A stretch of 64,000 nucleotides of DNA, from the NCBI GenBank assembly GCA_050947035.1, contig JBMNVW010000004.1, forward strand, positions 22,433 to 86,432, given 5' to 3'. The notes under the pieces are model-generated. The model worked only from the letters and a program-made list of their open reading frames with translations. It was not told where the DNA came from and did no database searches. Below, one piece after another: positions 1 to 64,000 of this stretch (position 1 is its first letter; each line of letters starts with the position of its first letter). Source of the DNA: Patescibacteria group bacterium. Lineage in GTDB: Bacteria; Patescibacteriota; Microgenomatia; 0-14-0-10-38-17. The translations under genes were made by a program, and so were the position numbers.

Positions 1-46
1 AAAGTTCTCCTAAAGAAGATAGCCAATGAAGAAAGCTTATTAATAA

Positions 47-277
47 TTAAAAGTTTAACTGTAAAAAAACAGACTGATCTTCTTTTTGGGCCTTAATATT
101 GACCAGACTTCTTAAGGCCTGTATTACTCGACCATTCTTGCCAATTATTTTACCCCGGTCCTCTTCAGCAACATCAACTAAATAAACCCTTCCCCTCTCC
201 TCTTCTTGCTCTTCGATGGCAATTGCCTCTGGCTGGTCTACAATATTGGTAATAAGAAATTTAATAAATTCTTCCAT
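47..277 (-). CDS. KH-domain RNA-binding protein (KhpA/YlqC-like)
   Basis: 76-aa ORF with KH-type GKNGRVIQ motif; lies directly downstream of rpsP as in the conserved rpsP-KH-rimM arrangement. Confidence 0.7.
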   Translation of the reverse strand: MEEFIKFLITNIVDQPEAIAIEEQEEERGRVYLVDVAEEDRGKIIGKNGRVIQALRSLVNIKAQKEDQSVFLQLNF

Positions 278-282
278 ATTAT

Positions 283-325
283 TTCAAGATTGGCAAAAAC
301 CACAGGCTTTGCCCGTGGAGTCTAT
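283..325 (-). terminator. conserved hairpin+U5 element (CCACGGGCAAAGCCUGUGG UUUUUGCCAAUCUUGAA) between rpsP stop and KH-gene start; copy 1 of 2
   Basis: stem 8 bp with one mismatch, followed by TTTTT on the minus strand; element ends 6 nt before the ATG. Confidence 0.5.
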
Positions 326-549
326 TTTTTTAATATTTTTCTAACCGGGTCGGTCATTTGAGCTCCCCTTTGACACCAGTATTGAAGGCGTTTTCTATTA
401 ATTTTTAGTTGGTTTTTTTCCGCTCGAGGATTATAGTGGCCAATTTTTTCTACTGCCTTACCGTCTCGCTTACTGCGGGCCTCAGCCACGACGACTCGAT
501 AGCTTCGTTGGTGTTTTTTACCGACTTGGCTTAATTTTATTTTTAGCAT
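322..549 (-). CDS. rpsP: 30S ribosomal protein S16
   Basis: 75-aa basic protein, MLKIKLSQVGKKHQRSYRVVVAEARSKRDG matches S16 N-terminus; uses TAG stop. Confidence 0.9.
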   Translation of the reverse strand: MLKIKLSQVGKKHQRSYRVVVAEARSKRDGKAVEKIGHYNPRAEKNQLKINRKRLQYWCQRGAQMTDPVRKILKK

Positions 550-629
550 AAGGTAAAGTGTATTCTATCACAGCCTGATTTAAGGGTAAAGAAAATTTCC
601 CCATTTGGGCCCTTTAATTACTATAGGGT

Positions 630-1319
630 TTAGGTTTTTAGTTTTTTTAGAGCTTTTTGGGCGGCTTGTTGTTGAGCTTTTTGTTTTGAAAGGCCCTGGC
701 CCTGGGTAATTTTTTTATTAGCAACAAAAACGCCAACAGAAAAAATTCGGTTATGATCGGGGCCTTGGCTTTTTAGAAGCCGATATTCGGGGGTAACTTG
801 ATATTTTTCTTGAACGAACTCTTGAAGCCTACTTTTATAGTCTTTTAGAGTTTTTTTCTTAGCTACAGTCTTAATTCGAGGTAAAACGTTTTTTTCTAAA
901 AACTTTTCAGTTTTTTTTAAACCTTGATCTTGGAAGATGGCCCCAATTAGAGCTTCAAAGGTATCAGCTAATAAGCCCTGATTTTTTCTGCCCCCCTCCT
1001 TTCCTTCGCCGACAGAAAGGAGTAAAAATTGACCCAAGGAAAGTTTTTGAGCAATTTTGGCAAGAGATAAAGTATAAACAACTTGAGAGCGGAAATTAGT
1101 TAATAAACCTTCGGGATAATCAGGGAATTGATTAAAAATAACCCTGGAGACCCAAAACTCTAAAATAGCATCGCCTAAAAATTCTAACCTTTCATTGGAA
1201 GATAACTTTTCTTCTGGCTTTTCGTTTAGATAAGAGCGGTGAGTAAAGGCCCGTTTAAGGATGTCTTTATTATTAAAAACAACACCGATTGTTTTTTCAA
1301 TTTTTTGCGAATTAAACAT
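630..1319 (-). CDS. rnc: ribonuclease III
   Basis: RNase III signature ERLEFLGDA plus C-terminal dsRBD-like basic tail; typical length 229 aa. Confidence 0.9.
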   Translation of the reverse strand: MFNSQKIEKTIGVVFNNKDILKRAFTHRSYLNEKPEEKLSSNERLEFLGDAILEFWVSRVIFNQFPDYPEGLLTNFRSQVVYTLSLAKIAQKLSLGQFLLLSVGEGKEGGRKNQGLLADTFEALIGAIFQDQGLKKTEKFLEKNVLPRIKTVAKKKTLKDYKSRLQEFVQEKYQVTPEYRLLKSQGPDHNRIFSVGVFVANKKITQGQGLSKQKAQQQAAQKALKKLKT

Positions 1320-1326
1320 AAGATTT

Positions 1327-1707
1327 TTAATTTTTAATTGTCAATTTTGAATTATTGACGATTGCCCCCAGGGCGCCATTAATAAATCCGGGCGATTTTT
1401 CTGAACCAAATTCTTTGGCTAATTCAATCGCCTCGTCAATAATTACTTTGATTGGTTCTTTTTTTTCGATTAATAATTCAAAAACCGCCAATCTTAAAAT
1501 AGCCAGATCGATTCGGTTTAGTCGTTCTAAGGGAAATTCTGGGGCAGCTTTGACAATTTTTTTGTCGATTTTTGCCAGTTGATCAACAATGGGCTTAATA
1601 AGATTGTTTTGACTAATTTTTGGGTTTTTTCCTTGAAAAGAATAAGCAAATAACCTTTTGACAAGTTTTTGTCGTTGTTGGTGACGTGGGTCGCGGCGAG
1701 TTTTCAT
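1327..1707 (-). CDS. nusB: transcription antitermination factor NusB
   Basis: 126-aa all-helical protein with NusB-like RLAVFELL / ALGAIVN segments; adjacent to rnc/ribosomal genes. Confidence 0.8.
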   Translation of the reverse strand: MKTRRDPRHQQRQKLVKRLFAYSFQGKNPKISQNNLIKPIVDQLAKIDKKIVKAAPEFPLERLNRIDLAILRLAVFELLIEKKEPIKVIIDEAIELAKEFGSEKSPGFINGALGAIVNNSKLTIKN

Positions 1708-1751
1708 TTCAAGATTGGCAAAAACTACAAGCTTTGCCCGTGGGAATCTAT
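1708..1751 (-). terminator. second, slightly degenerate copy of the same hairpin+U5+GCCAAUCUUGAA element, between rpmF stop and abutting the nusB start codon
   Basis: about 40 of 44 nt identical to copy 1. Confidence 0.45.
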
Positions 1752-1796
1752 AAACAAAAGTTATTGTCAGTCATGAAAGATTAAAAAAAGTTTTGA

Positions 1797-1979
1797 CTAT
1801 TTTTCAACCTCGACTACTGGCATATTTTTATAATAACCACAATGAAGACAAACGCGATGGGTCTCTTTCGGTTGTTGACAATTAGAACAAAGCACCGTTT
1901 TTGGGGCCTTGATTTTAATTGCCGCCCTTCTTTTACCTTGACGATAATGGGATATTTTTCTCTTAGGTAAAGCAGTCAT
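1797..1979 (-). CDS. rpmF: 50S ribosomal protein L32
   Basis: 60 aa, MTALPKRKISHYRQGKRRA N-terminus and CxxC...CxxC zinc ribbon (CSNC...CLHC). Confidence 0.85.
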   Translation of the reverse strand: MTALPKRKISHYRQGKRRAAIKIKAPKTVLCSNCQQPKETHRVCLHCGYYKNMPVVEVEK

Positions 1980-2148
1980 ATTTGTAATTTACAATTCCCA
2001 ATTTTCAATTTCCAATAAATAACCAATGTTTTAATTTAGAATGAAAATTTAATAATTTAAAAATTCATTGGAAAATTGCTTGTCCGCAACGCCGAGCAAG
2101 CTTGTCTTGCATGGCGAACAGGGTCGGTTGAAAAATTGAGAATTATCT

Positions 2149-4167
2149 TTAGTTTGGTTCTACCTGGCCTATTTTATCCTCTTCCAGCCTTTTTTTCAAG
2201 CTGTCAGGCATCTTTTCTCTTTTTATTAACCACTTGGCCCAGGTTTTAGTTTTTTCTACTAGCCGATAATCAGTTAAATTAGCCAATTTAAATTCTGGAA
2301 AACCATGTTGGGCGGTGCCAAAAACTTCCCCTGGTCCCCTCTCCTTAAGATCTAGTTTAGCCAGCTTAATGCCTAAATTAGTTTTTTCTAAAATTTTTAA
2401 TCGTCGATAACTTTTTTTACCCGAACTGGTGGGGGCAAATAACAAGCAATAAGATTGCCGATTGTTTCGGCCAATGCGGCCACGTAATTGATGAATTTGC
2501 GCTAAGCCAAAACGATTGGCCCCCTCAACAACCATAATTGTGGCTCCGGGAATATCCAGGCCGACTTCAACTATCGAGGTGGCGACTAGAATATCAATTC
2601 TACCCAGGGAGAATTTTTTGATAATTTGATTTTTTTTATTACTTTTAATTTGGCCATGGATTAGAGCAAGATTAAAATCAGCAAAAACAGTTTTTTTTAA
2701 TTTTTTGTATTCGGATACGGCGGCTTTGACGTCTTTCATGGTTTCATGTTTTGATTCCTCGATTAAAGGATAAATTATAAAAACCTGAGCTTTGTTTTTT
2801 TGGATTTGTTTTTTTATCCAATCGTAGGCCGAAGAGCGCTTTTTTTCTGGGACTAGCCAGGTTTTAGCCGGTTTTCTATTTTTGGGCATTTGATTAAGAA
2901 AAGATAGATCAAGATTGCCATGAAGTACCAGGGCGACACTCCTAGGGATGGGGGTGGCCGTCATAGTTAGTACGTGTGGGAAAAGCCGATTGCCGGTTTT
3001 GATTAAAGCCGATCTTTGCTTAACGCCAAAACGATGTTGCTCATCAATAACGACTAAGCCAATATCTTCTGGCAGTTTTTTCTTAAAAAGAAGAGCGTGC
3101 GTACCAATCAGAATGTCGGCTTGGTTAAGATTTTTTTGATAAGTTCCAGTTTGGAGACCGATTTTGATTTTTTCCGGCAAGAACTTCTTGAAAGTATCGT
3201 AATGCTGTTTGGCCAAAATTTCTGTGGGAGCCATAACCAGGGTTTTTAATTGGTTCTGCCAGGCAGTAAAGGCGGCAATTATGGCGATGATAGTTTTACC
3301 ACTACCCACATCACCGCACAATAACTGGTTCATGGCCACATTTTTTTCTAGGCTCTCAAGGGTTTTTTTGATAATTTTTTCTTGAGCGCCGGTTAGCTTG
3401 AAAGGAAGCTGATTAATAAGCCTCCTAATGGCTGTTTTTTTAGCTTTTATTTTGGGAGCCGGACGCTGTTTTTGCCAAGACATTTTCTTGATTTGGGCCT
3501 TTACTTGAGGTAAAAATAGTTCGTCAAAGGCTAATCTTTTTTGAGCGGCTAAATAATCAGTCTTTTTTGGGGGGAAATGAATTTTTTTTAGCGCTTCCTG
3601 ATAGGACAAAAGTCCTTCTTGATCTAAAATTTTTCTAGGTAAAAATTCCTTCAAGGGAATCTTGAGAGCAGTTTTAATACGGGATCGCAGCCATTTAGAA
3701 GAAACACCTTTGGTTTCCGGATAAACGGCGACAATTTGGCCGGTATGAATTGGGGGTCGATTGGGTAAAATAATTTCGAATTCGGGGCTAGTGATGATTT
3801 TTTGTGAGCCAAAAGTTTCGATAACTCCTGACAAGCTGACCCTGGTTCCCCTTTTAAAATTGTTTAATAAAAAAGGTTGATTAAACCAGGTTGCTTTAAC
3901 TTGGCCAGTTTCGTCAGTAATTGTTGCTTTTTGTAAGCTTTTGCCTTGAGATCGGTATTGGTTAGAGATGGCGGTTATTGTTCCTTGAATAGTGACAGTC
4001 TCTTGAGGCTTGGCAAAAGCAATTTTAACAATTTGGGAAAAATCTTGATAATGGTCAGGATAGTGATGCAGTAGGTCGTAAACAGAACTGATTTTTAATT
4101 TAGCTAGTCTTTTAGTATATATTTTGCCTATTCCGGGAAGTTTATTAACCGGATCAGAGGGTTTCAT
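2149..4167 (-). CDS. recG: ATP-dependent DNA helicase RecG
   Basis: 672 aa; Walker A GDVGSGKT, DEQH box (VIDEQHRFGV), N-terminal wedge/OB region; typical RecG architecture. Confidence 0.9.
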   Translation of the reverse strand: MKPSDPVNKLPGIGKIYTKRLAKLKISSVYDLLHHYPDHYQDFSQIVKIAFAKPQETVTIQGTITAISNQYRSQGKSLQKATITDETGQVKATWFNQPFLLNNFKRGTRVSLSGVIETFGSQKIITSPEFEIILPNRPPIHTGQIVAVYPETKGVSSKWLRSRIKTALKIPLKEFLPRKILDQEGLLSYQEALKKIHFPPKKTDYLAAQKRLAFDELFLPQVKAQIKKMSWQKQRPAPKIKAKKTAIRRLINQLPFKLTGAQEKIIKKTLESLEKNVAMNQLLCGDVGSGKTIIAIIAAFTAWQNQLKTLVMAPTEILAKQHYDTFKKFLPEKIKIGLQTGTYQKNLNQADILIGTHALLFKKKLPEDIGLVVIDEQHRFGVKQRSALIKTGNRLFPHVLTMTATPIPRSVALVLHGNLDLSFLNQMPKNRKPAKTWLVPEKKRSSAYDWIKKQIQKNKAQVFIIYPLIEESKHETMKDVKAAVSEYKKLKKTVFADFNLALIHGQIKSNKKNQIIKKFSLGRIDILVATSIVEVGLDIPGATIMVVEGANRFGLAQIHQLRGRIGRNNRQSYCLLFAPTSSGKKSYRRLKILEKTNLGIKLAKLDLKERGPGEVFGTAQHGFPEFKLANLTDYRLVEKTKTWAKWLIKREKMPDSLKKRLEEDKIGQVEPN

Positions 4168-4178
4168 AAAAAATGTTT

Positions 4179-4280
4179 TTAACCAAAAAAGATAGCCAGG
4201 AAAGGAACAAGAGAAGTTAAAATCATGGCGACTGAGGCAATGATAACAACAATTTTTATAAGCTTCTTTTTCTTTTTCAT
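4179..4280 (-). CDS. possible 33-aa small hydrophobic membrane peptide (MKKKKKLIKIVVIIASVAMILTSLVPFLAIFFG)
   Basis: short ORF not in supplied track; Lys-rich N-terminus followed by a single TM-like segment; located in recG/PBP divergent intergenic region. Confidence 0.25.
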   Translation of the reverse strand: MKKKKKLIKIVVIIASVAMILTSLVPFLAIFFG

Positions 4281-4439
4281 CGCTATTATTATAGCCAAAA
4301 TTGGACCGTTGAGCAAAGTTTCCACCTTAGTCGCTTTCACCTTTAAGGTGTAGACTGGAAGGTGTAAGTAGTTGTTTTCTTGCCTCCTCTCCCCTTTTCA
4401 GTTAAACTTAAGGGTAGTTAAAATGTCTCTTGAGTTTTT

Positions 4440-7067
4440 ATGAATTGGTGGCAAATATTTAAGCGACGCTTAAACCAGCTTAAAAGAAAACGATCAGGTT
4501 ATCGAAGGCGAAAGAAAATAACTCCTCAAAAAGCTCTTTTGATTTTGGGAATTAGTGGAGCAATTCTTTTGCTGGCTTTATTTTTAACTATAATTTGGTT
4601 TGCTCGTGATTTGCCCCAACCGGGACAAGTAGTTCGTCGGGAAGGTTTTACCACCCGGGTTTTTGATCGAAATGGCGAGGTTATTTATGATATTTTTCAA
4701 GAACAAAAACGTAGTCCGATTACCTTTGAACAATTGCCGGAAAACCTAATTCAGGCCACAATTGCCATTGAAGACAAAGACTTTTATCATCATAAAGGGT
4801 TTTATCTTCCCGGTATTTTTCGTGGTCTTTATCGAACTGTTTTTGAGCGCAATGTTCAGGGTGGCTCGACCCTAACTCAGCAGTTGGTAAAAAATGTTTT
4901 GCTTACTCCCCAAAGAACAATTGTAAGAAAAGCTAAAGAATTTTTATTGGCTATTCAGATTGAGACCCGGTTTTCTAAAGATCAAATTTTAACGATGTAT
5001 CTTAATGAAGCTCCCTATGGGGGAACGGCTTGGGGAGTGGGCACTGCCGCTGAACTTTATTTTGGTAAATCAGTTGACCAACTATCTTTGGTTGAGTCGG
5101 CAATTTTGGCTGGCCTTCCTCAGCGGCCAACGACTTATTCTCCCTTTGGCACCGAACCGGAGGCTTATATTGCCCGAACCAAGCATGTTTTAAGGCGAAT
5201 GAGAGAAGATGGTTATATTAGTGTTGATGAAGAAGAGCAAGCTTTGGAAGAATTGGATCAAGTTGTTTTTTCTGATACTTCCTCGGAGTTTTTGGCCCCT
5301 CACTTTGTTATGTATGTTAAGAAACAATTAATTGAGCGTTATGGCGAGGCCATGGTTGAGGGCGGGGGTTTGAGAGTAACAACAACTCTAGATTTAGATT
5401 TACAGGAACTAGCCGAAGAAACAGTTGAAGAACAAATGGAAACAATGGCCCAATATAAAATTGGCAACACCGGCGTAGTTGTTCTTGATCCCCAAACTGG
5501 AGAAATTTTGGCAATGATTGGTTCTAAAGATTATAACGAGCCCAATTTTGGTAAGTTTAATACCACCACCGCTTTAAGACAGCCTGGCTCTTCGATTAAG
5601 CCTATTACCTATGTTACGGCCCTAAAAAGAGGCTATACTGCCGCCCACGTTTTATTTGATTGCTTAACTGATTTTCCTGGAGCCACGGCCCAAAAGCCAT
5701 ATCGGCCCACTAATTATGATCATACTTATCATGGACCAATGCAGGTGCGCTTTGCCTTAGGCAATTCCAAGAATGTCCCGGCCGTAAAAATGCTGGCCCA
5801 GGTGGGTTTGAAAAATATGCTTCAAACTGCCTATGATTTAGGTTTATCGACCCTGGAACCAACTAGTCGGAATTTGTCTCGTCTTGGTTTGTCAGTAACT
5901 CTGGGTGGTGGCGAAGTTCGACTTTTAGAAATGGTTGGGGCTTATTCGGCTTTTGCCAATACCGGTTTGAAGGTCGAGCCAGTAGCAATTTTAAGAGTTG
6001 CTGATCGAGATGGCAAGATTTTAGATGAATTTGAGCCTCGATCAGGGAGAAGGATTTTAAAAGAAGGTGAGGCCTTCATTATTTCTGATATTTTAGCTGA
6101 TAATAAGGCTCGAGAGATTGTTTTTGGCCCCAACTCTTCTCTAAACATTGCTAATCGAAAGGTGGCGGTAAAAACCGGAACAACCAATGATATGCGTGAT
6201 AATTGGGCTATTGGTTGGACCCCACAAGCAATAGTGGGGGTTTGGGTGGGTAATAATGATAATTCTCCCATGAGCTATGTTGCTTCTGGCTTCGCTGGTG
6301 CCTCACCTATTTGGCGAAAAATTATGCTTGAGACAATTGCCAAATATCCGGGGGAAGATTTTGCTGTTCCTGATTCGGTAATCAAAGAGGAAATTGATCA
6401 AGTTTCTGGGGCCCTAGCCCATGATGGTTTTCCTTCTCGGGAGGAATATTTTATCAAGGGAACCGAACCGACCGGTGAGGACAAAATGCATGTTTTGCTA
6501 AAGGTTTGTCGAGAGGAAAATAAATTAGCTACTCCCCTAGACATTGAACGAGGCAATTATGAGGAAAAAGAATTTATTATTGCCGAAGAAGAAGATCCTT
6601 ATGGCTCGACTAATAATCGTTGGCAGGTTGGTATTGATGCTTGGATTGGGGAGCAGGACGACCCCCGTTATCGGGTACCAACAGAATATTGTGATGGTGA
6701 TAGCCAGGTGGGAGTTAGAATTCGGGAACCGAAAGACGAAACCACTGTTGATAATGAATTTAAGGTCAGGGTTCGACCCCTATCAGTTAATGATATTGAC
6801 TGGGTAAAAATTTATGTTGATGGACAAGAAAAACAAACTTTAACAAAAGATCCTTGGGAAGTTCGTTTGGTTTTATCTGATGGCCCTTACAAAATTAAGG
6901 CCAAGATGAGAGATTCGGCCGGCAAAGAGGCGGAAGCCGAAGTTAGAATTGGTGTTAATGTTGATTGGGATTGGGAGCCTGAGCCGACAGCAACTCCAAC
7001 GTCCATGATAACTGAAGAGATTGAGCCAACCCCTACTCTTGAGCCAGAAGATGACGAGACAGATTAG
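4440..7067 (+). CDS. class A penicillin-binding protein (bifunctional transglycosylase/transpeptidase) with C-terminal Ig-like/Pro-Thr-rich extension
   Basis: GT51 motifs (EDKDFYHH, GGSTLTQQ) followed by transpeptidase SxxK/SxN/KTG motifs (SSIK, KTGTT); N-terminal TM anchor; acidic PT-rich tail. Confidence 0.9.
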   Translation: MNWWQIFKRRLNQLKRKRSGYRRRKKITPQKALLILGISGAILLLALFLTIIWFARDLPQPGQVVRREGFTTRVFDRNGEVIYDIFQEQKRSPITFEQLPENLIQATIAIEDKDFYHHKGFYLPGIFRGLYRTVFERNVQGGSTLTQQLVKNVLLTPQRTIVRKAKEFLLAIQIETRFSKDQILTMYLNEAPYGGTAWGVGTAAELYFGKSVDQLSLVESAILAGLPQRPTTYSPFGTEPEAYIARTKHVLRRMREDGYISVDEEEQALEELDQVVFSDTSSEFLAPHFVMYVKKQLIERYGEAMVEGGGLRVTTTLDLDLQELAEETVEEQMETMAQYKIGNTGVVVLDPQTGEILAMIGSKDYNEPNFGKFNTTTALRQPGSSIKPITYVTALKRGYTAAHVLFDCLTDFPGATAQKPYRPTNYDHTYHGPMQVRFALGNSKNVPAVKMLAQVGLKNMLQTAYDLGLSTLEPTSRNLSRLGLSVTLGGGEVRLLEMVGAYSAFANTGLKVEPVAILRVADRDGKILDEFEPRSGRRILKEGEAFIISDILADNKAREIVFGPNSSLNIANRKVAVKTGTTNDMRDNWAIGWTPQAIVGVWVGNNDNSPMSYVASGFAGASPIWRKIMLETIAKYPGEDFAVPDSVIKEEIDQVSGALAHDGFPSREEYFIKGTEPTGEDKMHVLLKVCREENKLATPLDIERGNYEEKEFIIAEEEDPYGSTNNRWQVGIDAWIGEQDDPRYRVPTEYCDGDSQVGVRIREPKDETTVDNEFKVRVRPLSVNDIDWVKIYVDGQEKQTLTKDPWEVRLVLSDGPYKIKAKMRDSAGKEAEAEVRIGVNVDWDWEPEPTATPTSMITEEIEPTPTLEPEDDETD

Positions 7068-7069
7068 TG

Positions 7070-8980
7070 TTAGTGGTTTGATTTTAGGTTAAAAATTTTT
7101 CGATGGATTTTTTTGGCTTTTTTAGTTGAACAATTATGATAAAAAGCCCGAAGAGTATATTTGTATTTTTCTTTGTCTTGATAAACATCCAAAACAACCA
7201 ATTGCCATAAAAATTTTGGATCAAATTGATTTTGGTATTTTTTAATTAATTTTTTCGGGTCCTTTTTTTCTTTAAAAAATAGATTAGCATCAAGGTCAAT
7301 TATTTGCTTTGTTAACTCTTTGGCGGAATGGTCTTTCAGTTGAGGTGGTTTTTGAAGGCTAATTTTAGGGATTTTTTCTAGAGATTTGCTTATTTTGTTA
7401 AGGTCTATTTCTACCATTGCCCCGTTTTTAACCTCTAAAAAAGTTTCCTTTTTGGTTTTTAATAAGCCCAAATCATGATAAAAAATTTTAATTCTTTTGG
7501 CTAGTCTTTTAGGGTCTTGGTCAAAAACACCTAAAGACCAGCGCTCCCGGTATTTATCCCCATCTTGATAGAAAATTTTACCAATCTCAAAAAAACGTTT
7601 TTGGGGAACTTTTAGTTTTTGATATTGTTGGCTTTGGACTTTTAGACAAGAACAAATTGAGGCTCGCAATAGGGGATATCGATTGTTAATATTATTTTCG
7701 GTGTAAACAGGCTTGGCCTCTTTTGGTAAGAAATCGGCTTTTAGAAATTGGTTTTTTTTGATTAATGGCCAAGAGCGAACCTCATCATAACCCAAATTAA
7801 CCAAGGTGTTTTTGGCCGCTTCAATTAAATGAAGCACTGGAGGAGTGATTTCTGGTAAAATCTTGGCCGAAATCGGTTGATTGGTGGGAATATTTTGATA
7901 GCCCCAAAAACGAATTACCTCTTCGGCCAAATCTTCTTCTAGCTCTAGATCGGTTCGATAAGAGGGGGGGGTTACTAGCCAAACTTCTTTTTGTCGGTGA
8001 TTAACTAAACAACCTAAAGACTGAAAAATTTTTAAGCAAAATCGGCTTTTAATATCTACTCCGGCAATGAGACTAGGGGCTTGAGGATGGAATTTAATTT
8101 GCTTTTTGTTTTGGGGTTTTTTTTCTTTGGGATAGTAGCTATAAACAGAGCTGATGATTTGCCCCTGGCAATTGGCTAAAATTAAATTTATTAAATGACT
8201 AAAAGCCGGAGGAACAAGGCCAAGATCCAATTTTTTTTCTAATCTTAAACTGGCCTCAGTGATTACTTTTAGATTTTTAGAATCTTCTCTTACCTTGGTA
8301 GGATTGTAAATGGCCATTTCAATAATCGCCTCTTTGGTATCAAGGCCAACTCCGGAATTTTTGCCGCCGACAATGCCCGCCAAACTCAAAACTTCTTTTT
8401 GGTTGCTGATTTGCAAGGTGTCTCTTTTTAAGGTAATTTTGCTACCGTCGAAACTAGTAAATTGGGCAAACTTACCCTGATTAAGTTCCCAAATAAGATT
8501 ATCAGTTGACTTTTGGGCATCGAAAGCATGATTGGGAATACCCCAAAGAAGCATGACGTAATTGGTTAGATCAACTAAAGTGTTAATAGAGCTGATGTCG
8601 TGAAGCTTTAGAAATTTTTTTAACCAGTCGGGAGAAGGTCGGTTTTCCAAAGAACCCATCTTTATTGCCATAATTCTTTTTACTTGATTTTTAGCCTTAA
8701 CCCGAAGAGGAAGTTTTTTTGAAGTCGTAATGGCCGGTAGAGTTTTTTGGGGGCTTTTAAAGGTTAAGTCATAAAGAGTAGCCAGGTCTTTGGCAATGCC
8801 CCAATAGCCTAGGCAATCAGCCCGGTTTTGCCTAATTTCTAAACTAATAACAATCTCTCCATCCTTATTTTCTATTTCTTCAACGAAATGGCCAATTAAA
8901 GTTAGATCTTGGGCCAGTTTTTCTACTGGCTGATTAAGATCAGGAAGCAGTTTTTTTAGCTTTGAGTAAACAATTTTCAT
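7070..8980 (-). CDS. pheT: phenylalanine--tRNA ligase beta subunit (short form, 636 aa)
   Basis: immediately downstream of and overlapping pheS (ATGA overlap); B3/4 and B5-like regions; shorter than canonical bacterial PheT. Confidence 0.8.
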   Translation of the reverse strand: MKIVYSKLKKLLPDLNQPVEKLAQDLTLIGHFVEEIENKDGEIVISLEIRQNRADCLGYWGIAKDLATLYDLTFKSPQKTLPAITTSKKLPLRVKAKNQVKRIMAIKMGSLENRPSPDWLKKFLKLHDISSINTLVDLTNYVMLLWGIPNHAFDAQKSTDNLIWELNQGKFAQFTSFDGSKITLKRDTLQISNQKEVLSLAGIVGGKNSGVGLDTKEAIIEMAIYNPTKVREDSKNLKVITEASLRLEKKLDLGLVPPAFSHLINLILANCQGQIISSVYSYYPKEKKPQNKKQIKFHPQAPSLIAGVDIKSRFCLKIFQSLGCLVNHRQKEVWLVTPPSYRTDLELEEDLAEEVIRFWGYQNIPTNQPISAKILPEITPPVLHLIEAAKNTLVNLGYDEVRSWPLIKKNQFLKADFLPKEAKPVYTENNINNRYPLLRASICSCLKVQSQQYQKLKVPQKRFFEIGKIFYQDGDKYRERWSLGVFDQDPKRLAKRIKIFYHDLGLLKTKKETFLEVKNGAMVEIDLNKISKSLEKIPKISLQKPPQLKDHSAKELTKQIIDLDANLFFKEKKDPKKLIKKYQNQFDPKFLWQLVVLDVYQDKEKYKYTLRAFYHNCSTKKAKKIHRKIFNLKSNH

Positions 8981-9987
8981 GGTTGGTTTGGTTTGTAGGC
9001 TAAATTTCCTCCTAACAAAGTTCTAATATCGTCAATTTTATATTTGGCCATTACCCAACGGTCTAAGCCTAAACCAAAAGCAAAGCCCCGCCAGGATTTG
9101 GGATCAATGCCGGCCATTGATAATACTTTAGGGTGGATAATGCCGGCTCCACCCATTTCAATCCAGCCAGTTCCTTTGCATAAAGAGCAGCCTTTTCCTT
9201 GACAAGAGAAACAACGGATATCTAAGCCCAGGCCTGGTTCTACCTCGGGGTAATATTTACAACGATAGCGGACAACAACTTTTTTCCCATAAAGTTTTTT
9301 AAAAAGAGCATCAAGGGTGCCGATCAAATCTTTCATGGTGATATTATTATCAACGGCCACGGCCTGGTAATGATGGAAAATAAAGTGGTTGCTTTTATTG
9401 ACTTTTTCGTTACGATAAACTCGAGCGGCAAAAGCGGCCTTAAAAGGGGGGGGTTCTTTTTCTAATAACCTAGTTTCGATAGCTGATGCTTGAGTCCGCA
9501 ACAGCATTTTTGGTTCTTTAATATAAATAGTGTCTTGCATATCACGGGCTGGGTGATTGGGGGGAACATTGAGGCGCTGAAAACAATATTCGTCAGTCTC
9601 AATTTCTGGCCCCTCATAAGTCGAAAACCCCAAACTTTTAAAGAAATTATCAATTTCATTAGTGGTGATAGTGATGGGATGAAGATGGCCCAGTTTAGGT
9701 AAGAGGTAGTGGATTTTTTCTTTATCTTTGACTAATTTTGAAGTTGGCTTAAGTTGTTTCTGTTTTGTTTTAATGAGTTTTTCTAGTTTTTCCTTGGCTA
9801 AATTAAGATTTTTCCCTAGGGTCTTTTTTTCTTCAATCGGCAGCTTATTAATTTTATTAAATTGTTGATTAATTAGGCCCTTGCGACCCAAAAATCTAAC
9901 CCTAACTCTTTCTAGTTGAGAAGGAGTTTTTGCTTCTTTAATTTTTTCTTGAGCTGAATTTAAGATTTTAGTGAGGTTCATTATCAA
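8977..9987 (-). CDS. pheS: phenylalanine--tRNA ligase alpha subunit
   Basis: class II aaRS motifs, FSCQGKGCSLCKGTGWIEMGGAG C-terminal signature of PheS. Confidence 0.9.
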   Translation of the reverse strand: MIMNLTKILNSAQEKIKEAKTPSQLERVRVRFLGRKGLINQQFNKINKLPIEEKKTLGKNLNLAKEKLEKLIKTKQKQLKPTSKLVKDKEKIHYLLPKLGHLHPITITTNEIDNFFKSLGFSTYEGPEIETDEYCFQRLNVPPNHPARDMQDTIYIKEPKMLLRTQASAIETRLLEKEPPPFKAAFAARVYRNEKVNKSNHFIFHHYQAVAVDNNITMKDLIGTLDALFKKLYGKKVVVRYRCKYYPEVEPGLGLDIRCFSCQGKGCSLCKGTGWIEMGGAGIIHPKVLSMAGIDPKSWRGFAFGLGLDRWVMAKYKIDDIRTLLGGNLAYKPNQP

Positions 9988-10029
9988 CTAAGCTGAGCCA
10001 ATTAGAAGAAAAACAGGCCTTTTGACTAG

Positions 10030-10380
10030 TTATTTTTTTTCTTGGACTTTGTTAACAACTTGAGCAAAAACCTCCGGTTTTTCAACAGCCAGGTTGGCCA
10101 GTATTTTCCTATTCAAGCCAATATCGGCCTTTTTGAGCAAGTTAATGAAATTAGAATAACTTAAATTATGATCGGTTAGGGCGGCGTTAATTCGACTAAT
10201 CCAAAGTTTTCTAAAATTTCTTTTTTTTTGTTTTCGGCCGATAAAAGCATATTGGCCAGCATGAAGTTGAGCCTCATGGGCCACTTTGAAGAGCTTGCTT
10301 TTAGTTAAGCGGTAGCCCTTGGTAGCTTTTAGGGTTTTTTTGTGTTTTTCTCTTCTGGTGGGACCAGTTTTAACTCTCAT
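10030..10380 (-). CDS. rplT: 50S ribosomal protein L20
   Basis: [25 protein letters not shown]-terminus characteristic of L20. Confidence 0.9.
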
Positions 10381-10527
10381 AAAAATAACAAATTCTAAAT
10401 GCTAATATTTAAGTTCCAAACAATTTCTAAGCACTAAATTCTAAATACTAAAAATTGTTTAGGATTTGATTTCATGTTTTGGGTATTCTAATTTGTTTGG
10501 ATCTTCGAATTTCGGATTTAGAGATTA

Positions 10528-10722
10528 TTACTTTCCCATTATTTTTTTAATCTTTTTGGCCATGGTGCCCGAAATCTCTTTTTTCTTTTTATATTTACCT
10601 TTTTGAGTTTTGCTTTTGCTTTTTTTCAGATGTCGGCCAAAAGCTGGTCGATGAAGAACTTTACCCTTTTTAGTAACCTTGAATCTTTTGGCTAGTGATT
10701 TTTTAGTTTTTTGTTTATTCAT
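10528..10722 (-). CDS. rpmI: 50S ribosomal protein L35
   Basis: 64-aa highly basic protein, KTKKSLAKRFKVTKKGKVLHR matches L35. Confidence 0.85.
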   Translation of the reverse strand: MNKQKTKKSLAKRFKVTKKGKVLHRPAFGRHLKKSKSKTQKGKYKKKKEISGTMAKKIKKIMGK

Positions 10723-10766
10723 GAGAATAAGTTAGAGAAAATATTATTTTCAAAATTAAGTATTTT

Positions 10767-11285
10767 TTATTTATTAGCCGGTGTTAAGGTAAAAATTAAA
10801 CTTCTTCCTGCCATTTTTGGCTTTTTAATCGGTGAACCAAACGAAGCTAATTTTTCAATAAACTTTTCGGCCAAATCAAAACCGGCTTTTTGGTTGGTCA
10901 TTTCTCGACCGCGAAAATTAATAGTAATCTGAACCCGATTACCGTCTTTTAAAAATTCTTCGGCTCGCTTAATTCGGAAATTTAAATCGTTATCAGAAAT
11001 AAATGGTCGAATTCGCAATTCTTTGGTTTCTTGCTTTTGGCCTAATTTTTTACTTTTTTTACTTTTTTTACTTTCTAAGTATTGAAATTTTTTAAAATCA
11101 ATAATTTTAGCGACTGGGGGTTTTGCTTTGGGGGCGATCTCAACCAGATCCTTGTCCTCTTTTTGGGCTAACTTTAAGGCTTGATCGCGATCCAAAATGT
11201 CAATTTGTTTGCCGTTTTCATCAATAACCCGCAGTTTATCCGCTTTAATATATTGATTGATTTGATAAAATTTAGCTGAATTCAA
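10767..11285 (-). CDS. infC: translation initiation factor IF-3
   Basis: IKADKLRVIDENGKQIDIL N-domain and C-domain motifs; conserved thrS-infC-rpmI-rplT order; true start may be a non-ATG codon upstream. Confidence 0.9.
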   Translation of the reverse strand: MNSAKFYQINQYIKADKLRVIDENGKQIDILDRDQALKLAQKEDKDLVEIAPKAKPPVAKIIDFKKFQYLESKKSKKSKKLGQKQETKELRIRPFISDNDLNFRIKRAEEFLKDGNRVQITINFRGREMTNQKAGFDLAEKFIEKLASFGSPIKKPKMAGRSLIFTLTPANK

Positions 11286-11408
11286 TTTATTACTTTTTTC
11301 AAAACTTTGGGCTTTAGTTTAACATGGGCAGGGTTGATTAGCAACATTATCTTCTTTAAAAAAATTTTTATTTAAAATAATAATCTTCACCAGAGAAGAA
11401 TAAAAAAA

Positions 11409-13145
11409 TTAGTTGGCGTTAATAATTTTTAAAAATTCTTTTAATTTCATTTCTCCTAAAACTTCCTCTCCCCTTTTTCTAATATTAACGGTTTTTGCCT
11501 TTTCTTCCTTAGCGCCGATGATTATCATGTAAGGAATTTTTTCCTCTTCGGCTTGATGAATTTTTTTAGAGGCGGTATCGTTATTATCGTTAATCTCGGT
11601 TCTAACATTATAGTCTTTTGTTAGTTTTTCTTTAATTTTTTTAGCATAAGCAACTTGCTGGTCGGTAATAGGGATAATTATTATTTGAGTTGGCGATAAC
11701 CAAAAGGGAAACTTGCCGCCATTATCTTCAATTAAGATACCTAAAAAGCGCTCCAAAGAACCGTAGACTACTCGATGAATCATTACTGGTCGAACCCTTT
11801 TCCCCTCTTCGTTGGTGTAGTGAAGATCGAAGTTTTCCGGTTGGGCAAAGTCAAGCTGAATGGTGGAACACTGCCAGGTGCGGCCTAAACTATCTTTAAG
11901 ATGAAAATCGATTTTAGGTCCGTAAAAAGCGCCGTCACCTTCATTGATTTGGTAATCAACTTGGCTCTCCTTTAGGGTTTTTTTCATTACTTTTTCGGCC
12001 TCTTGCCAAATTTCATCAGAACCAATGGAATTTTTGGGTCGAGTTGATAATTCTAGATGGTCCAGCTTGAGGTTAAATTTCTGGTAGAATTTAAAGCATA
12101 AATCTATTACCCCTTTTATTTCTTCTTTTACTTGTTTTTTAGTACAAAAAATATGAGCATCATCTTGAGTAAATTCTCGAGTCCTGATGATGCCGTGTAA
12201 TTCTCCTGAGGCCTCATAACGATGGACAACTCCCAATTCTCCCATTCGCAAGGGTAAATCACGATATGATTTAGGCGAATTTTTAAAGATTAAAATTCCT
12301 CCGTCGCAGTTCATGGGTTTGAGGCTTAAGTTCCAATCTTTGCTGTCGGGGCCGAAAACGCGATACATTTTATCGGCAAACGATTTGAGGTGGCCACTTG
12401 TTTCCCAAATAGAGTTTCTGAGAACCTCAGGAGTGCGGACCTCAAGATAGCCAGCCTTCTTGTGTTCTTGTCGCCAATAACGGGCGAGTTTTTTCATCAA
12501 AAAATGCCCCTTAGGATGCCAAAAAACATCACCGGGAGCCGCTTCTGGATGGAAAGAAAAGAGATCCAGCTTTTTGCCAATTAGGCGATGGTCTTGCTTT
12601 TTAGCTTTTTCCAGTTGAGCCAAATATTGATCTAAGTCTTTTTGGTTGGCAAAACAAGTGCCGTAAATTCTGGTTAATTGAGGTTTGTTTTCGTCGCCCC
12701 GCCAGTAGGCGCCGGCTAAAGATAATAATTTAAAGGGACCGATTTCTTTAGTTGAAGCCAAGTGGGGCCCGGAGCAAAGATCAGCAAAATCGCCGATTTG
12801 ATAAATAGAAAATTTTTTTTGCCCTTTCTTTTCCAGGTCGGCAATTAACTCTAACTTAAAGGGTTGATCGGCAAAAGTTTTTTGGGCTTTTTTAAGGCTA
12901 ATTTCTTTTTTTTCAAAAGGTAAATCAGCCCGAATAATTTTTTCCATTTCTTTGGCGATTTTTTCTAGTTTATCTTCCGACAAGGGCTCTTGGAAATCAA
13001 AGTCATAATAGAAGCCATTATCAATCGCCGGACCGATAGCAAACTTGATTTTTGGATAAAGATTTTTTACGGCTGCTGCCAAAACATGAGCGCAAGAATG
13101 ACGCATAATGGCAAGTCGATCAGATTTTGAGGAAGAAGAATTCAT
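11409..13145 (-). CDS. thrS: threonine--tRNA ligase (lacks N-terminal TGS domain)
   Basis: editing-domain HxxxH (HSCAHVL), class II catalytic core and C-terminal anticodon-binding domain; 578 aa. Confidence 0.9.
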   Translation of the reverse strand: MNSSSSKSDRLAIMRHSCAHVLAAAVKNLYPKIKFAIGPAIDNGFYYDFDFQEPLSEDKLEKIAKEMEKIIRADLPFEKKEISLKKAQKTFADQPFKLELIADLEKKGQKKFSIYQIGDFADLCSGPHLASTKEIGPFKLLSLAGAYWRGDENKPQLTRIYGTCFANQKDLDQYLAQLEKAKKQDHRLIGKKLDLFSFHPEAAPGDVFWHPKGHFLMKKLARYWRQEHKKAGYLEVRTPEVLRNSIWETSGHLKSFADKMYRVFGPDSKDWNLSLKPMNCDGGILIFKNSPKSYRDLPLRMGELGVVHRYEASGELHGIIRTREFTQDDAHIFCTKKQVKEEIKGVIDLCFKFYQKFNLKLDHLELSTRPKNSIGSDEIWQEAEKVMKKTLKESQVDYQINEGDGAFYGPKIDFHLKDSLGRTWQCSTIQLDFAQPENFDLHYTNEEGKRVRPVMIHRVVYGSLERFLGILIEDNGGKFPFWLSPTQIIIIPITDQQVAYAKKIKEKLTKDYNVRTEINDNNDTASKKIHQAEEEKIPYMIIIGAKEEKAKTVNIRKRGEEVLGEMKLKEFLKIINAN

Positions 13146-13242
13146 ATTAATTGGTCCCTATAGTAATATAGTAATTGCTTCTTAATTTCTAATGATTTAA
13201 AAATTTTTTATTTTTGATTTTTAATTGTCAACTGATCTTTAG

Positions 13243-13316
13243 TGCACGCGCCTGGACTCGAACCAGGGACCTTCCGCATGTCAAGCGGATACTCTAACCA
13301 ACTGAGCCACGCGTGC
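13243..13316 (-). tRNA. tRNA-Val (anticodon GAC)
   Basis: cloverleaf read manually: acceptor GCACGCG/CGCGTGC, anticodon loop TTGACAT, T-arm GGTTCGAGTCC. Confidence 0.8.
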
Positions 13317-13407
13317 AAAATTAGTCATTAGCTAAGCCTAGCTTTTTTTATTATACTACACTCCTTTTTGCTCTTCAGCCTTCTTGTTGATCAGCTTTTC
13401 TCTAAAG

Positions 13408-13451
13408 GTCCGAAGCTATTCGACCCTAAGGGTCGGAAAGGACTGTTTTTA
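13408..13451. terminator. GC-rich nested hairpin (GTCCGAAG..CGACCC-TAA-GGGTCG..GGAC) followed by TGTTTTT; intrinsic-terminator-like, A-run on the other side (possibly bidirectional)
   Basis: seen directly in sequence just downstream of the 13449..14075 ORF stop and before tRNA-Val. Confidence 0.35.
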
Positions 13452-14075
13452 TCCGGTTTGGGTGGCGGGAGTGCGATCGGCAGAGAGTAAAAACTTAGTG
13501 CCCGATTTTTTGACTTGGTTCCAGAAACGACCTTTTTTCTGGCTTCTTTTTTGGAAGGTTGTTAACCAAGTGTTCCCCTCTTCGACCCTTTCCCTTAAGT
13601 CATTTAAGAAGGTTAGCAACAGCTCCAAAAAGTTAAGTTGGTATTGGCTTTCTTGGGGAACATTTTCTTGAGCAACGGCATCAATTTCTTCTACCTGGCG
13701 ATTTATTTGGTTCATATTAGCGGCAATAGTTTTAATTTCTTCTCTAATTTGGTTAATTTTTGTTGTTGTTTCTTGACGGTTTTTTATTTTTAGTGAAGTT
13801 TCGGCAAGGTTGTGTCTTTGTTTGAAGTGAAGCCTTTCTTGATGGTTAATTTGTTGTTGAGGCGTTTCTGTTTTTTCTTGAGGTCTTATTGTTTGGCCGG
13901 GATAAATTTCTGCCTGGTGGTTGGTTTTTTGGACGGTTATTTGTTCCCAAAATTCTCTTGGGAATTCCTTGGTTATCTCGTCTTTTAAGTTTAGGCCAGC
14001 CCAATCCCTTTCTGAAGAAGATTTTTTTTGTGGATGGTTATTGTTACCCTGAGCAACCTTTTTGGCCATTGGCAA
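13449..14075 (-). CDS. hypothetical hydrophilic protein with coiled-coil-like central region
   Basis: 208-aa ORF, Gln/Glu/Lys-rich, no recognisable motif. Confidence 0.35.
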   Translation of the reverse strand: MPMAKKVAQGNNNHPQKKSSSERDWAGLNLKDEITKEFPREFWEQITVQKTNHQAEIYPGQTIRPQEKTETPQQQINHQERLHFKQRHNLAETSLKIKNRQETTTKINQIREEIKTIAANMNQINRQVEEIDAVAQENVPQESQYQLNFLELLLTFLNDLRERVEEGNTWLTTFQKRSQKKGRFWNQVKKSGTKFLLSADRTPATQTG

Positions 14076-14110
14076 AAAGAAAAATATGGGCAGATCTATA
14101 GCCTATTTTA

Positions 14111-15067
14111 CTATAAGCTTTGAAGGAACTCAAGGGTTTTTTGTCTTCTAATCATCGAGGAAAGCATGTAGCGCTGATTAGAAAGTTGGGCTTTTTCTTT
14201 TTTATTTTCAATTTTCTTTAAGGCCTTTTCAATGTCTTGTTCTGAAACAGTAATTTTTTCTTTGTCGGCAATTTTATTAAGGGCTAGTTCCAATTTCCAA
14301 TTTTTTTCGCTTTCTTGGCGATATTCATCCTTTATGGAATCAACAGTCTTACCAAGAGTAGCCAAATATTGATCTAACGACAGGCCCATTTTTTCGGTTT
14401 TTTCGATTAAATTAGCCAATTTTTGGTTAACTTCGTTATCAATTAAAACTTTGGGCAAGACCACTTCAACGTTTTTGGCCAGAACGTCGATTATTTTTTG
14501 AAATTTTTCTGCTTTTTTTAAAGACTCATCTTGAGGGGTTTTTTTATCTTTTTTATCCTTTTCTGGTGTCCAAATAGCCTCTTTGGCAAAAGTTTTTTTA
14601 ATTTTTTCTTGATAATCATTTAGGTCTATCTCTGGCAGTTCACAAGTAGTAAATTCGACCAACCAATTTTCCCCCTCTTTGGCCGAGACCAGTTTGGCTT
14701 GAGGAGCGACAATGGGTTTTAGTTGATTTTCCTTAATAGCTTTTTGGTAAACCTTTGGCAAAAGTTGATTAATGGCCTGTTGATAAATTTCATTTTTACC
14801 AACGACCTTCTCTACCCTTTCTTTAGGAGCTTTTCCTTTTCTGAAACCCTTGATTTCGGTGGTTTTTTGTAGTTTCTCAAGAGCTTGATCATATTCTGCT
14901 TTTATTTCCTGCTGAGGTAATTTAGCCTCAATTTTAATAGTGTTATCTTTTAGTCGGCTAATTTCAATTTGAGGAGAATCGGTCTTGGAATTTGGGGCCG
15001 GTTTTTTTTGGTTGCTTTTCTTTTTATTAGCCATAATGTTGTGGTCGCCTAATTCTTGGTCGATCAA
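14111..15067 (-). CDS. tig: trigger factor, PPIase-domain-less form
   Basis: canonical GFRKGKAPKERVEK ribosome-binding motif in N-domain followed directly by C-terminal arm domain; real start probably the internal MANKKK. Confidence 0.75.
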   Translation of the reverse strand: MIDQELGDHNIMANKKKSNQKKPAPNSKTDSPQIEISRLKDNTIKIEAKLPQQEIKAEYDQALEKLQKTTEIKGFRKGKAPKERVEKVVGKNEIYQQAINQLLPKVYQKAIKENQLKPIVAPQAKLVSAKEGENWLVEFTTCELPEIDLNDYQEKIKKTFAKEAIWTPEKDKKDKKTPQDESLKKAEKFQKIIDVLAKNVEVVLPKVLIDNEVNQKLANLIEKTEKMGLSLDQYLATLGKTVDSIKDEYRQESEKNWKLELALNKIADKEKITVSEQDIEKALKKIENKKEKAQLSNQRYMLSSMIRRQKTLEFLQSL

Positions 15068-15351
15068 TTTGTTGTCTTTTGACTGGAAACCCCCGCGGCT
15101 TTTTCCATTTAGGTGTTTTGGGCGGGTGATATTCTTCTGAGTCTGATTTTTCTGGGGAAGGGTTCTTGTCCTTTTTATTTTTTTGGTTATTTTTCTTCAT
15201 GGCGAGCCCTATTTTATCATGATCGTTTGGCCTTAGGCAAGCTTTTTTTAGGAGTTTTTTAGTAAAAAATGGCTGGCCCTATGGTTTTTTTGGATCTTAC
15301 TTGACAACAAGATAAGGCTTTAATATCCTGTTGTTAGAGGTTTTTATTTAA

Positions 15352-15969
15352 ATGAAAAAAAATCATAAACTAAGTTTGAGATTCGTTTTTTCACTTTGGT
15401 TGATTTTTCTTCTTCCCGGCTCTTTAGTTTTATCTTTTTGGCTATTAAGGTTAAATCAAGATAGTTATCAAAAATTTTTAGCCCAAAATAAAATTAATTA
15501 TCAGTCTCACCTGTCACCAGCCCCGGTTCGGCTTTATCAGGCTCTTCCCAGTGGGTCGGGAACGGTTTCTTTTGAGGTTGGCACTGCCGATGCTCGACCG
15601 GTTATTATTAGACAGTATTTAGAAAAACATCGTTCCCCCTTGACTTCTCAGGCTGATTATTTTTTTAAAATTGCCCAAAAGTATAATTTAGACTATCGTC
15701 TTCTTGTTGCTATTGCCCAGCAAGAATCTAATTTGGGTAAAAAGATTCCCGAGGGAACTTATAACGCTTGGGGGTGGGGAATTCACTCAGAAGGAACATT
15801 AGGGTTTTCTTCTTGGGAGGAAGGAATAGAAACAGTGGCTAAAGGCTTAAGAGAAAATTATTTAGATAAAGGCTTTGTTAATTTAGAGCAAATAGCGGCT
15901 CGTTATGCTCCCCCTTCCAAAGAAGCCTGGGCCTTCGGGGTTAGTCAGTTTATGGGCGAAATGGAGTAA
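15352..15969 (+). CDS. membrane-anchored secreted protein, paralog family A (putative peptidoglycan glycosidase-like, ES...GWG motif)
   Basis: N-terminal TM/signal; C-terminal ~110 aa share DYRLLVAIAQQESNLGKKIPEGTYNAWGWG...YAPPS with ORF 28964..29575. Confidence 0.5.
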   Translation: MKKNHKLSLRFVFSLWLIFLLPGSLVLSFWLLRLNQDSYQKFLAQNKINYQSHLSPAPVRLYQALPSGSGTVSFEVGTADARPVIIRQYLEKHRSPLTSQADYFFKIAQKYNLDYRLLVAIAQQESNLGKKIPEGTYNAWGWGIHSEGTLGFSSWEEGIETVAKGLRENYLDKGFVNLEQIAARYAPPSKEAWAFGVSQFMGEME

Positions 15970-16021
15970 CAAAGGACATTAAAAGTCACGAACAGATTAA
16001 TAATAGCCCGAAACTATTCGT

Positions 16022-16792
16022 TTATTTTGTTTTGTATTTGTGTGATTTGTGTACTTTAGCCAATAGGAATATCGAGGGGCCGAAATTAATTTTTGCCAAG
16101 ATTGGTTGAAAGAGTTTTTCTCCCCAAAGAAGGATTCCAGTAGGAATAATTTTTTTTAAAATTGGCAGACGAAAATTAGAAACCGATAGCCGGTCAATAA
16201 TCTCAAAATCTGATCTTTTCAAAGATTGGTTGATTTTTTTTGGGTGGTGGTTTAGAAAAAGGATCGTTTCTTGGTTTAGATTGGCTGGTGATCGACGATC
16301 ATAGGGAGACTCTTCCTTTAAGAAAGAAAAATTTCCTCTAAAAATAGCTTTGATTTTAGCTTTAAAGTTAATTTTATTAGCAAACTCCAAAATTAAATAA
16401 CCGTCACTTTTTAGGTGATGGTTAATATTTTTCAAGACTAAATCAAGATTTTTAATATGATGAGCGACACGGATAAATAAAACAACGTCAAACTTTTCTG
16501 ACAATTCTAAGTTTTCAGCCTGGCCTTGTTTAAATTTAAGATTTTGATATTTTAAGTTTTTTTTAGCTTGATTAATTAACCTTTTGGCTGGTTCGACTAA
16601 AAGACAGAAAGAGAATTTGTCAGCGTAAAATGGGGTAATTCGGCCAAATCCGGCTCCAATATCAAGAAGAGTTTTTTGTTTTTTTAAGGGAATTTGAGCA
16701 AAAAGCCTTTTTAAAGCCAGAGTTTCGGCTTCATGTTCGTATTCCCTTCCCCGCCAATAGCGCTGGTAATCGTAATGATCGTAAAAGGCCAT
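16022..16792 (-). CDS. class I SAM-dependent methyltransferase
   Basis: motif I LLDIGAGFGRIT, motif post-I FCLLVEP, Rossmann layout. Confidence 0.75.
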   Translation of the reverse strand: MAFYDHYDYQRYWRGREYEHEAETLALKRLFAQIPLKKQKTLLDIGAGFGRITPFYADKFSFCLLVEPAKRLINQAKKNLKYQNLKFKQGQAENLELSEKFDVVLFIRVAHHIKNLDLVLKNINHHLKSDGYLILEFANKINFKAKIKAIFRGNFSFLKEESPYDRRSPANLNQETILFLNHHPKKINQSLKRSDFEIIDRLSVSNFRLPILKKIIPTGILLWGEKLFQPILAKINFGPSIFLLAKVHKSHKYKTK

Positions 16793-16814
16793 TTTTTAAA
16801 AAAGAGGTTATATT

Positions 16815-17234
16815 CTATTTTTTCCTTTTTTCTTCTTTTTTGAGGCAATTTAGACAAGTGGTGGCTTCCGGATAAATCATTAAGCGATCAGTGTCAATAA
16901 GCTTGCCGCATTTTTCGCAAGTACCATATTGGCCAATTTTTACTCGAGTTAAAGCTTTGCGAACCTGAATTAATCGTTTTTGAAGCTGTTTTTGGATGGC
17001 CTTATTTTTCATGTGACCAAATTGCTCTTCGGCGTCAGTATCGGGGGAAGCGTTATTAGAAGCTCGATCTGGATCAGCAAAGGGGTCTTCCGTTTTTAGA
17101 TTTTTAATCTTTTTTAAAATTTTCTTTTCTTCATCGATAAAAAATTTGCCAATTGGGACTAGTAGGTCAGCCGGGAAGGTAAGTTTTTCTTTTTGGCCCT
17201 TTTTAGTGATTGACTTTTTTTTCTTTTTAGCCAT
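16815..17234 (-). CDS. DksA/TraR-family C4 zinc-finger protein
   Basis: coiled-coil N-part and C-terminal CEKCG...CLNC four-cysteine finger. Confidence 0.7.
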   Translation of the reverse strand: MAKKKKKSITKKGQKEKLTFPADLLVPIGKFFIDEEKKILKKIKNLKTEDPFADPDRASNNASPDTDAEEQFGHMKNKAIQKQLQKRLIQVRKALTRVKIGQYGTCEKCGKLIDTDRLMIYPEATTCLNCLKKEEKRKK

Positions 17235-17236
17235 TT

Positions 17237-17965
17237 TTAGTTATTTTTACTTTTATTTAAGAAAGTAATGAATCTTTGGGCTGGTCTACTTTCTGATCTT
17301 AGAAAAAAATAAATTACCGCCCAAATAAATAGGCCTAAGCCCAAGAACGCCTCTAAGTATAAACCACCGGGCAAGAAAAAAGCAAGTAAAGAAAAACCTA
17401 AAAACAAAATAGCGCTAGCCCCTAAAAAGGCAAAACCGATTTTTCCGGATGGATACCAAATTAAAGATCGATAAGATTTTAGGGCCCAAAAAGACCAAGC
17501 GACAGCAAATAAGTTTAATATTAAACTAGCTAAATATAAAACCCCTTGGCTAACCAAGAATTGGCCTAAAAAAAAGCCAATGAAGAAAGTTAATAAGGGC
17601 AAGAGGGCCTGATCAGTTATTTTCCAAATCTGAAATTGATATCTTTTTGCCCAAATCTTACTAGTGACAATTATTCCTAAAAATCCTCCCGCAAAAGATA
17701 GCCCCGGGTAGCGCCAAAGAAGAAAAAATTTTATTATCGAATTGATTTGGGCCGTATTGGCAAGGCAAAAAATCAATCGAGCCCCAATTAACCAAGCTAA
17801 GATATTATTAAAGACAAAACTAATTGTTTTTTCATCATTAGCAAATTCTTCTTTGGTTTGGCAAAAAAACCAAAAAGAGGCCAGTAAAAAAGCCAAAAAA
17901 AGGCAAAGGCCAAAAACAGTTATGCTGGCATTTCCCCAAGGAAGATTAATAAGATTAATAGTCAT
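17237..17965 (-). CDS. lgt: prolipoprotein diacylglyceryl transferase-like membrane protein
   Basis: polytopic membrane protein; SFAGGFLGIIVTSKIWAKRY resembles the Lgt HGGLIG signature region; other Lgt motifs only weak. Confidence 0.5.
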   Translation of the reverse strand: MTINLINLPWGNASITVFGLCLFLAFLLASFWFFCQTKEEFANDEKTISFVFNNILAWLIGARLIFCLANTAQINSIIKFFLLWRYPGLSFAGGFLGIIVTSKIWAKRYQFQIWKITDQALLPLLTFFIGFFLGQFLVSQGVLYLASLILNLFAVAWSFWALKSYRSLIWYPSGKIGFAFLGASAILFLGFSLLAFFLPGGLYLEAFLGLGLFIWAVIYFFLRSESRPAQRFITFLNKSKNN

Positions 17966-17972
17966 GGTTTTT

Positions 17973-19289
17973 TTAGGCCTTTTTCTCTAAAGGATAAAAG
18001 CTAATTTGTTTTTGAAGAAAACGCAGGTTAATTAAACCAATTGGGCCATTGCGGTGTTTGGCAATTTCTAAAATGATATTTTCTCGATTTTCATCGTCTT
18101 CTCGATACAAAAACATAACGACGTCGGAATCCTGTTCAATTGAGCCACTTTCTCGGAGGTCGGCTAATCTTGGCCTTTGTCCTCCCCTAACCTCAACCGC
18201 TCGAGAAAGTTGAGATAAAGATAAAACCGGGATTTTTAATTCGCGAGCCAAATTTTTTAAGCCTTGAGAAATTTCGGAAACTTCTTGAACTCGATTCTCA
18301 ATGTTATTGCGGCCGTGAATTAATTGTAGATAGTCAACAATTAAAAGCTTTAATCCCTTTTCCATTTGCAGCCTTCGGGCCTTAGTGCGCATTTCTAGTA
18401 TTGAAATACCAGGAGTATCGTCAATATATAAAGGGGCTTCAGCCAAAGTTCCCATGGCGTCAGAAAGGCGAGAAAAGTCATCTTCGTCTAATCGACCTGT
18501 TTTTAGTTTCCAGCTGTCAATTTGGGCTTGGCGAACCAGGAGTCGATCGACTAGCTCTTCCTGGCTCATTTCTAAAGAAAAAAATCCAGTTGGAATTTTT
18601 TCTTCAACAGCAATATGGCGAGCGATGTTCAAACTGAGAGCGGTTTTACCAATTCCCGGTCGGGCGGCCAAAACGATCAGGTTAGAATTTTGCATACCAG
18701 CCAAAAGGCTATCTAACTGAGAAAAACCAGTCGGCAAACCCCTTAAACCACTAGATTTTTTGTGCAATTCGTCTAGACGATCAAAGGATTCAATCAGGGC
18801 GTCTTTTACTGGAATAAAGCTTCGGGTAACTCCGGATTGGGAGATGGAAAAAATTTCTTTTTCGGCTTCTTCCAAAACTTCGCTTGATTCCTTAGATTCG
18901 TTAAAGGCCAAAGTTGAGATTCGGCTGGAAGCAGAAATTAACTGTCTCTTAATCCAGTTTCTTTTAATAATCTGAGCGTATTCTTCAACGTTAACAGCGG
19001 TGGCAACGCGGTTAGTCAAGTCGGCTAAGTAAGAAGCGCCTCCAATTTGGCTAAAGTCTTTGGTTTTTTTAAGCTCTGAAGTTAGGGTAACCAAATCAAT
19101 TGGCCGGCGATTTTCATAAAGCTTAAGAGCGATTTCGTAAATTCGACCGTTGTTTTCGTTATAAAAGTTTTCCGGCTTAAGAAGGGGGGCAATAATGGAA
19201 ATAGCATCTTTATCAATTAGTATTGAGCCCAAGACTGATTCTTCGGCTTCGTTGGAATGGGGGGGAACTTTAGCTTTATTTTTAGCCAT
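17973..19289 (-). CDS. dnaB: replicative DNA helicase DnaB
   Basis: N-terminal primase-interaction domain plus RecA-like core with Walker A GIGKTALSL and DnaB-family arginine finger region. Confidence 0.9.
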   Translation of the reverse strand: MAKNKAKVPPHSNEAEESVLGSILIDKDAISIIAPLLKPENFYNENNGRIYEIALKLYENRRPIDLVTLTSELKKTKDFSQIGGASYLADLTNRVATAVNVEEYAQIIKRNWIKRQLISASSRISTLAFNESKESSEVLEEAEKEIFSISQSGVTRSFIPVKDALIESFDRLDELHKKSSGLRGLPTGFSQLDSLLAGMQNSNLIVLAARPGIGKTALSLNIARHIAVEEKIPTGFFSLEMSQEELVDRLLVRQAQIDSWKLKTGRLDEDDFSRLSDAMGTLAEAPLYIDDTPGISILEMRTKARRLQMEKGLKLLIVDYLQLIHGRNNIENRVQEVSEISQGLKNLARELKIPVLSLSQLSRAVEVRGGQRPRLADLRESGSIEQDSDVVMFLYREDDENRENIILEIAKHRNGPIGLINLRFLQKQISFYPLEKKA

Positions 19290-19402
19290 TTCTTATTGTT
19301 AATTATAGTCCAAAACTAACATAAATTGCCAGTTTAGTAAAGTTTGATAGATAATGGCCAATTTATTAGTCGCAAAGACAAAGGGGCAAGTTTTGAAAGG
19401 GC

Positions 19403-20053
19403 CTATTTACCGCGGCTTTCCAGTAGAACAACTTTTTCTTCTTCGTCGCTAAAACTGCTTTTGCCAACAATTAATTTTGGTTCACAAATTGCTGTGTTAC
19501 CAGTTTCTTTTAAAAATTTATTAATTGCCTCAATTTTGCCAAGTGAAGAGCGGCTATATTCTTTAATATAATGAATCGGAAAAATAATTTTGGCCTGGAG
19601 TTGTCGAGCAATTTCGGTGGCATATTTAGCGGTTAAGCCCCTTTTTTCTCCGAGAGGTAAGAAAAGAATATCAGGAGAATCTAGTTGGGCCAAAGAGTCC
19701 TTACTTAAGGGATGATTTAGCTGTCCTAAATGAGCCAATCTAATTCCGCCAGTATGGATTAAATAGATTGTATTATCACTTCTTTCTTTTTCTTTATTGT
19801 TTTCTTGATAAGAAGAAATACCGAGAATATTAATACCGCCAATTTCATATTCGCCTGGAGCCTCGATAACAAAAGCCTGATTATCAAATGCTTGACTATT
19901 ATTGTGAAGGGAGCCGGGTCGGCTAATAGTAATTAGATTGGGCTTAACTTGGGGCATTTTTAGATTAGTTTTAGGATCATAGGGATCAGTAACAATAATG
20001 CCCTTTTTAGTGCGAATCCGAAAACTGCCAAAGCCCAAATACCAAATCTCCAT
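19403..20053 (-). CDS. metallo-beta-lactamase-fold hydrolase
   Basis: 216 aa, HTGGIRLAHLG and DPYD motifs typical of MBL-fold metal-binding sites. Confidence 0.65.
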   Translation of the reverse strand: MEIWYLGFGSFRIRTKKGIIVTDPYDPKTNLKMPQVKPNLITISRPGSLHNNSQAFDNQAFVIEAPGEYEIGGINILGISSYQENNKEKERSDNTIYLIHTGGIRLAHLGQLNHPLSKDSLAQLDSPDILFLPLGEKRGLTAKYATEIARQLQAKIIFPIHYIKEYSRSSLGKIEAINKFLKETGNTAICEPKLIVGKSSFSDEEEKVVLLESRGK

Positions 20054-20218
20054 AATTTATAATTTACCACAAGAAACAGCTAATAACAATTAAAGATTCA
20101 GATTTTTTAAAATTATTATTAATTTTTAACTTTTAATCTTGGAGTGAATGTAGTTTATTAAAATGTATTAAACTTATTGACAACATCTCTTGAGCGGGTT
20201 ATATTTAAAAAAAGAAGT

Positions 20219-20677
20219 ATGCGTAAAGAAGTTGGCATTGCCATTATTTTAGGTTTTGCTTTGGGCTTATTAATTGTTGGGGGAATTTGGTGGACAGGTC
20301 AAAAAAATCAAGAAACGGCTAGTTCTCCTGATCAAGAAAAAGTTGAAAGAACTGATCCGGCCGATTCTGAAGCTCCATTAGAGGAATCGTCTGCTTCGGA
20401 AGAGTCTAGTGTTTTTGTTGATGTTAGTGCTCCAGAAGAGGGGGCTATTGTTGATCAAGATGAGGTTTTAGTTACCGGCCAAACCTTGCCTGAGGCGGTG
20501 GTGGTAATAATCTATCCAGAAGGAGAAACAATTGTTTTGGCCGATGAAGATGGTAATTTCAAAGGGACGGCTCTTCTTGTGGGGGGGGCCAACGAAATAA
20601 AAGTTACCGCCTATGATTATCAGGGCGATAAAAAAGAAGTCCTCTTGACGGTTGTCTATTCAACCGCTAAATTATAA
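20219..20677 (+). CDS. hypothetical secreted protein with acidic linker and Ig-like beta domain
   Basis: track ORF starts at TTG 20177; ATG at 20219 (MRKEVGIAIILGF) gives signal-anchor then acidic region. Confidence 0.4.
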   Translation: MRKEVGIAIILGFALGLLIVGGIWWTGQKNQETASSPDQEKVERTDPADSEAPLEESSASEESSVFVDVSAPEEGAIVDQDEVLVTGQTLPEAVVVIIYPEGETIVLADEDGNFKGTALLVGGANEIKVTAYDYQGDKKEVLLTVVYSTAKL

Positions 20678-20679
20678 GG

Positions 20680-21384
20680 GTGATTAAAGTGCTTAAATTT
20701 AAACAAGCTAAACAAGTAGCGGCCTTGCTTTTATTTTTGGGTTTTTTTCTAGTGACCCCCATTGGTGCTGTTGAGGACGATAAGGAAAAGGCCGATTTGC
20801 TAAGGCAGGAAGTAGAGGCAATTTTAGCCGAGACCGATGATCAAGAAAGTAATCGCCTGCTTATTAAAAGAGCTTTTTGTGGTAACTTAATTTCTCATAA
20901 TAAAGAGGAGCAAGAGCTATCGATTGAGGTTCGTGATCAGGAAAAGAAAGCGGTTTATGACGACGAAACAGCAATGATAGGTATTGCCAGAGAGGCGATT
21001 AGCCCTCAAGACCTAGAAACCGGCAATTATTTGATTGCTATGGGATATGTTAGCCGTTTAGAGCCAGATCAACTAGAGGTAAAACGGTTAGTGGTTCAAG
21101 AAACTCCGGGACCAATTGTTAGAGAATCATTTTTTGGTTTGGTTGGCGATATTTCTTCTGAGGAAGAAGTTTTTGTTTTAACAAAAAAGGGGTTGGTTTT
21201 TGAAGTTTTAGCCGAAGAGGCAACGGTTAGCTATCAAGATGAAAATGGCCAGATTGTTGCTGCCGATATTGATCGTCTTGAAGAGCAAGATCGAGTTGTT
21301 GTTGTTGGTCAAAAACAGGTTGATAATGGTCAAATTAAAGCCAGTAAAGTTCACATAGTTGTTTCTGGTGATCTTCAAGAATAA
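20680..21384 (+). CDS. hypothetical membrane-anchored protein
   Basis: GTG start, N-terminal hydrophobic segment, acidic; immediately follows previous ORF (probable two-gene unit). Confidence 0.4.
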   Translation: MIKVLKFKQAKQVAALLLFLGFFLVTPIGAVEDDKEKADLLRQEVEAILAETDDQESNRLLIKRAFCGNLISHNKEEQELSIEVRDQEKKAVYDDETAMIGIAREAISPQDLETGNYLIAMGYVSRLEPDQLEVKRLVVQETPGPIVRESFFGLVGDISSEEEVFVLTKKGLVFEVLAEEATVSYQDENGQIVAADIDRLEEQDRVVVVGQKQVDNGQIKASKVHIVVSGDLQE

Positions 21385-21490
21385 GCATAGTCCTTCCCCG
21401 CCCATAATGTCCATAAATTTTTAAAAAAGCCGGATAATTGACTCTTCTCCCCTGTTAAAATGCGGTCTAATTTAGTAAAATCAAGTTATT

Positions 21491-22765
21491 ATGGTTTCCA
21501 AAGTTGTTAAACCAGTTAAAGGGACACGTGATTTTTATCCTTCCGATCAGGCTTGGCAAAATTGGCTTTATTTTAAGTCTAAGGCCATTAGCGAATCTTT
21601 TGGTTATCAAGAGTATGAGGGGCCGATTTTAGAGCCCTACTCGCTATATTTGGCTAAATCAGCCGAAGAGATTATCAAGAAGCAAGCCTTTATTATTCCC
21701 ACTAAGGATAAGCTAGACGAAACCAGTTTGGTTTTAAGGCCAGAGCTGACGCCAACCCTAGCCCGAATGGTAGCCACTAAAGAATATAATCTTGTTTTTC
21801 CTCTTCGTTGGTGGTCGTGGGGGCGTTTTTTCCGTTATGAGTCTCCTCAAAAAGGTCGGGGTCGAGAATTTTATCAGTGGAATCTTGATCTTTTGGGCCA
21901 AGATTGTCCTAACGCTGATGCAGAAATAATTGCTATTGGAATTAGATTTTTGGCTTCTTTAGGCTTTACCCCCGATGAAGTGGTAATTAAAGTTAATGAT
22001 CGAAAGTATTTAGATAGTAAGTTTAGCCTGATTAATATTCCTCAAGATAAAAAATTATCAGTTTTTCGAGTTATTGATAAAAAAGATAAGCTCTCTGAGT
22101 CCGATTTTTGTCTGATGTTGAAAAAAGAGGGCCTATCTAATCTTCAAATTGAGGATTTAGAATTAGCTATTAAAGATGACGATTATAGTCAAGAATCTCC
22201 CTGGTTAACAGAACTGTTTTCTTCTTTGGCTGATCTTGGTGTAGCCGACTGGGTCGATTTTGATCCGGCCATCGTTCGTGGTTTTGATTATTATACTGAC
22301 ACAGTTTTTGAAGCTCAGGCAAGAAATAATCAGGGACGATCCTTGTTTGGCGGCGGTCGTTACCAAAACTTGATTTCTGATGTTGGTGGCAAGAGAAAAA
22401 TTGGCGGGGTTGGTTTGGCTCTTGGCGACATGATGGTTTATGAATTGTTGTCGGATCTTGGCCGCTTACCTTCTTTATCGAACTTATCGGCTAAAGTTTT
22501 AATGACAGTTTTTAATGAGGAGATGTTTCGCTCCTCTTTGTTAGTGGCCGATCGAGTAAGAAGGGCAGGAATCAACTTAGAGGTTTATTTGGATTACAAT
22601 GATTCATTAACTAAACAGCTAGATTATGCTAATAAAAAAGGCTTTGATACTGTTCTTATTCTTGGTCCAGAAGAAAAGGCCTCGGGTCAAATAGTGATCA
22701 AAGATTTGTCCTCCGGTCAGCAAAAAAAAATTAAAGAGAAAAATTTGATTGAAGCCCTTCATTAA
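21491..22765 (+). CDS. hisS: histidine--tRNA ligase
   Basis: class II motifs and HisRS-specific VKGTRDFYP N-terminal signature, C-terminal anticodon-binding domain. Confidence 0.9.
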   Translation: MVSKVVKPVKGTRDFYPSDQAWQNWLYFKSKAISESFGYQEYEGPILEPYSLYLAKSAEEIIKKQAFIIPTKDKLDETSLVLRPELTPTLARMVATKEYNLVFPLRWWSWGRFFRYESPQKGRGREFYQWNLDLLGQDCPNADAEIIAIGIRFLASLGFTPDEVVIKVNDRKYLDSKFSLINIPQDKKLSVFRVIDKKDKLSESDFCLMLKKEGLSNLQIEDLELAIKDDDYSQESPWLTELFSSLADLGVADWVDFDPAIVRGFDYYTDTVFEAQARNNQGRSLFGGGRYQNLISDVGGKRKIGGVGLALGDMMVYELLSDLGRLPSLSNLSAKVLMTVFNEEMFRSSLLVADRVRRAGINLEVYLDYNDSLTKQLDYANKKGFDTVLILGPEEKASGQIVIKDLSSGQQKKIKEKNLIEALH

Positions 22766-22814
22766 AAATAATTCTTAATTTATTTTTTAGTTTGTGTTAA
22801 AATAAGGCTCGCTT

Positions 22815-23114
22815 ATGACTAAAACCAAAAAAGATCAATACTATCCCCAGGCCAAAGTGATTTGTGCTTGCGGCAACGAATTCACAGTTGGTTCAACTAA
22901 GTCGGAAATAAAAGTTGATATTTGTTCTGCTTGTCATCCCTTTTTTACTGGCCAAATGAAATATGTTGATACCGGTGGTCGGGTGAAACGTTTTGAAGAT
23001 CGTCTAAATCAAGCCAAGAAACAACCGAAAAAAAATAAAAAATCTCGCCGAAAAGGACAATCTTCTACCACCTCAGTTAAAACTCTCAAAGAAATGCTTA
23101 AGCAAGCCAAATGA
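22815..23114 (+). CDS. rpmE: 50S ribosomal protein L31 (with basic C-terminal extension)
   Basis: [15 protein letters not shown]...[10 protein letters not shown] zinc-ribbon typical of L31; TGA stop. Confidence 0.85.
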
Positions 23115-23307
23115 CAGTTGATAGCCGAAATCTCAAGTCTCAAAGTTCAAAGCTTTTAACCTAAAGCCTTTAAACTGAAAAGCAAAAGGGAATATTTAAA
23201 ATTATTCTAATTGACCTAATTATTTTAATTATTCTAATGAAATCCCAAAACACCAAAAACCCAATTGGGATTTGGAACTTGGAGTTTATTTGTAATTTGG
23301 GATTTGT

Positions 23308-24051
23308 TTGGAAATTGGATTAATTGGAAATTGGAAATTTAATAAGGTGTCTATTATTATTGAAATTCGTCCCGGTACTGGTGGTGATGAGGCCAAAATT
23401 TGGCAGCAAGATCTGTTGCGTATGTATCAACGTTTTGCTGTTCAAAGAGGCTGGCCAACTAAAATTTTACCCGATGGCAGACTAGAGATTAAGGGGGAAA
23501 ACGTTTTTGCTTTTTTAAAGCAAGAATCTGGTGTTCACCGGGTTCAGCGTGTTCCTCAAACAGAAAAACGAGGCCGAATTCACACCTCAACAGCTTCAGT
23601 TGTAGTTTTACCTAAAAAAGCCCAAAAAGAAATTGATATTGATTCGGCCGATTTAGAAGTCGAGTTTTTTCGAGCCGGTGGTCATGGTGGTCAAAATGTT
23701 AACAAAGTAGCGACGGCCGTACGCCTAAGGCATAAGCCAACTGGGGTCGTGGTTACTTCTCAATCAGAACGACGTCAATACCAAAATCGTCTTATCGCTC
23801 AAAACAAGCTTAAGGAAGAACTAAAGCGCCGTCGACAAACCTCAAAGAAAAATAATCAAAACCAAATTAGGCGGCAGTCAATTGGGGAAGCCCAAAGAGC
23901 CGAAAAAATTCGTACTTATAATTTTCCTCAAAATCGAGTTACTGACCACCGGTTAGGAAAATCTTGGCAAAATTTAGAACAAATTATTGACGGCGACTTA
24001 AAGAGAATTATTAAGGCTTTTCAAAAGAAGACTAAGTCTAAAAAGAATTAA
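23308..24051 (+). CDS. prfA: peptide chain release factor 1 homolog lacking N-terminal domain 1
   Basis: PCRF and GGQ domains ([24 protein letters not shown]), RF1-type PxT tripeptide (PQT); in-frame stop at 23293 excludes a domain-1 region; likely true start GTG 23347. Confidence 0.8.
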
Positions 24052-24060
24052 ATAGGGGAC

Positions 24061-25212
24061 CTATTGGCTTTTAAGGTGGATTTTGATCTCTTGGTTTTGG
24101 CCATCTCGCCAGATCTTGATAGTGATAGTATCGCCGACCTTTTTTTGATTGATAATTTCAGCTACACTTTGACCGGACTCTTCAATTTTTTTATTCTCAA
24201 TTTCGGTAATAATGTCTCCAGGTTTAAGGCCAGCTTCGGCCGCTGAGGAGTTGGTAACGACTTCGATAATGTAGGCCCCCTCGGGAATTTCATTTAGAAT
24301 AGCCGCCTTTTGGGTAATAAGAGAATAGCGAATCCCTAAAAATGGTCGAACAAATTCGCCGGTTTGATAAAAGTTGTCAAGCATGCTTTTGGCGATATTG
24401 ATGGGAATAGCAAAGCCAATATTTTGCGCCCCTTGAGCCACAGCAACATTAATTCCAATTACCTGGCCGGCTGAATTGATTAAGGGGCCGCCAGAATTGC
24501 CAGGATTAATGGCCGCATCAGTTTGAATAACATTATCCAGCTCTTCAACATAACCAGCAAAGGGAGACCCGGCCACCACGCCTCGACCTAGGCCAGAGAT
24601 CACTCCAGTAGTAACGGTATGACGAAATTCTCCCAAGGCCGTCCCAATTGCTAGAGCGAATTGGCCGACTTTTAAGTTATCGGAATTGCCCAGTTCTGTT
24701 GTCGGTAAGTTTTGACCATTAATTTTCAAAATAGCTAAATCGTTAGAGGGATCACGATAGATGTTTTGCACCTCAAAAGTTTGGTTATCGGTAGTGATAA
24801 TTCGATATTGGGCCTCAAGGTCGGAGACAACGTGTTTGTTGGTAATGATTAACCCATTAGAATCAACGATAAAGCCAGTGCCGATATCTTGCTCGATTTG
24901 TTGTTCTTGGTTTTCAAAAAAAGAAAAGGGGTCAAAGGGGTTAAAGGTGGAAAAACGCTCAAGTTTGCTAATGCCGATGGTGACTACTGCTCCGGAATTC
25001 TTTTCGACAATATCAATTACCATCGATTCTTCTTGGATGATTTTGTTGGTAACAGTTGAAGACGGGGTCGCCTGTCTGGGCCACCAAGTGTCGAGAAAAG
25101 AATAACCCACCAGACGATCAAAAACTGCCCCTGACAAAACAGCGGCCAATAACAGAAAAAATATAACAAAATAAGAAAGAAACGGTTTTTTATCTGATCT
25201 CTTGGTTAACAT
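24061..25212 (-). CDS. HtrA/DegP-family serine protease with PDZ domain
   Basis: catalytic triad context (His in TNKHV, Asp, GNSGGPL serine motif) and C-terminal PDZ; N-terminal TM anchor. Confidence 0.85.
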   Translation of the reverse strand: MLTKRSDKKPFLSYFVIFFLLLAAVLSGAVFDRLVGYSFLDTWWPRQATPSSTVTNKIIQEESMVIDIVEKNSGAVVTIGISKLERFSTFNPFDPFSFFENQEQQIEQDIGTGFIVDSNGLIITNKHVVSDLEAQYRIITTDNQTFEVQNIYRDPSNDLAILKINGQNLPTTELGNSDNLKVGQFALAIGTALGEFRHTVTTGVISGLGRGVVAGSPFAGYVEELDNVIQTDAAINPGNSGGPLINSAGQVIGINVAVAQGAQNIGFAIPINIAKSMLDNFYQTGEFVRPFLGIRYSLITQKAAILNEIPEGAYIIEVVTNSSAAEAGLKPGDIITEIENKKIEESGQSVAEIINQKKVGDTITIKIWRDGQNQEIKIHLKSQ

Positions 25213-25234
25213 TTTTGGTCTTTTTTAATATACT

Positions 25235-26458
25235 TTAGAGAGCCAATAATTGATCAAGGGCGGTCTCTAACATTTCATCTTCTTCGTTTTCAAAATTATC
25301 CTCAATTTTAATATCAGGTTCAATTCCCTTTTGGTGGATTTCTTCACCAGAAGGTAACAACCAGCGGGCGATGGTAATGTGAATAGAAGAATTGTCAGTC
25401 AACTCTTTTGATTGTTGAATTGTTCCTTTTCCAAAGGTAGTTTGGCCGATGATAATTACTCCTCTTTGTTCTCTTAAAGCTCCAGCAACAATTTCTGCCG
25501 CTGAGGCACTACCCTGATTAACAATAATTACCAGAGGATCGGTGGTTAATTTTCCTTTTCGATTGACGGAGAAAGTTTGTCGATCGCCGAGACTGCTTTC
25601 TTGATGAACAATTGCCCCCTGCTCAAGAAATTCTGAGGCGACATAAATAGCCCCATCTAAATAACCTCCGGGATTGTTTCTCAAGTCTAAAATAAGACCA
25701 GAAAAGCTGTTACCATTTTGACTTTTTATTAATTCGATTTCTTTAACGACCTCATCCCATTGCTCAATCGTATTGTCGCCAAAACGAGCCAGACCAATAT
25801 GGATTATCCGTTTACCATCTCGATTAATTTCTTCTAGAATGACCCGGGGAACAACAATTTCATCACGAACAAGATCGGTCTCAATTGGCTTGTTTTCTCC
25901 CTCTCTGATTAAGGTAAGGGTTACTTTAGAATCTTTTGGTCCACGAATGATTTCTACTGCTTCTGCCAAGGATAAGTCTAGCGAATCTCGATCGATATTT
26001 TTATTTTCGTCTTTGATATGGACAATTAAATCACCCGGTCTTATTCCCGACTTTTGGGCCGGAGTCCCCTCCAGCGGGGCAATAACGGCCAATTGGTTGT
26101 TTTTATAACCTAATTCAATGCCCACTCCACCAAAACTGCCAGCCATGTCTTCTTTAAATTTTTCATTGTCTTCGGGGGGGAGAAAAACGGTGTAAGGATC
26201 ACCCAAAGCCGCCACCATGCCCTTGACGGAACCATAGAGAAGATTTTTTTGATCATTTAATTGGTCTTTTTCTAAATAAAGTTGGTCGAGGAGATGATAA
26301 ACTTCTGAGAAGAGGTTGGACTGGATAAAACCCAATGGGGCTGATTGATTAAATTTAATTTGGGGGGAATAAATTTGGCTTATTCTCCAGCCAGCCCCAA
26401 AAGAAAGAAACACTAGAGCCAGCAAGAGGATAAAATTTCGTAATTTTTTAATAGTCAT
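25235..26458 (-). CDS. carboxy-terminal processing protease (S41 family)
   Basis: PDZ region then S41 catalytic region GSASAAEIVAGAL...FGKGTIQ. Confidence 0.85.
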   Translation of the reverse strand: MTIKKLRNFILLLALVFLSFGAGWRISQIYSPQIKFNQSAPLGFIQSNLFSEVYHLLDQLYLEKDQLNDQKNLLYGSVKGMVAALGDPYTVFLPPEDNEKFKEDMAGSFGGVGIELGYKNNQLAVIAPLEGTPAQKSGIRPGDLIVHIKDENKNIDRDSLDLSLAEAVEIIRGPKDSKVTLTLIREGENKPIETDLVRDEIVVPRVILEEINRDGKRIIHIGLARFGDNTIEQWDEVVKEIELIKSQNGNSFSGLILDLRNNPGGYLDGAIYVASEFLEQGAIVHQESSLGDRQTFSVNRKGKLTTDPLVIIVNQGSASAAEIVAGALREQRGVIIIGQTTFGKGTIQQSKELTDNSSIHITIARWLLPSGEEIHQKGIEPDIKIEDNFENEEDEMLETALDQLLAL

Positions 26459-27189
26459 TCTTCTAAAATAGCTAATTTTTTTTGTTGGATATCAATAATT
26501 ACCCAACGATCGATAAAATTTTTTAATTCTTTTATTTGTTTTAATTCCAACCAAACGATGGTCAGATCGTCCAAGCCATCCTTACTTAGTTTAATTTTAT
26601 CAGGACCAATGATAGCTAAAGAACCAATAGCCTGGGCTTTATTAATTAGGGCCGGGAACAGTTGATTAGTTAAAACAACTTTTTTTTGGTATTGGCCGCT
26701 AAGGGCAGTTAGAGCTCCACCATGAAAGGCTAATTGTCCAAAAACATTATCACCCCAAGACTTTTTAAAACCAAGAACCTTTTCGGCTTTAATTTTGATA
26801 GTGACTCCTTCTTGGGTAATTTCTTCCACCTTTCCAGGAAATGGCGAGAGAAGATCACGACTTTCTTTGGTGACTTCGATAGTTAAAAGGCCGGTGTTAT
26901 TGTCAAAGGCGAAAATTTGTCCGGCCACCGGGGAAGGAACAGAGACTTTTTTGAAGAGATTTTTGGTTTCGGCAATAATCTTGTCTTTGGAGATTTTTTC
27001 ACCCAAATTAACCAAGAGACAAGAAGAGGTTTTTTTAGCGGAGATTTCTAATTTTTTAGCGAGGTTAATTTTGTGTTTTTCAAAACGATTAAAGGTGGCC
27101 ACCTTTTGGCCTTTATCAACCTTATCCCCTTTTTTGACTAGGGTTTTAGTTTTTTTGGGCAAGGGAAGAAAAAAAGAAAAATTAGCCAT
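26455..27189 (-). CDS. hypothetical protein with biotin/lipoyl-like hybrid-motif N-domain
   Basis: KKGDKVDKGQKVATF and SPVAGQIFAFD beta-hairpin motifs; overlaps ctp start (operon). Confidence 0.35.
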   Translation of the reverse strand: MANFSFFLPLPKKTKTLVKKGDKVDKGQKVATFNRFEKHKINLAKKLEISAKKTSSCLLVNLGEKISKDKIIAETKNLFKKVSVPSPVAGQIFAFDNNTGLLTIEVTKESRDLLSPFPGKVEEITQEGVTIKIKAEKVLGFKKSWGDNVFGQLAFHGGALTALSGQYQKKVVLTNQLFPALINKAQAIGSLAIIGPDKIKLSKDGLDDLTIVWLELKQIKELKNFIDRWVIIDIQQKKLAILEE

Positions 27190-27206
27190 TTTGGCTCTTT
27201 ATTGGA

Positions 27207-27449
27207 TTAATGGATTTTACTAACAAAAGGAATTAGGGCCAAGTGTCGTGCCTGTTTGATGGCTTTAGTTAATTTTCTTTGATGTTTGGCACAAACACCG
27301 GTATATTCGCGAGAGGCGATTTTTTTTCTTTCGGTAATAAAATTATTAAGAATTTCGACCTCCTTATAGTTGGGAACAGTGCCGTTTTGACAAAAAAAGC
27401 ATTTTTTTTTCGTTACTGATTTTTTTCTGTGAAAATTTCTTCTAGCCAT
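27207..27449 (-). CDS. rpsR: 30S ribosomal protein S18
   Basis: CFFCQNGTVPNYKEVEILNNFITERKKI matches S18 core. Confidence 0.9.
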   Translation of the reverse strand: MARRNFHRKKSVTKKKCFFCQNGTVPNYKEVEILNNFITERKKIASREYTGVCAKHQRKLTKAIKQARHLALIPFVSKIH

Positions 27450-27460
27450 AATTTTAATTT

Positions 27461-27946
27461 TTAAAAAGGAATGTCGCTGGTATCAACTTTTTCTTTATTT
27501 GTTTTTTTGGTTTTTTTTGGTTGAGATTTTTCTTCTTTTTTAGTTTCTTTAGAAGAAGAGCCTTCGTTTTGATCGTTTTTATCTTTTCCCTCTGGTGATC
27601 GACGGGAATCCAAAATCATCATTTCTGAAATAACCACTTCAGTAGTTTGTCTGGTGTTGCCTTCTTGGTCTTCCCACCGCCTGGTTTGCAATCTTCCCTC
27701 AACGTAAACTTTTCTTCCCTTAAATAAAAGTTGAGAACAGATTTCGGCTAATTTGTCCCAAGAGACAATTCGATGAAAAGAAACGTCTTCTTTTTTTTCT
27801 CCTTGGTCAGTAGTCCAGCTGCGGTTGGTAGCTAAGCCAAAGGAGCAAACTGCCGTACCCTTGCTAGTATAGCGCAACTCTGGATCTCGAGTTAAGTTGC
27901 CGATTAACATTACCTTGTTGAGAGAACGAGTACTCAAATTATTCAC
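27461..27946 (-). CDS. ssb: single-stranded DNA-binding protein
   Basis: OB-fold NKVMLIGNLTRDPELRYT and acidic C-terminal DIPF tail; rpsF-ssb-rpsR synteny. Confidence 0.9.
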   Translation of the reverse strand: MNNLSTRSLNKVMLIGNLTRDPELRYTSKGTAVCSFGLATNRSWTTDQGEKKEDVSFHRIVSWDKLAEICSQLLFKGRKVYVEGRLQTRRWEDQEGNTRQTTEVVISEMMILDSRRSPEGKDKNDQNEGSSSKETKKEEKSQPKKTKKTNKEKVDTSDIPF

Positions 27947-27951
27947 ACCCC

Positions 27952-28242
27952 CTATTCAATGACTATTAACAAATGTCTAATAATATTGTCGTTTAATTTT
28001 AAAATATTGTCAAGACGGCTAATTTTACTGGGGTCGGCCTCAAAGGCGAACCAATAATAGTAGGCGGTTGTTTCTTTTTGGATTGGGTAGGCCAAGTTTT
28101 TTTTACCCCAACTCTCCTCTTTCTTGATTTTACCGATATCCCCAAGAGCTTTTTTAATTTTTTCTAAATCTGCTTCTCCCTTTTTAGTTTTAGGGTTGAG
28201 ACAAGTAATAATTGTCAGCTCGTATTTTTTGTTTTTTGTCAT
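27952..28242 (-). CDS. rpsF: 30S ribosomal protein S6
   Basis: 96 aa, KYELTIITCLNPK...AYPI S6-like; first gene of rpsF-ssb-rpsR. Confidence 0.8.
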   Translation of the reverse strand: MTKNKKYELTIITCLNPKTKKGEADLEKIKKALGDIGKIKKEESWGKKNLAYPIQKETTAYYYWFAFEADPSKISRLDNILKLNDNIIRHLLIVIE

Positions 28243-28298
28243 AGTGATGATGATATCACGAGGCTAATTGTTTCACAAGGTTTTTTTGATTTTGAGTG

Positions 28299-28328
28299 TT
28301 GACTTTATGGCCTTTTTGTTTTTAATAT
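28299..28328 (+). promoter_or_regulatory. sigma70-like promoter candidate TTGACT-N18-TAATAT upstream of the GNAT gene
   Basis: hexamers read directly; 25 nt upstream of ATG 28353 in a divergent intergenic region. Confidence 0.3.
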
Positions 28329-28352
28329 ACTGCTAATTCTTTTTAGCGGTTT

Positions 28353-28853
28353 ATGAACCGGGTTCAAATTGATCGGGCTAACTTGGCCGACATTTCTACT
28401 ATTAGCGAGATTAAGAAAAAGGTTTGGTTAACAACCTATCCTAATTTGATTGCCGGTATTGACAAAAAGGATGTTTTGGCCAAGGATTTTAATCAGGAAG
28501 AACGACAACGCCCCCGAAACATAAAAAGCAAGAATTGGCGTTATTGGTTGGCCAAAAAAGATGGTCGGGTTGTTGGTTATCTTTGTGCGATTAAGAAAAA
28601 GAATAATCGGGGAGCAATAAAGTTAATTCATGTTTTGCCCGAATGCCAAGGAGAGGGTCTTGGTTCGGCCCTATTTCGTCAAGCTCTAAATTGGTTATCT
28701 GGTCGGAAGGTTTTTTTGCAAGTTGCCAAAGACAACTTTGCCGCCATTGAGTTTTATAAAAAATTTAACTTTTCTCTAGTTGGCCAAGGGGAGTCAATTA
28801 AAATTGGCAACAAAAAAATAGAGACTTTAAAAATGATGAAAGACAACACTTGA
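28353..28853 (+). CDS. GNAT-family N-acetyltransferase
   Basis: acetyl-CoA binding motif A region QGEGLGSALFRQAL. Confidence 0.7.
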   Translation: MNRVQIDRANLADISTISEIKKKVWLTTYPNLIAGIDKKDVLAKDFNQEERQRPRNIKSKNWRYWLAKKDGRVVGYLCAIKKKNNRGAIKLIHVLPECQGEGLGSALFRQALNWLSGRKVFLQVAKDNFAAIEFYKKFNFSLVGQGESIKIGNKKIETLKMMKDNT

Positions 28854-28963
28854 CAGTACTATAAGTCAATGTTATAATTCAAGATAGATCCTGGGGTAGC
28901 TTTATTTATTAAAGCAGACTCTGGGATTTTTTTATGGGTTAGATTTATTTGTTATAGGGTTAT

Positions 28964-29575
28964 TTGATTAATGATTATTTGTTTTTTGATCCGAAATTTT
29001 TTAGAATGTTTACTTTTGAGGAAAAAATGTTTAAGAAAATTTTTTTTGCTAGCTTAGTTGGTTTTATATTTTTAGGGCTTTTGGCTAAATCCCAAAGAGC
29101 CATAGCCGCTGGTGCCAAAGAGGCTGGTGCTTCAGCTCAAGCGGTTTTTTTAGAAGTTGAGCCGGAAAAATCTTCAGATCCGCGGCTAGTTAAGCTAGAT
29201 ACTTTTTTGGTTGCCAAAACCTCTCCTCTTGCCGATTATACTAAAGACTTTATTTTTTTTGCTGATCAATTTGATATTGATTGGCGGCTTTTACCGGCTA
29301 TTACCGGTATTGAGTCAAGCTTTGGTAAAATTATTCCCGCTGGTTCTTATAATGCTTATGGTTGGGGTAATGGTAAGATTTATTTTTCTTCTTGGCCGGA
29401 GTCAATTGAGGTAGTTAGTCGGGCCTTGTCAGAAAAATATTATCAAAAAGGTTTAGATACACCGGAAAAAATTGGTCCGGTTTATGCTCCTCCTAGCCCC
29501 GATTGGGCCGGTAAAATCAGGGCGGTTATGAATCAAATTGACCAGGTCAAACTTCCTCCGGAGCCCAAATTCTAA
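28964..29575 (+). CDS. membrane-anchored secreted protein, paralog family A (second copy)
   Basis: C-terminal domain DWRLLPAITGIESSFGKIIPAGSYNAYGWG...YAPPS parallels ORF 15352..15969. Confidence 0.5.
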   Translation: MINDYLFFDPKFFRMFTFEEKMFKKIFFASLVGFIFLGLLAKSQRAIAAGAKEAGASAQAVFLEVEPEKSSDPRLVKLDTFLVAKTSPLADYTKDFIFFADQFDIDWRLLPAITGIESSFGKIIPAGSYNAYGWGNGKIYFSSWPESIEVVSRALSEKYYQKGLDTPEKIGPVYAPPSPDWAGKIRAVMNQIDQVKLPPEPKF

Positions 29576-29700
29576 TGTTTTTTTGTGTATAATTAAGTAG
29601 GATTAATTGATCCGGCTGATAGGTAAACACTGGAGAAAGCAAAAAAATTGTGGTGATTTTTAGTCTAAAGTCTAAATACCAACAACTAAAGACCAAGTTG

Positions 29701-29782
29701 GCCGAAGTGGCGGAACTGGCAGACGCGCACGGTTTAGGACCGTGTGGGGCAACCCGTGGGAGTTCAAATCTCCCCTTCGGCA
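29701..29782 (+). tRNA. tRNA-Leu (anticodon TAG)
   Basis: acceptor GCCGAAG/CTTCGGC, anticodon loop TTTAGGA, long variable arm, T-arm AGTTCAAATCT; no encoded CCA. Confidence 0.8.
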
Positions 29783-29867
29783 CGAGGATTTTTGAGAACA
29801 ATAATATATAATAATATTATTAATTTTTAGCCTAAAGACTAAAGACCAACGACTAAAGACTAAATTG

Positions 29868-29951
29868 GCCGCGGTGTTGGAACTGGCAGACAAGCAGCAC
29901 TTAAAATGCTGTGGGAGCAATCCCGTGAGGGTTCGATTCCCTCCCGCGGCA
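29868..29951 (+). tRNA. tRNA-Leu (anticodon TAA)
   Basis: acceptor GCCGCGG/CCGCGGC, anticodon loop CTTAAAA, long variable arm, T-arm GGTTCGATTCC. Confidence 0.8.
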
Positions 29952-30027
29952 CAAAAATTAACTATTGGCCGTTAGTCTTTAGTCTTTGGTTTTTTAAAAA
30001 TTTACAAATTAAACCCTTATTGCTAGA

Positions 30028-30945
30028 ATGAACGAAATGAAGAAGGTTTTTATCTGGCTATTTTTATTATCGTTTTTGTTTTTGGCTCCTCTAGCTCGAG
30101 CCCAAGTTGTTTCTCCTACCCCTGATCAAGAAGAGTCTCTTTTGGAAAATAATGACCAAGAAATATCTGAAGCCGATGAGGAGGCAGAAGAAATCGAGAA
30201 AGAGAAAAGCGAAAAAATTACTGAGCCGACTGAGGTAGTTAAGGGGCGCTTGACCCTACTTTTGGAAAGCCAGGAGTTAGGCGAATTAGGGATAGCTAAT
30301 TTCTTAAAATATGCGATTAGAAAAACAGTTGATCAAGGAATTCCCCCTAACACGGTAGTTTTGGTTTTTTTGCTTCCCTTGGTGGCCACTTTAATTACTA
30401 TTGTTCGTTATGTTTTTGGTATTTCTGGTTTTGGTATTTTTACTCCGGTGATGATTTCGGTTGCTTTTATTGCTACTGGCTTAACTCAAGGATTGGTTTT
30501 GTTTTTAATTATTGTGACTATTGCTATTTTAGCCCGCACCCTATTAAGAAAAGTTCGAGTTCACTTTTTACCTCGCATGTCTTTATTATTATGGTTTGTT
30601 TGTTTAGGAGTTTTTGCCCTTCTCTATTTAGGGCCTCAATTGGGCTTTGATGATGTGGCTGATATTTCTATTTTCCCGATTTTAATTGTTGTTCTCTTAG
30701 CGGAGAACTTTATTGAGGTTTTGATTGGCAAAAACAGTGCCGAGGCTCTAAAAATGACCGGCCAAACTTTAATTGTGGCCATTTTCGGGTTTTGGTTTTT
30801 AAATTGGCGGCCTCTTCAGGGCTTTGTTCTATTAAATCCAGAACTAGTTTTCTTGACCCTCTTAATTATTAATTTAATAATTGGGCGTTATTCGGGCCTG
30901 CGTTGGTTGGAGTATCGTCGCTTCCGTTCTATTTTTAAAAGTTAA
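30028..30945 (+). CDS. secreted seven-transmembrane protein (signal peptide, acidic ectodomain, 7 predicted TM helices)
   Basis: hydrophobicity pattern read from translation; first gene of a tightly coupled 5-gene operon. Confidence 0.55.
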   Translation: MNEMKKVFIWLFLLSFLFLAPLARAQVVSPTPDQEESLLENNDQEISEADEEAEEIEKEKSEKITEPTEVVKGRLTLLLESQELGELGIANFLKYAIRKTVDQGIPPNTVVLVFLLPLVATLITIVRYVFGISGFGIFTPVMISVAFIATGLTQGLVLFLIIVTIAILARTLLRKVRVHFLPRMSLLLWFVCLGVFALLYLGPQLGFDDVADISIFPILIVVLLAENFIEVLIGKNSAEALKMTGQTLIVAIFGFWFLNWRPLQGFVLLNPELVFLTLLIINLIIGRYSGLRWLEYRRFRSIFKS

Positions 30946-30959
30946 ACTTTATTTTCCCA

Positions 30960-32243
30960 ATGAAAAGATGGCCAGACATCTTGGGCATGAATGCCCGTAA
31001 TCATCAATATATTCGTCATAATACTAAAAAGGGTCGACAAATTGCCGATTCCAAGTTGGACACAAAAAAGATTTTAACTAAGCACAACTTGCCTACTCCG
31101 GAACTAATTAAGGTTTTTGAAAATAATGACGATCTTAATAATTTTTCTTGGGTCGGTTTACCGGATAATTTTGTTCTTAAGCCGTCGAGTGGCTTTGGTG
31201 GCGAAGGAATTTTGGTAATTAGAAAAAAAAGCCGTTTTGCCGGTGAGTGGGAGTTGATGAATGGCGAAATTATTGGTGTTTCTGATCTTAAGTTCCACGC
31301 TCAAGAAATTTTATCCGGTCGTTATAGTCTTCACAACGCTCCCGACCAGGCCTTTATTGAGGAACGGGTTAAGATTATTAAGGTTTTCGGTAAATATGTA
31401 AAGGGAGGGACACCCGATATTCGGGTGATCATTTTTAATAAGGTGCCGGTGATGGCCATGTTAAGATTGCCGACTGAGGAGTCTGATGGTAAGGCTAATC
31501 TTCATCAGGGGGCAGTGGGACTAGGAATTGATTTAGCTACCGGAGTGACCACTTATGGCATTCATCATGGCCGGTCAATTAAATACTTACCAGGAACGAG
31601 GATCAAGGTTAATGGTTTAAGGGTTCCTTCTTGGGAGCAAATTCTTCTTAATTCAGTTCGGACTCAAGAAGCCATTCCTTCCTTGGGTTACTTAGGGATT
31701 GATTTTTTAATTGATCGTAATAAGGGGCCGTTGATTGTTGAGTTAAATGCTCGGCCGGGTTTGTCGATTCAAGTAGCTAATCAAGCTGGTTTACAAAAAA
31801 GGCTGGAGCGAGTAGAAAGATTGGAAATTCGTAATCCTGAGCATGGGGTTAAGATTGCTAAAGCCTTGTTTGGGGCTAGTTTCGCCGATAAGGTAAATAG
31901 CAAGAATGAGCCTAAAATAATTAGCCTACTTGAAGAAATAAAAATTGTTGCCCAGGATAAGACTCGAATCCCAGTAATGGCTAAAGTTGATACTGGGGCT
32001 GACAGAAGCGCCATTGATGAGGAGCTGGCTCAAAGATTGGGGTTGCTGTCGAAGGATAATATTATTTATCAGGCTCGTTATCGAAGCGCCCTAGGCAAAC
32101 ATCGTCGGCCGATAATTGCCTTGAATTATTATTTGGCTGGCCAAAAAATTAATAGTATGGTTAGTGTGACCGATCGGAGCAAATTACGAACAAAGTTTTT
32201 GATTGGTAAAAGAGATTTGTTAGGTTTTGTTATTCGGCCATGA
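30960..32243 (+). CDS. ATP-grasp (RimK-like) ligase fused to C-terminal retropepsin-like aspartic protease domain
   Basis: ATP-grasp motifs FVLKPSSGFGGEGI and LIVELNARPG; C-terminal VDTGADRSAID (D-T-G-A aspartyl protease signature). Confidence 0.7.
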   Translation: MKRWPDILGMNARNHQYIRHNTKKGRQIADSKLDTKKILTKHNLPTPELIKVFENNDDLNNFSWVGLPDNFVLKPSSGFGGEGILVIRKKSRFAGEWELMNGEIIGVSDLKFHAQEILSGRYSLHNAPDQAFIEERVKIIKVFGKYVKGGTPDIRVIIFNKVPVMAMLRLPTEESDGKANLHQGAVGLGIDLATGVTTYGIHHGRSIKYLPGTRIKVNGLRVPSWEQILLNSVRTQEAIPSLGYLGIDFLIDRNKGPLIVELNARPGLSIQVANQAGLQKRLERVERLEIRNPEHGVKIAKALFGASFADKVNSKNEPKIISLLEEIKIVAQDKTRIPVMAKVDTGADRSAIDEELAQRLGLLSKDNIIYQARYRSALGKHRRPIIALNYYLAGQKINSMVSVTDRSKLRTKFLIGKRDLLGFVIRP

Positions 32244-33295
32244 AGTTTTTTAAAAATAAGAAAATAATTATTATTGTTATTCTTTTGCTTCTGGTTACGG
32301 CCGGGGTTGCTTTTGCTGTTTCAAAGTCGGACTCTGTTTCTAAAAAAGAAGCCGTGGAAACGGTTAAGGTTAAAAGAGGCGATTTATCTTTAATTGTCTC
32401 TGCCTCGGGGCAAATTGATGCCCAAGAAAAAGCCCAGGTTAGATTTCAGACTTCAGGACAATTGGCCTGGGTGGGAGTAGCCGAAGGCGACCGGGTGAAA
32501 AAATGGCAGGCCCTGGCCTCACTTGATAAAAAAGAATTAGAAAAGAGATTAGAAAAAGAACTTAATGATTTTATGACTCAAAAGTGGACCTTTGACCAAA
32601 CCCATGATGATTATCAAGAAGAAAAAGATAATGCCGTCATCACCAAAGAAATTGAGCGGATTTTAGATAAGGCCCAATTTGCTTTGAGCAATCAGGTTAT
32701 TGATGTTGAATTGGCCGATTTGGCCCTAAAATATGCCACTATTTATTCGCCAATTAATGGTATTGTTACCGAAATTGACTCTCCCCTACCAGGAGTAAAC
32801 ATTACTCCCGCTCAGGCGACTTTTATGGTTGTTAATCCCGATTCTCTGGCTTTTTATTTAAAAATTAATGAAACAGAGGTGGTTGGTTTACAAGAGGGTC
32901 AGGAAGTTGCTGTTCGGCTTGATGCTTTTCCGAGTCAAGAATTTCCTGGTCAAATTAACAAAATTGGTTTTATTCCTCTCTCCGGGCAGGGAACTTATTA
33001 TCAAGTAATAGTTTCTTTTGAAGAAAAAAATTCTGCTTTTCGAGTCGGCATGGGTGGTGATGGCCAGATCTTAATTGAGAAAAAAACTGGAGTGTTAATT
33101 GTGCCGGAATCGGCTTTGATTAAACGAGGAGATACTTATTCAGTCTTCCAGATTATTGATGGCCAAGCCCGAAAAAGGCCGGTTGTTATTGGTTTAATTT
33201 CTGATCAGGGAGTCGAGGTTATTGAAGGACTAGAAGAGGGTCAGGTAGTTATTTCTTCTGGGGTGAGTAAAATTAGCGATGGTCAAAAAATCTAA
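32240..33295 (+). CDS. periplasmic adaptor (HlyD/MacA-like membrane fusion protein)
   Basis: N-terminal TM anchor, coiled-coil hairpin and beta-barrel/lipoyl-like segments; start overlaps previous stop (ATGA). Confidence 0.75.
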   Translation: MKFFKNKKIIIIVILLLLVTAGVAFAVSKSDSVSKKEAVETVKVKRGDLSLIVSASGQIDAQEKAQVRFQTSGQLAWVGVAEGDRVKKWQALASLDKKELEKRLEKELNDFMTQKWTFDQTHDDYQEEKDNAVITKEIERILDKAQFALSNQVIDVELADLALKYATIYSPINGIVTEIDSPLPGVNITPAQATFMVVNPDSLAFYLKINETEVVGLQEGQEVAVRLDAFPSQEFPGQINKIGFIPLSGQGTYYQVIVSFEEKNSAFRVGMGGDGQILIEKKTGVLIVPESALIKRGDTYSVFQIIDGQARKRPVVIGLISDQGVEVIEGLEEGQVVISSGVSKISDGQKI

Positions 33296-33998
33296 ACCCT
33301 CATCAGATCAACGGCCGGTTTATCGGTTAAAAAATATCAAAAGACGTTATCAAACCGGCCAAGTCGAAGTTCAGGCGTTAAGGGGTATAGATTTATTGAT
33401 TGACCCAGGTGAGTTTGTGGCTTTGGTTGGTTCGTCTGGTTCTGGTAAATCAACCCTAATGCATGTTTTGGGTCTTTTAGATCGCCCAGACGACGGTAGG
33501 CTATATCTTCAAGGAAAAGAGGTTTCTGCCCTTTCTGAGGGTCAAAGAGCGCGTCTTAGACGGGATAAAATTGGCTTTGTTTTCCAAACTTTTCACCTTT
33601 TACCTAGATTAACAGCCTTAGAGAACGTTGAGCTTCCTTTAATTTATAGTCATGTTTCTTATAGTCAAAGACTAGATCGGGCTCGAAAAAATTTGGCCTT
33701 AGTTGGTTTGTCTGATCGGGTGGATCATTTGCCAACGGAACTTTCTGGTGGCCAGCAACAGCGAGTAGCCATCGCTCGAGCTCTAATTAACAATCCTTCG
33801 GTAGTTTTAGCGGATGAGCCTACTGGCAATTTGGATAGTGGGTCGGGTAAAGAAATAATGGCTATTTTTAAAAAACTTAACCATCGGGGTCGAACAATTG
33901 TTTTGGTTACCCATGATCTTGAAATTGCCCAATCGGCCCAAAGATTAGTGACTATCAAAGACGGCTTAATTACTAAAGATAAAAAAAATGTTGCTTAA
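33279..33998 (+). CDS. ABC transporter ATP-binding protein (MacB/LolD-type)
   Basis: Walker [13 protein letters not shown] signature [15 protein letters not shown], Walker B VVLADEPT. Confidence 0.9.
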
Positions 33999-35184
33999 TT
34001 TAGAAATTTTTAAAGTTGCTCTTCGTTCTTTGTGGGCCAATAAAATGCGCTCCTTTTTAACAATGCTGGGGATTATTATTGGGGTAGCGGCGGTTATTGC
34101 CTTAGTTTCTATTGGTACCGGCCTAAAACTTTTTATAACGGAACAGTTTGAGGCCCTAGGAAGCAACTTAATTTATGTTTATCCGGGGGACTTATCCGGT
34201 GGTTTCAGAGAGCAGGCCTTGATTAGTAAAATAAGATTAGAAGACCAACACCATCAAGCCATCGCTCGCCTAGATATGCCAATTGAGGCTATTTCAGCGA
34301 TGACTCAAGTTGCTGACGAAGCTAAATATAGAGAAAATACTTTTACTTCGGTTATTTTAGGAGCGGAGTCAAGTTATGGCCAGATAGCCAATGTTGATCT
34401 TGAAATAGGTCGATTCTTTTCTGAAAACGAGGAAGAAAGAAGAAAAAAAGTTGCCATACTTGGTAATCGGGCTGTCGAAGAAATTTTTCCCGGTATTGAT
34501 CCTTTAGGAAAAAGTTTTTTCTTGGCGGGAACGTCTTTTGAGGTGATTGGAACCCTGGAGGAACAGGGTGGTGGAGCAATGGGATCTTCTTCGATTGACG
34601 ATACGATTATTATTCCTCTAGAGACAGCCAAGACTCTCTTTAGTCAAGAAGAATACAGCGCCATTGTTATTAAAGCCCAGTCTGAGGAGGATATTGATGA
34701 AATTAAGGCTTCGGTTGAAGAGGAACTGCTTGGTTTTTTTGATGAAGGTGATTTTTCGATTCTTGACCAGAAGCAAATTTTAAACCAAATTGATAGTATT
34801 TTGGGGATGTTGACTTTAGCCTTAGGAGGAATTGCCGCCATATCTTTATTGGTGGGAGGGATTGGGATAATGAATATTATGTTGGTGTCGGTAACAGAGA
34901 GAACCGCCGAAATTGGCCTAAGAAAAGCCGTTGGGGCAGAAAATAAAGATATTTTAATTCAATTTATTATCGAGTCAGTTCTTTTGAGTGTTTTGGGTGG
35001 TTTAATAGGAGTAATTTTTGGCATTTTAGGCTCATTGGCAATTGGCTCTTTTTTAGAAACAGCCGTTACCCCTTGGTCAGTTTTGTTGGCTTTTTCTATC
35101 TCAACCCTAATAGGAATAATTTTCGGAGTTGCCCCAGCTAAAAAAGCGTCCAGCCTTGATCCGATTGAGGCGTTAAGATACTAG
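33988..35184 (+). CDS. ABC transporter permease, FtsX/MacB-type
   Basis: N-terminal TM, large extracytoplasmic MacB_PCD-like domain, C-terminal 3-TM FtsX domain. Confidence 0.8.
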
Positions 35185-35423
35185 GGCCGATTAAAATCGG
35201 CAATTTCCAATTTTCCAATTTTCCAATATCCAAACAAATTCCAAATCTCAAATTATAAATTACAAAAATAAATTATTATATTGTTATATGGATTTTTTAA
35301 GAATCAAAGTATCGCCAATAATTTAAAACAATTAAACATTTTAACAACAGACTATTAAATCATTAAACAATTAGAAGTTGATTAAAAATTAAAATTAGCA
35401 ATTAGAAATTAAATAGTATTTTT

Positions 35424-36635
35424 ATGCTTAACAAAAACTCCTCCCCCTTGGCTGATCGGATTCGTCCCAAGACTTTGGCAAACTTTGTTGGCCAACAGCA
35501 CTTAGTGGGTAAGGGGAAAATTTTACGTCAGTTGATTGATGGAGACCAGCTTTTTTCTTTAATTTTTTGGGGACCGCCGGGAGTAGGCAAAACAACCTTA
35601 GCTCGAATTATTGCCCAAGATACGCAGTCTTTCTTTGTTGAGAAATCAGCGGTTTCAGCTCGAGTGGCCGATATTCGCCGAATCGCCAAAGAGGCTAAGG
35701 TAAGGTTAAAAAAAGATCAAAAAACAATTTTTTTCTTGGACGAAATTCATCGTTTTAATAAGGCCCAACAAGACGCTCTGCTTCCCCATGTTGAAGATGG
35801 CACCATTATCCTAATTGGAGCAACAACGGAGAACCCCTCTTTTGAAGTGATTGGTCCCCTGCTCTCTCGATCAAGAGTCTTAGTTTTAGATCCCTTAGAA
35901 AAAGATGAATTAGAAAAAATTCTTAACCGGGGCTTGGGAAAATTAAATTTGGCTATTAGTCCCAAAGCAAAAGAATTTCTTCTATCAGCGGCAAATTCTG
36001 ACGCCAGAAACCTATTAAATATTTTAGAGGTTGCTTATACATTATATTGTAGTGATGAAAACAGCAAGAAAAGTCTGACAGTTCAATATATTAAAGAAGC
36101 CCTACAGCGAGAAAATCTTTTTTATGATCGCGCTGGAGAAGAACACTACAATACAATTTCGGCTTTTATTAAATCGATGAGAGCCAGTAATCCCGATGCG
36201 GCTCTTTACTATTTAGCCCGGATGGTGGAGGCTGGGGAAGACCCGCTTTTTATTGCTCGTCGAATGGTTATTTTTGCCTCTGAAGATATTGGGGTGGCTG
36301 TTCCGACGGCGCTAGTGGTGGCCAACGAGGTTTTTCGAGCTTGCGAGACGATTGGCTATCCGGAGTGTGCCATTAATCTGGCTCATGGGGTGGTTTATTT
36401 AGCCAATGCCCCCAAAGACCGTTCGGCTTATACTGGTTTAAAATTGGCCCAAAAAGATGTTAAAAAGCATGGTAATTTACCCATTCCCCTTCATCTTCGC
36501 AACCCAGTGACTGATTTAATGAAAAAACAAGGCTACGGCAAGGGCTACGAAAAATATTCAAAAAAAGATAAAAATTTGCTCCCGAAGAAACTGAAAGGCA
36601 AGAAATATTTTTTTAATAAGAAGAAGAAAAACTGA
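35424..36635 (+). CDS. rarA: replication-associated recombination protein A (AAA+ ATPase)
   Basis: Walker A GPPGVGKTT, DEIHRFNKAQQD sensor region, MgsA C-terminal domain. Confidence 0.9.
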   Translation: MLNKNSSPLADRIRPKTLANFVGQQHLVGKGKILRQLIDGDQLFSLIFWGPPGVGKTTLARIIAQDTQSFFVEKSAVSARVADIRRIAKEAKVRLKKDQKTIFFLDEIHRFNKAQQDALLPHVEDGTIILIGATTENPSFEVIGPLLSRSRVLVLDPLEKDELEKILNRGLGKLNLAISPKAKEFLLSAANSDARNLLNILEVAYTLYCSDENSKKSLTVQYIKEALQRENLFYDRAGEEHYNTISAFIKSMRASNPDAALYYLARMVEAGEDPLFIARRMVIFASEDIGVAVPTALVVANEVFRACETIGYPECAINLAHGVVYLANAPKDRSAYTGLKLAQKDVKKHGNLPIPLHLRNPVTDLMKKQGYGKGYEKYSKKDKNLLPKKLKGKKYFFNKKKKN

Positions 36636-36636
36636 G

Positions 36637-36709
36637 TGCACCCAGAGAGATTCGAACTCTCGACCTGCCGCTTAAGAGGCGGATGCTCTACCAGCTGAGC
36701 TATGGGTGC
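36637..36709 (-). tRNA. tRNA-Lys (anticodon CTT)
   Basis: acceptor GCACCCA/TGGGTGC, D-arm TAGCTCAGCTGGTAGAGC, anticodon loop CTCTTAA, T-arm AGTTCGAATCT. Confidence 0.75.
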
Positions 36710-36959
36710 GAATATATTCTTTAATAAATTTTCTTCCTTGGGCGGTTTTTAATTGTTTTTCTCTTTTGATGGCCTCTTTTCGACCAGGGAACATTTCTTT
36801 ATAAATCAATACCCAGGGCCCTTTGTTTTTATAAGTGTAACTTGTTTTTTTATTATTAATAATTTTATTATGTCTTTGGAGTCTTTTTTCTAGATTGCCT
36901 GTTTGGCCGATGTAAATTTTACCACTAAACTGACTTTTTATAACATAAGCGTAATACAT
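36672..36959 (-). CDS. small GIY-YIG nuclease-domain protein (COG2827/YhbQ-like)
   Basis: YAYVIKS..GKIYIGQTGNLEKRLQRH GIY-YIG core; ORF runs 38 nt into tRNA-Lys with no earlier stop, so the C-terminus is uncertain. Confidence 0.65.
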   Translation of the reverse strand: MYYAYVIKSQFSGKIYIGQTGNLEKRLQRHNKIINNKKTSYTYKNKGPWVLIYKEMFPGRKEAIKREKQLKTAQGRKFIKEYIRTHSSAGRASAS

Positions 36960-36960
36960 T

Positions 36961-37020
36961 ATTAATTATACCGCTTAAGAGTCCGCCGGCTGGCGGATCT
37001 GCCACTGAGCTACGGACGCG
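36961..37020 (-). pseudogene. degenerate tRNA-like fragment (acceptor+D-arm+Lys-type anticodon arm with 10-nt insertion, no T-arm)
   Basis: reverse complement GCGTCCGTAGCTCAGTGGCAGATCCGCC[AGCCGGCGGA]CTCTTAAGCGG shares TCCGCC..CTCTTAAGCGG with tRNA-Lys; followed directly by TATAAT and the GIY-YIG start. Confidence 0.5.
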
Positions 37021-37162
37021 AATTAAAATTTCTAATGACTTAAAAATCTCTGCCAGACTTGGCCGGGTCCTTTTTTTGAAATAGCGGACTTTAATTCGCG
37101 CTAAGAGCCAAAGCGCGGGCTAAGACCCTCTACTCCAGTTTTTGAAGTAGCGCAATTTATTG

Positions 37163-37235
37163 CGCGCCTGGCAGGACTTGAACCTGCAACCTACTGTTCC
37201 GAAGACAGTCACTCTATCCATTGAGCTACAGGCGC
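37163..37235 (-). tRNA. tRNA-Arg (anticodon TCG)
   Basis: acceptor GCGCCTG/CAGGCGC, anticodon stem ACTGT/ACAGT with loop CTTCGGA, T-arm GGTTCAAGTCC. Confidence 0.75.
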
Positions 37236-37281
37236 TTTTTCGTTCCTAATTATATCAGAAAGAAGAGATTTTTCATTAAAT

Positions 37282-39336
37282 TTAAGATGTTAAGGAAATT
37301 TTAACATCGACGGCTGCTGCCTTTTTATAGTTAACAATTAGGGGGTTGATATCTAGTTGACTAATTTGAGGGAAAGACTCAACCAATTTGGCAATTATTA
37401 AAAGGGTTTTTTCTATTTTGTCTAAATTGAGTTCTTTTTTGCCTCTAGTTCCTTTTAAAATAGGATAAATTTTTAATTCGGAAAGCATTTCTTGGGCATT
37501 ATTCTTAGTAATCGGCAAAGCCCTAAAAGCCCGATCTTTTAAAACTTCAGTGTAAATGCCGCCAGCGCCAACCATTAGCAAATGGCCAAAGGCCGGGTCT
37601 TTTTTAACACCGATAATTATTTCTATCTCTCCGGTTATGGCTTCAGACAAGATAAATTCAGCTTGAGGGAACCCCTTCTTCATTTTATTAAACTGCTCGA
37701 CAAAATTTTTTTTAGAAGTTATTTTTTTGACTGCTTCGGCTTCAGTGCGATGGGCAATGTCAGCGGATAAAACCTTTAAAAATGCCGGGTAACCAATTTT
37801 TTCCAGAGTTTTTATTCCCTTTTCTTGATTGTTAAAAACCGCAAATTTTGGAGTATCAATCTGACAGGCAGACAATAATTGCAAGCCCTCAGCCTCATTT
37901 AGTTTTGATCGATTAACTTGGCCAATTAATTTTTCTATTTTTTTCCGACGATTGATCTTAGTTTTATTTTTTATGATTTTTTGTTTAGTTTTTTTCTGCC
38001 AGGAGATTATTTTAGCCAAAGATAAAAGGGCTTGCTGGGGATTACCAAAGCCAACCATTTGGTTTTTTTGAAAAATGTTTTTGGCAGCTTGAACACTTTC
38101 TCCCCCCATAAATATAGGAATAAGAGGTTTTTTAGTTTTTAATTGGGTTAGTTTTTGGGCAATGGCCTCGACATTGGTTCCTCTTTGTTTGGTGAGAATA
38201 ATGACCAAGTTATCAACGGCCGGATCAGATAAAACAGCCTGACAAGCCTCAAAATAAGTTTTTTCATTGGCATTACCTAAGATGTCAATTGGGTTATTAA
38301 GGCTTGCTTCCTGGGGTAAAAAATCAGCTAGCTTTTTTGTCGTTTTTTTAGAAAAATTAGCCAAAGATAAATTATTATTAATTAAGGCATCGGTTGTTAA
38401 AACCCCCGGACCACCAGCGTTAGTAACGATAGCCGTTTTTGGGCCCAAGCTTTTTTGGGCAAAAATAGTTAATAGCTTAGCCAAATTAATTAAATCAGTC
38501 AGGCTATTAGCCTCAATAATGTTGGCTTGGGCAAAAACTCCTTGAGTAATTTTTTCGGGGGTGGCCAAACTGGCGGTATGAGATTGGGCTGATTTGGCCC
38601 CCTGGTCGGTTTTTCCCGCTTTTAAAATAACTAGTGGTTTTTGGCTGGTGATCTTTTGGGCTAAGTTAATTAACCTTTGCCCATTTTTAAATGATTCAAG
38701 GTAGGCAATGACAAGATCAGTATTTTTGTCTTGGCCAAAGAACTCAATTAAATCAGCCTCATTAAGATTGGCTTTATTACCCAGGCTGGCAAAATAAGAA
38801 AAACCCAAACCCGACTCGTTAATCAGCTCAATAACTGGAGCCGCCAAGGCCCCAGATTGGGAAGCAAAACCAATTTTACCGGAATTGGGCATAATTTCTC
38901 CCCAAGAAGCATTAAGGCCAATTTCAGGGTTAATTATTCCTAGACAGTTTGGCCCCAAAAAATTTAAATCATATTTTTGGGCGATTTTATTTAGCTGGTC
39001 TTGTTTTTTTTGGCCCTCTAATCCGATTTCAGCAAATCCAGCGCTAATAATAATGGCTGTTTTGGTGCCGGATTGACCGACTTCCTCCAGGACCAGAGGA
39101 ACAATTTTGGCGGGGACAACAATTATTGCCAAATCAACCGGGCTTGGTAGACCCAGGATCGAGGGCAAGGCTTTGTGACCAAGAATTTTTTTGGCTTTAG
39201 GGTTAATAGGATAAATCTTTCCTTGGAAATTAGAATTAACCAGGTTGTTAAAAATTAAGTGGCCAATTTTTTGCCTGTTTCTTGAGGCGCCAATAACGGC
39301 AATTGATTTGGGGTAAAACAGTTTTTTTAGACTCAT
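37282..39336 (-). CDS. acetate--CoA ligase (ADP-forming), fused alpha/beta subunits
   Basis: N-terminal CoA-binding Rossmann (SIAVIGAS), succinyl-CoA-synthetase-like ligase-CoA domain and C-terminal ATP-grasp domain. Confidence 0.8.
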   Translation of the reverse strand: MSLKKLFYPKSIAVIGASRNRQKIGHLIFNNLVNSNFQGKIYPINPKAKKILGHKALPSILGLPSPVDLAIIVVPAKIVPLVLEEVGQSGTKTAIIISAGFAEIGLEGQKKQDQLNKIAQKYDLNFLGPNCLGIINPEIGLNASWGEIMPNSGKIGFASQSGALAAPVIELINESGLGFSYFASLGNKANLNEADLIEFFGQDKNTDLVIAYLESFKNGQRLINLAQKITSQKPLVILKAGKTDQGAKSAQSHTASLATPEKITQGVFAQANIIEANSLTDLINLAKLLTIFAQKSLGPKTAIVTNAGGPGVLTTDALINNNLSLANFSKKTTKKLADFLPQEASLNNPIDILGNANEKTYFEACQAVLSDPAVDNLVIILTKQRGTNVEAIAQKLTQLKTKKPLIPIFMGGESVQAAKNIFQKNQMVGFGNPQQALLSLAKIISWQKKTKQKIIKNKTKINRRKKIEKLIGQVNRSKLNEAEGLQLLSACQIDTPKFAVFNNQEKGIKTLEKIGYPAFLKVLSADIAHRTEAEAVKKITSKKNFVEQFNKMKKGFPQAEFILSEAITGEIEIIIGVKKDPAFGHLLMVGAGGIYTEVLKDRAFRALPITKNNAQEMLSELKIYPILKGTRGKKELNLDKIEKTLLIIAKLVESFPQISQLDINPLIVNYKKAAAVDVKISLTS

Positions 39337-39494
39337 ACTATTAATTATTATGCCTTATTTGCCCACTTTGGGCAATTGATGTTTAGGCGGTTGATAGGCT
39401 TGGTTGTAAATTTTGCGGTTCGGGGTGGTAACTTGGGCACCATGTTTGGTTTGTTTTGTTTTTTTTCGTCGCTGATGTCTTTTGCTTGTTTTAA

Positions 39495-40931
39495 TCACTG
39501 GATTTGGTTTTCTTGATATGGAACTTTGTTTTGAGGAATCTTTTCATACCACCAAACCTTAACCAGGGTGATTATTTTTTGCCAAAAATTATCTTGGTAG
39601 GAATCAAGCCTTGAGGGATTAAAAAAGCTAATCGTTGCTTCTTCTTCCAGGCCTTCCCAAGCAAGGACGGCCGTTTCCGGCCATTCTGAAGCGTAAATAT
39701 TGAAAGTAAATTGAAAAGATTGCCCTGGTTCAATTTTAACCTCTGGCGGCAGGTTAATATTATCAGCAAACCAAGATAAAGAAGGAAAGCTAAGGGCTTT
39801 TTCTCCCCAAATTGATTGACCGGTGTTTTTTAAAATGATTTTGCCCTGGTATTGGGAACTGATTGGTAAAAAAGCTGGTAGATCAAGAGAAATAATTTCC
39901 CAAGTATTAATTTGTTCTGGCCACCAGGCAGTTTTCTCTCTTTCTCTAATTGCCTGGCAATGAGGATGATCTCTCCCCTCTTGGTCAAGCCAAGAAAAAA
40001 CATCTAAGGGGGCGGCATGGTAATTTAGAACAAACGGGGTAATTGCCTGAATTTGTTGGTCGGCCAACCAAATATCAAAGGCGGCCTCGGTATATTGGGC
40101 CACTGTTTCCGGATCATAAAAATTAAAACTTTTAATTGTCAATTTTGAGTTGTTTTTTGGCCAGCCGGTTTCGGTAATAAAAATAGGTAAATCTTTACCA
40201 AGGCCAAAACTATTTTTTAAGGTAGTAATTTCCCAGCGATAGCCAATAATACTTCTTCGGCCCTGGTCGCTTGGCTTGCCAATAAAGCCGGGGTTGGGAT
40301 AAGGATGAGAACTCCATCCATCAAGCTGATTAAAAATGCCGGGGATTGTTTGGTTCATTATTTGCCAATAACGGTAAACGTCCATGGTCCCGGCTGAATT
40401 ATCGGCGGCTAAGTCAAAGCCGCCATTTAAAATTTTAAAATTTTCGTTTTTTTCTTTGAATTTTTTAATGGCATAGTCCAGAATTTGGGTATATTCGACT
40501 GGATTAATATCCTGTCCCCACTCTTTGGCATGGTTGGTTTCGTTAAAAACAATGATGTGTTGGTTTTTGGTGGGCCAATTAAGGTTATCTAAAAAATTGG
40601 CCAGCTGGTTAATATCGACTCTGGTTGGCTTTCTCCAGGCCTCATTTTCTATTTCTGTTGCTAACCTTATTAAGGGAATTAAGTGTTTTTTTCGACAATC
40701 GTCAAAAAATTTTTGCCATTTTTCCTGATCTTGATCATTAATTCGCAAAACCATTGTTACCCAACCCCAATCGCCGCCACCAGAATTAACTAGTTTAGCG
40801 GCTTGATCAACCTCGTTTGTTTCTAGAATATGAATCCCGAACTTATTAATTTCTTGAGCCCTGATTTCTCCGGGGCTGCCCAAGAATGTTAAAATAGCAA
40901 GAGCAAGAAGTATTTTTTTCATATTCTTCAA
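39495..40931 (-). CDS. secreted clan GH-A (TIM-barrel) glycoside-hydrolase-like protein with C-terminal beta-sandwich domain
   Basis: signal peptide; acid/base-like IVFNETNH and nucleophile-like IFITETGWP motifs spaced as in GH5/GH39-type enzymes. Confidence 0.5.
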   Translation of the reverse strand: MKNMKKILLALAILTFLGSPGEIRAQEINKFGIHILETNEVDQAAKLVNSGGGDWGWVTMVLRINDQDQEKWQKFFDDCRKKHLIPLIRLATEIENEAWRKPTRVDINQLANFLDNLNWPTKNQHIIVFNETNHAKEWGQDINPVEYTQILDYAIKKFKEKNENFKILNGGFDLAADNSAGTMDVYRYWQIMNQTIPGIFNQLDGWSSHPYPNPGFIGKPSDQGRRSIIGYRWEITTLKNSFGLGKDLPIFITETGWPKNNSKLTIKSFNFYDPETVAQYTEAAFDIWLADQQIQAITPFVLNYHAAPLDVFSWLDQEGRDHPHCQAIREREKTAWWPEQINTWEIISLDLPAFLPISSQYQGKIILKNTGQSIWGEKALSFPSLSWFADNINLPPEVKIEPGQSFQFTFNIYASEWPETAVLAWEGLEEEATISFFNPSRLDSYQDNFWQKIITLVKVWWYEKIPQNKVPYQENQIQ

Positions 40932-40952
40932 TTATAACAAGATCTAAAATTT

Positions 40953-42056
40953 ATGGACGAGACCAGGATTAGCGACCAAATTAAGGCGGTTAAGGAAGAA
41001 ATTAGCAATACTCCCTATCATAAAGGAACAGAACATTATATTGGCCGGCTCCGGGCCAAAATTGCCCGCTTAGAAGATCAGTTATTAGATAAAAGATTAA
41101 AAAAATCCGGTGGTGGTGGAGGCGGCGGTTATGCAGTAGCCAAGAGCGGTGATGCCACAGTGGTTTTAGTGGGCTTTCCTTCGGTAGGGAAATCGACCCT
41201 TCTTAATCAGCTGACCGAAGCCAAATCAAAGACGGCCCATTACCCTTTTACCACTCTGACAGTAGTTCCAGGAATGATGAATTATCAAGGAGCAAAAATC
41301 CAAATTTTAGATGTCCCCGGGTTAATCTCAGGAGCGGCCAGTGGTCGTGGTCGTGGCAAAGAAGTTTTGTCGGTGGTTAGGGTGGCCGATTTAATTTTAT
41401 TTTTAGTTGATAAAAAAAATCTTAAACAAGTTAATTCAATTATTAGAGAGCTAGAGTCGGCTGGTATTAGGCCAGGACAAATTTCGCCACAAGTAGTGGT
41501 TAATAAAAAAAACAAAGGCGGAATTTTAATTAAGAACCCCCACAATTTAAAAGACATAAGTTCGGAAACGGCTAAAGGAATTATTGAAGAATTAGGAATA
41601 AAAAACGCCGAAATTCTTATTAAAGACAAAAAAATAACTCAAGAGAGATTGATTGATGCTATTTTGGGAAATAGGGTTTATTTGCCTTATTTTTTAGCGG
41701 TTAACAAAATTGACAATTTAAAAAAAACTCAAATTAAAAAAATAAAAAATAATTTTCCTGAAGCCATCTTGATTAGTGCTCTAACCGGCCAAGGAATAAA
41801 AGATCTTAAACGGACTCTATTTAATAAATTGGCTCTAAAAAGAATTTATCTTAAACCTCAAGGAGGAAGGGTGGATTTTGAAGAGCCGCTAATTATGAAA
41901 GGAAAAGAAACGGTAGCCGATGTGGCCACTAAAATTGGTCAAGCCCTAGAAGGAAAGAAAAATGCTTATGTTTGGGGAAAATCAGCCAAGTTTCCTGGCC
42001 AGCTAGTCGCCAATAATCATGTTTTGCTTGACGAGGATATTATCTCTTTTCGTTAA
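40953..42056 (+). CDS. Obg-family GTPase of the Drg/Rbg type with C-terminal TGS domain
   Basis: G1 GFPSVGKST, G2 T in FTTL, G3 DVPG, G4 NKID; Gly-rich insert; TGS-like C-terminus. Confidence 0.8.
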   Translation: MDETRISDQIKAVKEEISNTPYHKGTEHYIGRLRAKIARLEDQLLDKRLKKSGGGGGGGYAVAKSGDATVVLVGFPSVGKSTLLNQLTEAKSKTAHYPFTTLTVVPGMMNYQGAKIQILDVPGLISGAASGRGRGKEVLSVVRVADLILFLVDKKNLKQVNSIIRELESAGIRPGQISPQVVVNKKNKGGILIKNPHNLKDISSETAKGIIEELGIKNAEILIKDKKITQERLIDAILGNRVYLPYFLAVNKIDNLKKTQIKKIKNNFPEAILISALTGQGIKDLKRTLFNKLALKRIYLKPQGGRVDFEEPLIMKGKETVADVATKIGQALEGKKNAYVWGKSAKFPGQLVANNHVLLDEDIISFR

Positions 42057-42066
42057 GGAAGGATTT

Positions 42067-43134
42067 TTAGCAACCGCCTTGGGCGGCTTCGGCTTCATCG
42101 CCTAAAACCACCGAGCACTCCTCGGGGGGGTTGTTAAAGGCAGAGCAAATTGCTTGCTTGAAATCTTCGGCACTGCGACTGCCCTGGTAAAGGGTATCGT
42201 TGATTAGCAGAGTTGGCGAACCAGAAACGTCGTGTTGTTCGGTTAGAGCAATCTCTTGATCTAGAAGATTGTTGAACTCTTCTTCTTCGCATTGAGAGAT
42301 TTTACTAATATCAACGCCAACGCTTCTGGCCGGTCCGGTCCAACAGGTGTCGGCGTTTTCCCAAGTGCAGTCAGCATTAACCTCTTTTAAGAAATCCCAA
42401 AATTTTTCCGGTTGATATTTGTAAACACAAAGTTCACGAACGTTTTGATTTAATTCTTGTTCACCATGAAGCGAAGAATAGCTGTCCCCTGCTTTGGAAA
42501 CAATATAGCGAGGAACAATATCGGCAACTTCACCCAAAAGGTCAACCACCGGCATCATTATTTCCTCGGCTTGGTTGCCATAAGGACAGAAACTCATTAA
42601 AAATAGTTGGGCTTGCGGTCGATCGCTTTTGGCCATTTTCTTATTTTCTGACTCTTCTTCTAGAGAAGTTTTTCCGGCTAAAACCTTACTTTTAAATTCT
42701 TGAGTATCATAACCGCTAGGAAAAACAAATTGACCGTCTTTGGTAACATAAGAGGTAAACGAGCCTTGATTAGGGATGGTAATTTCAAAACTATATATTG
42801 ACCCTAAGTCTTTGATATCGGAAATTTCAATTTCCTGGTCGGGCAAGACTTCGGTAGCAATAAAGCTCTTGGTGAAAAGCTGGGCTTCTTCAGAAGAAAG
42901 AATATTTTTATTAAAAACACTCAAAACGGCTTGAGCCGGTTTGCTATCTCCGGCTAGCATGAAGAATAAAACAGGTATCAAAAAAGTGGCAATTGGAATA
43001 AAGATATTTTTTTTATTAGCCAACAACGATAAAAAATTGATCTTTTTGACTTTTTTTGTCCAGTCTTTGATGTTTTTTTTAACGTTTTTAATAAGGGGTA
43101 AGCTTTTTTTGGGGGAAGTTTTCTTTTTGGTCAT
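42067..43134 (-). CDS. membrane-anchored thioredoxin-fold protein, DsbA-like (degenerate CPYG active site)
   Basis: N-terminal TM, FCPYG motif, DsbA-like C-terminal VSGSPTLLINDTLYQG, several extra cysteines. Confidence 0.5.
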   Translation of the reverse strand: MTKKKTSPKKSLPLIKNVKKNIKDWTKKVKKINFLSLLANKKNIFIPIATFLIPVLFFMLAGDSKPAQAVLSVFNKNILSSEEAQLFTKSFIATEVLPDQEIEISDIKDLGSIYSFEITIPNQGSFTSYVTKDGQFVFPSGYDTQEFKSKVLAGKTSLEEESENKKMAKSDRPQAQLFLMSFCPYGNQAEEIMMPVVDLLGEVADIVPRYIVSKAGDSYSSLHGEQELNQNVRELCVYKYQPEKFWDFLKEVNADCTWENADTCWTGPARSVGVDISKISQCEEEEFNNLLDQEIALTEQHDVSGSPTLLINDTLYQGSRSAEDFKQAICSAFNNPPEECSVVLGDEAEAAQGGC

Positions 43135-43185
43135 AACTTGGATAATAGTCTATCACCGATATATTAATTTGGCAATTGTTTTTTG

Positions 43186-43259
43186 GGTGGCTAACCGGAT
43201 TCGAACCGGCAACCTCTGCTTCCACAGAGCAGCGCTCTAACCATTGAGCTATAGCCACC
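43186..43259 (-). tRNA. tRNA-His (anticodon GTG) with genomically encoded G-1
   Basis: 8-bp acceptor including G-1:C73, anticodon loop CTGTGGA, T-arm GGTTCGAATCC. Confidence 0.8.
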
Positions 43260-43513
43260 AAATTAAATATAGTATCTAGTATTTAGTATTTAGTATGTAG
43301 TATATAGACTAAATAAACTAATTCAAATTTCATAACCAATTGGACTAGCGAACTTTAGTTCGCGCTAAAAAACAATCGGCGCCTAATAAATTACGCTACT
43401 CCACAACAAAACAATATGGTAATCTAGTAATTTTTATTATTTTCGGTTTTGATTATTTAAATCTTGGGGCTTGTTTGGTTATTGGAATTTGGAAATTGGA
43501 AATTTGCCTTTTG

Positions 43514-43587
43514 CGTCCCCGGTGTGATTCGAACACACGACCTACTCCTTAGAAGGGAGTTGCTCTATCCAGCTGAGCTACGGGGAC
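43514..43587 (-). tRNA. tRNA-Arg (anticodon TCT)
   Basis: acceptor GTCCCCG/CGGGGAC, anticodon stem ACTCC/GGAGT with loop CTTCTAA, T-arm GTGTGTTCGAATCACAC. Confidence 0.8.
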
Positions 43588-43718
43588 CGGCTTCTTAGTG
43601 CTTATCCAGCCTGATTTTAACAAAATTACCGGCCAAAAACAATTTAAAGATACTTGTTGTCTATTATTATAGGTCTTTTAAAAGAAGGTAATTTTTTTAT
43701 CGAAGAAGAGTTAAAAAA

Positions 43719-44756
43719 TTAGATCCTAATTATTTGATATTTTCTGGATCCTAAGCCGATCTCCTCACCCATTTTAAGAATGGGTTGATAATTAACTTCA
43801 TTAATTTCTAGGAAAAGATCTTTGCCCGCCTCTTGGTTAATCCAATCTAGGCTGGCTTGGTCGATAGCCACTGGATCAGAAGACACTAAAATTCCCAAAT
43901 CTTCCATCAGTTTTGGTCTGGTAGAAGAAAAGCAATCACAAACAGCGTTGATGTTAATTAGATAATTAACGTAAAGACTGGGTTTATCTTTTATTAAAGC
44001 ATAAGCATAAACAGCAGTCTTTTCTTGGCAAGTGGCCAAGTCTTCTCCTTTCATTTCTACCGCCCCTTGAGGACAAACGGCCACACATTCGCCGCAACCG
44101 ATACATTTCTCATAATCAATTATAATTTTGTTTTTTTTCTTACTAATTGCTCCAGTGGGGCAATTTTTAATGCAGGTGCCGCACAAAACACATTTATTCT
44201 CGTTGATTTTGCCGATAGTGCTAGCATGAAGAATTTTTTTACCTTTAGGGGTGGCTCCACCCATGCCCAAATTTTTTAAAGCCCCGCCAAAACCAAACAT
44301 AGGGTGGCCTTTGACATGAGATAAACAAAAGATACTGCCGGCTTCTCTTAGCTCTTTGCCTAAATGAATTGGTAAATTTTGATATTGGTTATTAAGCTCG
44401 GAAAGTTTAAATTCAAAATCATCCTCCTCGGCAATAATTACTGGTAGTCCCAAGTCGGCAAAACCGTGATTTTGGGCAGTTTCAAGATGGTTTTTAGTGT
44501 CGCTTCTTTGGCCGGTATAAAGAGTGTTGGTGTCGGTCAAAAAGCTTTTAGTTTTTTTGTTAATTAGCCAATCAATTACCGGCTTGATTATTTTTCCTCT
44601 TAGAGCATTCTTATTGCCTGGTTCACCAAAATGGGTTTTAACGGCCACCGGAGCGGTTAGAGTTGTTTTGATTTTTTTTAAAGTGTTGGCAATTTTGGCA
44701 GGATTTTTCTGGTATTCCGACCAGGAAAGCTGGTAAACTTGGCTTATTTTATTCAT
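43719..44756 (-). CDS. DUF362-family protein with two 4Fe-4S ferredoxin-type cluster motifs
   Basis: CVLCGTCIKNCP and CIGCGECVAVCP (2 x CxxCxxCxxxCP) embedded in DUF362-like fold. Confidence 0.7.
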   Translation of the reverse strand: MNKISQVYQLSWSEYQKNPAKIANTLKKIKTTLTAPVAVKTHFGEPGNKNALRGKIIKPVIDWLINKKTKSFLTDTNTLYTGQRSDTKNHLETAQNHGFADLGLPVIIAEEDDFEFKLSELNNQYQNLPIHLGKELREAGSIFCLSHVKGHPMFGFGGALKNLGMGGATPKGKKILHASTIGKINENKCVLCGTCIKNCPTGAISKKKNKIIIDYEKCIGCGECVAVCPQGAVEMKGEDLATCQEKTAVYAYALIKDKPSLYVNYLININAVCDCFSSTRPKLMEDLGILVSSDPVAIDQASLDWINQEAGKDLFLEINEVNYQPILKMGEEIGLGSRKYQIIRI

Positions 44757-44823
44757 CTTTAGTTTTAATAGGCGTTGTTCATTTTAAAGTAACGAACAAG
44801 AATCTGTCAAATTAGAATCAATT

Positions 44824-44862
44824 ACACCCCTGGGGTGTTAGGCATAAACACCCCAGGGGTGT
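44824..44862. promoter_or_regulatory. 39-bp inverted repeat: ACACCCCTGGGGTGT - 9 nt - ACACCCCAGGGGTGT (second arm is exact reverse complement of first)
   Basis: read directly; lies between RNHCP gene stop and DUF362 gene start on the transcribed minus strand; could be terminator/attenuator hairpin or dimeric-regulator site. Confidence 0.5.
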
Positions 44863-44863
44863 A

Positions 44864-45193
44864 TTACACCTTTAAGGTTGGAAACTGGGAGGTGGTGGAA
44901 AGTTTAACTATTAGATCAAAATTATCTTCTTTTTTAGTATCAGTGATCGTTTTTTTGCCGCATTGCTGACACTGGTGGATTATTCGCCACCTCTTTCCCT
45001 TTTTAGTGACCCCAACCGGCTTCATTGCCCCTTGACAGGTTGACTGGCGGTCCCCAGGAACGTCTTGGTCAACGTGTTTACTCCAAAGACAATGGGGGCA
45101 ATGATTAACATATCTTCCGCCGTCAACCCTCTGGCCACAATTCAAGCAAACAAACTCTTCTTTTTTGGGGACAAGAAAATTTTTTCTTTTCAT
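44864..45193 (-). CDS. RNHCP-domain cysteine-rich protein
   Basis: GRYVNHCPHCLWSKH motif plus additional CxxC pairs (CLNC, CQQC). Confidence 0.6.
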   Translation of the reverse strand: MKRKNFLVPKKEEFVCLNCGQRVDGGRYVNHCPHCLWSKHVDQDVPGDRQSTCQGAMKPVGVTKKGKRWRIIHQCQQCGKKTITDTKKEDNFDLIVKLSTTSQFPTLKV

Positions 45194-45226
45194 GTTTATA
45201 TTTTCTCACAAAAAATTAGGCATGGG

Positions 45227-45260
45227 AGATCCTGGATCTATCCAGATAGATCCAGGATCT
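45227..45260. promoter_or_regulatory. 34-bp perfect palindrome AGATCCTGGATCTATC-CA-GATAGATCCAGGATCT in the RNHCP/iscS divergent promoter region (candidate operator)
   Basis: 16-bp arms, 2-nt spacer, verified base by base. Confidence 0.55.
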
Positions 45261-45296
45261 GTAAGAGTCCCTTGGTCTGGTGGTAAAATATAGTCA

Positions 45297-46481
45297 ATGA
45301 GAAAATCGGTTTATCTTGATTATGCGGCCACTACTCCGGTTGATGAGCGGGTACTAAAAGCGATGCTCCCCTATTTTGGAGAAAAATTTGCCAATTCTGT
45401 TTCTTTACACCAACCTGGTCAGGAAGCTGCCAAGGTTGTTAGTGAGGCTCGGGAGAGATTGGCTGGCTTTTTGGGAGCCAAAGAGCAAGAAATTATTTTT
45501 ACCTCTTCAGCGACTGAAAGCAACAATTTGGCCATTAAGGGTTTAGCTTGGGCCAATTCAGGTAAAAAACATCTTCTAGTTTCTTCAATTGAGCATGATT
45601 GCGTTTTAAATAGTGCCGGCTGGCTTTCTGGCCAGGGCTATAAGGTAGAAAAAATTCCCGTTGATAAAACCGGCCTGATTGATCCTAGCCAAGTAGCTAA
45701 AATGATAAAGCCCGATACTCTTTTAGTATCGGTAATCCAGGCCAGCAATGAAGTAGGCACGATTGAGCCAATTGAAAAAATTGGCCAAATTTGTCGAAAA
45801 AAAGGTGTTTTTTTCCACACTGATGCTGCTCAAAGTTTTGGCAAACTACCGATTAACGTTAACGAAATGAATATCGACCTATTAACCGCCTCATCTCATA
45901 AAATTTATGGCCCCAAAGGGGCGGCCCTTCTTTATCTTCGGTCCGGAATTAAAATTACTCCCCTGCTCCATGGTGGCGGTCATGAGCAAGCTTTTCGCTC
46001 TTCAACTGTTAATGTGCCGGCGATTGTTGGTTTTGTCAAGGCAGCCCAAATTGCTCATCAAGAAATGGAAACAGAAAACAAAAGATTAACCACCCTTCGC
46101 GATCGGATTATTAAAACTATTCTAGAGAAAATTCCTAAATCCTACCTTAACGGTCATCCTCAAAAACGCTTGAATAATAATATTAATTTACGCTTTGCCG
46201 GAATTGAAGGCGAGGCGATTTTGATGAGACTAGATGCTAAGGGTATCGCCGTTTCCACTGGTTCGGCCTGTGCCTCGGTTGGTATCTCGGGCCAATTGGG
46301 GAATTTTGCTGATATGGCCCCATCTCATGTTTTATTGGCCCTTGGTCTAAACCACGAGCAGGCTCATGGTTCAATAAGAATTTCCTTGGGTCGATCGACT
46401 ACAGACGAAGAGGTAGATTATTTATTAAAAGTTTTCCCTGGGGTAGTGGCTGATTTGCGCCGCCTCTCCCCCCTGGGGTAA
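45297..46481 (+). CDS. iscS: cysteine desulfurase (class V aminotransferase, IscS/NifS-type)
   Basis: PLP-lysine region SSHKIYGPKG, catalytic Cys loop STGSACAS, typical length. Confidence 0.9.
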   Translation: MRKSVYLDYAATTPVDERVLKAMLPYFGEKFANSVSLHQPGQEAAKVVSEARERLAGFLGAKEQEIIFTSSATESNNLAIKGLAWANSGKKHLLVSSIEHDCVLNSAGWLSGQGYKVEKIPVDKTGLIDPSQVAKMIKPDTLLVSVIQASNEVGTIEPIEKIGQICRKKGVFFHTDAAQSFGKLPINVNEMNIDLLTASSHKIYGPKGAALLYLRSGIKITPLLHGGGHEQAFRSSTVNVPAIVGFVKAAQIAHQEMETENKRLTTLRDRIIKTILEKIPKSYLNGHPQKRLNNNINLRFAGIEGEAILMRLDAKGIAVSTGSACASVGISGQLGNFADMAPSHVLLALGLNHEQAHGSIRISLGRSTTDEEVDYLLKVFPGVVADLRRLSPLG

Positions 46482-46580
46482 AATTAACAATTCAAAGTTA
46501 AAAATATTAATAATCAAAATTTATAATAAATTTTGATTAGAAATTAAAGATTGAAAATTGGAATTAGAAATTAATGTAAG

Positions 46581-47081
46581 GTGTCTTATTCTAAACAAGT
46601 AATTAACCATTTTCAGAATCCGAAAAATTTCGGCAAAATGACCAATCCTTCGGCCATCGGCAAGGTGGGTAATCCGGTTTGCGGCGACATGATGTATCTA
46701 TATATTAAGGTGAAGAAGAACAAAGAGGGAGAAGAATTTTTATCTGATATTAAGTTTCAAACTTTTGGGTGCGTGGCCGCTCTAGCCACTAGTTCAGCCA
46801 TTACCGAGCTGGCTAAAGGCAAAACCCTAAAGGAGGCCATTAATATTAATAGCAAGCAACTGGTTGATTCTTTGGGCCAATTACCCCCGGTAAAAATTCA
46901 TTGTTCGGTTTTGGCGGCCGACGCCCTTCACGAAGCCATTTTTAATTATCTAGAAAAAACTGATCAAAACATTCCTCGGTCGCTAGTTAAAACCCATCAG
47001 CGGTTAAAAAAAGAAAGAGAGTTAATTAAAGAAAAGTTTGGCGATTGGGTAAAAGTAGAAGAAAAACAATTGGAGAAATAA
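46581..47081 (+). CDS. iscU: Fe-S cluster assembly scaffold, IscU/NifU N-domain family with C-terminal extension
   Basis: GNPVCGDMMYL, FQTFGCVAALATS, HCSVLAADAL conserved Cys/His ligand motifs; GTG start. Confidence 0.85.
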   Translation: MSYSKQVINHFQNPKNFGKMTNPSAIGKVGNPVCGDMMYLYIKVKKNKEGEEFLSDIKFQTFGCVAALATSSAITELAKGKTLKEAININSKQLVDSLGQLPPVKIHCSVLAADALHEAIFNYLEKTDQNIPRSLVKTHQRLKKERELIKEKFGDWVKVEEKQLEK

Positions 47082-47087
47082 AACACT

Positions 47088-47160
47088 TTGAGCGGCGGAC
47101 CGGATTTGCCTTGCCCGCCTTGGGCGGGAACCGGGCACCGGTGGATTACCTGTCTTCGCG
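47088..47160 (-). pseudogene. degenerate partial copy of tRNA-Gly 3' portion (21-nt exact repeat of tRNA-Gly 3' end + flank, with 20-nt GC-rich insertion in T-loop)
   Basis: TTGAGCGGCGGACCGGATTTG identical at 47088-47108 and 47202-47222. Confidence 0.45.
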
Positions 47161-47204
47161 AGTCTTATCTGTTAACTAATTTCTAGATTTGATTGGTACT
47201 TTTG

Positions 47205-47276
47205 AGCGGCGGACCGGATTTGAACCGGTGACCTTCTCCTTGGAAGGGAGACATTCTACCACTGAACTACCGCCGC
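47205..47276 (-). tRNA. tRNA-Gly (anticodon TCC)
   Basis: acceptor GCGGCGG/CCGCCGC, anticodon stem TCTCC/GGAGA loop CTTCCAA, T-arm GGTTCAAATCC. Confidence 0.8.
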
Positions 47277-47388
47277 AAAAACAACCTTACCTATTATAAC
47301 AAGAAACATAGTAAGAAAACCAAAGGCCACCCCCCTCTTTTAGGGGCCTGTTTTTTTAAACAAAGAGGGGGGGCAAACAAGGAAAATG

Positions 47389-47461
47389 TCGGGGATGTGG
47401 GACTTGAACCCACGGCCTCGCGCTCCCAAAGCGCGCGCGCTAGCCTCTGCGCCAATCCCCG
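47389..47461 (-). tRNA. tRNA-Pro (anticodon TGG)
   Basis: acceptor CGGGGAT/ATCCCCG, anticodon stem CGCGC/GCGCG loop TTTGGGA, T-arm GGTTCAAGTCC. Confidence 0.8.
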
Positions 47462-47605
47462 AAAAGACAGCTTAATTTTAGCATATTTAACTTTCTTAAC
47501 GATTTATTAAATACGGTAAAGTATTTAAATATTTATTTGGTGGGGGGGTGGCTTGCTTGTTAAGCGGATCTTTACTCCGACCCAAAATTATTTTATTATT
47601 AATTT

Positions 47606-47935
47606 ATGAGAGAAAAAGTTGTTGGTTATTTTTTGTTGGCTTTTTCCATAATAGTAATTATTGGGATTACTGTTAATGTTTACTTTGTTTTTACTGGCCG
47701 ATTATCACCGGTTAATGTTTTTAAACCTCTAACCACCTCGAGCTTGTTACCCATTCCCCCAGAAGCAGCCGTTCTAGAAAAACAAAATGGTGGCGGCAGC
47801 GATCTGAGTGTTGGTTTGAATATTTTTGCTCATTTGGCTCTGATGAGTTTTATGGCTTCGGCGGGTTTTAAAATTGGCCGATTAGGAGTAATGATGGTTC
47901 GGCCGATAAAAGTTAATCTTAATCAAGAAAAATAG
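47606..47935 (+). CDS. hypothetical small membrane protein
   Basis: 109-aa ORF with N-terminal TM segment; weak support. Confidence 0.3.
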   Translation: MREKVVGYFLLAFSIIVIIGITVNVYFVFTGRLSPVNVFKPLTTSSLLPIPPEAAVLEKQNGGGSDLSVGLNIFAHLALMSFMASAGFKIGRLGVMMVRPIKVNLNQEK

Positions 47936-48154
47936 CCAGCTTCTCTTCTTTTTTGTCTTCGGTGGATTGATATTTTATACCCTATAAGTTATAATAAGGG
48001 GCAACATTTGGGGTTTTCTATTAGCAGAAAAATATCCCAAAGCGCACTTTAATAAATTAAGAGACAGCTTAGACACTAATTCAGCTTTTCTTTATTAGAA
48101 GAAAGGCTGGTTGCTTGGTATAAGTCGGATTTTTCTTCTTGAAAGGAGAGGAAG

Positions 48155-48943
48155 ATGAAGTGGCGAGGAGCTTTGAGTTTGGTATTGATGGTTTTTTTGT
48201 TGGTTGGGACAACGATTATGGCTGAAGGAGCCAGCGTTTGTCCACCAGGTAACGTCAAGTATGAGATAGGAGGAGGATACGAATACAACGATGGGTCAGG
48301 CTGGATCGAGGCGAGCGAATTTAGGGTTTGTTGGGGAGCCAATGAGGGCTATCGGGTGATTGGAGTTTGTATTTATGTCGGTGGACCCGATAAAGACAGT
48401 CGACAGATTAGTCTTGGTCCTGGAGATGGTTGTTGGAATAATCCAGAAAAGTATGGCATTTCCCATGTCGTGCTTTATACGGAAGCTATTCCGGAACCAA
48501 CGCCAACGGACGTTCCACCAGAACCGACACCAACAGGAACTCCTTCGGAGCCAACGGCAACAGCGACGAGTACGCCTACGTCAACGCCATCGTCAACACC
48601 GACGGCAACACCGACGGCAACACCGACGGACCCGCCGCCTACGCCAACCGAGGTTGCGCCTACTCAGACGCCGAAGCCGACGTCAACATCGGAGCCGACA
48701 CCGACGGATGTTCCCCCCGAACCAACACCAACGGATGCTCCACCGGAATCAACGTCGACACCTAAGCCGACCGATAAGCCAAAAACACCGGTACCGCCGA
48801 CAGAAGAGCCATTGCCAACCCCGAATGGTCTTCCTTCGACTGGCGGCCAGGCAGAGCCAAACAGTCCATTAACATTGATGGTTATCGTTTTGGCTGGAGG
48901 TGTTTCTCTTGCCTTTTTTGTTTTGCGCCGTCGCAAGATCTAG
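48155..48943 (+). CDS. LPXTG-type cell-wall-anchored surface protein with Cys-containing N-domain and long Pro/Thr-rich linker
   Basis: signal peptide, strong SD AAAGGAGAGGAAG, C-terminal LPSTGG + hydrophobic stretch + RRRKI sorting signal. Confidence 0.7.
   Translation: MKWRGALSLVLMVFLLVGTTIMAEGASVCPPGNVKYEIGGGYEYNDGSGWIEASEFRVCWGANEGYRVIGVCIYVGGPDKDSRQISLGPGDGCWNNPEKYGISHVVLYTEAIPEPTPTDVPPEPTPTGTPSEPTATATSTPTSTPSSTPTATPTATPTDPPPTPTEVAPTQTPKPTSTSEPTPTDVPPEPTPTDAPPESTSTPKPTDKPKTPVPPTEEPLPTPNGLPSTGGQAEPNSPLTLMVIVLAGGVSLAFFVLRRRKI
48481..48900 (+). repeat. GC-rich tandem coding repeats (ACACCGACGGCA units) encoding PT-rich linker
   Basis: local GC jump and imperfect tandem repeats visible in sequence; generates spurious alternate-frame ORFs. 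Confidence 0.7.
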
Positions 48944-49138
48944 AAAGAGGGCTGTCTCTTAAGAAAGGGGGTGAAAATAATCATCCTCAGTAAGCCACAT
49001 CCTGCTCAAGGATCTTAATACAATTTTTTGTATTTTTGAGATCCTTGAGGGGGTGTGGCGTTTTTTTTGCCCAAAAGAACAGGATATGTATTGCTTTTTT
49101 TTGAGAAAATTGATAATTTTAATTAAAGGGAGGAAGCT

Positions 49139-49777
49139 ATGGATGCCAAAAACACCCCAATTCAGCATTTAACTGTTGGTTTTTTATTTTTTGCCTTAGC
49201 CTTTGCTCTTCGTCGTTTTTTAGGTTTGAGCCAATCAGTAGTTTTTGCTCGAGTGGCTTTTCTGCTTTTATTTTTAACCTTAATTATCGGCCCTATTACT
49301 AAAATTAAAAAGCCCTCTGTTGTTTCTTCGCCCCTGAAACTGCCTTGGAGCTGGCGTAGCGAATTAGGGATTTGGTTTGCTATTTTTTCTTTAGTTCATT
49401 TTTGTTTTGCCATGAATGGTCGGCCTAAATGGAATTTGTTGGCCGCTTTGGGTGGTGGTATTGGTGGCGAAGGCTATGGTTTGGCTAATTTATTAGGTTT
49501 GATTGCCCTGTTTTGGAGTTTAATTTTGGCCTTCACTTCTCCGGGGAAAATAATTAAATGGTTAGGGGTTGGTTCTTGGAAATGGCTTCATTCAATGACT
49601 TATGTTATTTTTTATTTGGTGGCCACTCACACGGTTTATTTTCAGTTTTTTTCCAAATATCGAGGTGGACCAGACTGGTTTGGTTGGCCGGCAGTGCTAA
49701 TGGCCATAACCATTATTTTTCTTCAGCTTTGGGCCTTTGCCAAAACCTTGGCCGACCAAAAGAGAGGCAAAGAATAA
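49139..49777 (+). CDS. hypothetical polytopic membrane protein
   Basis: 6 predicted TM segments, no recognisable motif. Confidence 0.4.
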   Translation: MDAKNTPIQHLTVGFLFFALAFALRRFLGLSQSVVFARVAFLLLFLTLIIGPITKIKKPSVVSSPLKLPWSWRSELGIWFAIFSLVHFCFAMNGRPKWNLLAALGGGIGGEGYGLANLLGLIALFWSLILAFTSPGKIIKWLGVGSWKWLHSMTYVIFYLVATHTVYFQFFSKYRGGPDWFGWPAVLMAITIIFLQLWAFAKTLADQKRGKE

Positions 49778-49789
49778 ATTAATATTTTT

Positions 49790-50566
49790 ATGCCAATAAC
49801 CTCATATATTTTAGCTTTGGCAATTAGTTTAGGGATAAACTTAATTTTCTTTATTGCCGCTGCTCTTTTTCGAACCGATAAGTTAACCGATCTAACTTAC
49901 GGTCTAACTTTTGTTATCTTAACTTTGGGATTTTTGTTTTTAGGTCAGACTTTCTATTGGCATCAAATAGCCTTGTCGATTATGGTTTGTCTTTGGGCAA
50001 TTAGATTGATTAGTTATTTGTTTGTTCGGATTTTAAAAATCAAGAAAGATAGCCGTTTTGATAAAATTCGCGAAAACCCATGGCAATTTTTAAAATTTTG
50101 GTTATTGCAGGGCTTTTCAGTTTGGGTGATTCTTTTACCTTCTTTTTATTTGTTGGCCCAAAAAGAAAACAAAAGCCTTGCCCCGGTTATGGTTTTGGGT
50201 ATTGGCGTTTGGTTTTTGGGTTTGATGATTGAAACAGTTGCCGATTGGCAAAAATTTCTTTTTAAGAATAAGCCGAAAAACAAAGATCTTTGGATCGATT
50301 CTGGTCTTTGGGCCTGTTCTCGCCACCCTAATTATTTTGGGGAGATGCTAGTTTGGTGGGGGATTTTTATTTTTGCCTCTCCCCTTTTTTGGGGCTGGTC
50401 TTGGGCAAGCGTGATTGGCCCGGTCTTTATTACCTGTCTACTGTTGTTTGTTAGCGGTATTCCCCCTTTAGAAAAAAGATATCAGAAAAAATACGCTAAT
50501 AATGAAGATTATCAGGATTATAAAGAAAAAACTAGCTTGCTTGTTCTTTGGCCTCCGAAGAATTAG
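49790..50566 (+). CDS. DUF1295 / steroid-5-alpha-reductase-ICMT-like membrane protein
   Basis: C-terminal CSRHPNYFGEMLVWWG motif characteristic of ICMT/PEMT/DUF1295 superfamily. Confidence 0.6.
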   Translation: MPITSYILALAISLGINLIFFIAAALFRTDKLTDLTYGLTFVILTLGFLFLGQTFYWHQIALSIMVCLWAIRLISYLFVRILKIKKDSRFDKIRENPWQFLKFWLLQGFSVWVILLPSFYLLAQKENKSLAPVMVLGIGVWFLGLMIETVADWQKFLFKNKPKNKDLWIDSGLWACSRHPNYFGEMLVWWGIFIFASPLFWGWSWASVIGPVFITCLLLFVSGIPPLEKRYQKKYANNEDYQDYKEKTSLLVLWPPKN

Positions 50567-51284
50567 CTTCCGTTTTCTTTTCTAAAATATAAACGCCGGG
50601 ACGGCTGACAATATCAAAGCAACAAGAAAGAACGGGCTTATCTTTTATTTTTCTTAAAAACGGCAAGTTAAAGATTCGTCGCCAATCTCTTTTTCGATAT
50701 TTTTGGGAGGTTGGTAAAAGAGAAAAGCCAACTTTGGCAAAAAGATTTTCCCAATAGTTAACATTGTCGCCGGATCCTGTTCTATCGATGTGATCGGGTA
50801 CTTGATCAAATCTTCCTTCGGAAGGATCAGCAATAGCGATAAAAGCCCTACCCCCTGGTTTTAAAACTCGATATGTTTCCCTAACTAATCGGTTGGCATC
50901 ATCAATATGTTCGAAAACATCATTGGAAACGATAACATCAAAGCTCTTATCTTGAAACGGTAAAGCAGTGGCGCTGGCTTCAATTGGAGATATTCCTCTT
51001 TTTTGACTTTCTTTTAGGGCCGGATCAAAATTTAAATCAAGACCATAATAATGGTTTTTTTGAGTAGGGACTTGCTCTTTAATAGCTTCACCCAAAAGTC
51101 CCACCCCGCAACCGATTTCCAAAATTTTGGATTCAGAAGCTAGATCAGTTTCTTTGATAATTGCTTCGGCAGCTAATCTAAAACGGGTTGGGGCGATCTT
51201 TCGGCGTAAGGTAGCAAGAGGGTTTTCTTGGCGAACAGCGCCATAACCAAAATAGGGGAAGGCTTCGCTAGTCGCTTCGACCAT
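50532..51284 (-). CDS. class I SAM-dependent methyltransferase
   Basis: motif I ILEIGCGVGLLG, acidic post-I YYGLDLN. Confidence 0.75.
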   Translation of the reverse strand: MVEATSEAFPYFGYGAVRQENPLATLRRKIAPTRFRLAAEAIIKETDLASESKILEIGCGVGLLGEAIKEQVPTQKNHYYGLDLNFDPALKESQKRGISPIEASATALPFQDKSFDVIVSNDVFEHIDDANRLVRETYRVLKPGGRAFIAIADPSEGRFDQVPDHIDRTGSGDNVNYWENLFAKVGFSLLPTSQKYRKRDWRRIFNLPFLRKIKDKPVLSCCFDIVSRPGVYILEKKTEANSSEAKEQAS

Positions 51285-51340
51285 AAGATAATTTTAATAT
51301 TTTCTTTAAGGGTTAGCAAATTAGCCTAACCCAAAAAAAA

Positions 51341-52810
51341 CTACTTTTCTTGATAGACCAATCGCTCCTCTACTTGGCTGGTAAGGTTTTGGTGATTTCT
51401 TAAGTATTCTTCCAACACTTGTTGGGCGGAAGTGGTAATAATTTTTTCTTGCCCCGATCCTAATAATTCTTCATGACTAATATTTAAATAATCAGGAGCG
51501 CTTTTAACATGATAGCCCTGTAGGCAAAGAGTATAAATCTTTTCGTTTTTAACCTCCTGGTCGTTTATAGTTAGGGAAATTAGCTTTTTCTTTTTATCAT
51601 TGTAAATTGCCTGAACTCCTCGATTGGTCTGATAGCACTCCCCTTCTCCATCTCGATTATCAACTCTCATAATATGGGTAAAGATCTTTTTTAGGGCTTG
51701 GCCATTGATTTGGTATTGCCTTAGAGAATCATCATAAGGAAAGCAGGTTAACAAATCTTTTAAAGTAACCAGGGGGCCCATTTTTTTAATTCTAATTGAG
51801 CCACTGCCGATCAAAACAACATCGGATCCAGCTCTTTGGGCAAAAGCATCAGCAATTAAATTACCCAAAGATGTTTCTTCTTCTCGCCTGGGGTGGGTAA
51901 GAGTTTTGGCGAACTTGGTGATTAAGACCTTGTATTTGCGGTCAACGTCTTTTTTGAAGGAATTAATAAATTTTTCTAAATTTTTATCGGGCTTGGCTAA
52001 ATTGTTATCAATAGGTATTAACTGCCATTGATAATCAACAATGCTATTGGTGTCATCATCAACGGTAATGTCAAACCGGCCGATTTGATCAGAGCCAACG
52101 CCGGCTTGGGCAATTAGAGCACCATTGACCATTTTAGGCTTTTTCAAAACAGTGTGGGAGTGGCCGCCGATAATCAAATCTACTCCCCACTCGGGTTTTA
52201 GCATTTGGGCTAGTTTAATGTCTGACTCATAGCCGATGTGGGTCAAGAGGATAGTTAGATCAATATCTTGGCTTTTGTAGGCGTTGCAAATTTTACCCAC
52301 TTCCGATGAGGCTTCTTCCAAGCTAATAAAACTGCCGATTAGCTCATCTTGTTTAATGGAATCCATCACCTTTTCGGTGATGATGCCGGTGAAGAGAATA
52401 TCAAAGCCGGCCTTATTAATAATTAAATAGGGGCGCATTAATCTTTTATAGTATTTTTTAATATAGAGATTGGCATTAACAATGGGGAAATTAGCCATTT
52501 TTTCTAAAAATAACAAATGGGGCAAGCCATAATCAAACTCATGGTTTCCTAAAGCGACTACATCAGGAGCCAGGTAATTGGTAATCTCAATAGTGGAAAT
52601 GCCTTTGTATTCAGAATCAATTAATGAGCCCTGAATCATATCGCCGGAGATAAGATACAAAACGTTTTCCTCTTCTTTTCTAACCCGGTTAATATAGCCG
52701 GAAAGCAGTGCTAAACCGCCGATTAACTTTCCTCCACCCCTTTTTACTTCGGCCAAGAAGTCGCCGTGCATATCGTTAGAATGAAGAATGGTGAATTTTT
52801 TGGTTCTCAT
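51341..52810 (-). CDS. bifunctional metallophosphatase/5'-nucleotidase family protein
   Basis: calcineurin-like motifs SNDMHGD, GNHEFDYG, GGHSH and C-terminal 5'-nucleotidase substrate domain. Confidence 0.8.
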   Translation of the reverse strand: MRTKKFTILHSNDMHGDFLAEVKRGGGKLIGGLALLSGYINRVRKEEENVLYLISGDMIQGSLIDSEYKGISTIEITNYLAPDVVALGNHEFDYGLPHLLFLEKMANFPIVNANLYIKKYYKRLMRPYLIINKAGFDILFTGIITEKVMDSIKQDELIGSFISLEEASSEVGKICNAYKSQDIDLTILLTHIGYESDIKLAQMLKPEWGVDLIIGGHSHTVLKKPKMVNGALIAQAGVGSDQIGRFDITVDDDTNSIVDYQWQLIPIDNNLAKPDKNLEKFINSFKKDVDRKYKVLITKFAKTLTHPRREEETSLGNLIADAFAQRAGSDVVLIGSGSIRIKKMGPLVTLKDLLTCFPYDDSLRQYQINGQALKKIFTHIMRVDNRDGEGECYQTNRGVQAIYNDKKKKLISLTINDQEVKNEKIYTLCLQGYHVKSAPDYLNISHEELLGSGQEKIITTSAQQVLEEYLRNHQNLTSQVEERLVYQEK

Positions 52811-52918
52811 GACTGGAGAAAAGAGTAGGTTTTATTTAAACTTATTATAGCAGGAGATGGTTATTTTTCTGTCGGGGATTTTAATTTTGGTTAAATAAAT
52901 AAAGATGAACCTTTGGCT

Positions 52919-54103
52919 TTATTCCACAAATGTCAGTGCCAAGCCTTTTTTACCCATTCGGCCGGTGCGGCCAATGCGATGAACATAATCATCATAAGTA
53001 GCCGGAGCATCATAGTTAATAACTTGGGTAACATTATCAATATCTAGTCCTCGAGAAGCCACGTCGGTAGCGGTTAAGACTCGAATTTGATTATTTTTAA
53101 ATTGTCTTAGCGCCCTTTGTCTTTGGTTTTGCGATTTGTTGCCGTGAATAGCGGCTGCCTTAATGCCGTGCTCGACCAGGAGGCGGGCCAGTTTTTCCAT
53201 CCCCCATTTGGTGCGGCCAAAAACCAGCACCTTGTCGAAACCGGGTCGGGAAAGCAATTTTCTTAAAACATCAATCTTAGCGCCTCGATTGGTAATTTTG
53301 ACAATATCTTGCTCGACATTATCTAGAGTGTCTTGATGCTTGACCGAGACTCGAATTGGTTGGCGAGCGAAATTTTGCAGAATTTGCTCGGTTTTATTAT
53401 TGACAGTGGCGGAAAAAAACAACCCTTGGCGGTTTTGGGGTAAAAGAGACATTAAGTATTTAATGTCCTTAATAAAGCCCATATCAACCATGCGATCAAC
53501 TTCGTCCAAGACAATATTTTGAAAAAGATTTGGTCTGATTTTATTTCTGCCAATTAAATCTTTTAATCGGCCTGGGGTACCGGCGATAAAGTTAGGATTT
53601 GATTTTAAAGCGTTGATTTGACGATTGATATTAACCCCGCCGATAATGGTAACAATCGATAAATTCATACCTCGGGTTAAATGCTCAAATTCTCGGCTAA
53701 TTTGTGAGGCTAGCTCTCGGGTGGGAACGATAATCAATGTTTTTTGCTGACAATCTAAATAGGTTTTATTAATAAGGCCAGTTAAAAAAGCGGCCGTTTT
53801 ACCGGTGCCGGTATTAGCTACCCCGATAATGTCTTTACCAGCTAAAACTTGAGGAATAACTTGGTTTTGGATTTTAGTGGGGTTTTGATAACCGTGTTGG
53901 GCGATATTGTTTTTTAATTTATCAACCAACCCATAATCGGCAAAATTGGCTCCCTTAGCAAAAGGCTTCTCTGTCTTTTTTCCTTTGGCTTTTTTGATAA
54001 ACAAGTTTTCGTCAAGTTTTTTACCATGATGTGAAAAGTGTTTCTGGTGGGGGTGATAACTTTTCTTTTGGCGGGAATAATTTCTTCGTTTGGAATAGGC
54101 CAT
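52919..54103 (-). CDS. DEAD-box ATP-dependent RNA helicase (DEVD variant)
   Basis: Q-motif region, Walker A ANTGTGKTAAF, PTRELA, DEVD, SAT, HRIGRTGR motifs. Confidence 0.9.
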   Translation of the reverse strand: MAYSKRRNYSRQKKSYHPHQKHFSHHGKKLDENLFIKKAKGKKTEKPFAKGANFADYGLVDKLKNNIAQHGYQNPTKIQNQVIPQVLAGKDIIGVANTGTGKTAAFLTGLINKTYLDCQQKTLIIVPTRELASQISREFEHLTRGMNLSIVTIIGGVNINRQINALKSNPNFIAGTPGRLKDLIGRNKIRPNLFQNIVLDEVDRMVDMGFIKDIKYLMSLLPQNRQGLFFSATVNNKTEQILQNFARQPIRVSVKHQDTLDNVEQDIVKITNRGAKIDVLRKLLSRPGFDKVLVFGRTKWGMEKLARLLVEHGIKAAAIHGNKSQNQRQRALRQFKNNQIRVLTATDVASRGLDIDNVTQVINYDAPATYDDYVHRIGRTGRMGKKGLALTFVE

Positions 54104-54645
54104 CGGTATTATTTATTTTTTTATTTGGTGGAGAAAATGTGCTCCAGTAGATCTGCTTAAGAGAAAATGAAGTGTTTTTAACGTGAAGATACTTGAAAAG
54201 AAAGATTAGGAGTATCTTTATCTTTTAAAAAACTAAATTACATTAAGCAGATGTACCAAAGCACAATCTGCATCAACTAAAAGGTATTATAACACGAGAA
54301 ATCAGTAATAGCCAATTCTATTAAAAAATTATTCGTTTTTTGGTGAAGAAAGAGCTTTGTTCAGGGCTTCGCGAATATTCTTGCCGGCAAACCAGCCCTT
54401 AAGATAAATCAACGTGTGCTTGCTTTGATTATTATCTTGAAGATAGTATTTGTCGATCCGCCCGCCCCTTTTTAAAAAAGTTTTAATTAGCTCGTTTACG
54501 GAAGGTTGATTAGTAATAGAGCTATTATAGCATAATCGAAAGACTGCCTAACATAGGCTATAGGATAATTATAAGCTATAGAAAAAATGAGCAAAAAGTA
54601 TCAATTTTACCCTTAGGCTGTTACAATACTCACTTGTCCCTTTAA

Positions 54646-56493
54646 TTGGTGGACAGAGAAAATAAAAATATGAAAAAAATAAGAAATGTCGCTGTAATTG
54701 CCCATGTGGATCATGGTAAAACTACTCTAATTGATGCCTTGCTAAAGCAAACTAATACTTTTCGGGACAATCAAAAAGAAATGGCCATTTCCCGAATTTT
54801 GGATAGTAACGATCAGGAAAGAGAACGCGGCATCACCATCACTGCCAAAAATTGCGCTATTGATTTTGCCGGAACAAGAATTAATATTATTGACACTCCG
54901 GGTCATGTTGATTTTTCTAGCGAAGTGGAGCGAACCTTGGGTATGGCGGATGGGGCCCTGCTCATTATTGACGCCCAAGAAGGTCCCATGCCTCAAACCC
55001 GATTTGTGTTACGAAAGGCGCTGGAACTAGGCCTAAAAATAATTGTGCTGATTAATAAAATTGATAAACAATATGCTCAGGTTCCTTTGGTAATCGAAAA
55101 GACCGAGAGCCTATTTTTAGATTTAGCCCAAGAAGAATCCCAACTTGATTTTCCTATCCTCTATTCTATCGGTCGAGATGGCCAGGTTTTTGAGAGTTTA
55201 CCTGATGATTTTTCTGGGCCAGCCGACGTTTCCCCTTTGTTAAAGAAAATAATTGATTTTATTCCCGCCCCCAAAAATCAAGATGATCTACCATTTAAAA
55301 TGCTGGTTTCTTCTTTTGAGCACGACAACCATTTGGGTCGGATTTTAATTGGTCGAATCCATCAGGGCAAAATTAGTCAAGGCCAAAAAATTACTCTAAT
55401 CCAAAAAGAAAACAGTTTATTTTTCCTAGAGAAGATTTTTGTGGCCCAAGGCCTGTCTAAAGAAGAAGTAAAAACCGCCGCTTCTGGCGAGATTGTTTTT
55501 TTGGCTGGGGTTAATGAAGCTAAAATTGGCGATACCGTTGCCGCCCCTGGTCAAACCAAGATCTTGCCGGCAATGAAAATTGGAGAGCCGACACTACACA
55601 TTACTATTCAGCCCAACAAATCACCCTTTTCTGGTCAGGAAGGCGATTTTTCTACCGCTAATCAGCTGGAAGAAAGGCTGCAAAAAGAAGTCGAAACTAA
55701 CCTGAGTCTTCAAGTGGCTAAAACCGGTAATGGTAAATTCAGAGTTGCTGGCAAAGGAGAATTGCATCTAACCGTATTTTTGGAAGAGTTGCGTCGAGAT
55801 GGTTACGAATTAGAAGTAGAAAAACCAGAAGTTATTATCAAAGAGGTCGATGGGGTGAAAATGGAACCAGTCGAAGAATTAAATATTGTTGTCCCCACGG
55901 AGTATGTGGGGGTTGTCAGTCAAGAATTGGGTCGTCGTTATGCCGTGCTGGTTAATACTACGCCGGTTGGCGAAAAAGAAACAGAGTTTGTTTATCATTT
56001 ACCCACTCGGGCTCTGATTGGACTAAGAAGTTTATTAGTTGCCCAAACCAAAGGCTCTATTATTTTTAATTCGCAAATGATCGATTATCAACCCTTGGGA
56101 AAATCGATTAAAAAATTACGTTCCGGAGCTTTGGTGGCTGCTCAATCAGGCAAGGCGCTTTCTTACGGCTTAAATGCTGCTCAGAGTCGAGGGATTACTT
56201 TTATTGGCCCGGGCACCCAGGTTTATAAAGGGATGATTGTTGGCAAAAATAGTAAAGAGGCCGATATTGAAATTAATGTTTGTAAGGGTAAAAAGCTTAC
56301 CAATATGCGCTCTAAGAGTTCTGATGGGATTATTCAATTGGTACCCCCTACTCCGGTTACTCTGGAAATGGGCCTAGAATTTATTGAAAATGATGAGCTG
56401 ATGGAAATTACCCCCAAAAACGTTCGTTTGAGAAAAAAAGCTGTTTCTAGAGAAGAAAAGCGCCGTCTTCGCCAAAACAATTTGGCTAGTTAA
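54646..56493 (+). CDS. typA: translational GTPase TypA/BipA
   Basis: IAHVDHGKTTL G1, DTPGHVDF G3, NKID G4, EF-G-like domains with TypA-specific C-terminal domain. Confidence 0.9.
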   Translation: MVDRENKNMKKIRNVAVIAHVDHGKTTLIDALLKQTNTFRDNQKEMAISRILDSNDQERERGITITAKNCAIDFAGTRINIIDTPGHVDFSSEVERTLGMADGALLIIDAQEGPMPQTRFVLRKALELGLKIIVLINKIDKQYAQVPLVIEKTESLFLDLAQEESQLDFPILYSIGRDGQVFESLPDDFSGPADVSPLLKKIIDFIPAPKNQDDLPFKMLVSSFEHDNHLGRILIGRIHQGKISQGQKITLIQKENSLFFLEKIFVAQGLSKEEVKTAASGEIVFLAGVNEAKIGDTVAAPGQTKILPAMKIGEPTLHITIQPNKSPFSGQEGDFSTANQLEERLQKEVETNLSLQVAKTGNGKFRVAGKGELHLTVFLEELRRDGYELEVEKPEVIIKEVDGVKMEPVEELNIVVPTEYVGVVSQELGRRYAVLVNTTPVGEKETEFVYHLPTRALIGLRSLLVAQTKGSIIFNSQMIDYQPLGKSIKKLRSGALVAAQSGKALSYGLNAAQSRGITFIGPGTQVYKGMIVGKNSKEADIEINVCKGKKLTNMRSKSSDGIIQLVPPTPVTLEMGLEFIENDELMEITPKNVRLRKKAVSREEKRRLRQNNLAS

Positions 56494-56495
56494 AA

Positions 56496-57308
56496 TTATT
56501 CTTCCACTACCGAGTTACTTTTTTGTCCTGAAGTATTATTAGGAGCACTGTTTTGATTATTACCCCCGTCCCCGTCGGCTTCAATGATGATATCTTGAAT
56601 ATCAGTTTTGGTTTCGGGGTCGCTTCCTGGTTCAGTTCCGGGCGCAAACCTCATTTCTCCCCCTTCGATAATGACTTCAACTTTTTTTCCTGCTTCTCCT
56701 CCCGGTCCGGTTCCTGGGGCAAATTGGGTTTCCCCGCCCTCAACAACGACCCCGGCTTCTCCTCCTGGTCCGGTTACCGGTGCCCAAACATGCTTTACCT
56801 CATTAAAAAATTCTGTTTGCCCTTCCGGACCGTTTACCTCTACCACTCTTTGAGCCACTTGATTAACAACCCTTTCTTGGACGCGAACCACCTCTTGTTT
56901 AGCGTCCTCATTAACCTGGGTTTTTATTTGTTCCATGGTTCTTTGCTGTTCAATGGTTCTTTCTTGCACGGCTCCCAAAACCTCTCCTTGATCAGCCTTG
57001 TCTAATAAATTATCTTGTTTTTCTTTAACTTGGAGGTAGTCTTGGATTAAATCTTGAACTTCTTGGTCGTCACCAGTGTCGGCTTGGGTTTGGGCGGCGG
57101 CTAGTCTTTTTTCGGCGTGTTTTTCTAGAACCTCAACTTTTTTCTCGGTTCCGAAGGCAAAAAAATATTCCACTCCTTCCTGGATTTTGGTAATAAGTGA
57201 GTTTGGCGAAGTAATTACTTCTGGTAATTCAACCGCTTGGGCCGAGCAAGGAAGAGCAATGAAAGTGAAAAGAAAAAGCAACACCAACAATAACCTTTTG
57301 ATGTTCAT
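56496..57308 (-). CDS. secreted coiled-coil protein with C-terminal GPGGEAG..EGGE..FAPGT repeats (DUF5667-like)
   Basis: signal peptide, long helical Gln/Glu-rich segment, three ~20-aa Gly-rich repeats. Confidence 0.45.
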   Translation of the reverse strand: MNIKRLLLVLLFLFTFIALPCSAQAVELPEVITSPNSLITKIQEGVEYFFAFGTEKKVEVLEKHAEKRLAAAQTQADTGDDQEVQDLIQDYLQVKEKQDNLLDKADQGEVLGAVQERTIEQQRTMEQIKTQVNEDAKQEVVRVQERVVNQVAQRVVEVNGPEGQTEFFNEVKHVWAPVTGPGGEAGVVVEGGETQFAPGTGPGGEAGKKVEVIIEGGEMRFAPGTEPGSDPETKTDIQDIIIEADGDGGNNQNSAPNNTSGQKSNSVVEE

Positions 57309-57399
57309 CCTAAAAAAAGATTATATCTTTGGGGGCGACAAGTCAAAACCTTGTACGGGTTCGATACACATTCGACATTCCTCCTTTTTTTAATGATAT

Positions 57400-57450
57400 A
57401 GTCCATCGGTGTCTCATAGTCTAGGTCTTGATGGACTCTTTTTAGTATTG
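57400..57450 (+). terminator. hairpin AGTCCATC-22nt-GATGGACT followed by CTTTTTAGTATT; terminator/attenuator-like element in the 5' leader region of the Hsp70-like gene
   Basis: 8-bp stem verified; T-run on plus strand only. Confidence 0.3.
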
Positions 57451-57519
57451 TAAAAGATTAAGTAATCAGCTAGTTTTTTGTTAAACGCTCTTTGATTATG
57501 AGTGATATAATGTTTTCGC

Positions 57520-58839
57520 ATGAAAGAAAAACTAAAAGTAGGCTTGGATTTTGGAACTAGTAACTCAGCTATTGCTACAATCGAAAATAATAGGGTAAGA
57601 ATTTTTGAAACAAAAGAGGGACAACCAACACAACCTTCATCAATTTTTATTAGAGTAGACGGCTATGTCAGTGTTGGAAATCAAGCAATTGAAGACTTCC
57701 AAGACCAAGAACAACATACTGACGAGTATCACTTTATCCCTAGCATAAAACCCGGCCTTTCGGTAGATTACTATGACGGTAATGTTTTGCGTTCAAAAAA
57801 AACTATTGTTAATGGCAGATTTCTAACCCGATTTTTTCCTGTAGAAGAATTAGGAGGAAGCCTTATTGCTGATTTAAAGAAAAGAGCTGAAATTGCTGCG
57901 GGTGTTGAAACTGAAAGCGTTGTCTTTGGTAGACCAGTATATTTTTCGGAAGACGAGCAACTTGATCAAAAAGCTCAAGATAGGCTTGAATCAGCAGCAA
58001 AACAAGCTGGTTTTAGAGAAATCCAGTTTGTTCTTGAACCCGTAGCGGCGGCTTTGTATTACGAGCGATATTTTTCAACAGGAGAACCTCATAAAATTTT
58101 TGTCTTTGACTTCGGAGGAGGAACCTTAGATGTTTCGGTTCTTAACTTCAATGATTCTCAAACTGCCGGAGAAGCATTGACCATTGATAAACTCTCTAAA
58201 ACTGTTTTAGGAAGTCACGGTGTTGATCTTGGCGGAACAGATTTTGATAAAGATATTTTTGAAGACATGTTTCTAAAATATTTTGGCTCTAACGTAACTT
58301 ATGGTAAAAAAGAATTGCCGATGCCAGCACATTTTTATCACAATATTACCGAATGGCATTTGCAAGAGCATAGGGAAAAAAATAGAACATTTGAGTTTTT
58401 ACGTAGTATTGCCAATGACTCAAATTGCAGTGACAGAGAAGCGGTCAGTCGTTTGATTACATTAGTTGAAGACCAACAAGTATATTCAATTTTAAGGAAA
58501 ATAGAATTTGTTAAAACACAACTCTCGGCAAACGGGACAAGGCAAATCAGACACAATCACAGGAATATCCACATCGACGAGCTACTAAGCAGAAAAAGAT
58601 TTGAAGCAATAGTAAGATCAAGAATTGCACTTATTCAGGAATGTGTGGATGATTGTCTGAAAAAAGCACAAATCAGCCCGCAGGAAATTGATGTTGTTTT
58701 AAAAGTTGGGGGATCTTCAAATAATTTTTTTGTAGATGAAATGTTACGAAGGATCTTCCCTGGTCATATTAGAGGAACAGACGTTTTTACGAGTGTTGTT
58801 TCTGGGCTGGCAGTTGCGGCAGAAAGCTTATCTGATTAG
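57520..58839 (+). CDS. Hsp70-family ATPase consisting of the nucleotide-binding domain only (YegD-like, no substrate-binding domain)
   Basis: GLDFGTSNSAIA phosphate-1, IFVFDFGGGTLDVSV phosphate-2, VDLGGTDFD connect-1, VVLKVGGSSNN adenosine motif; ends at ~439 aa. Confidence 0.75.
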   Translation: MKEKLKVGLDFGTSNSAIATIENNRVRIFETKEGQPTQPSSIFIRVDGYVSVGNQAIEDFQDQEQHTDEYHFIPSIKPGLSVDYYDGNVLRSKKTIVNGRFLTRFFPVEELGGSLIADLKKRAEIAAGVETESVVFGRPVYFSEDEQLDQKAQDRLESAAKQAGFREIQFVLEPVAAALYYERYFSTGEPHKIFVFDFGGGTLDVSVLNFNDSQTAGEALTIDKLSKTVLGSHGVDLGGTDFDKDIFEDMFLKYFGSNVTYGKKELPMPAHFYHNITEWHLQEHREKNRTFEFLRSIANDSNCSDREAVSRLITLVEDQQVYSILRKIEFVKTQLSANGTRQIRHNHRNIHIDELLSRKRFEAIVRSRIALIQECVDDCLKKAQISPQEIDVVLKVGGSSNNFFVDEMLRRIFPGHIRGTDVFTSVVSGLAVAAESLSD

Positions 58840-59405
58840 CCAATTGTGTTTACGGTTTGCTCAACAAGACTAAGAAACTCTTCTTTTGAGATATCACTGT
58901 TTTTAATACGAATCACATTAAAACCATCTCTTTCCAAATTCTCCATTAACCATTGATATGCTCGGACTTCTTCAGAGACATCCTCAATTGATCGGGGAGA
59001 ATGAACACAATGACCGCCTTCTCTGTAGAAACTTATTTCTGGATCGATTTCTAAAAAAACAATTGTGCAGCAAATTCCTTTGCCCATTCTTCTTTCAAAT
59101 ATTTTTTTCCCAAGTTCATAAATCAAGGAAGAATGATGAGGTTTTTTTCTTATGTTATAAGCAACTAGTGACCAGATAGATCTATCCATTGCCGAAGTCG
59201 ATCCATCAGAGCCATTTGTTGCTAGCTCTAAAACATCGATGCTTTGTCTCCAATTTTCTGCTTCTCGATTAACAACCAATTCTTGAGCTGGGGGAATACC
59301 CCTAAACGATTTATAGCCCATTTCTGACAAATGCTCTGCGGCAGTTGTTTTCCCGCTGCCCTGCACGCCTTCAATAATAAAAACCCGGCTATTTCTTTCT
59401 TTCAT
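58836..59405 (-). CDS. P-loop kinase, deoxynucleoside/nucleotide-kinase-like
   Basis: Walker A GVQGSGKTT, dNK-type (D/E)RS motif AMDRSIWS, LID-like Arg cluster; 189 aa. Confidence 0.55.
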   Translation of the reverse strand: MKERNSRVFIIEGVQGSGKTTAAEHLSEMGYKSFRGIPPAQELVVNREAENWRQSIDVLELATNGSDGSTSAMDRSIWSLVAYNIRKKPHHSSLIYELGKKIFERRMGKGICCTIVFLEIDPEISFYREGGHCVHSPRSIEDVSEEVRAYQWLMENLERDGFNVIRIKNSDISKEEFLSLVEQTVNTIG

Positions 59406-59973
59406 CTAATAGTTTTTCGCGGGCAGAGCGGATTAACTTTTTAAGATATTCTGTTTTGCTTATTCCTAGATTATTGGCAGCCGTTTCGATAAAAGAATAA
59501 TCTTTGTTGTCAATAACCAAATGGAACCTAACCCTTAATTGTTTCTTGGCTTTTTTAAGTAAAGGTAAAAGGTTATTTTTTAAATCCTCAAGATTTTTAT
59601 ATTTTAAAGCAAAAAATTTTTTTGATTTAATTCCCCGGATAACCATAGAGGGATTAGATTTTTCATTTTCTGTAAACAAAGCAATAATCGGCTTTTTTTG
59701 ATAAAAGGCATGGTAAATTTGATAGCCAACACCGCTGCTCGGATAACTAATATCAGCAATAAATAAGTCAGATCGATTTATCTCATCAATTACACTGTCG
59801 TAGATATGAGGATAATCAATTTCCCCTGAAGGCAAATCAAATTCTTTTTTTCGAAAAACTACCTGAGAAACAGCAAAACCCTGATTTTTGATCAAGGAAA
59901 TTATCTTTTTGTATCTTTCCCTTTTTTCCTGAGAAACATCACTGGATGCGGCGAAAAATACTTTTGTCTTCAT
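59389..59973 (-). CDS. Rossmann-fold NDT/Rcl-like (nucleoside 2-deoxyribosyltransferase superfamily) domain fused to C-terminal ribbon-helix-helix-like tail
   Basis: KVFFAAS...SDLFIADISYPSSGVGYQIYHAFYQKKPII parallels the NDT motif with Glu to Gln substitution; C-terminal RVRFHLVIDNK + helix resembles RHH. Confidence 0.45.
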   Translation of the reverse strand: MKTKVFFAASSDVSQEKRERYKKIISLIKNQGFAVSQVVFRKKEFDLPSGEIDYPHIYDSVIDEINRSDLFIADISYPSSGVGYQIYHAFYQKKPIIALFTENEKSNPSMVIRGIKSKKFFALKYKNLEDLKNNLLPLLKKAKKQLRVRFHLVIDNKDYSFIETAANNLGISKTEYLKKLIRSAREKLLDERKK

Positions 59974-61514
59974 GCTCGTTTGTTTTGATATTGGCTAGTT
60001 GATAATCCAGCTTGATTATACAGGTAATCTGTCTGATTTCCAATTAAAACCAGATTTTTGGAAAACTCTCTTTGTGATTTTTCCAAGATGTTTTCAAGTT
60101 TGGCCGGATCTGAACCATGAGGAATAAGCCTTTCCGCAACTTCAAGATCCATGCCCTTTAAAACCATATATAATTCATGAAATTTAGCATGCATTTGCGG
60201 GGAGACGTTTTTAGGCGCAGAGATGGGGTCAATTACTTGTTCATATAAAGAAGCAAGTTTTCTGGACCATGATCTTAAAGCAAGATAAAAATTTCTAGCT
60301 TCTGGATCAACGATTTCATATAAATTATTAGCCCCCTCCTTTCCTTTGAATTCTATTTCGCGACGCAACTTTTCGGTAATTTTCGTTCCTTCAGCAGCAA
60401 ACAGTCTGGTACATATTCCTTTAGTTACCGCCCATTTAAATCTTCTCAGATAATGTAATTCCTCTTCAACCTCTGCTATGGTTGTAAAAGGCCAAAACAT
60501 AATATGGCCCATTTGAACATAGATGCCGTGTTTATGTAAAATCTCCAGAGCCTCAATATTTTGCTCTACTGTTGTTCCTTTAGTAAAATCACTCAGTTTT
60601 TCCTGAACAAAAGATTCAACTCCTAAACTAACCGCAAATAACCCAGCCTGCCTAAATAGCTCAATAATATCATTTTCAACATCATCAACTCTTAAAGAAA
60701 GCCGAAAGCGCATATTTATACCTGAGTTTTTTAGTAGTTGAGCAAAACGCAACTCTCTTCGCTTGTCAACTCTTTGGCCAAAAAAGTTATCATCAACCAG
60801 CTTAACCATGTCTTCTCCTTGCCTTGACAGGTCTACTAACTCTGCCACAATGCTCTCTGGGCTTCGTCCTCGCCAACGCTTTTCTGTCGAAAATTGTTGG
60901 TAGCAGGCAACCGAACAGAAGGAACAATTGCCCCTGCAACCCCTGCTTCCCATAACATGTGAGGGGGTTTTTAGTTTCCTGACCACAGGGAGGGTTCCTC
61001 TGTAGGGCAACGGTAGCAAGTCTAAATTGTCATTGGATTTTTGCCTTGGATTTCTGACAACTTCTCCTTGGTGCCAATAAATTGCCCCCGGAATGTCATG
61101 AATATCACCAATTTGTAAAAATTCTTGAAAAGTTTCATCTGCCTCGCCTGCCAAAATTCCGTCTATCTGGGGGCCGATGGCGGCTAACAAGCTATCAGCT
61201 TCAAAAGAAGCATAAATTCCCCCCAAAACTATTTGACCTTTATATCGTTGAGATCTTAAAAGCTGAATTAGATCAGTTACGACCGGAAAAGAATCCATTG
61301 AAGGTGATATTCCTACAACATCAGGTTTTCTTTCCAGAACTCTTTCAGCCGTCTGTTTGGAATCCAATCCAGACATCCAGGTATCAAGATAATTAACCTT
61401 ATGACCCCGTTCGATAGATTCTGCCGCCAAATATTCTAAACCTAAGCATTCCTCGGGTGTCCGATGGGTAGTAGTTGGTGGTGATATTAAGGTAATTTCT
61501 TTACTTTTAACCAT
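59970..61514 (-). CDS. B12-binding (class B) radical SAM enzyme
   Basis: N-terminal cobalamin-binding-like Rossmann region followed by SRGCRGNCSFCSV (CxxxCxxC) and radical-SAM barrel. Confidence 0.8.
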   Translation of the reverse strand: MVKSKEITLISPPTTTHRTPEECLGLEYLAAESIERGHKVNYLDTWMSGLDSKQTAERVLERKPDVVGISPSMDSFPVVTDLIQLLRSQRYKGQIVLGGIYASFEADSLLAAIGPQIDGILAGEADETFQEFLQIGDIHDIPGAIYWHQGEVVRNPRQKSNDNLDLLPLPYRGTLPVVRKLKTPSHVMGSRGCRGNCSFCSVACYQQFSTEKRWRGRSPESIVAELVDLSRQGEDMVKLVDDNFFGQRVDKRRELRFAQLLKNSGINMRFRLSLRVDDVENDIIELFRQAGLFAVSLGVESFVQEKLSDFTKGTTVEQNIEALEILHKHGIYVQMGHIMFWPFTTIAEVEEELHYLRRFKWAVTKGICTRLFAAEGTKITEKLRREIEFKGKEGANNLYEIVDPEARNFYLALRSWSRKLASLYEQVIDPISAPKNVSPQMHAKFHELYMVLKGMDLEVAERLIPHGSDPAKLENILEKSQREFSKNLVLIGNQTDYLYNQAGLSTSQYQNKRA

Positions 61515-62787
61515 GCTTGTTCTCTTTTGGTGAAAATATGCCAGTGCATAGATAACCCTTATGAACTAGGGCGTGTTCGCCTTTCTTAATACTTACTTGC
61601 CCGGCTTGTGTCTGTTTTTTTGGAGCAAAATCTTTAGGACAATAAGGATCTTTGACAAATAAAGTTCGTTTGTTATCTCCTTCTTTGTGCAATCTGTGTA
61701 AATAAGCTCTAGCGGCGCAGCCACCCCCACAAACAGATATCTGGTCACAATCTTGGCAACCTTCAATTATCTCAGGATTAGCCTTTCGTCTTCTAAAAGC
61801 TTGAAAAGGAGGGGAATTTAAAATTTCCTGAATATCCATTGTTTGTAAATTACCATATTTATAGTCATGTAAGTATATACAGGGAGAAATTGGTATCTGA
61901 CCATCGGGTGTAATTGAATGAATTCTAAATGAAGTGATTCCGCACGGGCATCCGGAAATAATGTTTGGGGTAATATTAACAGAGCTTGCCCAGGCCGGAT
62001 CGCTCAAATCGGTTGGTTCGCATCTTGCCAATATCGTCATTAAGCCTTGATAAAATTGTTTTGGCGTTAAGACAAGGTCCATATGTTCGGGCTCAATGGG
62101 CTTGATTGGATTGACGCGATAATTTGCCTGATGCTTAATAGCCAAGTCAATCATTTCGTTAATTCTTTCCGGAGTGAAATTCCAGTTCATTGCGCACATA
62201 ATAAAGCTTCTTGGAATTTGGTGTTTTTTGCAAATCTTTAATGCTTGCATCGCCAATTTGTAAACTCCGCTTTTACCCCTATTTTGATCATGTTCACGAG
62301 GCCTAGGAGAATCAATACTAATATCAACATCGTTTATTTTTTCTACATAACCGGGAAAGAGTCTTTCTAACTGCACCAGTGTGATTCCTGAGGTAGTAAT
62401 TCCAACTAACATCCCCTTTTTGGTGATGGAATCCAAGATATATGGAAGTAAGGAATTTTTAGGGTTAAGTCCGTTGGTGTAAATTGGTTCGTTTCCGCCA
62501 AGATTGACTGTTTCCACTCCCAAACAGGCTAATTGATTAACTACTCTGTTTACTGCCTCTTTTGTTAAATCTTGTCCGGGGTCTCTGGCGCTTTTTGAGT
62601 AACATTGTTTACAGTCCAGGGGACAGGCGTTACCTAGCGACCAGCCGACGTTTTTGTAATTGGGTTCCGCTTCAGGCAAATCAGCATGTTCTTCTATATA
62701 TCTAGCTGAAGAATAATGGGCTCGGCTTACTCGCTTTAGTTGAGACATGGTGATTATTTTGCTATCATATGCACATTCAATGCACAT
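61507..62787 (-). CDS. radical SAM enzyme with C-terminal SPASM/twitch domain
   Basis: GNACPLDCKQCY (CxxxCxxC) and C-terminal Cys-rich CQDCDQISVCGGGCAARAY auxiliary-cluster motif. Confidence 0.8.
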   Translation of the reverse strand: MCIECAYDSKIITMSQLKRVSRAHYSSARYIEEHADLPEAEPNYKNVGWSLGNACPLDCKQCYSKSARDPGQDLTKEAVNRVVNQLACLGVETVNLGGNEPIYTNGLNPKNSLLPYILDSITKKGMLVGITTSGITLVQLERLFPGYVEKINDVDISIDSPRPREHDQNRGKSGVYKLAMQALKICKKHQIPRSFIMCAMNWNFTPERINEMIDLAIKHQANYRVNPIKPIEPEHMDLVLTPKQFYQGLMTILARCEPTDLSDPAWASSVNITPNIISGCPCGITSFRIHSITPDGQIPISPCIYLHDYKYGNLQTMDIQEILNSPPFQAFRRRKANPEIIEGCQDCDQISVCGGGCAARAYLHRLHKEGDNKRTLFVKDPYCPKDFAPKKQTQAGQVSIKKGEHALVHKGYLCTGIFSPKENKHG

Positions 62788-62830
62788 TAAGGGAATATTA
62801 TATTTTACGCTCTAAATTGTCAAGTCAAAT

Positions 62831-63913
62831 ATGACCTATAAAGATCAGCATTTGCATTACACCGGCTCTTTGCCCTTGTCGTATGTTTGGTTAAAAATTA
62901 AAGATTTTCGTGGAGGCCCTATTGACGATGTTCTTCTCGAAAACTTATTTTCAAGACAAGTATCTAAAAGATTAAAAGAAGGGAACTTTTCCAATGAAAC
63001 CTATTCTCTTTTTAAAAAAGACGTAAAAGGATTATTTGGTAGCAAGAATAATCATGCCTGTAATTACAAGAAGTTCTTTGAACTATACGGGTTTATCCAA
63101 AAGATAACTAAACCCAGAAAGAGTCAAGAAATTGAATCAACCTATCGAGGGGGTATCAGCGCTATCGTTTCTTATTTGTCAAAACTTAAAGTAAGTAAAG
63201 TTGATATTTTTGCAGGACCACTTTTGGATTTAGAAAAAACAAAATACAGACTTCGAGGCATGGTTCAGGGATTAAAAGATAATAAAAATTTATCGGTTAA
63301 GGGTTCGATTAGATTGACTTTTATTAGCACAGAAAAGGGCTATAAAAATATAAATCAACAATCACTCGGAAAATTGCTTGATTATCTAATTTCTGACGAA
63401 GAAGTTTTTGGTTACATAAGCGGTTTTGATTTTTCAGGAAACGAAAACGTTGGCAACATAGATATTATTTCTTCTGCGGTAGACAGGCTTTCATCTTTTA
63501 ATAAAAAATGCCATTCACAAAACAATCGAGAGCTCAAAATATCAGTTCATGCCGGTGAAAATTTTACTAATATTTCCCCTGAAAAATATCTGAGCTATTT
63601 TGATAAATTACTAAAACTCCCAATTGACGGCATTGGCCATGGTGTATTCCTTTGGGTTCCTGACAATTTTGTAAATTATTCGCGAAAAGTGAACAAACGC
63701 CGGGATGAGTTGTTAAAAAGAGTTATTGCCAGAAACATTGAATTGGAAATCTGTCCCACCTCTAACGTTCTGTTTTCTCCGCTCAAGTCTTATAAGGATA
63801 TTCCTTTAAATTATTTCAACAAGATTGGCTTAAAATATTCAATTAATACCGACAATATGACTATTCTTTCAACTAATATCAAAACCGAGTTGAGAATGGT
63901 CAATAAAAGTTGA
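62831..63913 (+). CDS. adenosine/AMP-deaminase-family metal-dependent amidohydrolase
   Basis: HLHYTGS (HxH), SVHAGE, GIGHG and SINTDN motifs parallel the ADA signature positions. Confidence 0.7.
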   Translation: MTYKDQHLHYTGSLPLSYVWLKIKDFRGGPIDDVLLENLFSRQVSKRLKEGNFSNETYSLFKKDVKGLFGSKNNHACNYKKFFELYGFIQKITKPRKSQEIESTYRGGISAIVSYLSKLKVSKVDIFAGPLLDLEKTKYRLRGMVQGLKDNKNLSVKGSIRLTFISTEKGYKNINQQSLGKLLDYLISDEEVFGYISGFDFSGNENVGNIDIISSAVDRLSSFNKKCHSQNNRELKISVHAGENFTNISPEKYLSYFDKLLKLPIDGIGHGVFLWVPDNFVNYSRKVNKRRDELLKRVIARNIELEICPTSNVLFSPLKSYKDIPLNYFNKIGLKYSINTDNMTILSTNIKTELRMVNKS

Positions 63914-64000
63914 AGTTTGTTAATGAGTTTTATAGAATAACACTATGCCAGAATTCGGGGTAGCAACTAAAGCGATTATTTTTAATACTAAATTGAAAAA

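What the first reader, a model, noticed from the sequence alone, without database searches (positions are those of the whole stretch)
30028..35184. 7TM membrane protein, ATP-grasp::retropepsin fusion and MacAB-like exporter in one translationally coupled operon
Five plus-strand genes are separated by 14 nt or overlap. The first is a secreted protein with an acidic ectodomain and seven TM helices. The second is a RimK-like ATP-grasp ligase whose C-terminus carries a retropepsin-type VDTGAD aspartic-protease domain, giving ligase and protease in one polypeptide. Then come a membrane-fusion adaptor, an ABC ATPase and an FtsX-type permease. Computational surveys have predicted ATP-grasp plus retropepsin-like peptidase plus 7TM associations as peptide-tagging or tag-removal systems. 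To my knowledge none has been characterised biochemically. The in-operon link to a MacB-type exporter suggests the 7TM protein or a secreted peptide is modified and exported.
Basis: partly seen in the sequence, partly recalled or inferred. Interest (0 to 1): 0.7.

Follow-up and report, generated by a model that had tools for sequence, protein, structure and literature searches.

The report
Ligase-protease fusion with 7TM partner
This is the Patescibacteria version of a recently described bacterial system that adds and trims amino-acid tails (Rim/Rlo), here with the ligase and the trimming protease joined in one cytoplasmic protein next to a seven-helix membrane partner, while the neighbouring MacAB-type exporter is a local neighbour and not a conserved part of the system.

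Summary
The five plus-strand genes, their spacing and their domain content are as described. The first two genes form a strongly conserved pair. One is a signal-peptide 7TM protein (PF14402, the membrane half of RloB without its transglutaminase-like domain). The other is an RloC-type ATP-grasp ligase fused to an intact retropepsin domain of the RimB/RloA lineage. Across 99 related fusion loci the 7TM gene sits immediately upstream in 77 of 80 testable cases. The MacAB-like genes follow in only 4 of 76, all in the window's own clade (≥70% identity), with variable gaps or two genes in between. The usual downstream partners are extra RimK-like ATP-grasp genes (57 of 76), which this window lacks. 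The claim that no such system has been characterised is outdated: RimK/RimB (2020) and RloABC (2025) are the same kind. What is undescribed is this variant: a cytoplasmic, fused protease that goes with loss of the extracytoplasmic domain of RloB. Sister architectures exist (retropepsin::7TM; ATP-grasp::retropepsin::MATCAP). Best reading: a membrane-associated ligase and trimming module for acidic (probably glutamate) chains. The exporter is merely co-transcribed with it in this strain. It is a new variant of a known kind, of moderate interest.

The parts
30001..30029 (+). Promoter-like site TTTACA-17 nt-TAGAAT (with TG) whose -10 hexamer overlaps the ATG at 30028. The real start may therefore be the ATG at 30037 (MKKVF...), possibly on a leaderless transcript.
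   Evidence: (10 of 12 matches; the scan as a whole is not enriched over shuffles) and the sequence. Pattern match only.
30028..30945 (+). 7TM membrane protein, equivalent to the membrane half of RloB without the transglutaminase-like domain. Signal peptide res 1-25 (30028-30102); disordered acidic spacer res 26-71 (30103-30240); conserved juxtamembrane helices res 72-105; seven-helix domain res 107-288 (30346-30891); basic amphipathic cytoplasmic tail res 289-305.
   Evidence: PF14402 E 4e-31. The NCBIfam RloB model matches only at positions 296-507 of 508. AF2 model pLDDT 76.6, about 90 in the helices and below 50 for res 24-71. Invariant N108, T109, E226, Q264, E272, R292, E295.
30960..32243 (+). 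Fusion protein. RloC-type ATP-grasp ligase (res 13-286, 30996-31817); disordered linker (res 307-317, 31878-31910); retropepsin-like domain (res 320-427, 31917-32240). No signal peptide or TM segment, so both domains are cytoplasmic.
   Evidence: AF2 pLDDT 81.9. Foldseek top hits are ArgX/LysX, RimK, cyanophycin synthetase and Ddl.
31989..32000 (+). Codons for the catalytic D344-T-G-A347 of the retropepsin domain.
   Evidence: Invariant in A1. D[TS]GA is kept in 84 of 98 non-redundant fusion proteins. It aligns with the DTGA of RloA 9G59/9G58.
32240..33295 (+). Membrane-fusion (periplasmic adaptor) protein with an N-terminal anchor, MacA/YknX-like. Neighbour, not a conserved partner.
   Evidence: RND_mfp TIGR01730 E 6e-50, MacA 1e-30; YknX-type Pfam domains. 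Linkage test.
33279..33998 (+). ABC ATPase of the MacB/LolD/FtsE type.
   Evidence: ABC_tran E 8e-36; MacB N-terminal part E 9e-82.
33988..35184 (+). MacB-type permease (MacB_PCD extracytoplasmic domain plus FtsX C-terminal domain).
   Evidence: PF12704 E 4e-45, PF02687 E 1e-20.
35186..35201 (+). Hairpin GCCGAT-taaa-ATCGGC directly after the FtsX stop codon, followed by a 240-nt AT-rich spacer. Probable end of the transcription unit.
   Evidence: Read from the sequence. Not reported by the terminator scan. Inference.

Best explanation
The region holds two units. Unit 1 (30028-32243) is the Patescibacteria form of the Rim/Rlo system that adds and trims amino-acid chains. An RloC-type ATP-grasp ligase works at the cytoplasmic face of the membrane together with the 7TM protein encoded just upstream, and builds an acidic amino-acid chain, most likely alpha-linked glutamate. 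The retropepsin domain fused to the ligase becomes active when two fusion proteins pair, because each chain supplies one catalytic Asp. It cuts long chains and so limits or releases the product. The 7TM protein most likely passes the chain, or the molecule that carries it, across the membrane. This would explain why related lineages can place the protease on either side of the membrane: fused to the ligase inside (here); secreted, with a transglutaminase-like ectodomain on the 7TM protein (Proteobacteria); or fused to the outer N-terminus of the 7TM protein (Actinomycetota). Unit 2 (32240-35184) is an ordinary MacAB/YknXYZ-type exporter. In this strain it abuts unit 1 and is probably co-transcribed with it, because the extra ATP-grasp genes found in relatives are missing. 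It is not a conserved component. Shown: gene order, domains, intact active sites, conservation statistics. Inferred: glutamate as the building block, dimer activation, chain translocation by the 7TM protein.
For: Identity: ATPgrasp_ST E 4e-63 and TIGR02291 E 5e-84, against the RimK family at 5e-14. The fold groups with RimK, LysX/ArgX and cyanophycin synthetase. The C-terminal profile matches RloA structures 9G59/9G58 at 6e-8 and 2e-5. K342, R383 and R406 align with the K-x-D, 'RP' and 'DRS' basic residues of RloA. By spacing these correspond to K46, R114 and R137, which bind polyglutamate. Conserved pair: the 7TM gene lies immediately upstream in 77/80 fusion loci and 62/63 unfused loci. Co-variation: fused loci have a 7TM protein of median 296 aa and no separate protease ORF. 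Unfused loci have a median of 509 aa (transglutaminase-like domain present) and a separate retropepsin ORF in the locus in at least 35/61, typically just upstream. Eraser logic: ATP-grasp::retropepsin::MATCAP triple fusions exist. All six such loci in my set have a degraded retropepsin motif, while two database representatives keep it. Retropepsin::7TM fusions show a physical link between protease and 7TM protein. Published biology: RimK adds and RimB trims Glu tails (PMC7343187). RloA cleaves stretches of 8 or more Glu, and loss of rloB or rloC suppresses loss of the proteases (PMC12239564). Exporter incidental: MFP/FtsX lie downstream in 4/76 loci, only at ≥70% ATP-grasp identity, with gaps of -4, 35 and 315 nt or two inserted genes. 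The whole neighbourhood is collinear in those relatives.
Confidence: 0.55

Rival explanations
1. One reading: all five genes form one functional system, in which the ligase/protease modifies the 7TM protein or a peptide and the MacAB-type pump exports the product.
For: In the window the genes overlap or are 14 nt apart, with no predicted internal promoter or terminator. The arrangement is kept in three relatives. A second lineage (L011) has an ABC/FtsX pair next to the 7TM gene. MacB-type pumps do export peptides in other bacteria (established knowledge).
Against: MFP/FtsX are absent downstream in 72 of 76 fusion loci, including all 71 below 70% identity. Within the clade the junction varies: 4-nt overlap, 35 nt, 315 nt, or two inserted ATP-grasp genes. 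The relatives that keep it also keep the entire surrounding gene order, so this is local synteny. MacB-type transporters are common, so two independent juxtapositions among about 90 lineages is about what chance would give (rough estimate, not computed on whole genomes).
Confidence: 0.1
2. The 7TM protein is itself the substrate. The ligase adds an amino-acid tail to its cytoplasmic C-terminal tail or a loop (for example at the invariant E295), and the protease removes it, switching the membrane protein on and off.
For: Strict adjacency of the two genes. Conserved cytoplasmic tail motif LRxLEYxRFR with invariant R292 and E295. RimK, LysX and TTL-type ligases do modify protein carboxylates (established knowledge; for fold similarity).
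Against: The extreme C-terminus is not conserved and is basic, not acidic (…RFRSIFKS), unlike known RimK or LysW acceptors. In Proteobacteria and in L024 the proteases are extracytoplasmic (PMC12239564) and could not reach a tag on a cytoplasmic tail, yet they act in the same pathway as RloB and RloC.
Confidence: 0.12
3. The 7TM protein is only a membrane anchor or envelope-stress sensor that controls the ligase. The ligase and protease act on a soluble cytoplasmic target, as RimK/RimB act on ribosomal protein S6.
For: The protease is cytoplasmic here, as RimB is. rpsF lies 1.8 kb upstream in the window. Rlo phenotypes are osmotic and envelope-related.
Against: The rpsF linkage exists only in the window's clade (4 loci). 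This S6 ends in …VIE without an acidic tail. The ligase is RloC-type, not RimK-type (TIGR00768 at 52 bits against a 143 cut-off). Many invariant polar and charged residues inside the membrane domain argue for more than an anchor. Retropepsin::7TM fusions place the protease outside the cell.
Confidence: 0.18

Closest known systems
RloABC operon of Pseudomonas aeruginosa (Lormand et al., mBio 2025, PMC12239564)
   Same: Same three building blocks and the same 7TM-then-ATP-grasp gene order: a PF05618-lineage retropepsin, a PF14402 7TM protein and a TIGR02291-type ATP-grasp. The basic residues that bind polyglutamate in RloA are conserved by alignment.
   Different: Here the protease is fused to the C-terminus of the ligase, has no signal peptide and is therefore cytoplasmic. 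It also lacks the ~30-residue flap insertion of RloA. The 7TM protein lacks the inactive transglutaminase ectodomain. Most relatives add one or two RimK-like ligase genes. The host is Patescibacteria, whereas the paper reports 96% of RloB hits in Proteobacteria.
RimK-RimB (-RimA) system (Grenga et al., PLoS Genet 2020, PMC7343187)
   Same: A cytoplasmic ATP-grasp ligase plus a cytoplasmic PF05618 retropepsin that trims the ligase's product. RimB and RimK interact physically, which a fusion makes permanent.
   Different: The ligase is not of the RimK family by the NCBIfam cut-off. There is an obligatory 7TM partner. There is no conserved link to rpsF, and S6 here has no acidic tail.
Tubulin tyrosination cycle (TTL ligase and MATCAP carboxypeptidase)
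   Same: An ATP-grasp ligase paired with a peptidase that removes residues from acidic C-terminal tails. Sister proteins of this fusion carry a MATCAP (PF08014) domain with an intact HExxH motif.
   Different: The window's protein has no MATCAP domain. The comparison is by analogy and domain co-occurrence only.
MacAB-TolC / Bacillus YknXYZ tripartite ABC exporters
   Same: Genes 3-5 have the defining domains: an adaptor with YknX-type barrel domains, an ABC ATPase, and a MacB_PCD+FtsX permease.
   Different: The ATPase and permease are separate polypeptides, whereas they are fused in E. coli MacB. No outer-membrane partner is expected in this lineage. No conserved link to the ligase module.

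Membership tests
RloABC system | RloC-type ATP-grasp (TIGR02291 / PF14397) | tested here: inconclusive
   PF14397 at 213.7 bits (cut-off 31.4) is met. TIGR02291 is by far the best NCBIfam hit (282 bits, E 5e-84) but is below its cut-off of 314. 42-48% identity to ATP-grasp genes next to long RloB genes.
RloABC system | 7TM domain of RloB (PF14402) encoded immediately upstream of the ligase | tested here: met
   PF14402 at 108.7 bits (cut-off 25). Adjacency in 77/80 fused and 62/63 unfused loci.
RloABC system | Inactive transglutaminase ectodomain on RloB | tested here: not met
   The RloB model NF052267 matches only positions 296-507 (92 bits against a cut-off of 900). Only ~95 residues precede the 7TM domain, and they are partly disordered.
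RloABC system | Separate, secreted RloA retropepsin with a signal peptide | tested here: not met
   The protease domain is the C-terminus of the ligase. There is no signal peptide or TM segment. No separate retropepsin ORF occurs in any fused locus.
RloABC system | Retropepsin fold of the PF05618 (RimB/RloA) lineage with catalytic D-T/S-G-A | tested here: met
   Profile against 9G59 E 6e-8 and 9G58 2e-5. DTGA and G416..D419 are invariant. All-beta model with pLDDT ~90. The single-sequence Pfam PF05618 score is below cut-off (20.4 against 27).
RloABC system | Cleavage of polyglutamate; osmotic-stress phenotype | not testable with these tools
   Only alignment-level conservation of K342, R383 and R406 with the polyE-binding residues.
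RimK-RimB system | RimK-family ligase (TIGR00768) | tested here: not met
   52.3 bits against a cut-off of 143.4.
RimK-RimB system | Ribosomal protein S6 with an acidic C-terminus as substrate, or linkage to it | tested here: not met
   S6 here ends …LLIVIE. rpsF is adjacent only in 4 clade-local loci.
RimK-RimB system | Cytoplasmic retropepsin acting with the ligase | tested here: met
   Fusion to an ATP-dependent enzyme without export signals. Localisation is inferred from sequence.
MacAB-type tripartite ABC exporter (genes 3-5) | Adaptor plus ABC ATPase plus permease with MacB_PCD and FtsX domains | tested here: met
   4 of 76 loci, all at ≥70% identity and with a variable junction.

The most novel reading that the evidence does not exclude
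The 7TM protein and the ATP-grasp fusion together form a synthase-coupled secretion machine for a ribosome-independent acidic peptide polymer. The ligase(s) polymerise glutamate-like residues at the membrane. The PF14402 7TM domain, a fold with no solved relative, threads the chain to the cell surface. The built-in protease sets chain length or releases the chain. This would be a widespread, previously unrecognised envelope-polymer pathway of Patescibacteria, and it would explain the mechanism of RloBC in pathogens.
Probability: 0.25. Interest if true: 0.75.

Novelty: new variant of a known kind. Interest (0 to 1): 0.45.

Why it matters
RloB and RloC affect antibiotic tolerance, biofilm formation and cell shape in Pseudomonas, but what they do biochemically is unknown. 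The Patescibacteria form is a stripped-down natural version: two genes, with ligase and protease in one chain and no ectodomain. Together with the sister architectures found here, it constrains the mechanism. The protease can sit on either side of the membrane and can be replaced by a MATCAP-type carboxypeptidase. That points to a chain that is built inside, trimmed, and probably passed through the 7TM protein. It also offers a compact construct for heterologous expression. Finally, it shows that the system is not confined to Proteobacteria, as the published survey suggested.

Tried and rejected

(2) Foldseek of the whole fusion model listed only ATP-grasp hits in the top 50. The C-terminal domain had to be assigned by sequence profile instead.

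(3) S6 as substrate was rejected: rpsF adjacency is clade-local and S6 has no acidic tail.

(4) I looked for remnants of deleted ATP-grasp genes in the 315-nt gap of L082 and found none. Loss in the window's lineage versus gain in L084 therefore stays unresolved, although the wide distribution of the extra ligases favours loss.

(5) MgsA as an ancestral neighbour was rejected: hits in distant loci were weak AAA-domain matches far upstream.

(6) I first read L024 as a C-terminal fusion. ORF inspection showed an unfused ligase with two extracytoplasmic proteases.

(7) The original computational paper (Iyer et al. 2009, PMC3268129) is not held. What I say about it rests on memory and on the Pfam family names.

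(8) Literature searches for Rlo follow-ups, for Patescibacteria plus ATP-grasp plus RimK, and for the Pfam accessions found nothing beyond the two papers cited.

(9) The Rfam scan of the window found only tRNAs, so no leader or riboswitch.
Full report
**Observation.** The ORF list reproduces the five plus-strand genes exactly:

| Coordinates | Length |
|---|---|
| 30028-30945 | 305 aa |
| 30960-32243 | 427 aa |
| 32240-33295 | 351 aa |
| 33279-33998 | 239 aa |
| 33988-35184 | 398 aa |

The junctions are a 14-nt gap followed by overlaps of 4, 17 and 11 nt. Two tRNA-Leu genes lie just upstream. A 6-bp hairpin and a 240-nt AT-rich spacer follow the last stop codon. Source names of near-identical proteins place the window in Patescibacteria, near Candidatus Shapirobacteria.

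**Domains.**
- Protein 1 is a PF14402 7TM protein (E 4e-31). The NCBIfam model for RloB matches it only over the model's C-terminal membrane half, positions 296-507 of 508. It has a signal peptide and a variable acidic stretch that AlphaFold leaves disordered (pLDDT below 50 for residues 24-71). Two short conserved helices follow, then seven confident membrane helices and a basic amphipathic tail. This gives an N-out, C-in topology.
- Protein 2 is an ATPgrasp_ST ligase (E 4e-63). Its best NCBIfam hit is the 'alpha-L-glutamate ligase-like' family TIGR02291 (E 5e-84, just under the cut-off), far above RimK proper.
- The C-terminal 108 residues of protein 2 match aspartic-protease families only weakly as a single sequence. 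A profile of 21 homologous domains matches the RloA crystal structures 9G59 (E 6e-8) and 9G58 (2e-5), then ApRick and DDI1. These two entries are the structures deposited by Lormand et al..
- In a 22-sequence alignment the ATP-grasp residues K74, G78/G81/G83, E134-E135, D248, E261, N263 and R265 are invariant. So are the protease residues D344, G346, A347, G416 and D419.
- The AlphaFold model (pLDDT 81.9) shows an ATP-grasp body, a disordered linker (307-317) and an all-beta C-terminal domain. Foldseek groups the body with LysX/ArgX, RimK, cyanophycin synthetase and Ddl.
- Proteins 3-5 are a MacA/YknX-like adaptor, an ABC ATPase and a MacB_PCD+FtsX permease.

**What is conserved.** I collected 165 related loci from species-representative genomes, metagenome contigs and exact-protein look-ups. 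I mapped the window's proteins onto them and found 99 loci that carry the fusion.

| Feature | Loci with it | Loci with enough flanking sequence |
|---|---|---|
| 7TM gene immediately upstream | 77 | 80 |
| Further ATP-grasp genes downstream (RimK-like PF08443 or ATP-grasp_3) | 57 (two or more copies in 29) | 76 |
| MFP/FtsX genes downstream | 4 | 76 |

The window has no such extra ligase anywhere in its 64 kb.

The four loci with MFP/FtsX downstream are the window's own sequence and three relatives with at least 70% ATP-grasp identity. Among the 71 loci below 70% identity there is none. In the three relatives the entire neighbourhood is collinear, from rpsF-ssb-rpsR through to MgsA and acetyl-CoA synthetase. 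The junction varies between them: a 315-nt gap (L082), a 35-nt gap (L083), or two ATP-grasp genes inserted between the fusion and the exporter (L084).

One unrelated Woesebacteria locus (L011) has an ABC plus FtsX-type permease directly upstream of the 7TM gene. Two independent juxtapositions among roughly ninety lineages is about what the abundance of MacB-type transporters would give by chance. That estimate is rough and was not computed on whole genomes.

The exporter is therefore a neighbour that this strain probably co-transcribes with the module. It is not a conserved part of the system.

**What is known.**
- In Pseudomonas, RimK adds glutamates to ribosomal protein S6. The PF05618 protease RimB trims the tails to about four residues (PMC7343187).
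- In 2025 the rloABC operon was described: RloA, a secreted retropepsin; RloB, an inactive transglutaminase domain plus 7TM; RloC, a cytoplasmic ATP-grasp.
- RloA cleaves stretches of eight or more glutamates in vitro. Loss of the three RloA paralogs causes hypo-osmotic lethality, and loss of rloB or rloC suppresses it (PMC12239564).
- The ligase activity of RloC and the role of RloB remain untested.

The window's first two genes are clearly of this kind. K342, R383 and R406 align with the K-x-D, 'RP' and 'DRS' basic residues of RloA. By their spacing these correspond to the polyglutamate-binding K46, R114 and R137. They are kept in 84-86 of 98 fusion proteins.

**What is different.** An ORF-level comparison shows a clean co-variation.

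| | Fused loci (n=81) | Unfused loci (n=61), mostly Proteobacteria, also Omnitrophota, Desulfobacterota, Nitrospirota, Verrucomicrobiota |
|---|---|---|
| 7TM protein, median length | 296 aa | 509 aa |
| Residues before the membrane domain | ~95 | ~315 |
| Separate protease ORF | none | in at least 35, typically just upstream of the 7TM gene (rloA-rloB-rloC order) |

So a cytoplasmic, fused protease goes with loss of the extracytoplasmic domain.

An exhaustive search with the protease domain alone, followed by Pfam scans, revealed further architectures:
- retropepsin::7TM proteins of 340-420 aa. In L024, from an actinobacterial MAG, the protease follows a signal/anchor sequence and is therefore outside the cell.
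- ATP-grasp::retropepsin::MATCAP proteins of about 790-800 aa.
- one ATP-grasp::retropepsin::YdjC protein.

MATCAP is the metallocarboxypeptidase family that reverses the ATP-grasp ligase TTL on acidic tubulin tails. All six MATCAP-bearing loci in my set have a degraded retropepsin motif (DTTK, NTAK, NTTR, NSTR, DPAL, NPLV). Two database representatives keep DSGA or DTGA and an intact HExxH. Overall, 84 of 98 fusion proteins keep D[TS]GA.

**Mechanism.** The ligase and an eraser peptidase are kept together in one polypeptide, the eraser can be exchanged, and both are tied to the 7TM protein. Retropepsins need two chains to form one active site (established knowledge). Pairing of two fusion proteins would therefore switch on the trimming activity. 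The protease can be cytoplasmic (here), periplasmic (Rlo), or tethered to the outer face of the 7TM protein (L024-type). This is easiest to explain if the substrate is a chain made inside and passed through the membrane by the 7TM protein. The many invariant polar residues in its helices (N108, T109, E226, Q264, E272) fit such a role.

That last step is inference. The 7TM model has no recognisable solved relative. The co-variation may also rest on few evolutionary events. Glutamate as the building block is extrapolated from RimK and from RloA specificity.

**Rivals.**
1. *A five-gene export system.* Contradicted by the synteny data.
2. *The 7TM protein as the tagged substrate.* Its extreme C-terminus is basic and not conserved, and extracytoplasmic proteases in other lineages could not reach a cytoplasmic tag.
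3. *A soluble target such as S6, with the 7TM protein as sensor or anchor.* The rpsF linkage is clade-local, S6 lacks an acidic tail, and the ligase is not RimK-type.

**Verdict.** The core is a new variant of a known kind. I found no description of it in the searchable literature. It is common in Patescibacteria, and its architecture helps to narrow down how RloBC-type systems work.

Noticed in passing
L019:4817-7222, L020:5947-8319, L021:6980-9352, L023:6977-9364, L162:1998-4367, L165:5986-8340; proteins P0356, P0375: Triple fusions ATPgrasp_ST::retropepsin::MATCAP (PF08014, tubulin-detyrosinase family, HExxH intact). In all six loci the retropepsin catalytic motif is degraded, whereas P0356 and P0375 keep DSGA/DTGA. 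This looks like replacement of one eraser peptidase by another.
   Followed up: partly
L024:5805-6962 and 7871-8386; proteins P0293, P0296, P0305, P0324, P0345, P0261: A recurrent retropepsin::7TM_transglut architecture, with the protease at the extracytoplasmic N-terminus of the 7TM protein. P0261 has two protease domains. L024 (Rubrobacteraceae MAG) also has a second, separately anchored retropepsin after an unfused ATP-grasp.
   Followed up: partly
P0363 (688 aa): ATPgrasp_ST::retropepsin::YdjC-like (carbohydrate deacetylase family) fusion with an intact DTGA. This hints at a sugar-linked substrate in some lineages.
   Followed up: no
P0333 (539 aa): A class-I lysyl-tRNA synthetase with a C-terminal PF05618-like retropepsin domain. 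This may be a real fusion or a gene-calling artefact. Unexplained.
   Followed up: no
e.g. L084:9281-11674, L011:8311-10082, L087:5919-8238: One or two extra ATP-grasp genes (RimK-like PF08443, or a ~470-490 aa ATP-grasp_3 protein) follow the fusion in 57 of 76 loci. They are absent from the whole 64-kb window, so this lineage runs a reduced version.
   Followed up: partly
L085:10778-12563 (minus strand): A class-I glutamine amidotransferase / peptidase C26-like gene (gamma-glutamyl hydrolase family) and a RimK-like ligase lie convergent to the module in a 61%-identity relative. This is another glutamyl-bond enzyme in the neighbourhood.
   Followed up: no
L146, L148, L152, L153, L155, L156: A subclade of ordinary-length fusions in which DTGA has become NTGR, so the protease is presumably inactive, with no MATCAP domain. 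The domain is kept, which suggests a non-catalytic role such as binding or dimerisation.
   Followed up: partly
window 29701-29783, 29868-29952, 30001-30037: Two tRNA-Leu genes (tag, taa) lie directly upstream on the same strand. A promoter-like site has its -10 box overlapping the annotated ATG, so translation may start at the ATG at 30037 on a leaderless mRNA, or the operon may be read through from the tRNAs.
   Followed up: no
window 27207-28242 (minus strand): An rpsF-ssb-rpsR cluster lies 1.8 kb upstream. S6 is the classical RimK substrate, but the linkage is seen only in four closely related loci and this S6 ends …VIE without an acidic tail.
   Followed up: yes
window 36636-36959 (minus strand): The 95-aa GIY-YIG ORF (36672-36959) overlaps tRNA-Lys (36636-36709) by about 38 nt at its 3' end. 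The same small GIY-YIG gene is present in relative L082.
   Followed up: no
L011:3309-6984: In a Woesebacteria genome an ABC ATPase and a 664-aa FtsX-type permease sit directly upstream of the 7TM gene on the same strand. This is the only other juxtaposition with a MacB-type system.
   Followed up: partly
L002-L010, L012-L016, L018: The closest genome-collection loci carry record titles such as 'uncultured Gammaproteobacteria/Pseudomonadales/Bdellovibrionales bacterium'. Their fusion proteins nevertheless group with Microgenomates sequences at 44-59% identity and share the Patescibacteria-type architecture. The labels may be unreliable.
   Followed up: no

What the first reader, a model, noticed from the sequence alone, without database searches (positions are those of the whole stretch)
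57400..64000. Compositionally distinct island: two radical-SAM enzymes plus nucleoside-enzyme-like proteins, an RHH fusion and an NBD-only Hsp70
A four-gene minus-strand operon runs 62787 to 58836 and every junction overlaps by 4-17 nt: SPASM radical SAM, then B12-binding radical SAM, then NDT/Rcl-like Rossmann::RHH, then dNK-like P-loop kinase. Gene order and overlaps: seen directly. Domain calls: motif reading only. An adenosine-deaminase-family amidohydrolase diverges from it across a 43-bp gap. An Hsp70 homologue that ends after the nucleotide-binding domain converges on it with overlapping stop codons. The segment is visibly AT-richer than the housekeeping genes and uses AGA/AGG Arg and A/T-ending codons (my estimate, not computed). 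That, and its position at the end of a run of core genes, suggests an acquired accessory island. Another ORF starts at 63944 (MPEFGVATKAIIFN...) and runs off the window, so the island likely continues. By analogy with published systems, a class-B plus SPASM radical-SAM pair suggests complex C-methylation or cross-linking chemistry, as in RiPP or nucleoside-antibiotic pathways. ADA-like, NDT-like and dNK-like proteins point to a nucleoside or nucleotide substrate. That combination would fit a modified nucleoside, a nucleotide-derived metabolite, or DNA/RNA hypermodification. A peptide substrate is less likely, because no precursor peptide ORF is visible. I do not recognise this gene combination as a named system.
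Basis: partly seen in the sequence, partly recalled or inferred. Interest (0 to 1): 0.85.

Follow-up and report, generated by a model that had tools for sequence, protein, structure and literature searches.

The report
Radical-SAM nucleotide-modifying gene cassette
A small candidate-phyla (Patescibacteria) bacterium carries a tightly packed, horizontally scattered gene cassette with no description found in the searchable literature, in which two radical-SAM enzymes sit among nucleotide kinase, pyrophosphatase and deaminase genes, most likely to make a modified purine nucleotide or nucleoside.

Summary
The genes, their order and their 4-17-nt overlaps are real, and all domain calls hold with refinements. 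The "compositionally distinct" claim is weak. GC is 0.367 against 0.393 (p=0.13). Only GC3 and AGA/AGG usage differ.

The main result is conservation. The B12-radical-SAM and SPASM-radical-SAM genes form a pair found in about 40 metagenomic loci. It also occurs in Nocardia and Streptomyces and on Enterococcus and Streptomyces plasmids. The SPASM gene with the small pyrophosphatase, but without the B12 gene, sits on Phaeobacter plasmids. Transposases, recombinases or exporters often lie nearby.

Around this family, but not around 82 generic B12-rSAM control loci, these partners recur (p 3e-12 to 3e-6):
- a thymidylate-kinase-like kinase
- a mini-pyrophosphatase or MutT-like NUDIX, once fused to the kinase
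- a purine-type deaminase (ADA-like, or MtaD/DadD-like instead)
- an Hsp70 ATPase-domain-only protein

No precursor peptide, phage copy, riboswitch or prior description was found. Best reading: a mobile pathway for a nucleotide-derived metabolite. The product is unknown.

The parts
57520..58839 (+). Hsp70/YegD-like ATPase, nucleotide-binding domain only (439 aa).
   Evidence: Pfam HSP70 3.4e-33. NCBIfam PRK11678 (YegD type) 6.8e-48, below its cut-off. The family profile hits DnaK/BiP NBDs at 7e-48. The ATPase motifs DFGTxN[ST], DxGGGTxD and GG[SGM][ST] are conserved. It lies next to the rSAM pair in 9 of 19 family loci against 1 of 82 controls.
58836..59405 (-). Thymidylate-kinase-like P-loop nucleotide kinase (189 aa).
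   Evidence: Pfam Thymidylate_kin 1.4e-6. The family profile A2 hits solved thymidylate kinases at 1.7e-28. The P-loop (G13, G16, G18, K19) and R75 are invariant and D74 nearly so. Present in 10 of 19 family loci against 2 of 82 controls. Fused to a NUDIX domain in L088.
59389..59973 (-). DNPH1/Rcl-like domain with catalytic Glu replaced by Gln, fused to a probable ribbon-helix-helix tail (194 aa). Proposed nucleotide-sensing regulator.
   Evidence: The profile hits Rcl/DNPH1 at 6.9e-11. GVGYQ aligns with GVGYE of Rcl. Q85 is invariant in 20 members that are 43-91% identical. The AF2 model has pLDDT 87.4, with a Rossmann domain at 1-144, an extended segment and then two helices. Foldseek finds DNPH1 and MilB at TM about 0.8. 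The family has only 26 clusters among 5.8 billion proteins.
59970..61514 (-). Cobalamin-binding (class B) radical SAM enzyme, 514 aa. OxsB is the closest solved relative.
61507..62748 (-). SPASM-domain radical SAM enzyme. 413 aa from Met14; the ORF extends to 62787.
   Evidence: Pfam Radical_SAM plus SPASM. CX3CX2C at C42, C46, C49 and a full SPASM cysteine set are conserved. The family is about 50% identical across phyla: 612 proteins at E<=1e-10 and 55 clusters at 50% identity. No NCBIfam equivalog is reached.
62749..62830 (.). Divergent control region: a minus-strand promoter-like site and a tandem 11-nt direct repeat (62769-62790). Candidate operator.
   Evidence: TTGACA-17-TAATAT at 62823-62795. 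ATGCACATTCA / ATGCACATTAA repeat. The promoter and repeat are conserved in L004 while the sequence upstream of the -35 has diverged.
62831..63913 (+). Divergent adenosine-deaminase-family amidohydrolase (360 aa).
   Evidence: Pfam A_deaminase 2.4e-17. Alignment to Plasmodium ADA keeps HAGE, GHG and the metal-binding Asp, but DD becomes DN. HLH near the N-terminus, read from the sequence. Replaced by an MtaD/DadD-type amidohydrolase in six more distant cassettes.
63945..64000 (+). 5' end of a MutT/NudI-like NUDIX hydrolase gene, which runs off the window.
   Evidence: The identical contig L001 continues into a 139-aa NUDIX: Pfam 2.5e-17, MutT 1.8e-11. A NUDIX or a mini-pyrophosphatase lies next to the pair in 13 of 19 family loci against 2 of 82 controls.

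Best explanation
This is a mobile biosynthetic cassette that probably converts a phosphorylated purine (deoxy)nucleoside into a modified nucleotide or nucleoside.

Shown:
- A B12-binding rSAM and a SPASM rSAM form a conserved adjacent pair.
- In Patescibacteria-type loci the pair recurs with a thymidylate-kinase-like kinase, a small family-I pyrophosphatase-like protein or a MutT-like NUDIX, a purine-type deaminase and an Hsp70 ATPase-domain protein.

Inferred mechanism:
- The kinase sets the phosphorylation state of the substrate or product (NMP to NDP or NTP).
- The B12-rSAM starts a radical rearrangement or alkylation of the nucleotide, by analogy with OxsB and AlsB on dATP and dAMP.
- The SPASM rSAM processes the intermediate. 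This is the role of the second rSAM, AlsA, in albucidin synthesis.
- The pyrophosphatase or NUDIX strips pyrophosphate. This is the role of OxsA in oxetanocin synthesis.
- The deaminase, with a Ham1 ITPase in some loci, either matures or detoxifies an adenine-based product, or clears the 5'-deoxyadenosine by-product of the two rSAM enzymes.
- The Glu-to-Gln DNPH1-like::RHH protein binds a nucleoside monophosphate without cleaving it and represses the operon at the tandem repeat in the divergent promoter.
- The Hsp70-like ATPase has a conserved but unknown accessory role.

The biological use (secreted antimetabolite or intracellular antiviral nucleotide) is not resolved.
For: Pair conservation and partner enrichment (non-redundant loci with at least 1.5 kb on both flanks, 19 family against 82 generic B12-rSAM loci):
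- SPASM 13 vs 0 (p=3e-12).
- Kinase 10 vs 2 (3e-7).
- Pyrophosphatase or NUDIX 13 vs 2 (3e-10).
- Hsp70-like 9 vs 1 (4e-7).
- Deaminase 7 vs 0 (3e-6).

Functional coupling:
- A NUDIX::thymidylate-kinase fusion in L088.
- Non-orthologous replacement of the ADA-like deaminase by an MtaD/DadD-like one, and of the mini-pyrophosphatase by NUDIX.
- Ham1 ITPase next to the ADA-like gene in L164 and L174.

Protein assignments:
- Kinase profile to thymidylate kinases, 1.7e-28.
- P protein to family-I pyrophosphatases, 1.6e-8, with DGEE[LI]DAY and NDxDDKL motifs.
- OxsB is the best solved match by profile (150 vs 64 bits) and by Foldseek (TM 0.79 vs 0.65 or less).
- OxsB and AlsB act on dATP and dAMP, with a phosphohydrolase or a second rSAM as partner (PMC13331322, PMC7074753).

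Contexts outside Patescibacteria look biosynthetic: the pair or the S+P module sits with MFS, MATE or ABC exporters, methyltransferases, a GNAT, an alcohol dehydrogenase, an A-T didomain protein, APH kinases, a PNP, a thymidylate-synthase-like gene and an NDT-like gene.

Regulator: an invariant Gln at the DNPH1 nucleophile position plus an RHH-compatible tail, and a conserved promoter with a tandem repeat.

Rivals weakened: no conserved intergenic small ORF and no copies in phages.
Against: - No substrate or product is shown. Everything rests on gene context and remote homology.
- The window B12-rSAM is only about 25% identical to OxsB (phmmer 7e-13) and lacks OxsB's N-terminal domain.
- NCBIfam's best models are BchE and HpnR.
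- The SPASM family also occurs without a B-family partner (Phaeobacter) and at the head of a six-rSAM cluster in a Gemmataceae genome, so its substrate need not be a nucleotide everywhere.
- Some actinobacterial and Paenibacillus contexts carry HPr-kinase-like and NTP_transf_5 genes. From my own knowledge, those also accompany peptide natural-product clusters.
- Patescibacteria depend on nucleotide salvage, so nucleotide genes are common there, and some of the adjacency could be operon economy.
- The RHH fold is supported only by secondary structure and weak HMM hits.
Confidence: 0.5

Rival explanations
1. Antiviral defence module. The same chemistry is used inside the cell to make a chain-terminating or polymerase-poisoning nucleotide during phage infection, as prokaryotic viperins do with associated kinases.
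For: Distribution is sporadic and linked to mobile elements and plasmids. A kinase plus an NTP pyrophosphatase resembles viperin-kinase pairs. There are weak PADLOC hits: B12-rSAM to candidate PDC-M51A at 1.2e-15, kinase to PDC-M51B at 0.013, SPASM rSAM to pVip at 1.1e-11 and ADA-like to CARF_ADA at 6.5e-13. The Patescibacteria versions mostly lack an adjacent exporter.
Against: The PADLOC hits are generic superfamily similarity and do not show membership. Versions outside Patescibacteria sit with exporters and tailoring enzymes typical of secreted metabolites. No recognised defence genes flank the window cassette. No infection sensor is evident.
Confidence: 0.2
2. The rSAM pair acts on a non-nucleotide substrate such as a cofactor, lipid, sugar or tetrapyrrole-like molecule. 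The nucleotide genes serve salvage and clearance of rSAM by-products (5'-deoxyadenosine, SAH), or are merely neighbours.
Against: Enrichment of kinase, pyrophosphatase and NUDIX genes over the control loci is strong. It persists through gene-order changes, non-orthologous replacement and a NUDIX-kinase fusion. Nucleoside genes accompany the pair in unrelated phyla too: ADA and APH in Paenibacillus, and PNP, NDT-like and thymidylate-synthase-like genes in Streptomyces. A dedicated nucleotide-binding regulator is fused into the operon.
Confidence: 0.15
3. Peptide (RiPP) maturation. The SPASM rSAM cross-links and the B12-rSAM methylates a ribosomal peptide encoded elsewhere.
For: The best NCBIfam and PDB similarities of the SPASM protein are to peptide or protein maturases: GeoRSP, ScmE, mycofactocin, DynA, anSME. 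B also hits ApyD and RiPP C-methyltransferase models weakly. HPr-kinase-like and NTP_transf_5 genes occur in some loci.
Against: No conserved small ORF lies outside coding regions in 28 loci. All recurring small ORFs are antisense shadows of B, S, P or K. Junctions overlap, leaving no room in the window operon. No peptidase, RiPP recognition element or leader-type gene was seen. All maturase models score far below their cut-offs.
Confidence: 0.08
4. Modification of nucleic acid in place: tRNA or rRNA methylation, or DNA hypermodification.
For: Radical SAM enzymes modify RNA (MiaB and RimO are structural neighbours). A kinase together with an rSAM occurs in phage thymidine hypermodification (own knowledge).
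Against: There is no homologue in 50,697 phage records. The one 'viral' contig has no viral hallmark genes. The distribution is patchy and plasmid-borne, unlike a housekeeping modification. No RNA- or DNA-binding domain is present in B or S. Exporters lie adjacent elsewhere.
Confidence: 0.05

Closest known systems
Oxetanocin A pathway: OxsB (B12-dependent rSAM) plus OxsA (HD phosphohydrolase), Bacillus megaterium plasmid
   Same: A cobalamin-binding rSAM is paired with a dedicated phosphohydrolase, in a mobile context. OxsB is the best solved match to the B family by HMM profile and by Foldseek, covering the Cbl, rSAM and C-terminal helical domains. The OxsB substrate is a deoxynucleoside phosphate (PMC13331322).
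Albucidin pathway: AlsB/AlbB (B12-rSAM) plus AlsA/AlbA (second rSAM), Streptomyces albus subsp. chlorinus
   Same: Both use a two-rSAM design in which a B12-rSAM and a second rSAM act in sequence on a nucleotide (dAMP). The published albucidin gene table also lists a thymidylate kinase nearby (PMC7074753).
   Different: AlbA is described as biotin-synthase-like, not SPASM. The albucidin operon's third gene (albC) encodes a ribonucleoside-triphosphate reductase, which is absent here. No orthology has been shown.
Prokaryotic viperins with associated nucleotide kinases (pVip)
   Same: An rSAM enzyme plus a nucleotide kinase produces a modified NTP. Distribution is sporadic and horizontal. The PADLOC pVip model hits the SPASM rSAM at 1.1e-11.
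   Different: The hit covers only the generic rSAM core. From my own knowledge, viperins have neither a SPASM domain nor a B12-rSAM partner. No defence-island context was seen here.
DNPH1/Rcl and MilB/BlsM nucleotide N-glycosidases (NDT superfamily)
   Same: The N-terminal domain of the 194-aa protein has this fold and the PSxGVGY motif.
   Different: The catalytic glutamate is an invariant glutamine, and a DNA-binding-type tail is fused on. It probably binds a ligand without hydrolysing it.
E. coli YegD-type Hsp70 homologues (nucleotide-binding domain only)
   Same: Same length class and ATPase motifs, with no substrate-binding domain.
   Different: It scores below the family cut-off (164 vs 331 bits). 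Fixed association with an rSAM pair has not been described, as far as my searches show.

Membership tests
OxsB/AlsB-type cobalamin-dependent rSAM ring-contraction enzymes | N-terminal Rossmann cobalamin-binding domain followed by an rSAM domain with CX3CX2C | tested here: met
   Pfam B12-binding 2.7e-15 and Radical_SAM 5.9e-18. C193, C197 and C200 are invariant in 27 sequences.
OxsB/AlsB-type cobalamin-dependent rSAM ring-contraction enzymes | Four-domain architecture that includes the extra N-terminal domain (PMC13331322) | tested here: not met
   The protein is 514 aa against 744 for OxsB. Alignments begin at OxsB residues 137-154.
OxsB/AlsB-type cobalamin-dependent rSAM ring-contraction enzymes | Specifically closer to OxsB than to other B12-rSAM families | tested here: inconclusive
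OxsB/AlsB-type cobalamin-dependent rSAM ring-contraction enzymes | Partner OxsA (HD phosphohydrolase) or AlsA (biotin-synthase-like rSAM) | tested here: not met
   No HD-domain gene is present. The partners are a SPASM rSAM and a pyrophosphatase-like protein or a NUDIX. They are analogous, not homologous.
OxsB/AlsB-type cobalamin-dependent rSAM ring-contraction enzymes | Ring contraction of dAMP or dATP | not testable with these tools
   This needs an enzyme assay.
SPASM-domain radical SAM enzymes | CX3CX2C cluster plus the C-terminal cysteine-rich SPASM motif for auxiliary clusters | tested here: met
   Pfam SPASM 7.8e-11, TIGR04085 40.6 bits against a cut-off of 27. Conserved C42/C46/C49, C267/C269, C290, C331/C334/C340/C344 and C370.
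RiPP maturase systems (rSAM/SPASM with a precursor peptide) | A precursor peptide gene adjacent to the maturase | tested here: not met
   No conserved intergenic small ORF in 28 loci. The operon junctions overlap.
DNPH1/Rcl/NDT nucleotide N-glycosidases | Rossmann-like NDT fold | tested here: met
   Profile 6.9e-11 to Rcl. Foldseek TM about 0.8 to DNPH1 and MilB.
DNPH1/Rcl/NDT nucleotide N-glycosidases | Catalytic glutamate nucleophile in the GVGYE motif | tested here: not met
   It aligns to an invariant Gln85 in 20 members.
Ribbon-helix-helix transcription regulators | Beta-strand, helix, helix DNA-binding module | tested here: inconclusive
   AF2 shows an extended segment at 145-155 and helices at 156-169 and 173-193. 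HMM hits are weak only: VapB 0.012, NikA-like 0.076.
Thymidylate kinase (dTMP kinase) | P-loop, DR motif and overall TMK fold | tested here: met
   The family profile hits solved thymidylate kinases at 1.7e-28 over the full length. G13, G16, G18, K19 and R75 are invariant and D74 nearly so.
Thymidylate kinase (dTMP kinase) | Reaches the curated equivalog score (orthologous dTMP kinase) | tested here: not met
   TIGR00041 scores 32.5 bits against a cut-off of 83.25.
Adenosine deaminase (PF00962) | HxH, HAGE, downstream His and the metal-binding Asp | tested here: met
   HLH at residues 7-9, read from the sequence. HAGE, GHG and NTD align to Plasmodium ADA, and the second Asp is Asn. NCBIfam equivalog cut-offs are not reached: 61.5 against 216.55.
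Hsp70 chaperones | Nucleotide-binding domain with the actin-fold ATPase motifs | tested here: met
Hsp70 chaperones | C-terminal substrate-binding domain | tested here: not met
   The protein ends at residue 439. Matches cover only profile positions 2-238 and the rest of the NBD.
PADLOC candidate defence system PDC-M51 | Both component models matched at family level | tested here: inconclusive
   Model A scores 55 bits (1.2e-15) and model B 13 bits (0.013). No literature on the candidate was found.

The most novel reading that the evidence does not exclude
The cassette encodes a previously unknown route to a sugar- or base-rearranged purine nucleotide, an oxetanocin-like polymerase poison. A new B12-rSAM/SPASM-rSAM pair would build it. 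That pair is spread by horizontal transfer from Patescibacteria to Actinobacteria and to Enterococcus plasmids, and its SPASM/pyrophosphatase part reaches Phaeobacter plasmids. In ultra-small Patescibacteria the pathway would be controlled by a catalytically dead DNPH1-like nucleotide sensor fused to a DNA-binding tail. It would also need an Hsp70 ATPase-domain protein as a new kind of rSAM accessory factor.
Probability: 0.2. Interest if true: 0.9.

Novelty: new variant of a known kind. Interest (0 to 1): 0.72.

Why it matters
- Only two B12-rSAM nucleoside pathways are known, oxetanocin and albucidin. Both give antiviral or herbicidal oxetane nucleosides.
- A third enzyme pair, much more widespread and embedded in nucleotide-handling genes, would open a new family of nucleoside-analogue natural products and new radical chemistry.
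- It would be notable in Patescibacteria, which have tiny genomes, lack nucleotide synthesis and are thought to have little secondary metabolism. There it could be a weapon or an antiviral measure in their episymbiotic lifestyle.
- The dead-enzyme-turned-sensor (DNPH1-like Glu to Gln fused to an RHH) would be a new type of nucleotide-responsive regulator.
- The fixed Hsp70-domain partner hints at an unrecognised helper for radical SAM enzymes.
- The cultured hosts (Nocardia, Streptomyces, and Enterococcus and Phaeobacter plasmids) make all of this directly testable.

Tried and rejected
- **Composition:** GC, GC3, AGA/AGG use and codon distance show only a weak signal, so I do not use composition as evidence for an island.
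- **Riboswitch or leader RNA:** no Rfam match at E<=1 in 57000-64000. The 217-nt leader folds no better than shuffles, z=-0.57.
- **Phage origin:** no tblastn hit in 50,697 phage records. The single IMG/VR hit, L170, carries a transposase, a methyltransferase and an MFS pump but no viral genes.
- **Precursor peptide:** the small-ORF clustering returned only antisense shadows of the conserved genes.
- **Named families:** all NCBIfam equivalogs are far below their cut-offs. PADLOC gives only generic hits.
- **Unknown partners:** the 534-aa Phaeobacter protein is not a B homologue and the 434-aa Nocardia protein is not Hsp70-like, hhalign probability 0.2 for both.
- **RHH by Pfam:** running the isolated tail gave only weak hits.
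- **Structure prediction of N from locus-derived sequences:** I redid it with searched homologues.
- **AFDB fold search:** unavailable.
- **Literature:** five searches found no description.
- **Search limitation:** the first B12-rSAM homologue search missed the actinobacterial orthologues, probably because of its word-index candidate limit. They were recovered through the SPASM partner.

Full report
**1. Observation**

- A minus-strand operon runs SPASM rSAM (61507-62787), B12-rSAM (59970-61514), a 194-aa NDT-like protein (59389-59973) and a 189-aa P-loop kinase (58836-59405).
- The junction overlaps are 8, 4 and 17 nt.
- A 439-aa Hsp70 homologue (57520-58839, +) converges on the kinase with a 4-nt overlap.
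- An ADA-family gene (62831-63913, +) diverges from the operon across 43 bp.

Pfam and NCBIfam confirm every domain call. No NCBIfam equivalog cut-off is reached by any of the six proteins.

Two coordinates need correcting.
- The next gene starts at 63945, not 63944. An identical contig, L001, shows it is a 139-aa MutT/NudI-like NUDIX hydrolase.
- Gene callers start the SPASM gene at Met14 (62748).

The exact proteins occur in MAGs labelled Patescibacteria. The closest named relative is a Candidatus Shapirobacteria bacterium.

**2. Composition**

The "compositionally distinct" claim does not hold as stated. I compared the six genes with the 50 other genes of the window.

| Measure | Cassette | Rest | p |
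|---|---|---|---|
| GC | 0.367 | 0.393 | 0.13 |
| GC3 | 0.300 | 0.342 | 0.02 |
| AGA/AGG share of Arg | 0.64 | 0.38 | 0.003 |
| Codon-usage distance | 0.108 | 0.116 | 0.65 |

The 2-kb GC windows here fall within the range of the rest of the window.

The accessory nature of the cassette is better shown in other ways.
- In L004 the B12-rSAM is 83% identical, yet the flanks are unrelated to the window's TypA, DEAD-box helicase and DUF5667 genes, and the Hsp70-like gene is not adjacent.
- Related loci carry IS30-, IS3- and IS1595-type transposases or serine recombinases.
- Homologous pairs lie on plasmids.

**3. A conserved cassette**

The B12-rSAM defines a family of about 57 clusters at E<=1e-67, followed by a sharp drop to generic B12-rSAMs. 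I fetched 160 loci around relatives from genome and metagenome collections and labelled their ORFs with iterated profiles.

I then compared non-redundant loci with at least 1.5 kb on both flanks: 19 family loci against 82 generic B12-rSAM loci as a control.

| Partner within 5 kb | Family (n=19) | Control (n=82) | p |
|---|---|---|---|
| SPASM rSAM | 13 | 0 | 3e-12 |
| Thymidylate-kinase-like kinase | 10 | 2 | 3e-7 |
| Mini-pyrophosphatase or NUDIX | 13 | 2 | 3e-10 |
| Hsp70-like protein | 9 | 1 | 4e-7 |
| Purine-type deaminase | 7 | 0 | 3e-6 |

Gene order and orientation vary among loci, but the set persists. Three observations tie the partners together functionally.
- L088 encodes a NUDIX::thymidylate-kinase fusion.
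- The 118-aa pyrophosphatase-like protein and the NUDIX substitute for each other.
- The ADA-like deaminase of the closest subclade is replaced in six more distant cassettes by an MtaD/DadD/TRZ-ATZ-type amidohydrolase.

A Ham1/RdgB ITPase sits beside the ADA-like gene in two loci. The ADA-like and NDT-like genes are therefore lineage-specific additions and not part of the core.

**4. The pair beyond Patescibacteria**

The SPASM protein belongs to a compact, strongly conserved family, about 50% identical across phyla. It has 612 proteins at E<=1e-10 and collapses to 55 clusters at 50% identity. Members in cultured organisms again sit beside B-family orthologues scoring 445-499 bits to the profile.

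| Locus | Organism or replicon | Gene order |
|---|---|---|
| L167 | Nocardia mangyaensis | B, S, pyrophosphatase; serine recombinase nearby |
| L169 | Streptomyces antimycoticus | B, S, APH, HPr-kinase-like, PNP, thymidylate-synthase-like, NDT-like, PfkB, and others |
| L173 | S. clavuligerus plasmid | aminotransferase, methyltransferase, HTH, B, S, APH |
| L172 | Enterococcus conjugative plasmid | B, S, pyrophosphatase, A-T didomain, MFS |
| L171 | Phaeobacter inhibens conjugative plasmids | S, two unknowns, pyrophosphatase, GNAT, MATE, ADH, methyltransferase |
| L168 | Paenibacillus lutimineralis | APH, ADA, aminotransferase, distant B12-rSAM, ABC exporter, S |

Exporters and tailoring enzymes give these loci the look of small-molecule biosynthetic clusters.

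There are two exceptions.
- The Phaeobacter partner of S is not a B homologue.
- In a Gemmataceae genome, S heads a run of six rSAM genes.

The Hsp70-like protein and the thymidylate-kinase-like kinase are specific to the Patescibacteria-type cassettes.

**5. The individual proteins**

*B12-rSAM.*
- The family profile finds OxsB as by far the best solved match: 5e-43 and 150 bits, against 64 bits for the next hit.
- The AF2 model is confident, pLDDT 91.6.
- Foldseek ranks OxsB first: TM 0.79 and E 7.5e-28, against TM 0.65 or less and E about 1e-19 for the others.
- The single-sequence match is remote, 7e-13 at about 25% identity, and OxsB's N-terminal domain is absent.
- OxsB is therefore the closest solved relative by two of three measures. 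It is not an orthologue.

*Literature on OxsB and AlsB.* OxsB contracts the sugar ring of dATP, dADP or dAMP and works with the phosphohydrolase OxsA. AlsB acts on dAMP and needs a second rSAM, AlsA (PMC13331322, PMC7074753). The cassette here combines both partner types with non-homologous proteins.

*Kinase.* It is thymidylate-kinase-like, 1.7e-28 to solved enzymes.

*Small pyrophosphatase.* It keeps the family-I acidic motifs in a truncated fold.

*ADA-like protein.* It keeps HxH, HAGE, GHG and the metal-binding Asp, with DD changed to DN.

*Hsp70-like protein.* It keeps all the ATPase motifs and has no substrate-binding domain.

**6. A probable nucleotide-sensing regulator**

The 194-aa protein is closest to Rcl/DNPH1, the deoxynucleoside-5'-phosphate N-hydrolases (6.9e-11, Foldseek TM about 0.8).
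- The glutamate of the GVGYE motif is the catalytic nucleophile of DNPH1 (own knowledge). PDB entry 8qhq carries Gln at this position.
- That glutamate aligns with a glutamine that is invariant in all 20 diverged family members.
- The C-terminal 50 residues form an extended segment plus two helices. They have conserved R-F-x-L and T positions. This fits a ribbon-helix-helix, although HMM support is weak.
- The family has only 26 clusters in 5.8 billion proteins. All the members whose locus I examined lie in the cassette.
- The divergent gap holds a TTGACA-17-TAATAT promoter for the operon, followed by a tandem 11-nt repeat. Both are conserved in L004 while the neighbouring sequence has diverged.

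I infer a ligand-responsive repressor. This has not been shown.

**7. Rival readings tested**
- *Peptide substrate.* No conserved small ORF lies outside coding sequence in 28 loci.
- *Phage or DNA modification.* No phage homologue exists, and the one "viral" contig has no viral genes.
- *Riboswitch.* None found.
- *Defence.* Only generic PADLOC similarity. It cannot be excluded, and it would use the same chemistry.
- *Non-nucleotide substrate, with the nucleotide genes serving salvage or by-product clearance.* This remains possible, since BchE and HpnR are the best curated models and L092's amidohydrolase scores best against the 5'-deoxyadenosine deaminase model. The fusion, the substitutions and the cross-phylum recurrence of nucleoside genes argue against it.

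**8. Verdict**

The evidence supports that idea and sharpens it.
- The core is a widespread B12-rSAM/SPASM-rSAM pair with a pyrophosphatase.
- The Patescibacteria version adds a kinase, a deaminase, an Hsp70-domain ATPase and a dead-enzyme regulator.
- The product and its biological role are unknown.
- Five literature searches found no prior description. The library searched is incomplete.

Noticed in passing
window 62769-62790: A tandem 11-nt direct repeat (ATGCACATTCA / ATGCACATTAA) lies just downstream of a strong promoter-like site. It overlaps the first ATG of the SPASM ORF and is conserved in the Shapirobacteria relative L004. It may be an operator, and it suggests the true start codon is Met14 at 62748.
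   Followed up: partly
window 48155-48940 (+): A 262-aa ORF with GC 0.533 has the most deviant codon usage in the window (distance 0.221), far more unusual than the cassette. It has no Pfam or Rfam match.
   Followed up: partly
window 51344-52810 (-): A UshA-like 5'-nucleotidase/phosphoesterase (2.4e-49) lies about 4.7 kb upstream of the cassette. It is probably nucleotide salvage, and I did not test any link to the cassette.
   Followed up: no
L088 2289-3404: A single 372-aa protein fuses a NUDIX domain (7.9e-16) to a thymidylate-kinase domain (2.7e-34), next to the B12-rSAM and an amidohydrolase.
   Followed up: partly
L175 8001-15233 (Gemmataceae MAG): A close homologue of the SPASM rSAM heads a run of six consecutive radical SAM genes beside a transposase, with no nucleotide genes. 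This context differs from all the other loci.
   Followed up: no
L169 12286-17241 (Streptomyces antimycoticus): Downstream of the rSAM pair lie PNP, thymidylate-synthase-like, NDT-like, PfkB/HMP-kinase-like, DAO and TenA genes. From my own knowledge, this set resembles bacimethrin-type pyrimidine antimetabolite pathways.
   Followed up: no
L100 5852-11584: A high-GC contig of 165 kb carries two B12-rSAM copies flanking the SPASM gene and an MtaD-like amidohydrolase, plus NUDIX and kinase genes.
   Followed up: no
window 57400-57437: A perfect 8-bp inverted repeat (AGTCCATC ... GATGGACT) followed by CTCTTTTT lies in the 210-nt gap upstream of the Hsp70-like gene. It looks like a terminator. The region as a whole folds no better than shuffles.
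   Followed up: partly
L001 3522-8756 (continuation of the window's contig type): Beyond the NUDIX gene lie TspO, a second NUDIX, NYN, a glycosyltransferase, a DNA-alkylation-repair protein, a GNAT, a queuosine-salvage (DUF2419) protein and a PD-(D/E)XK nuclease. I did not examine whether any of them belongs to the cassette.
   Followed up: no
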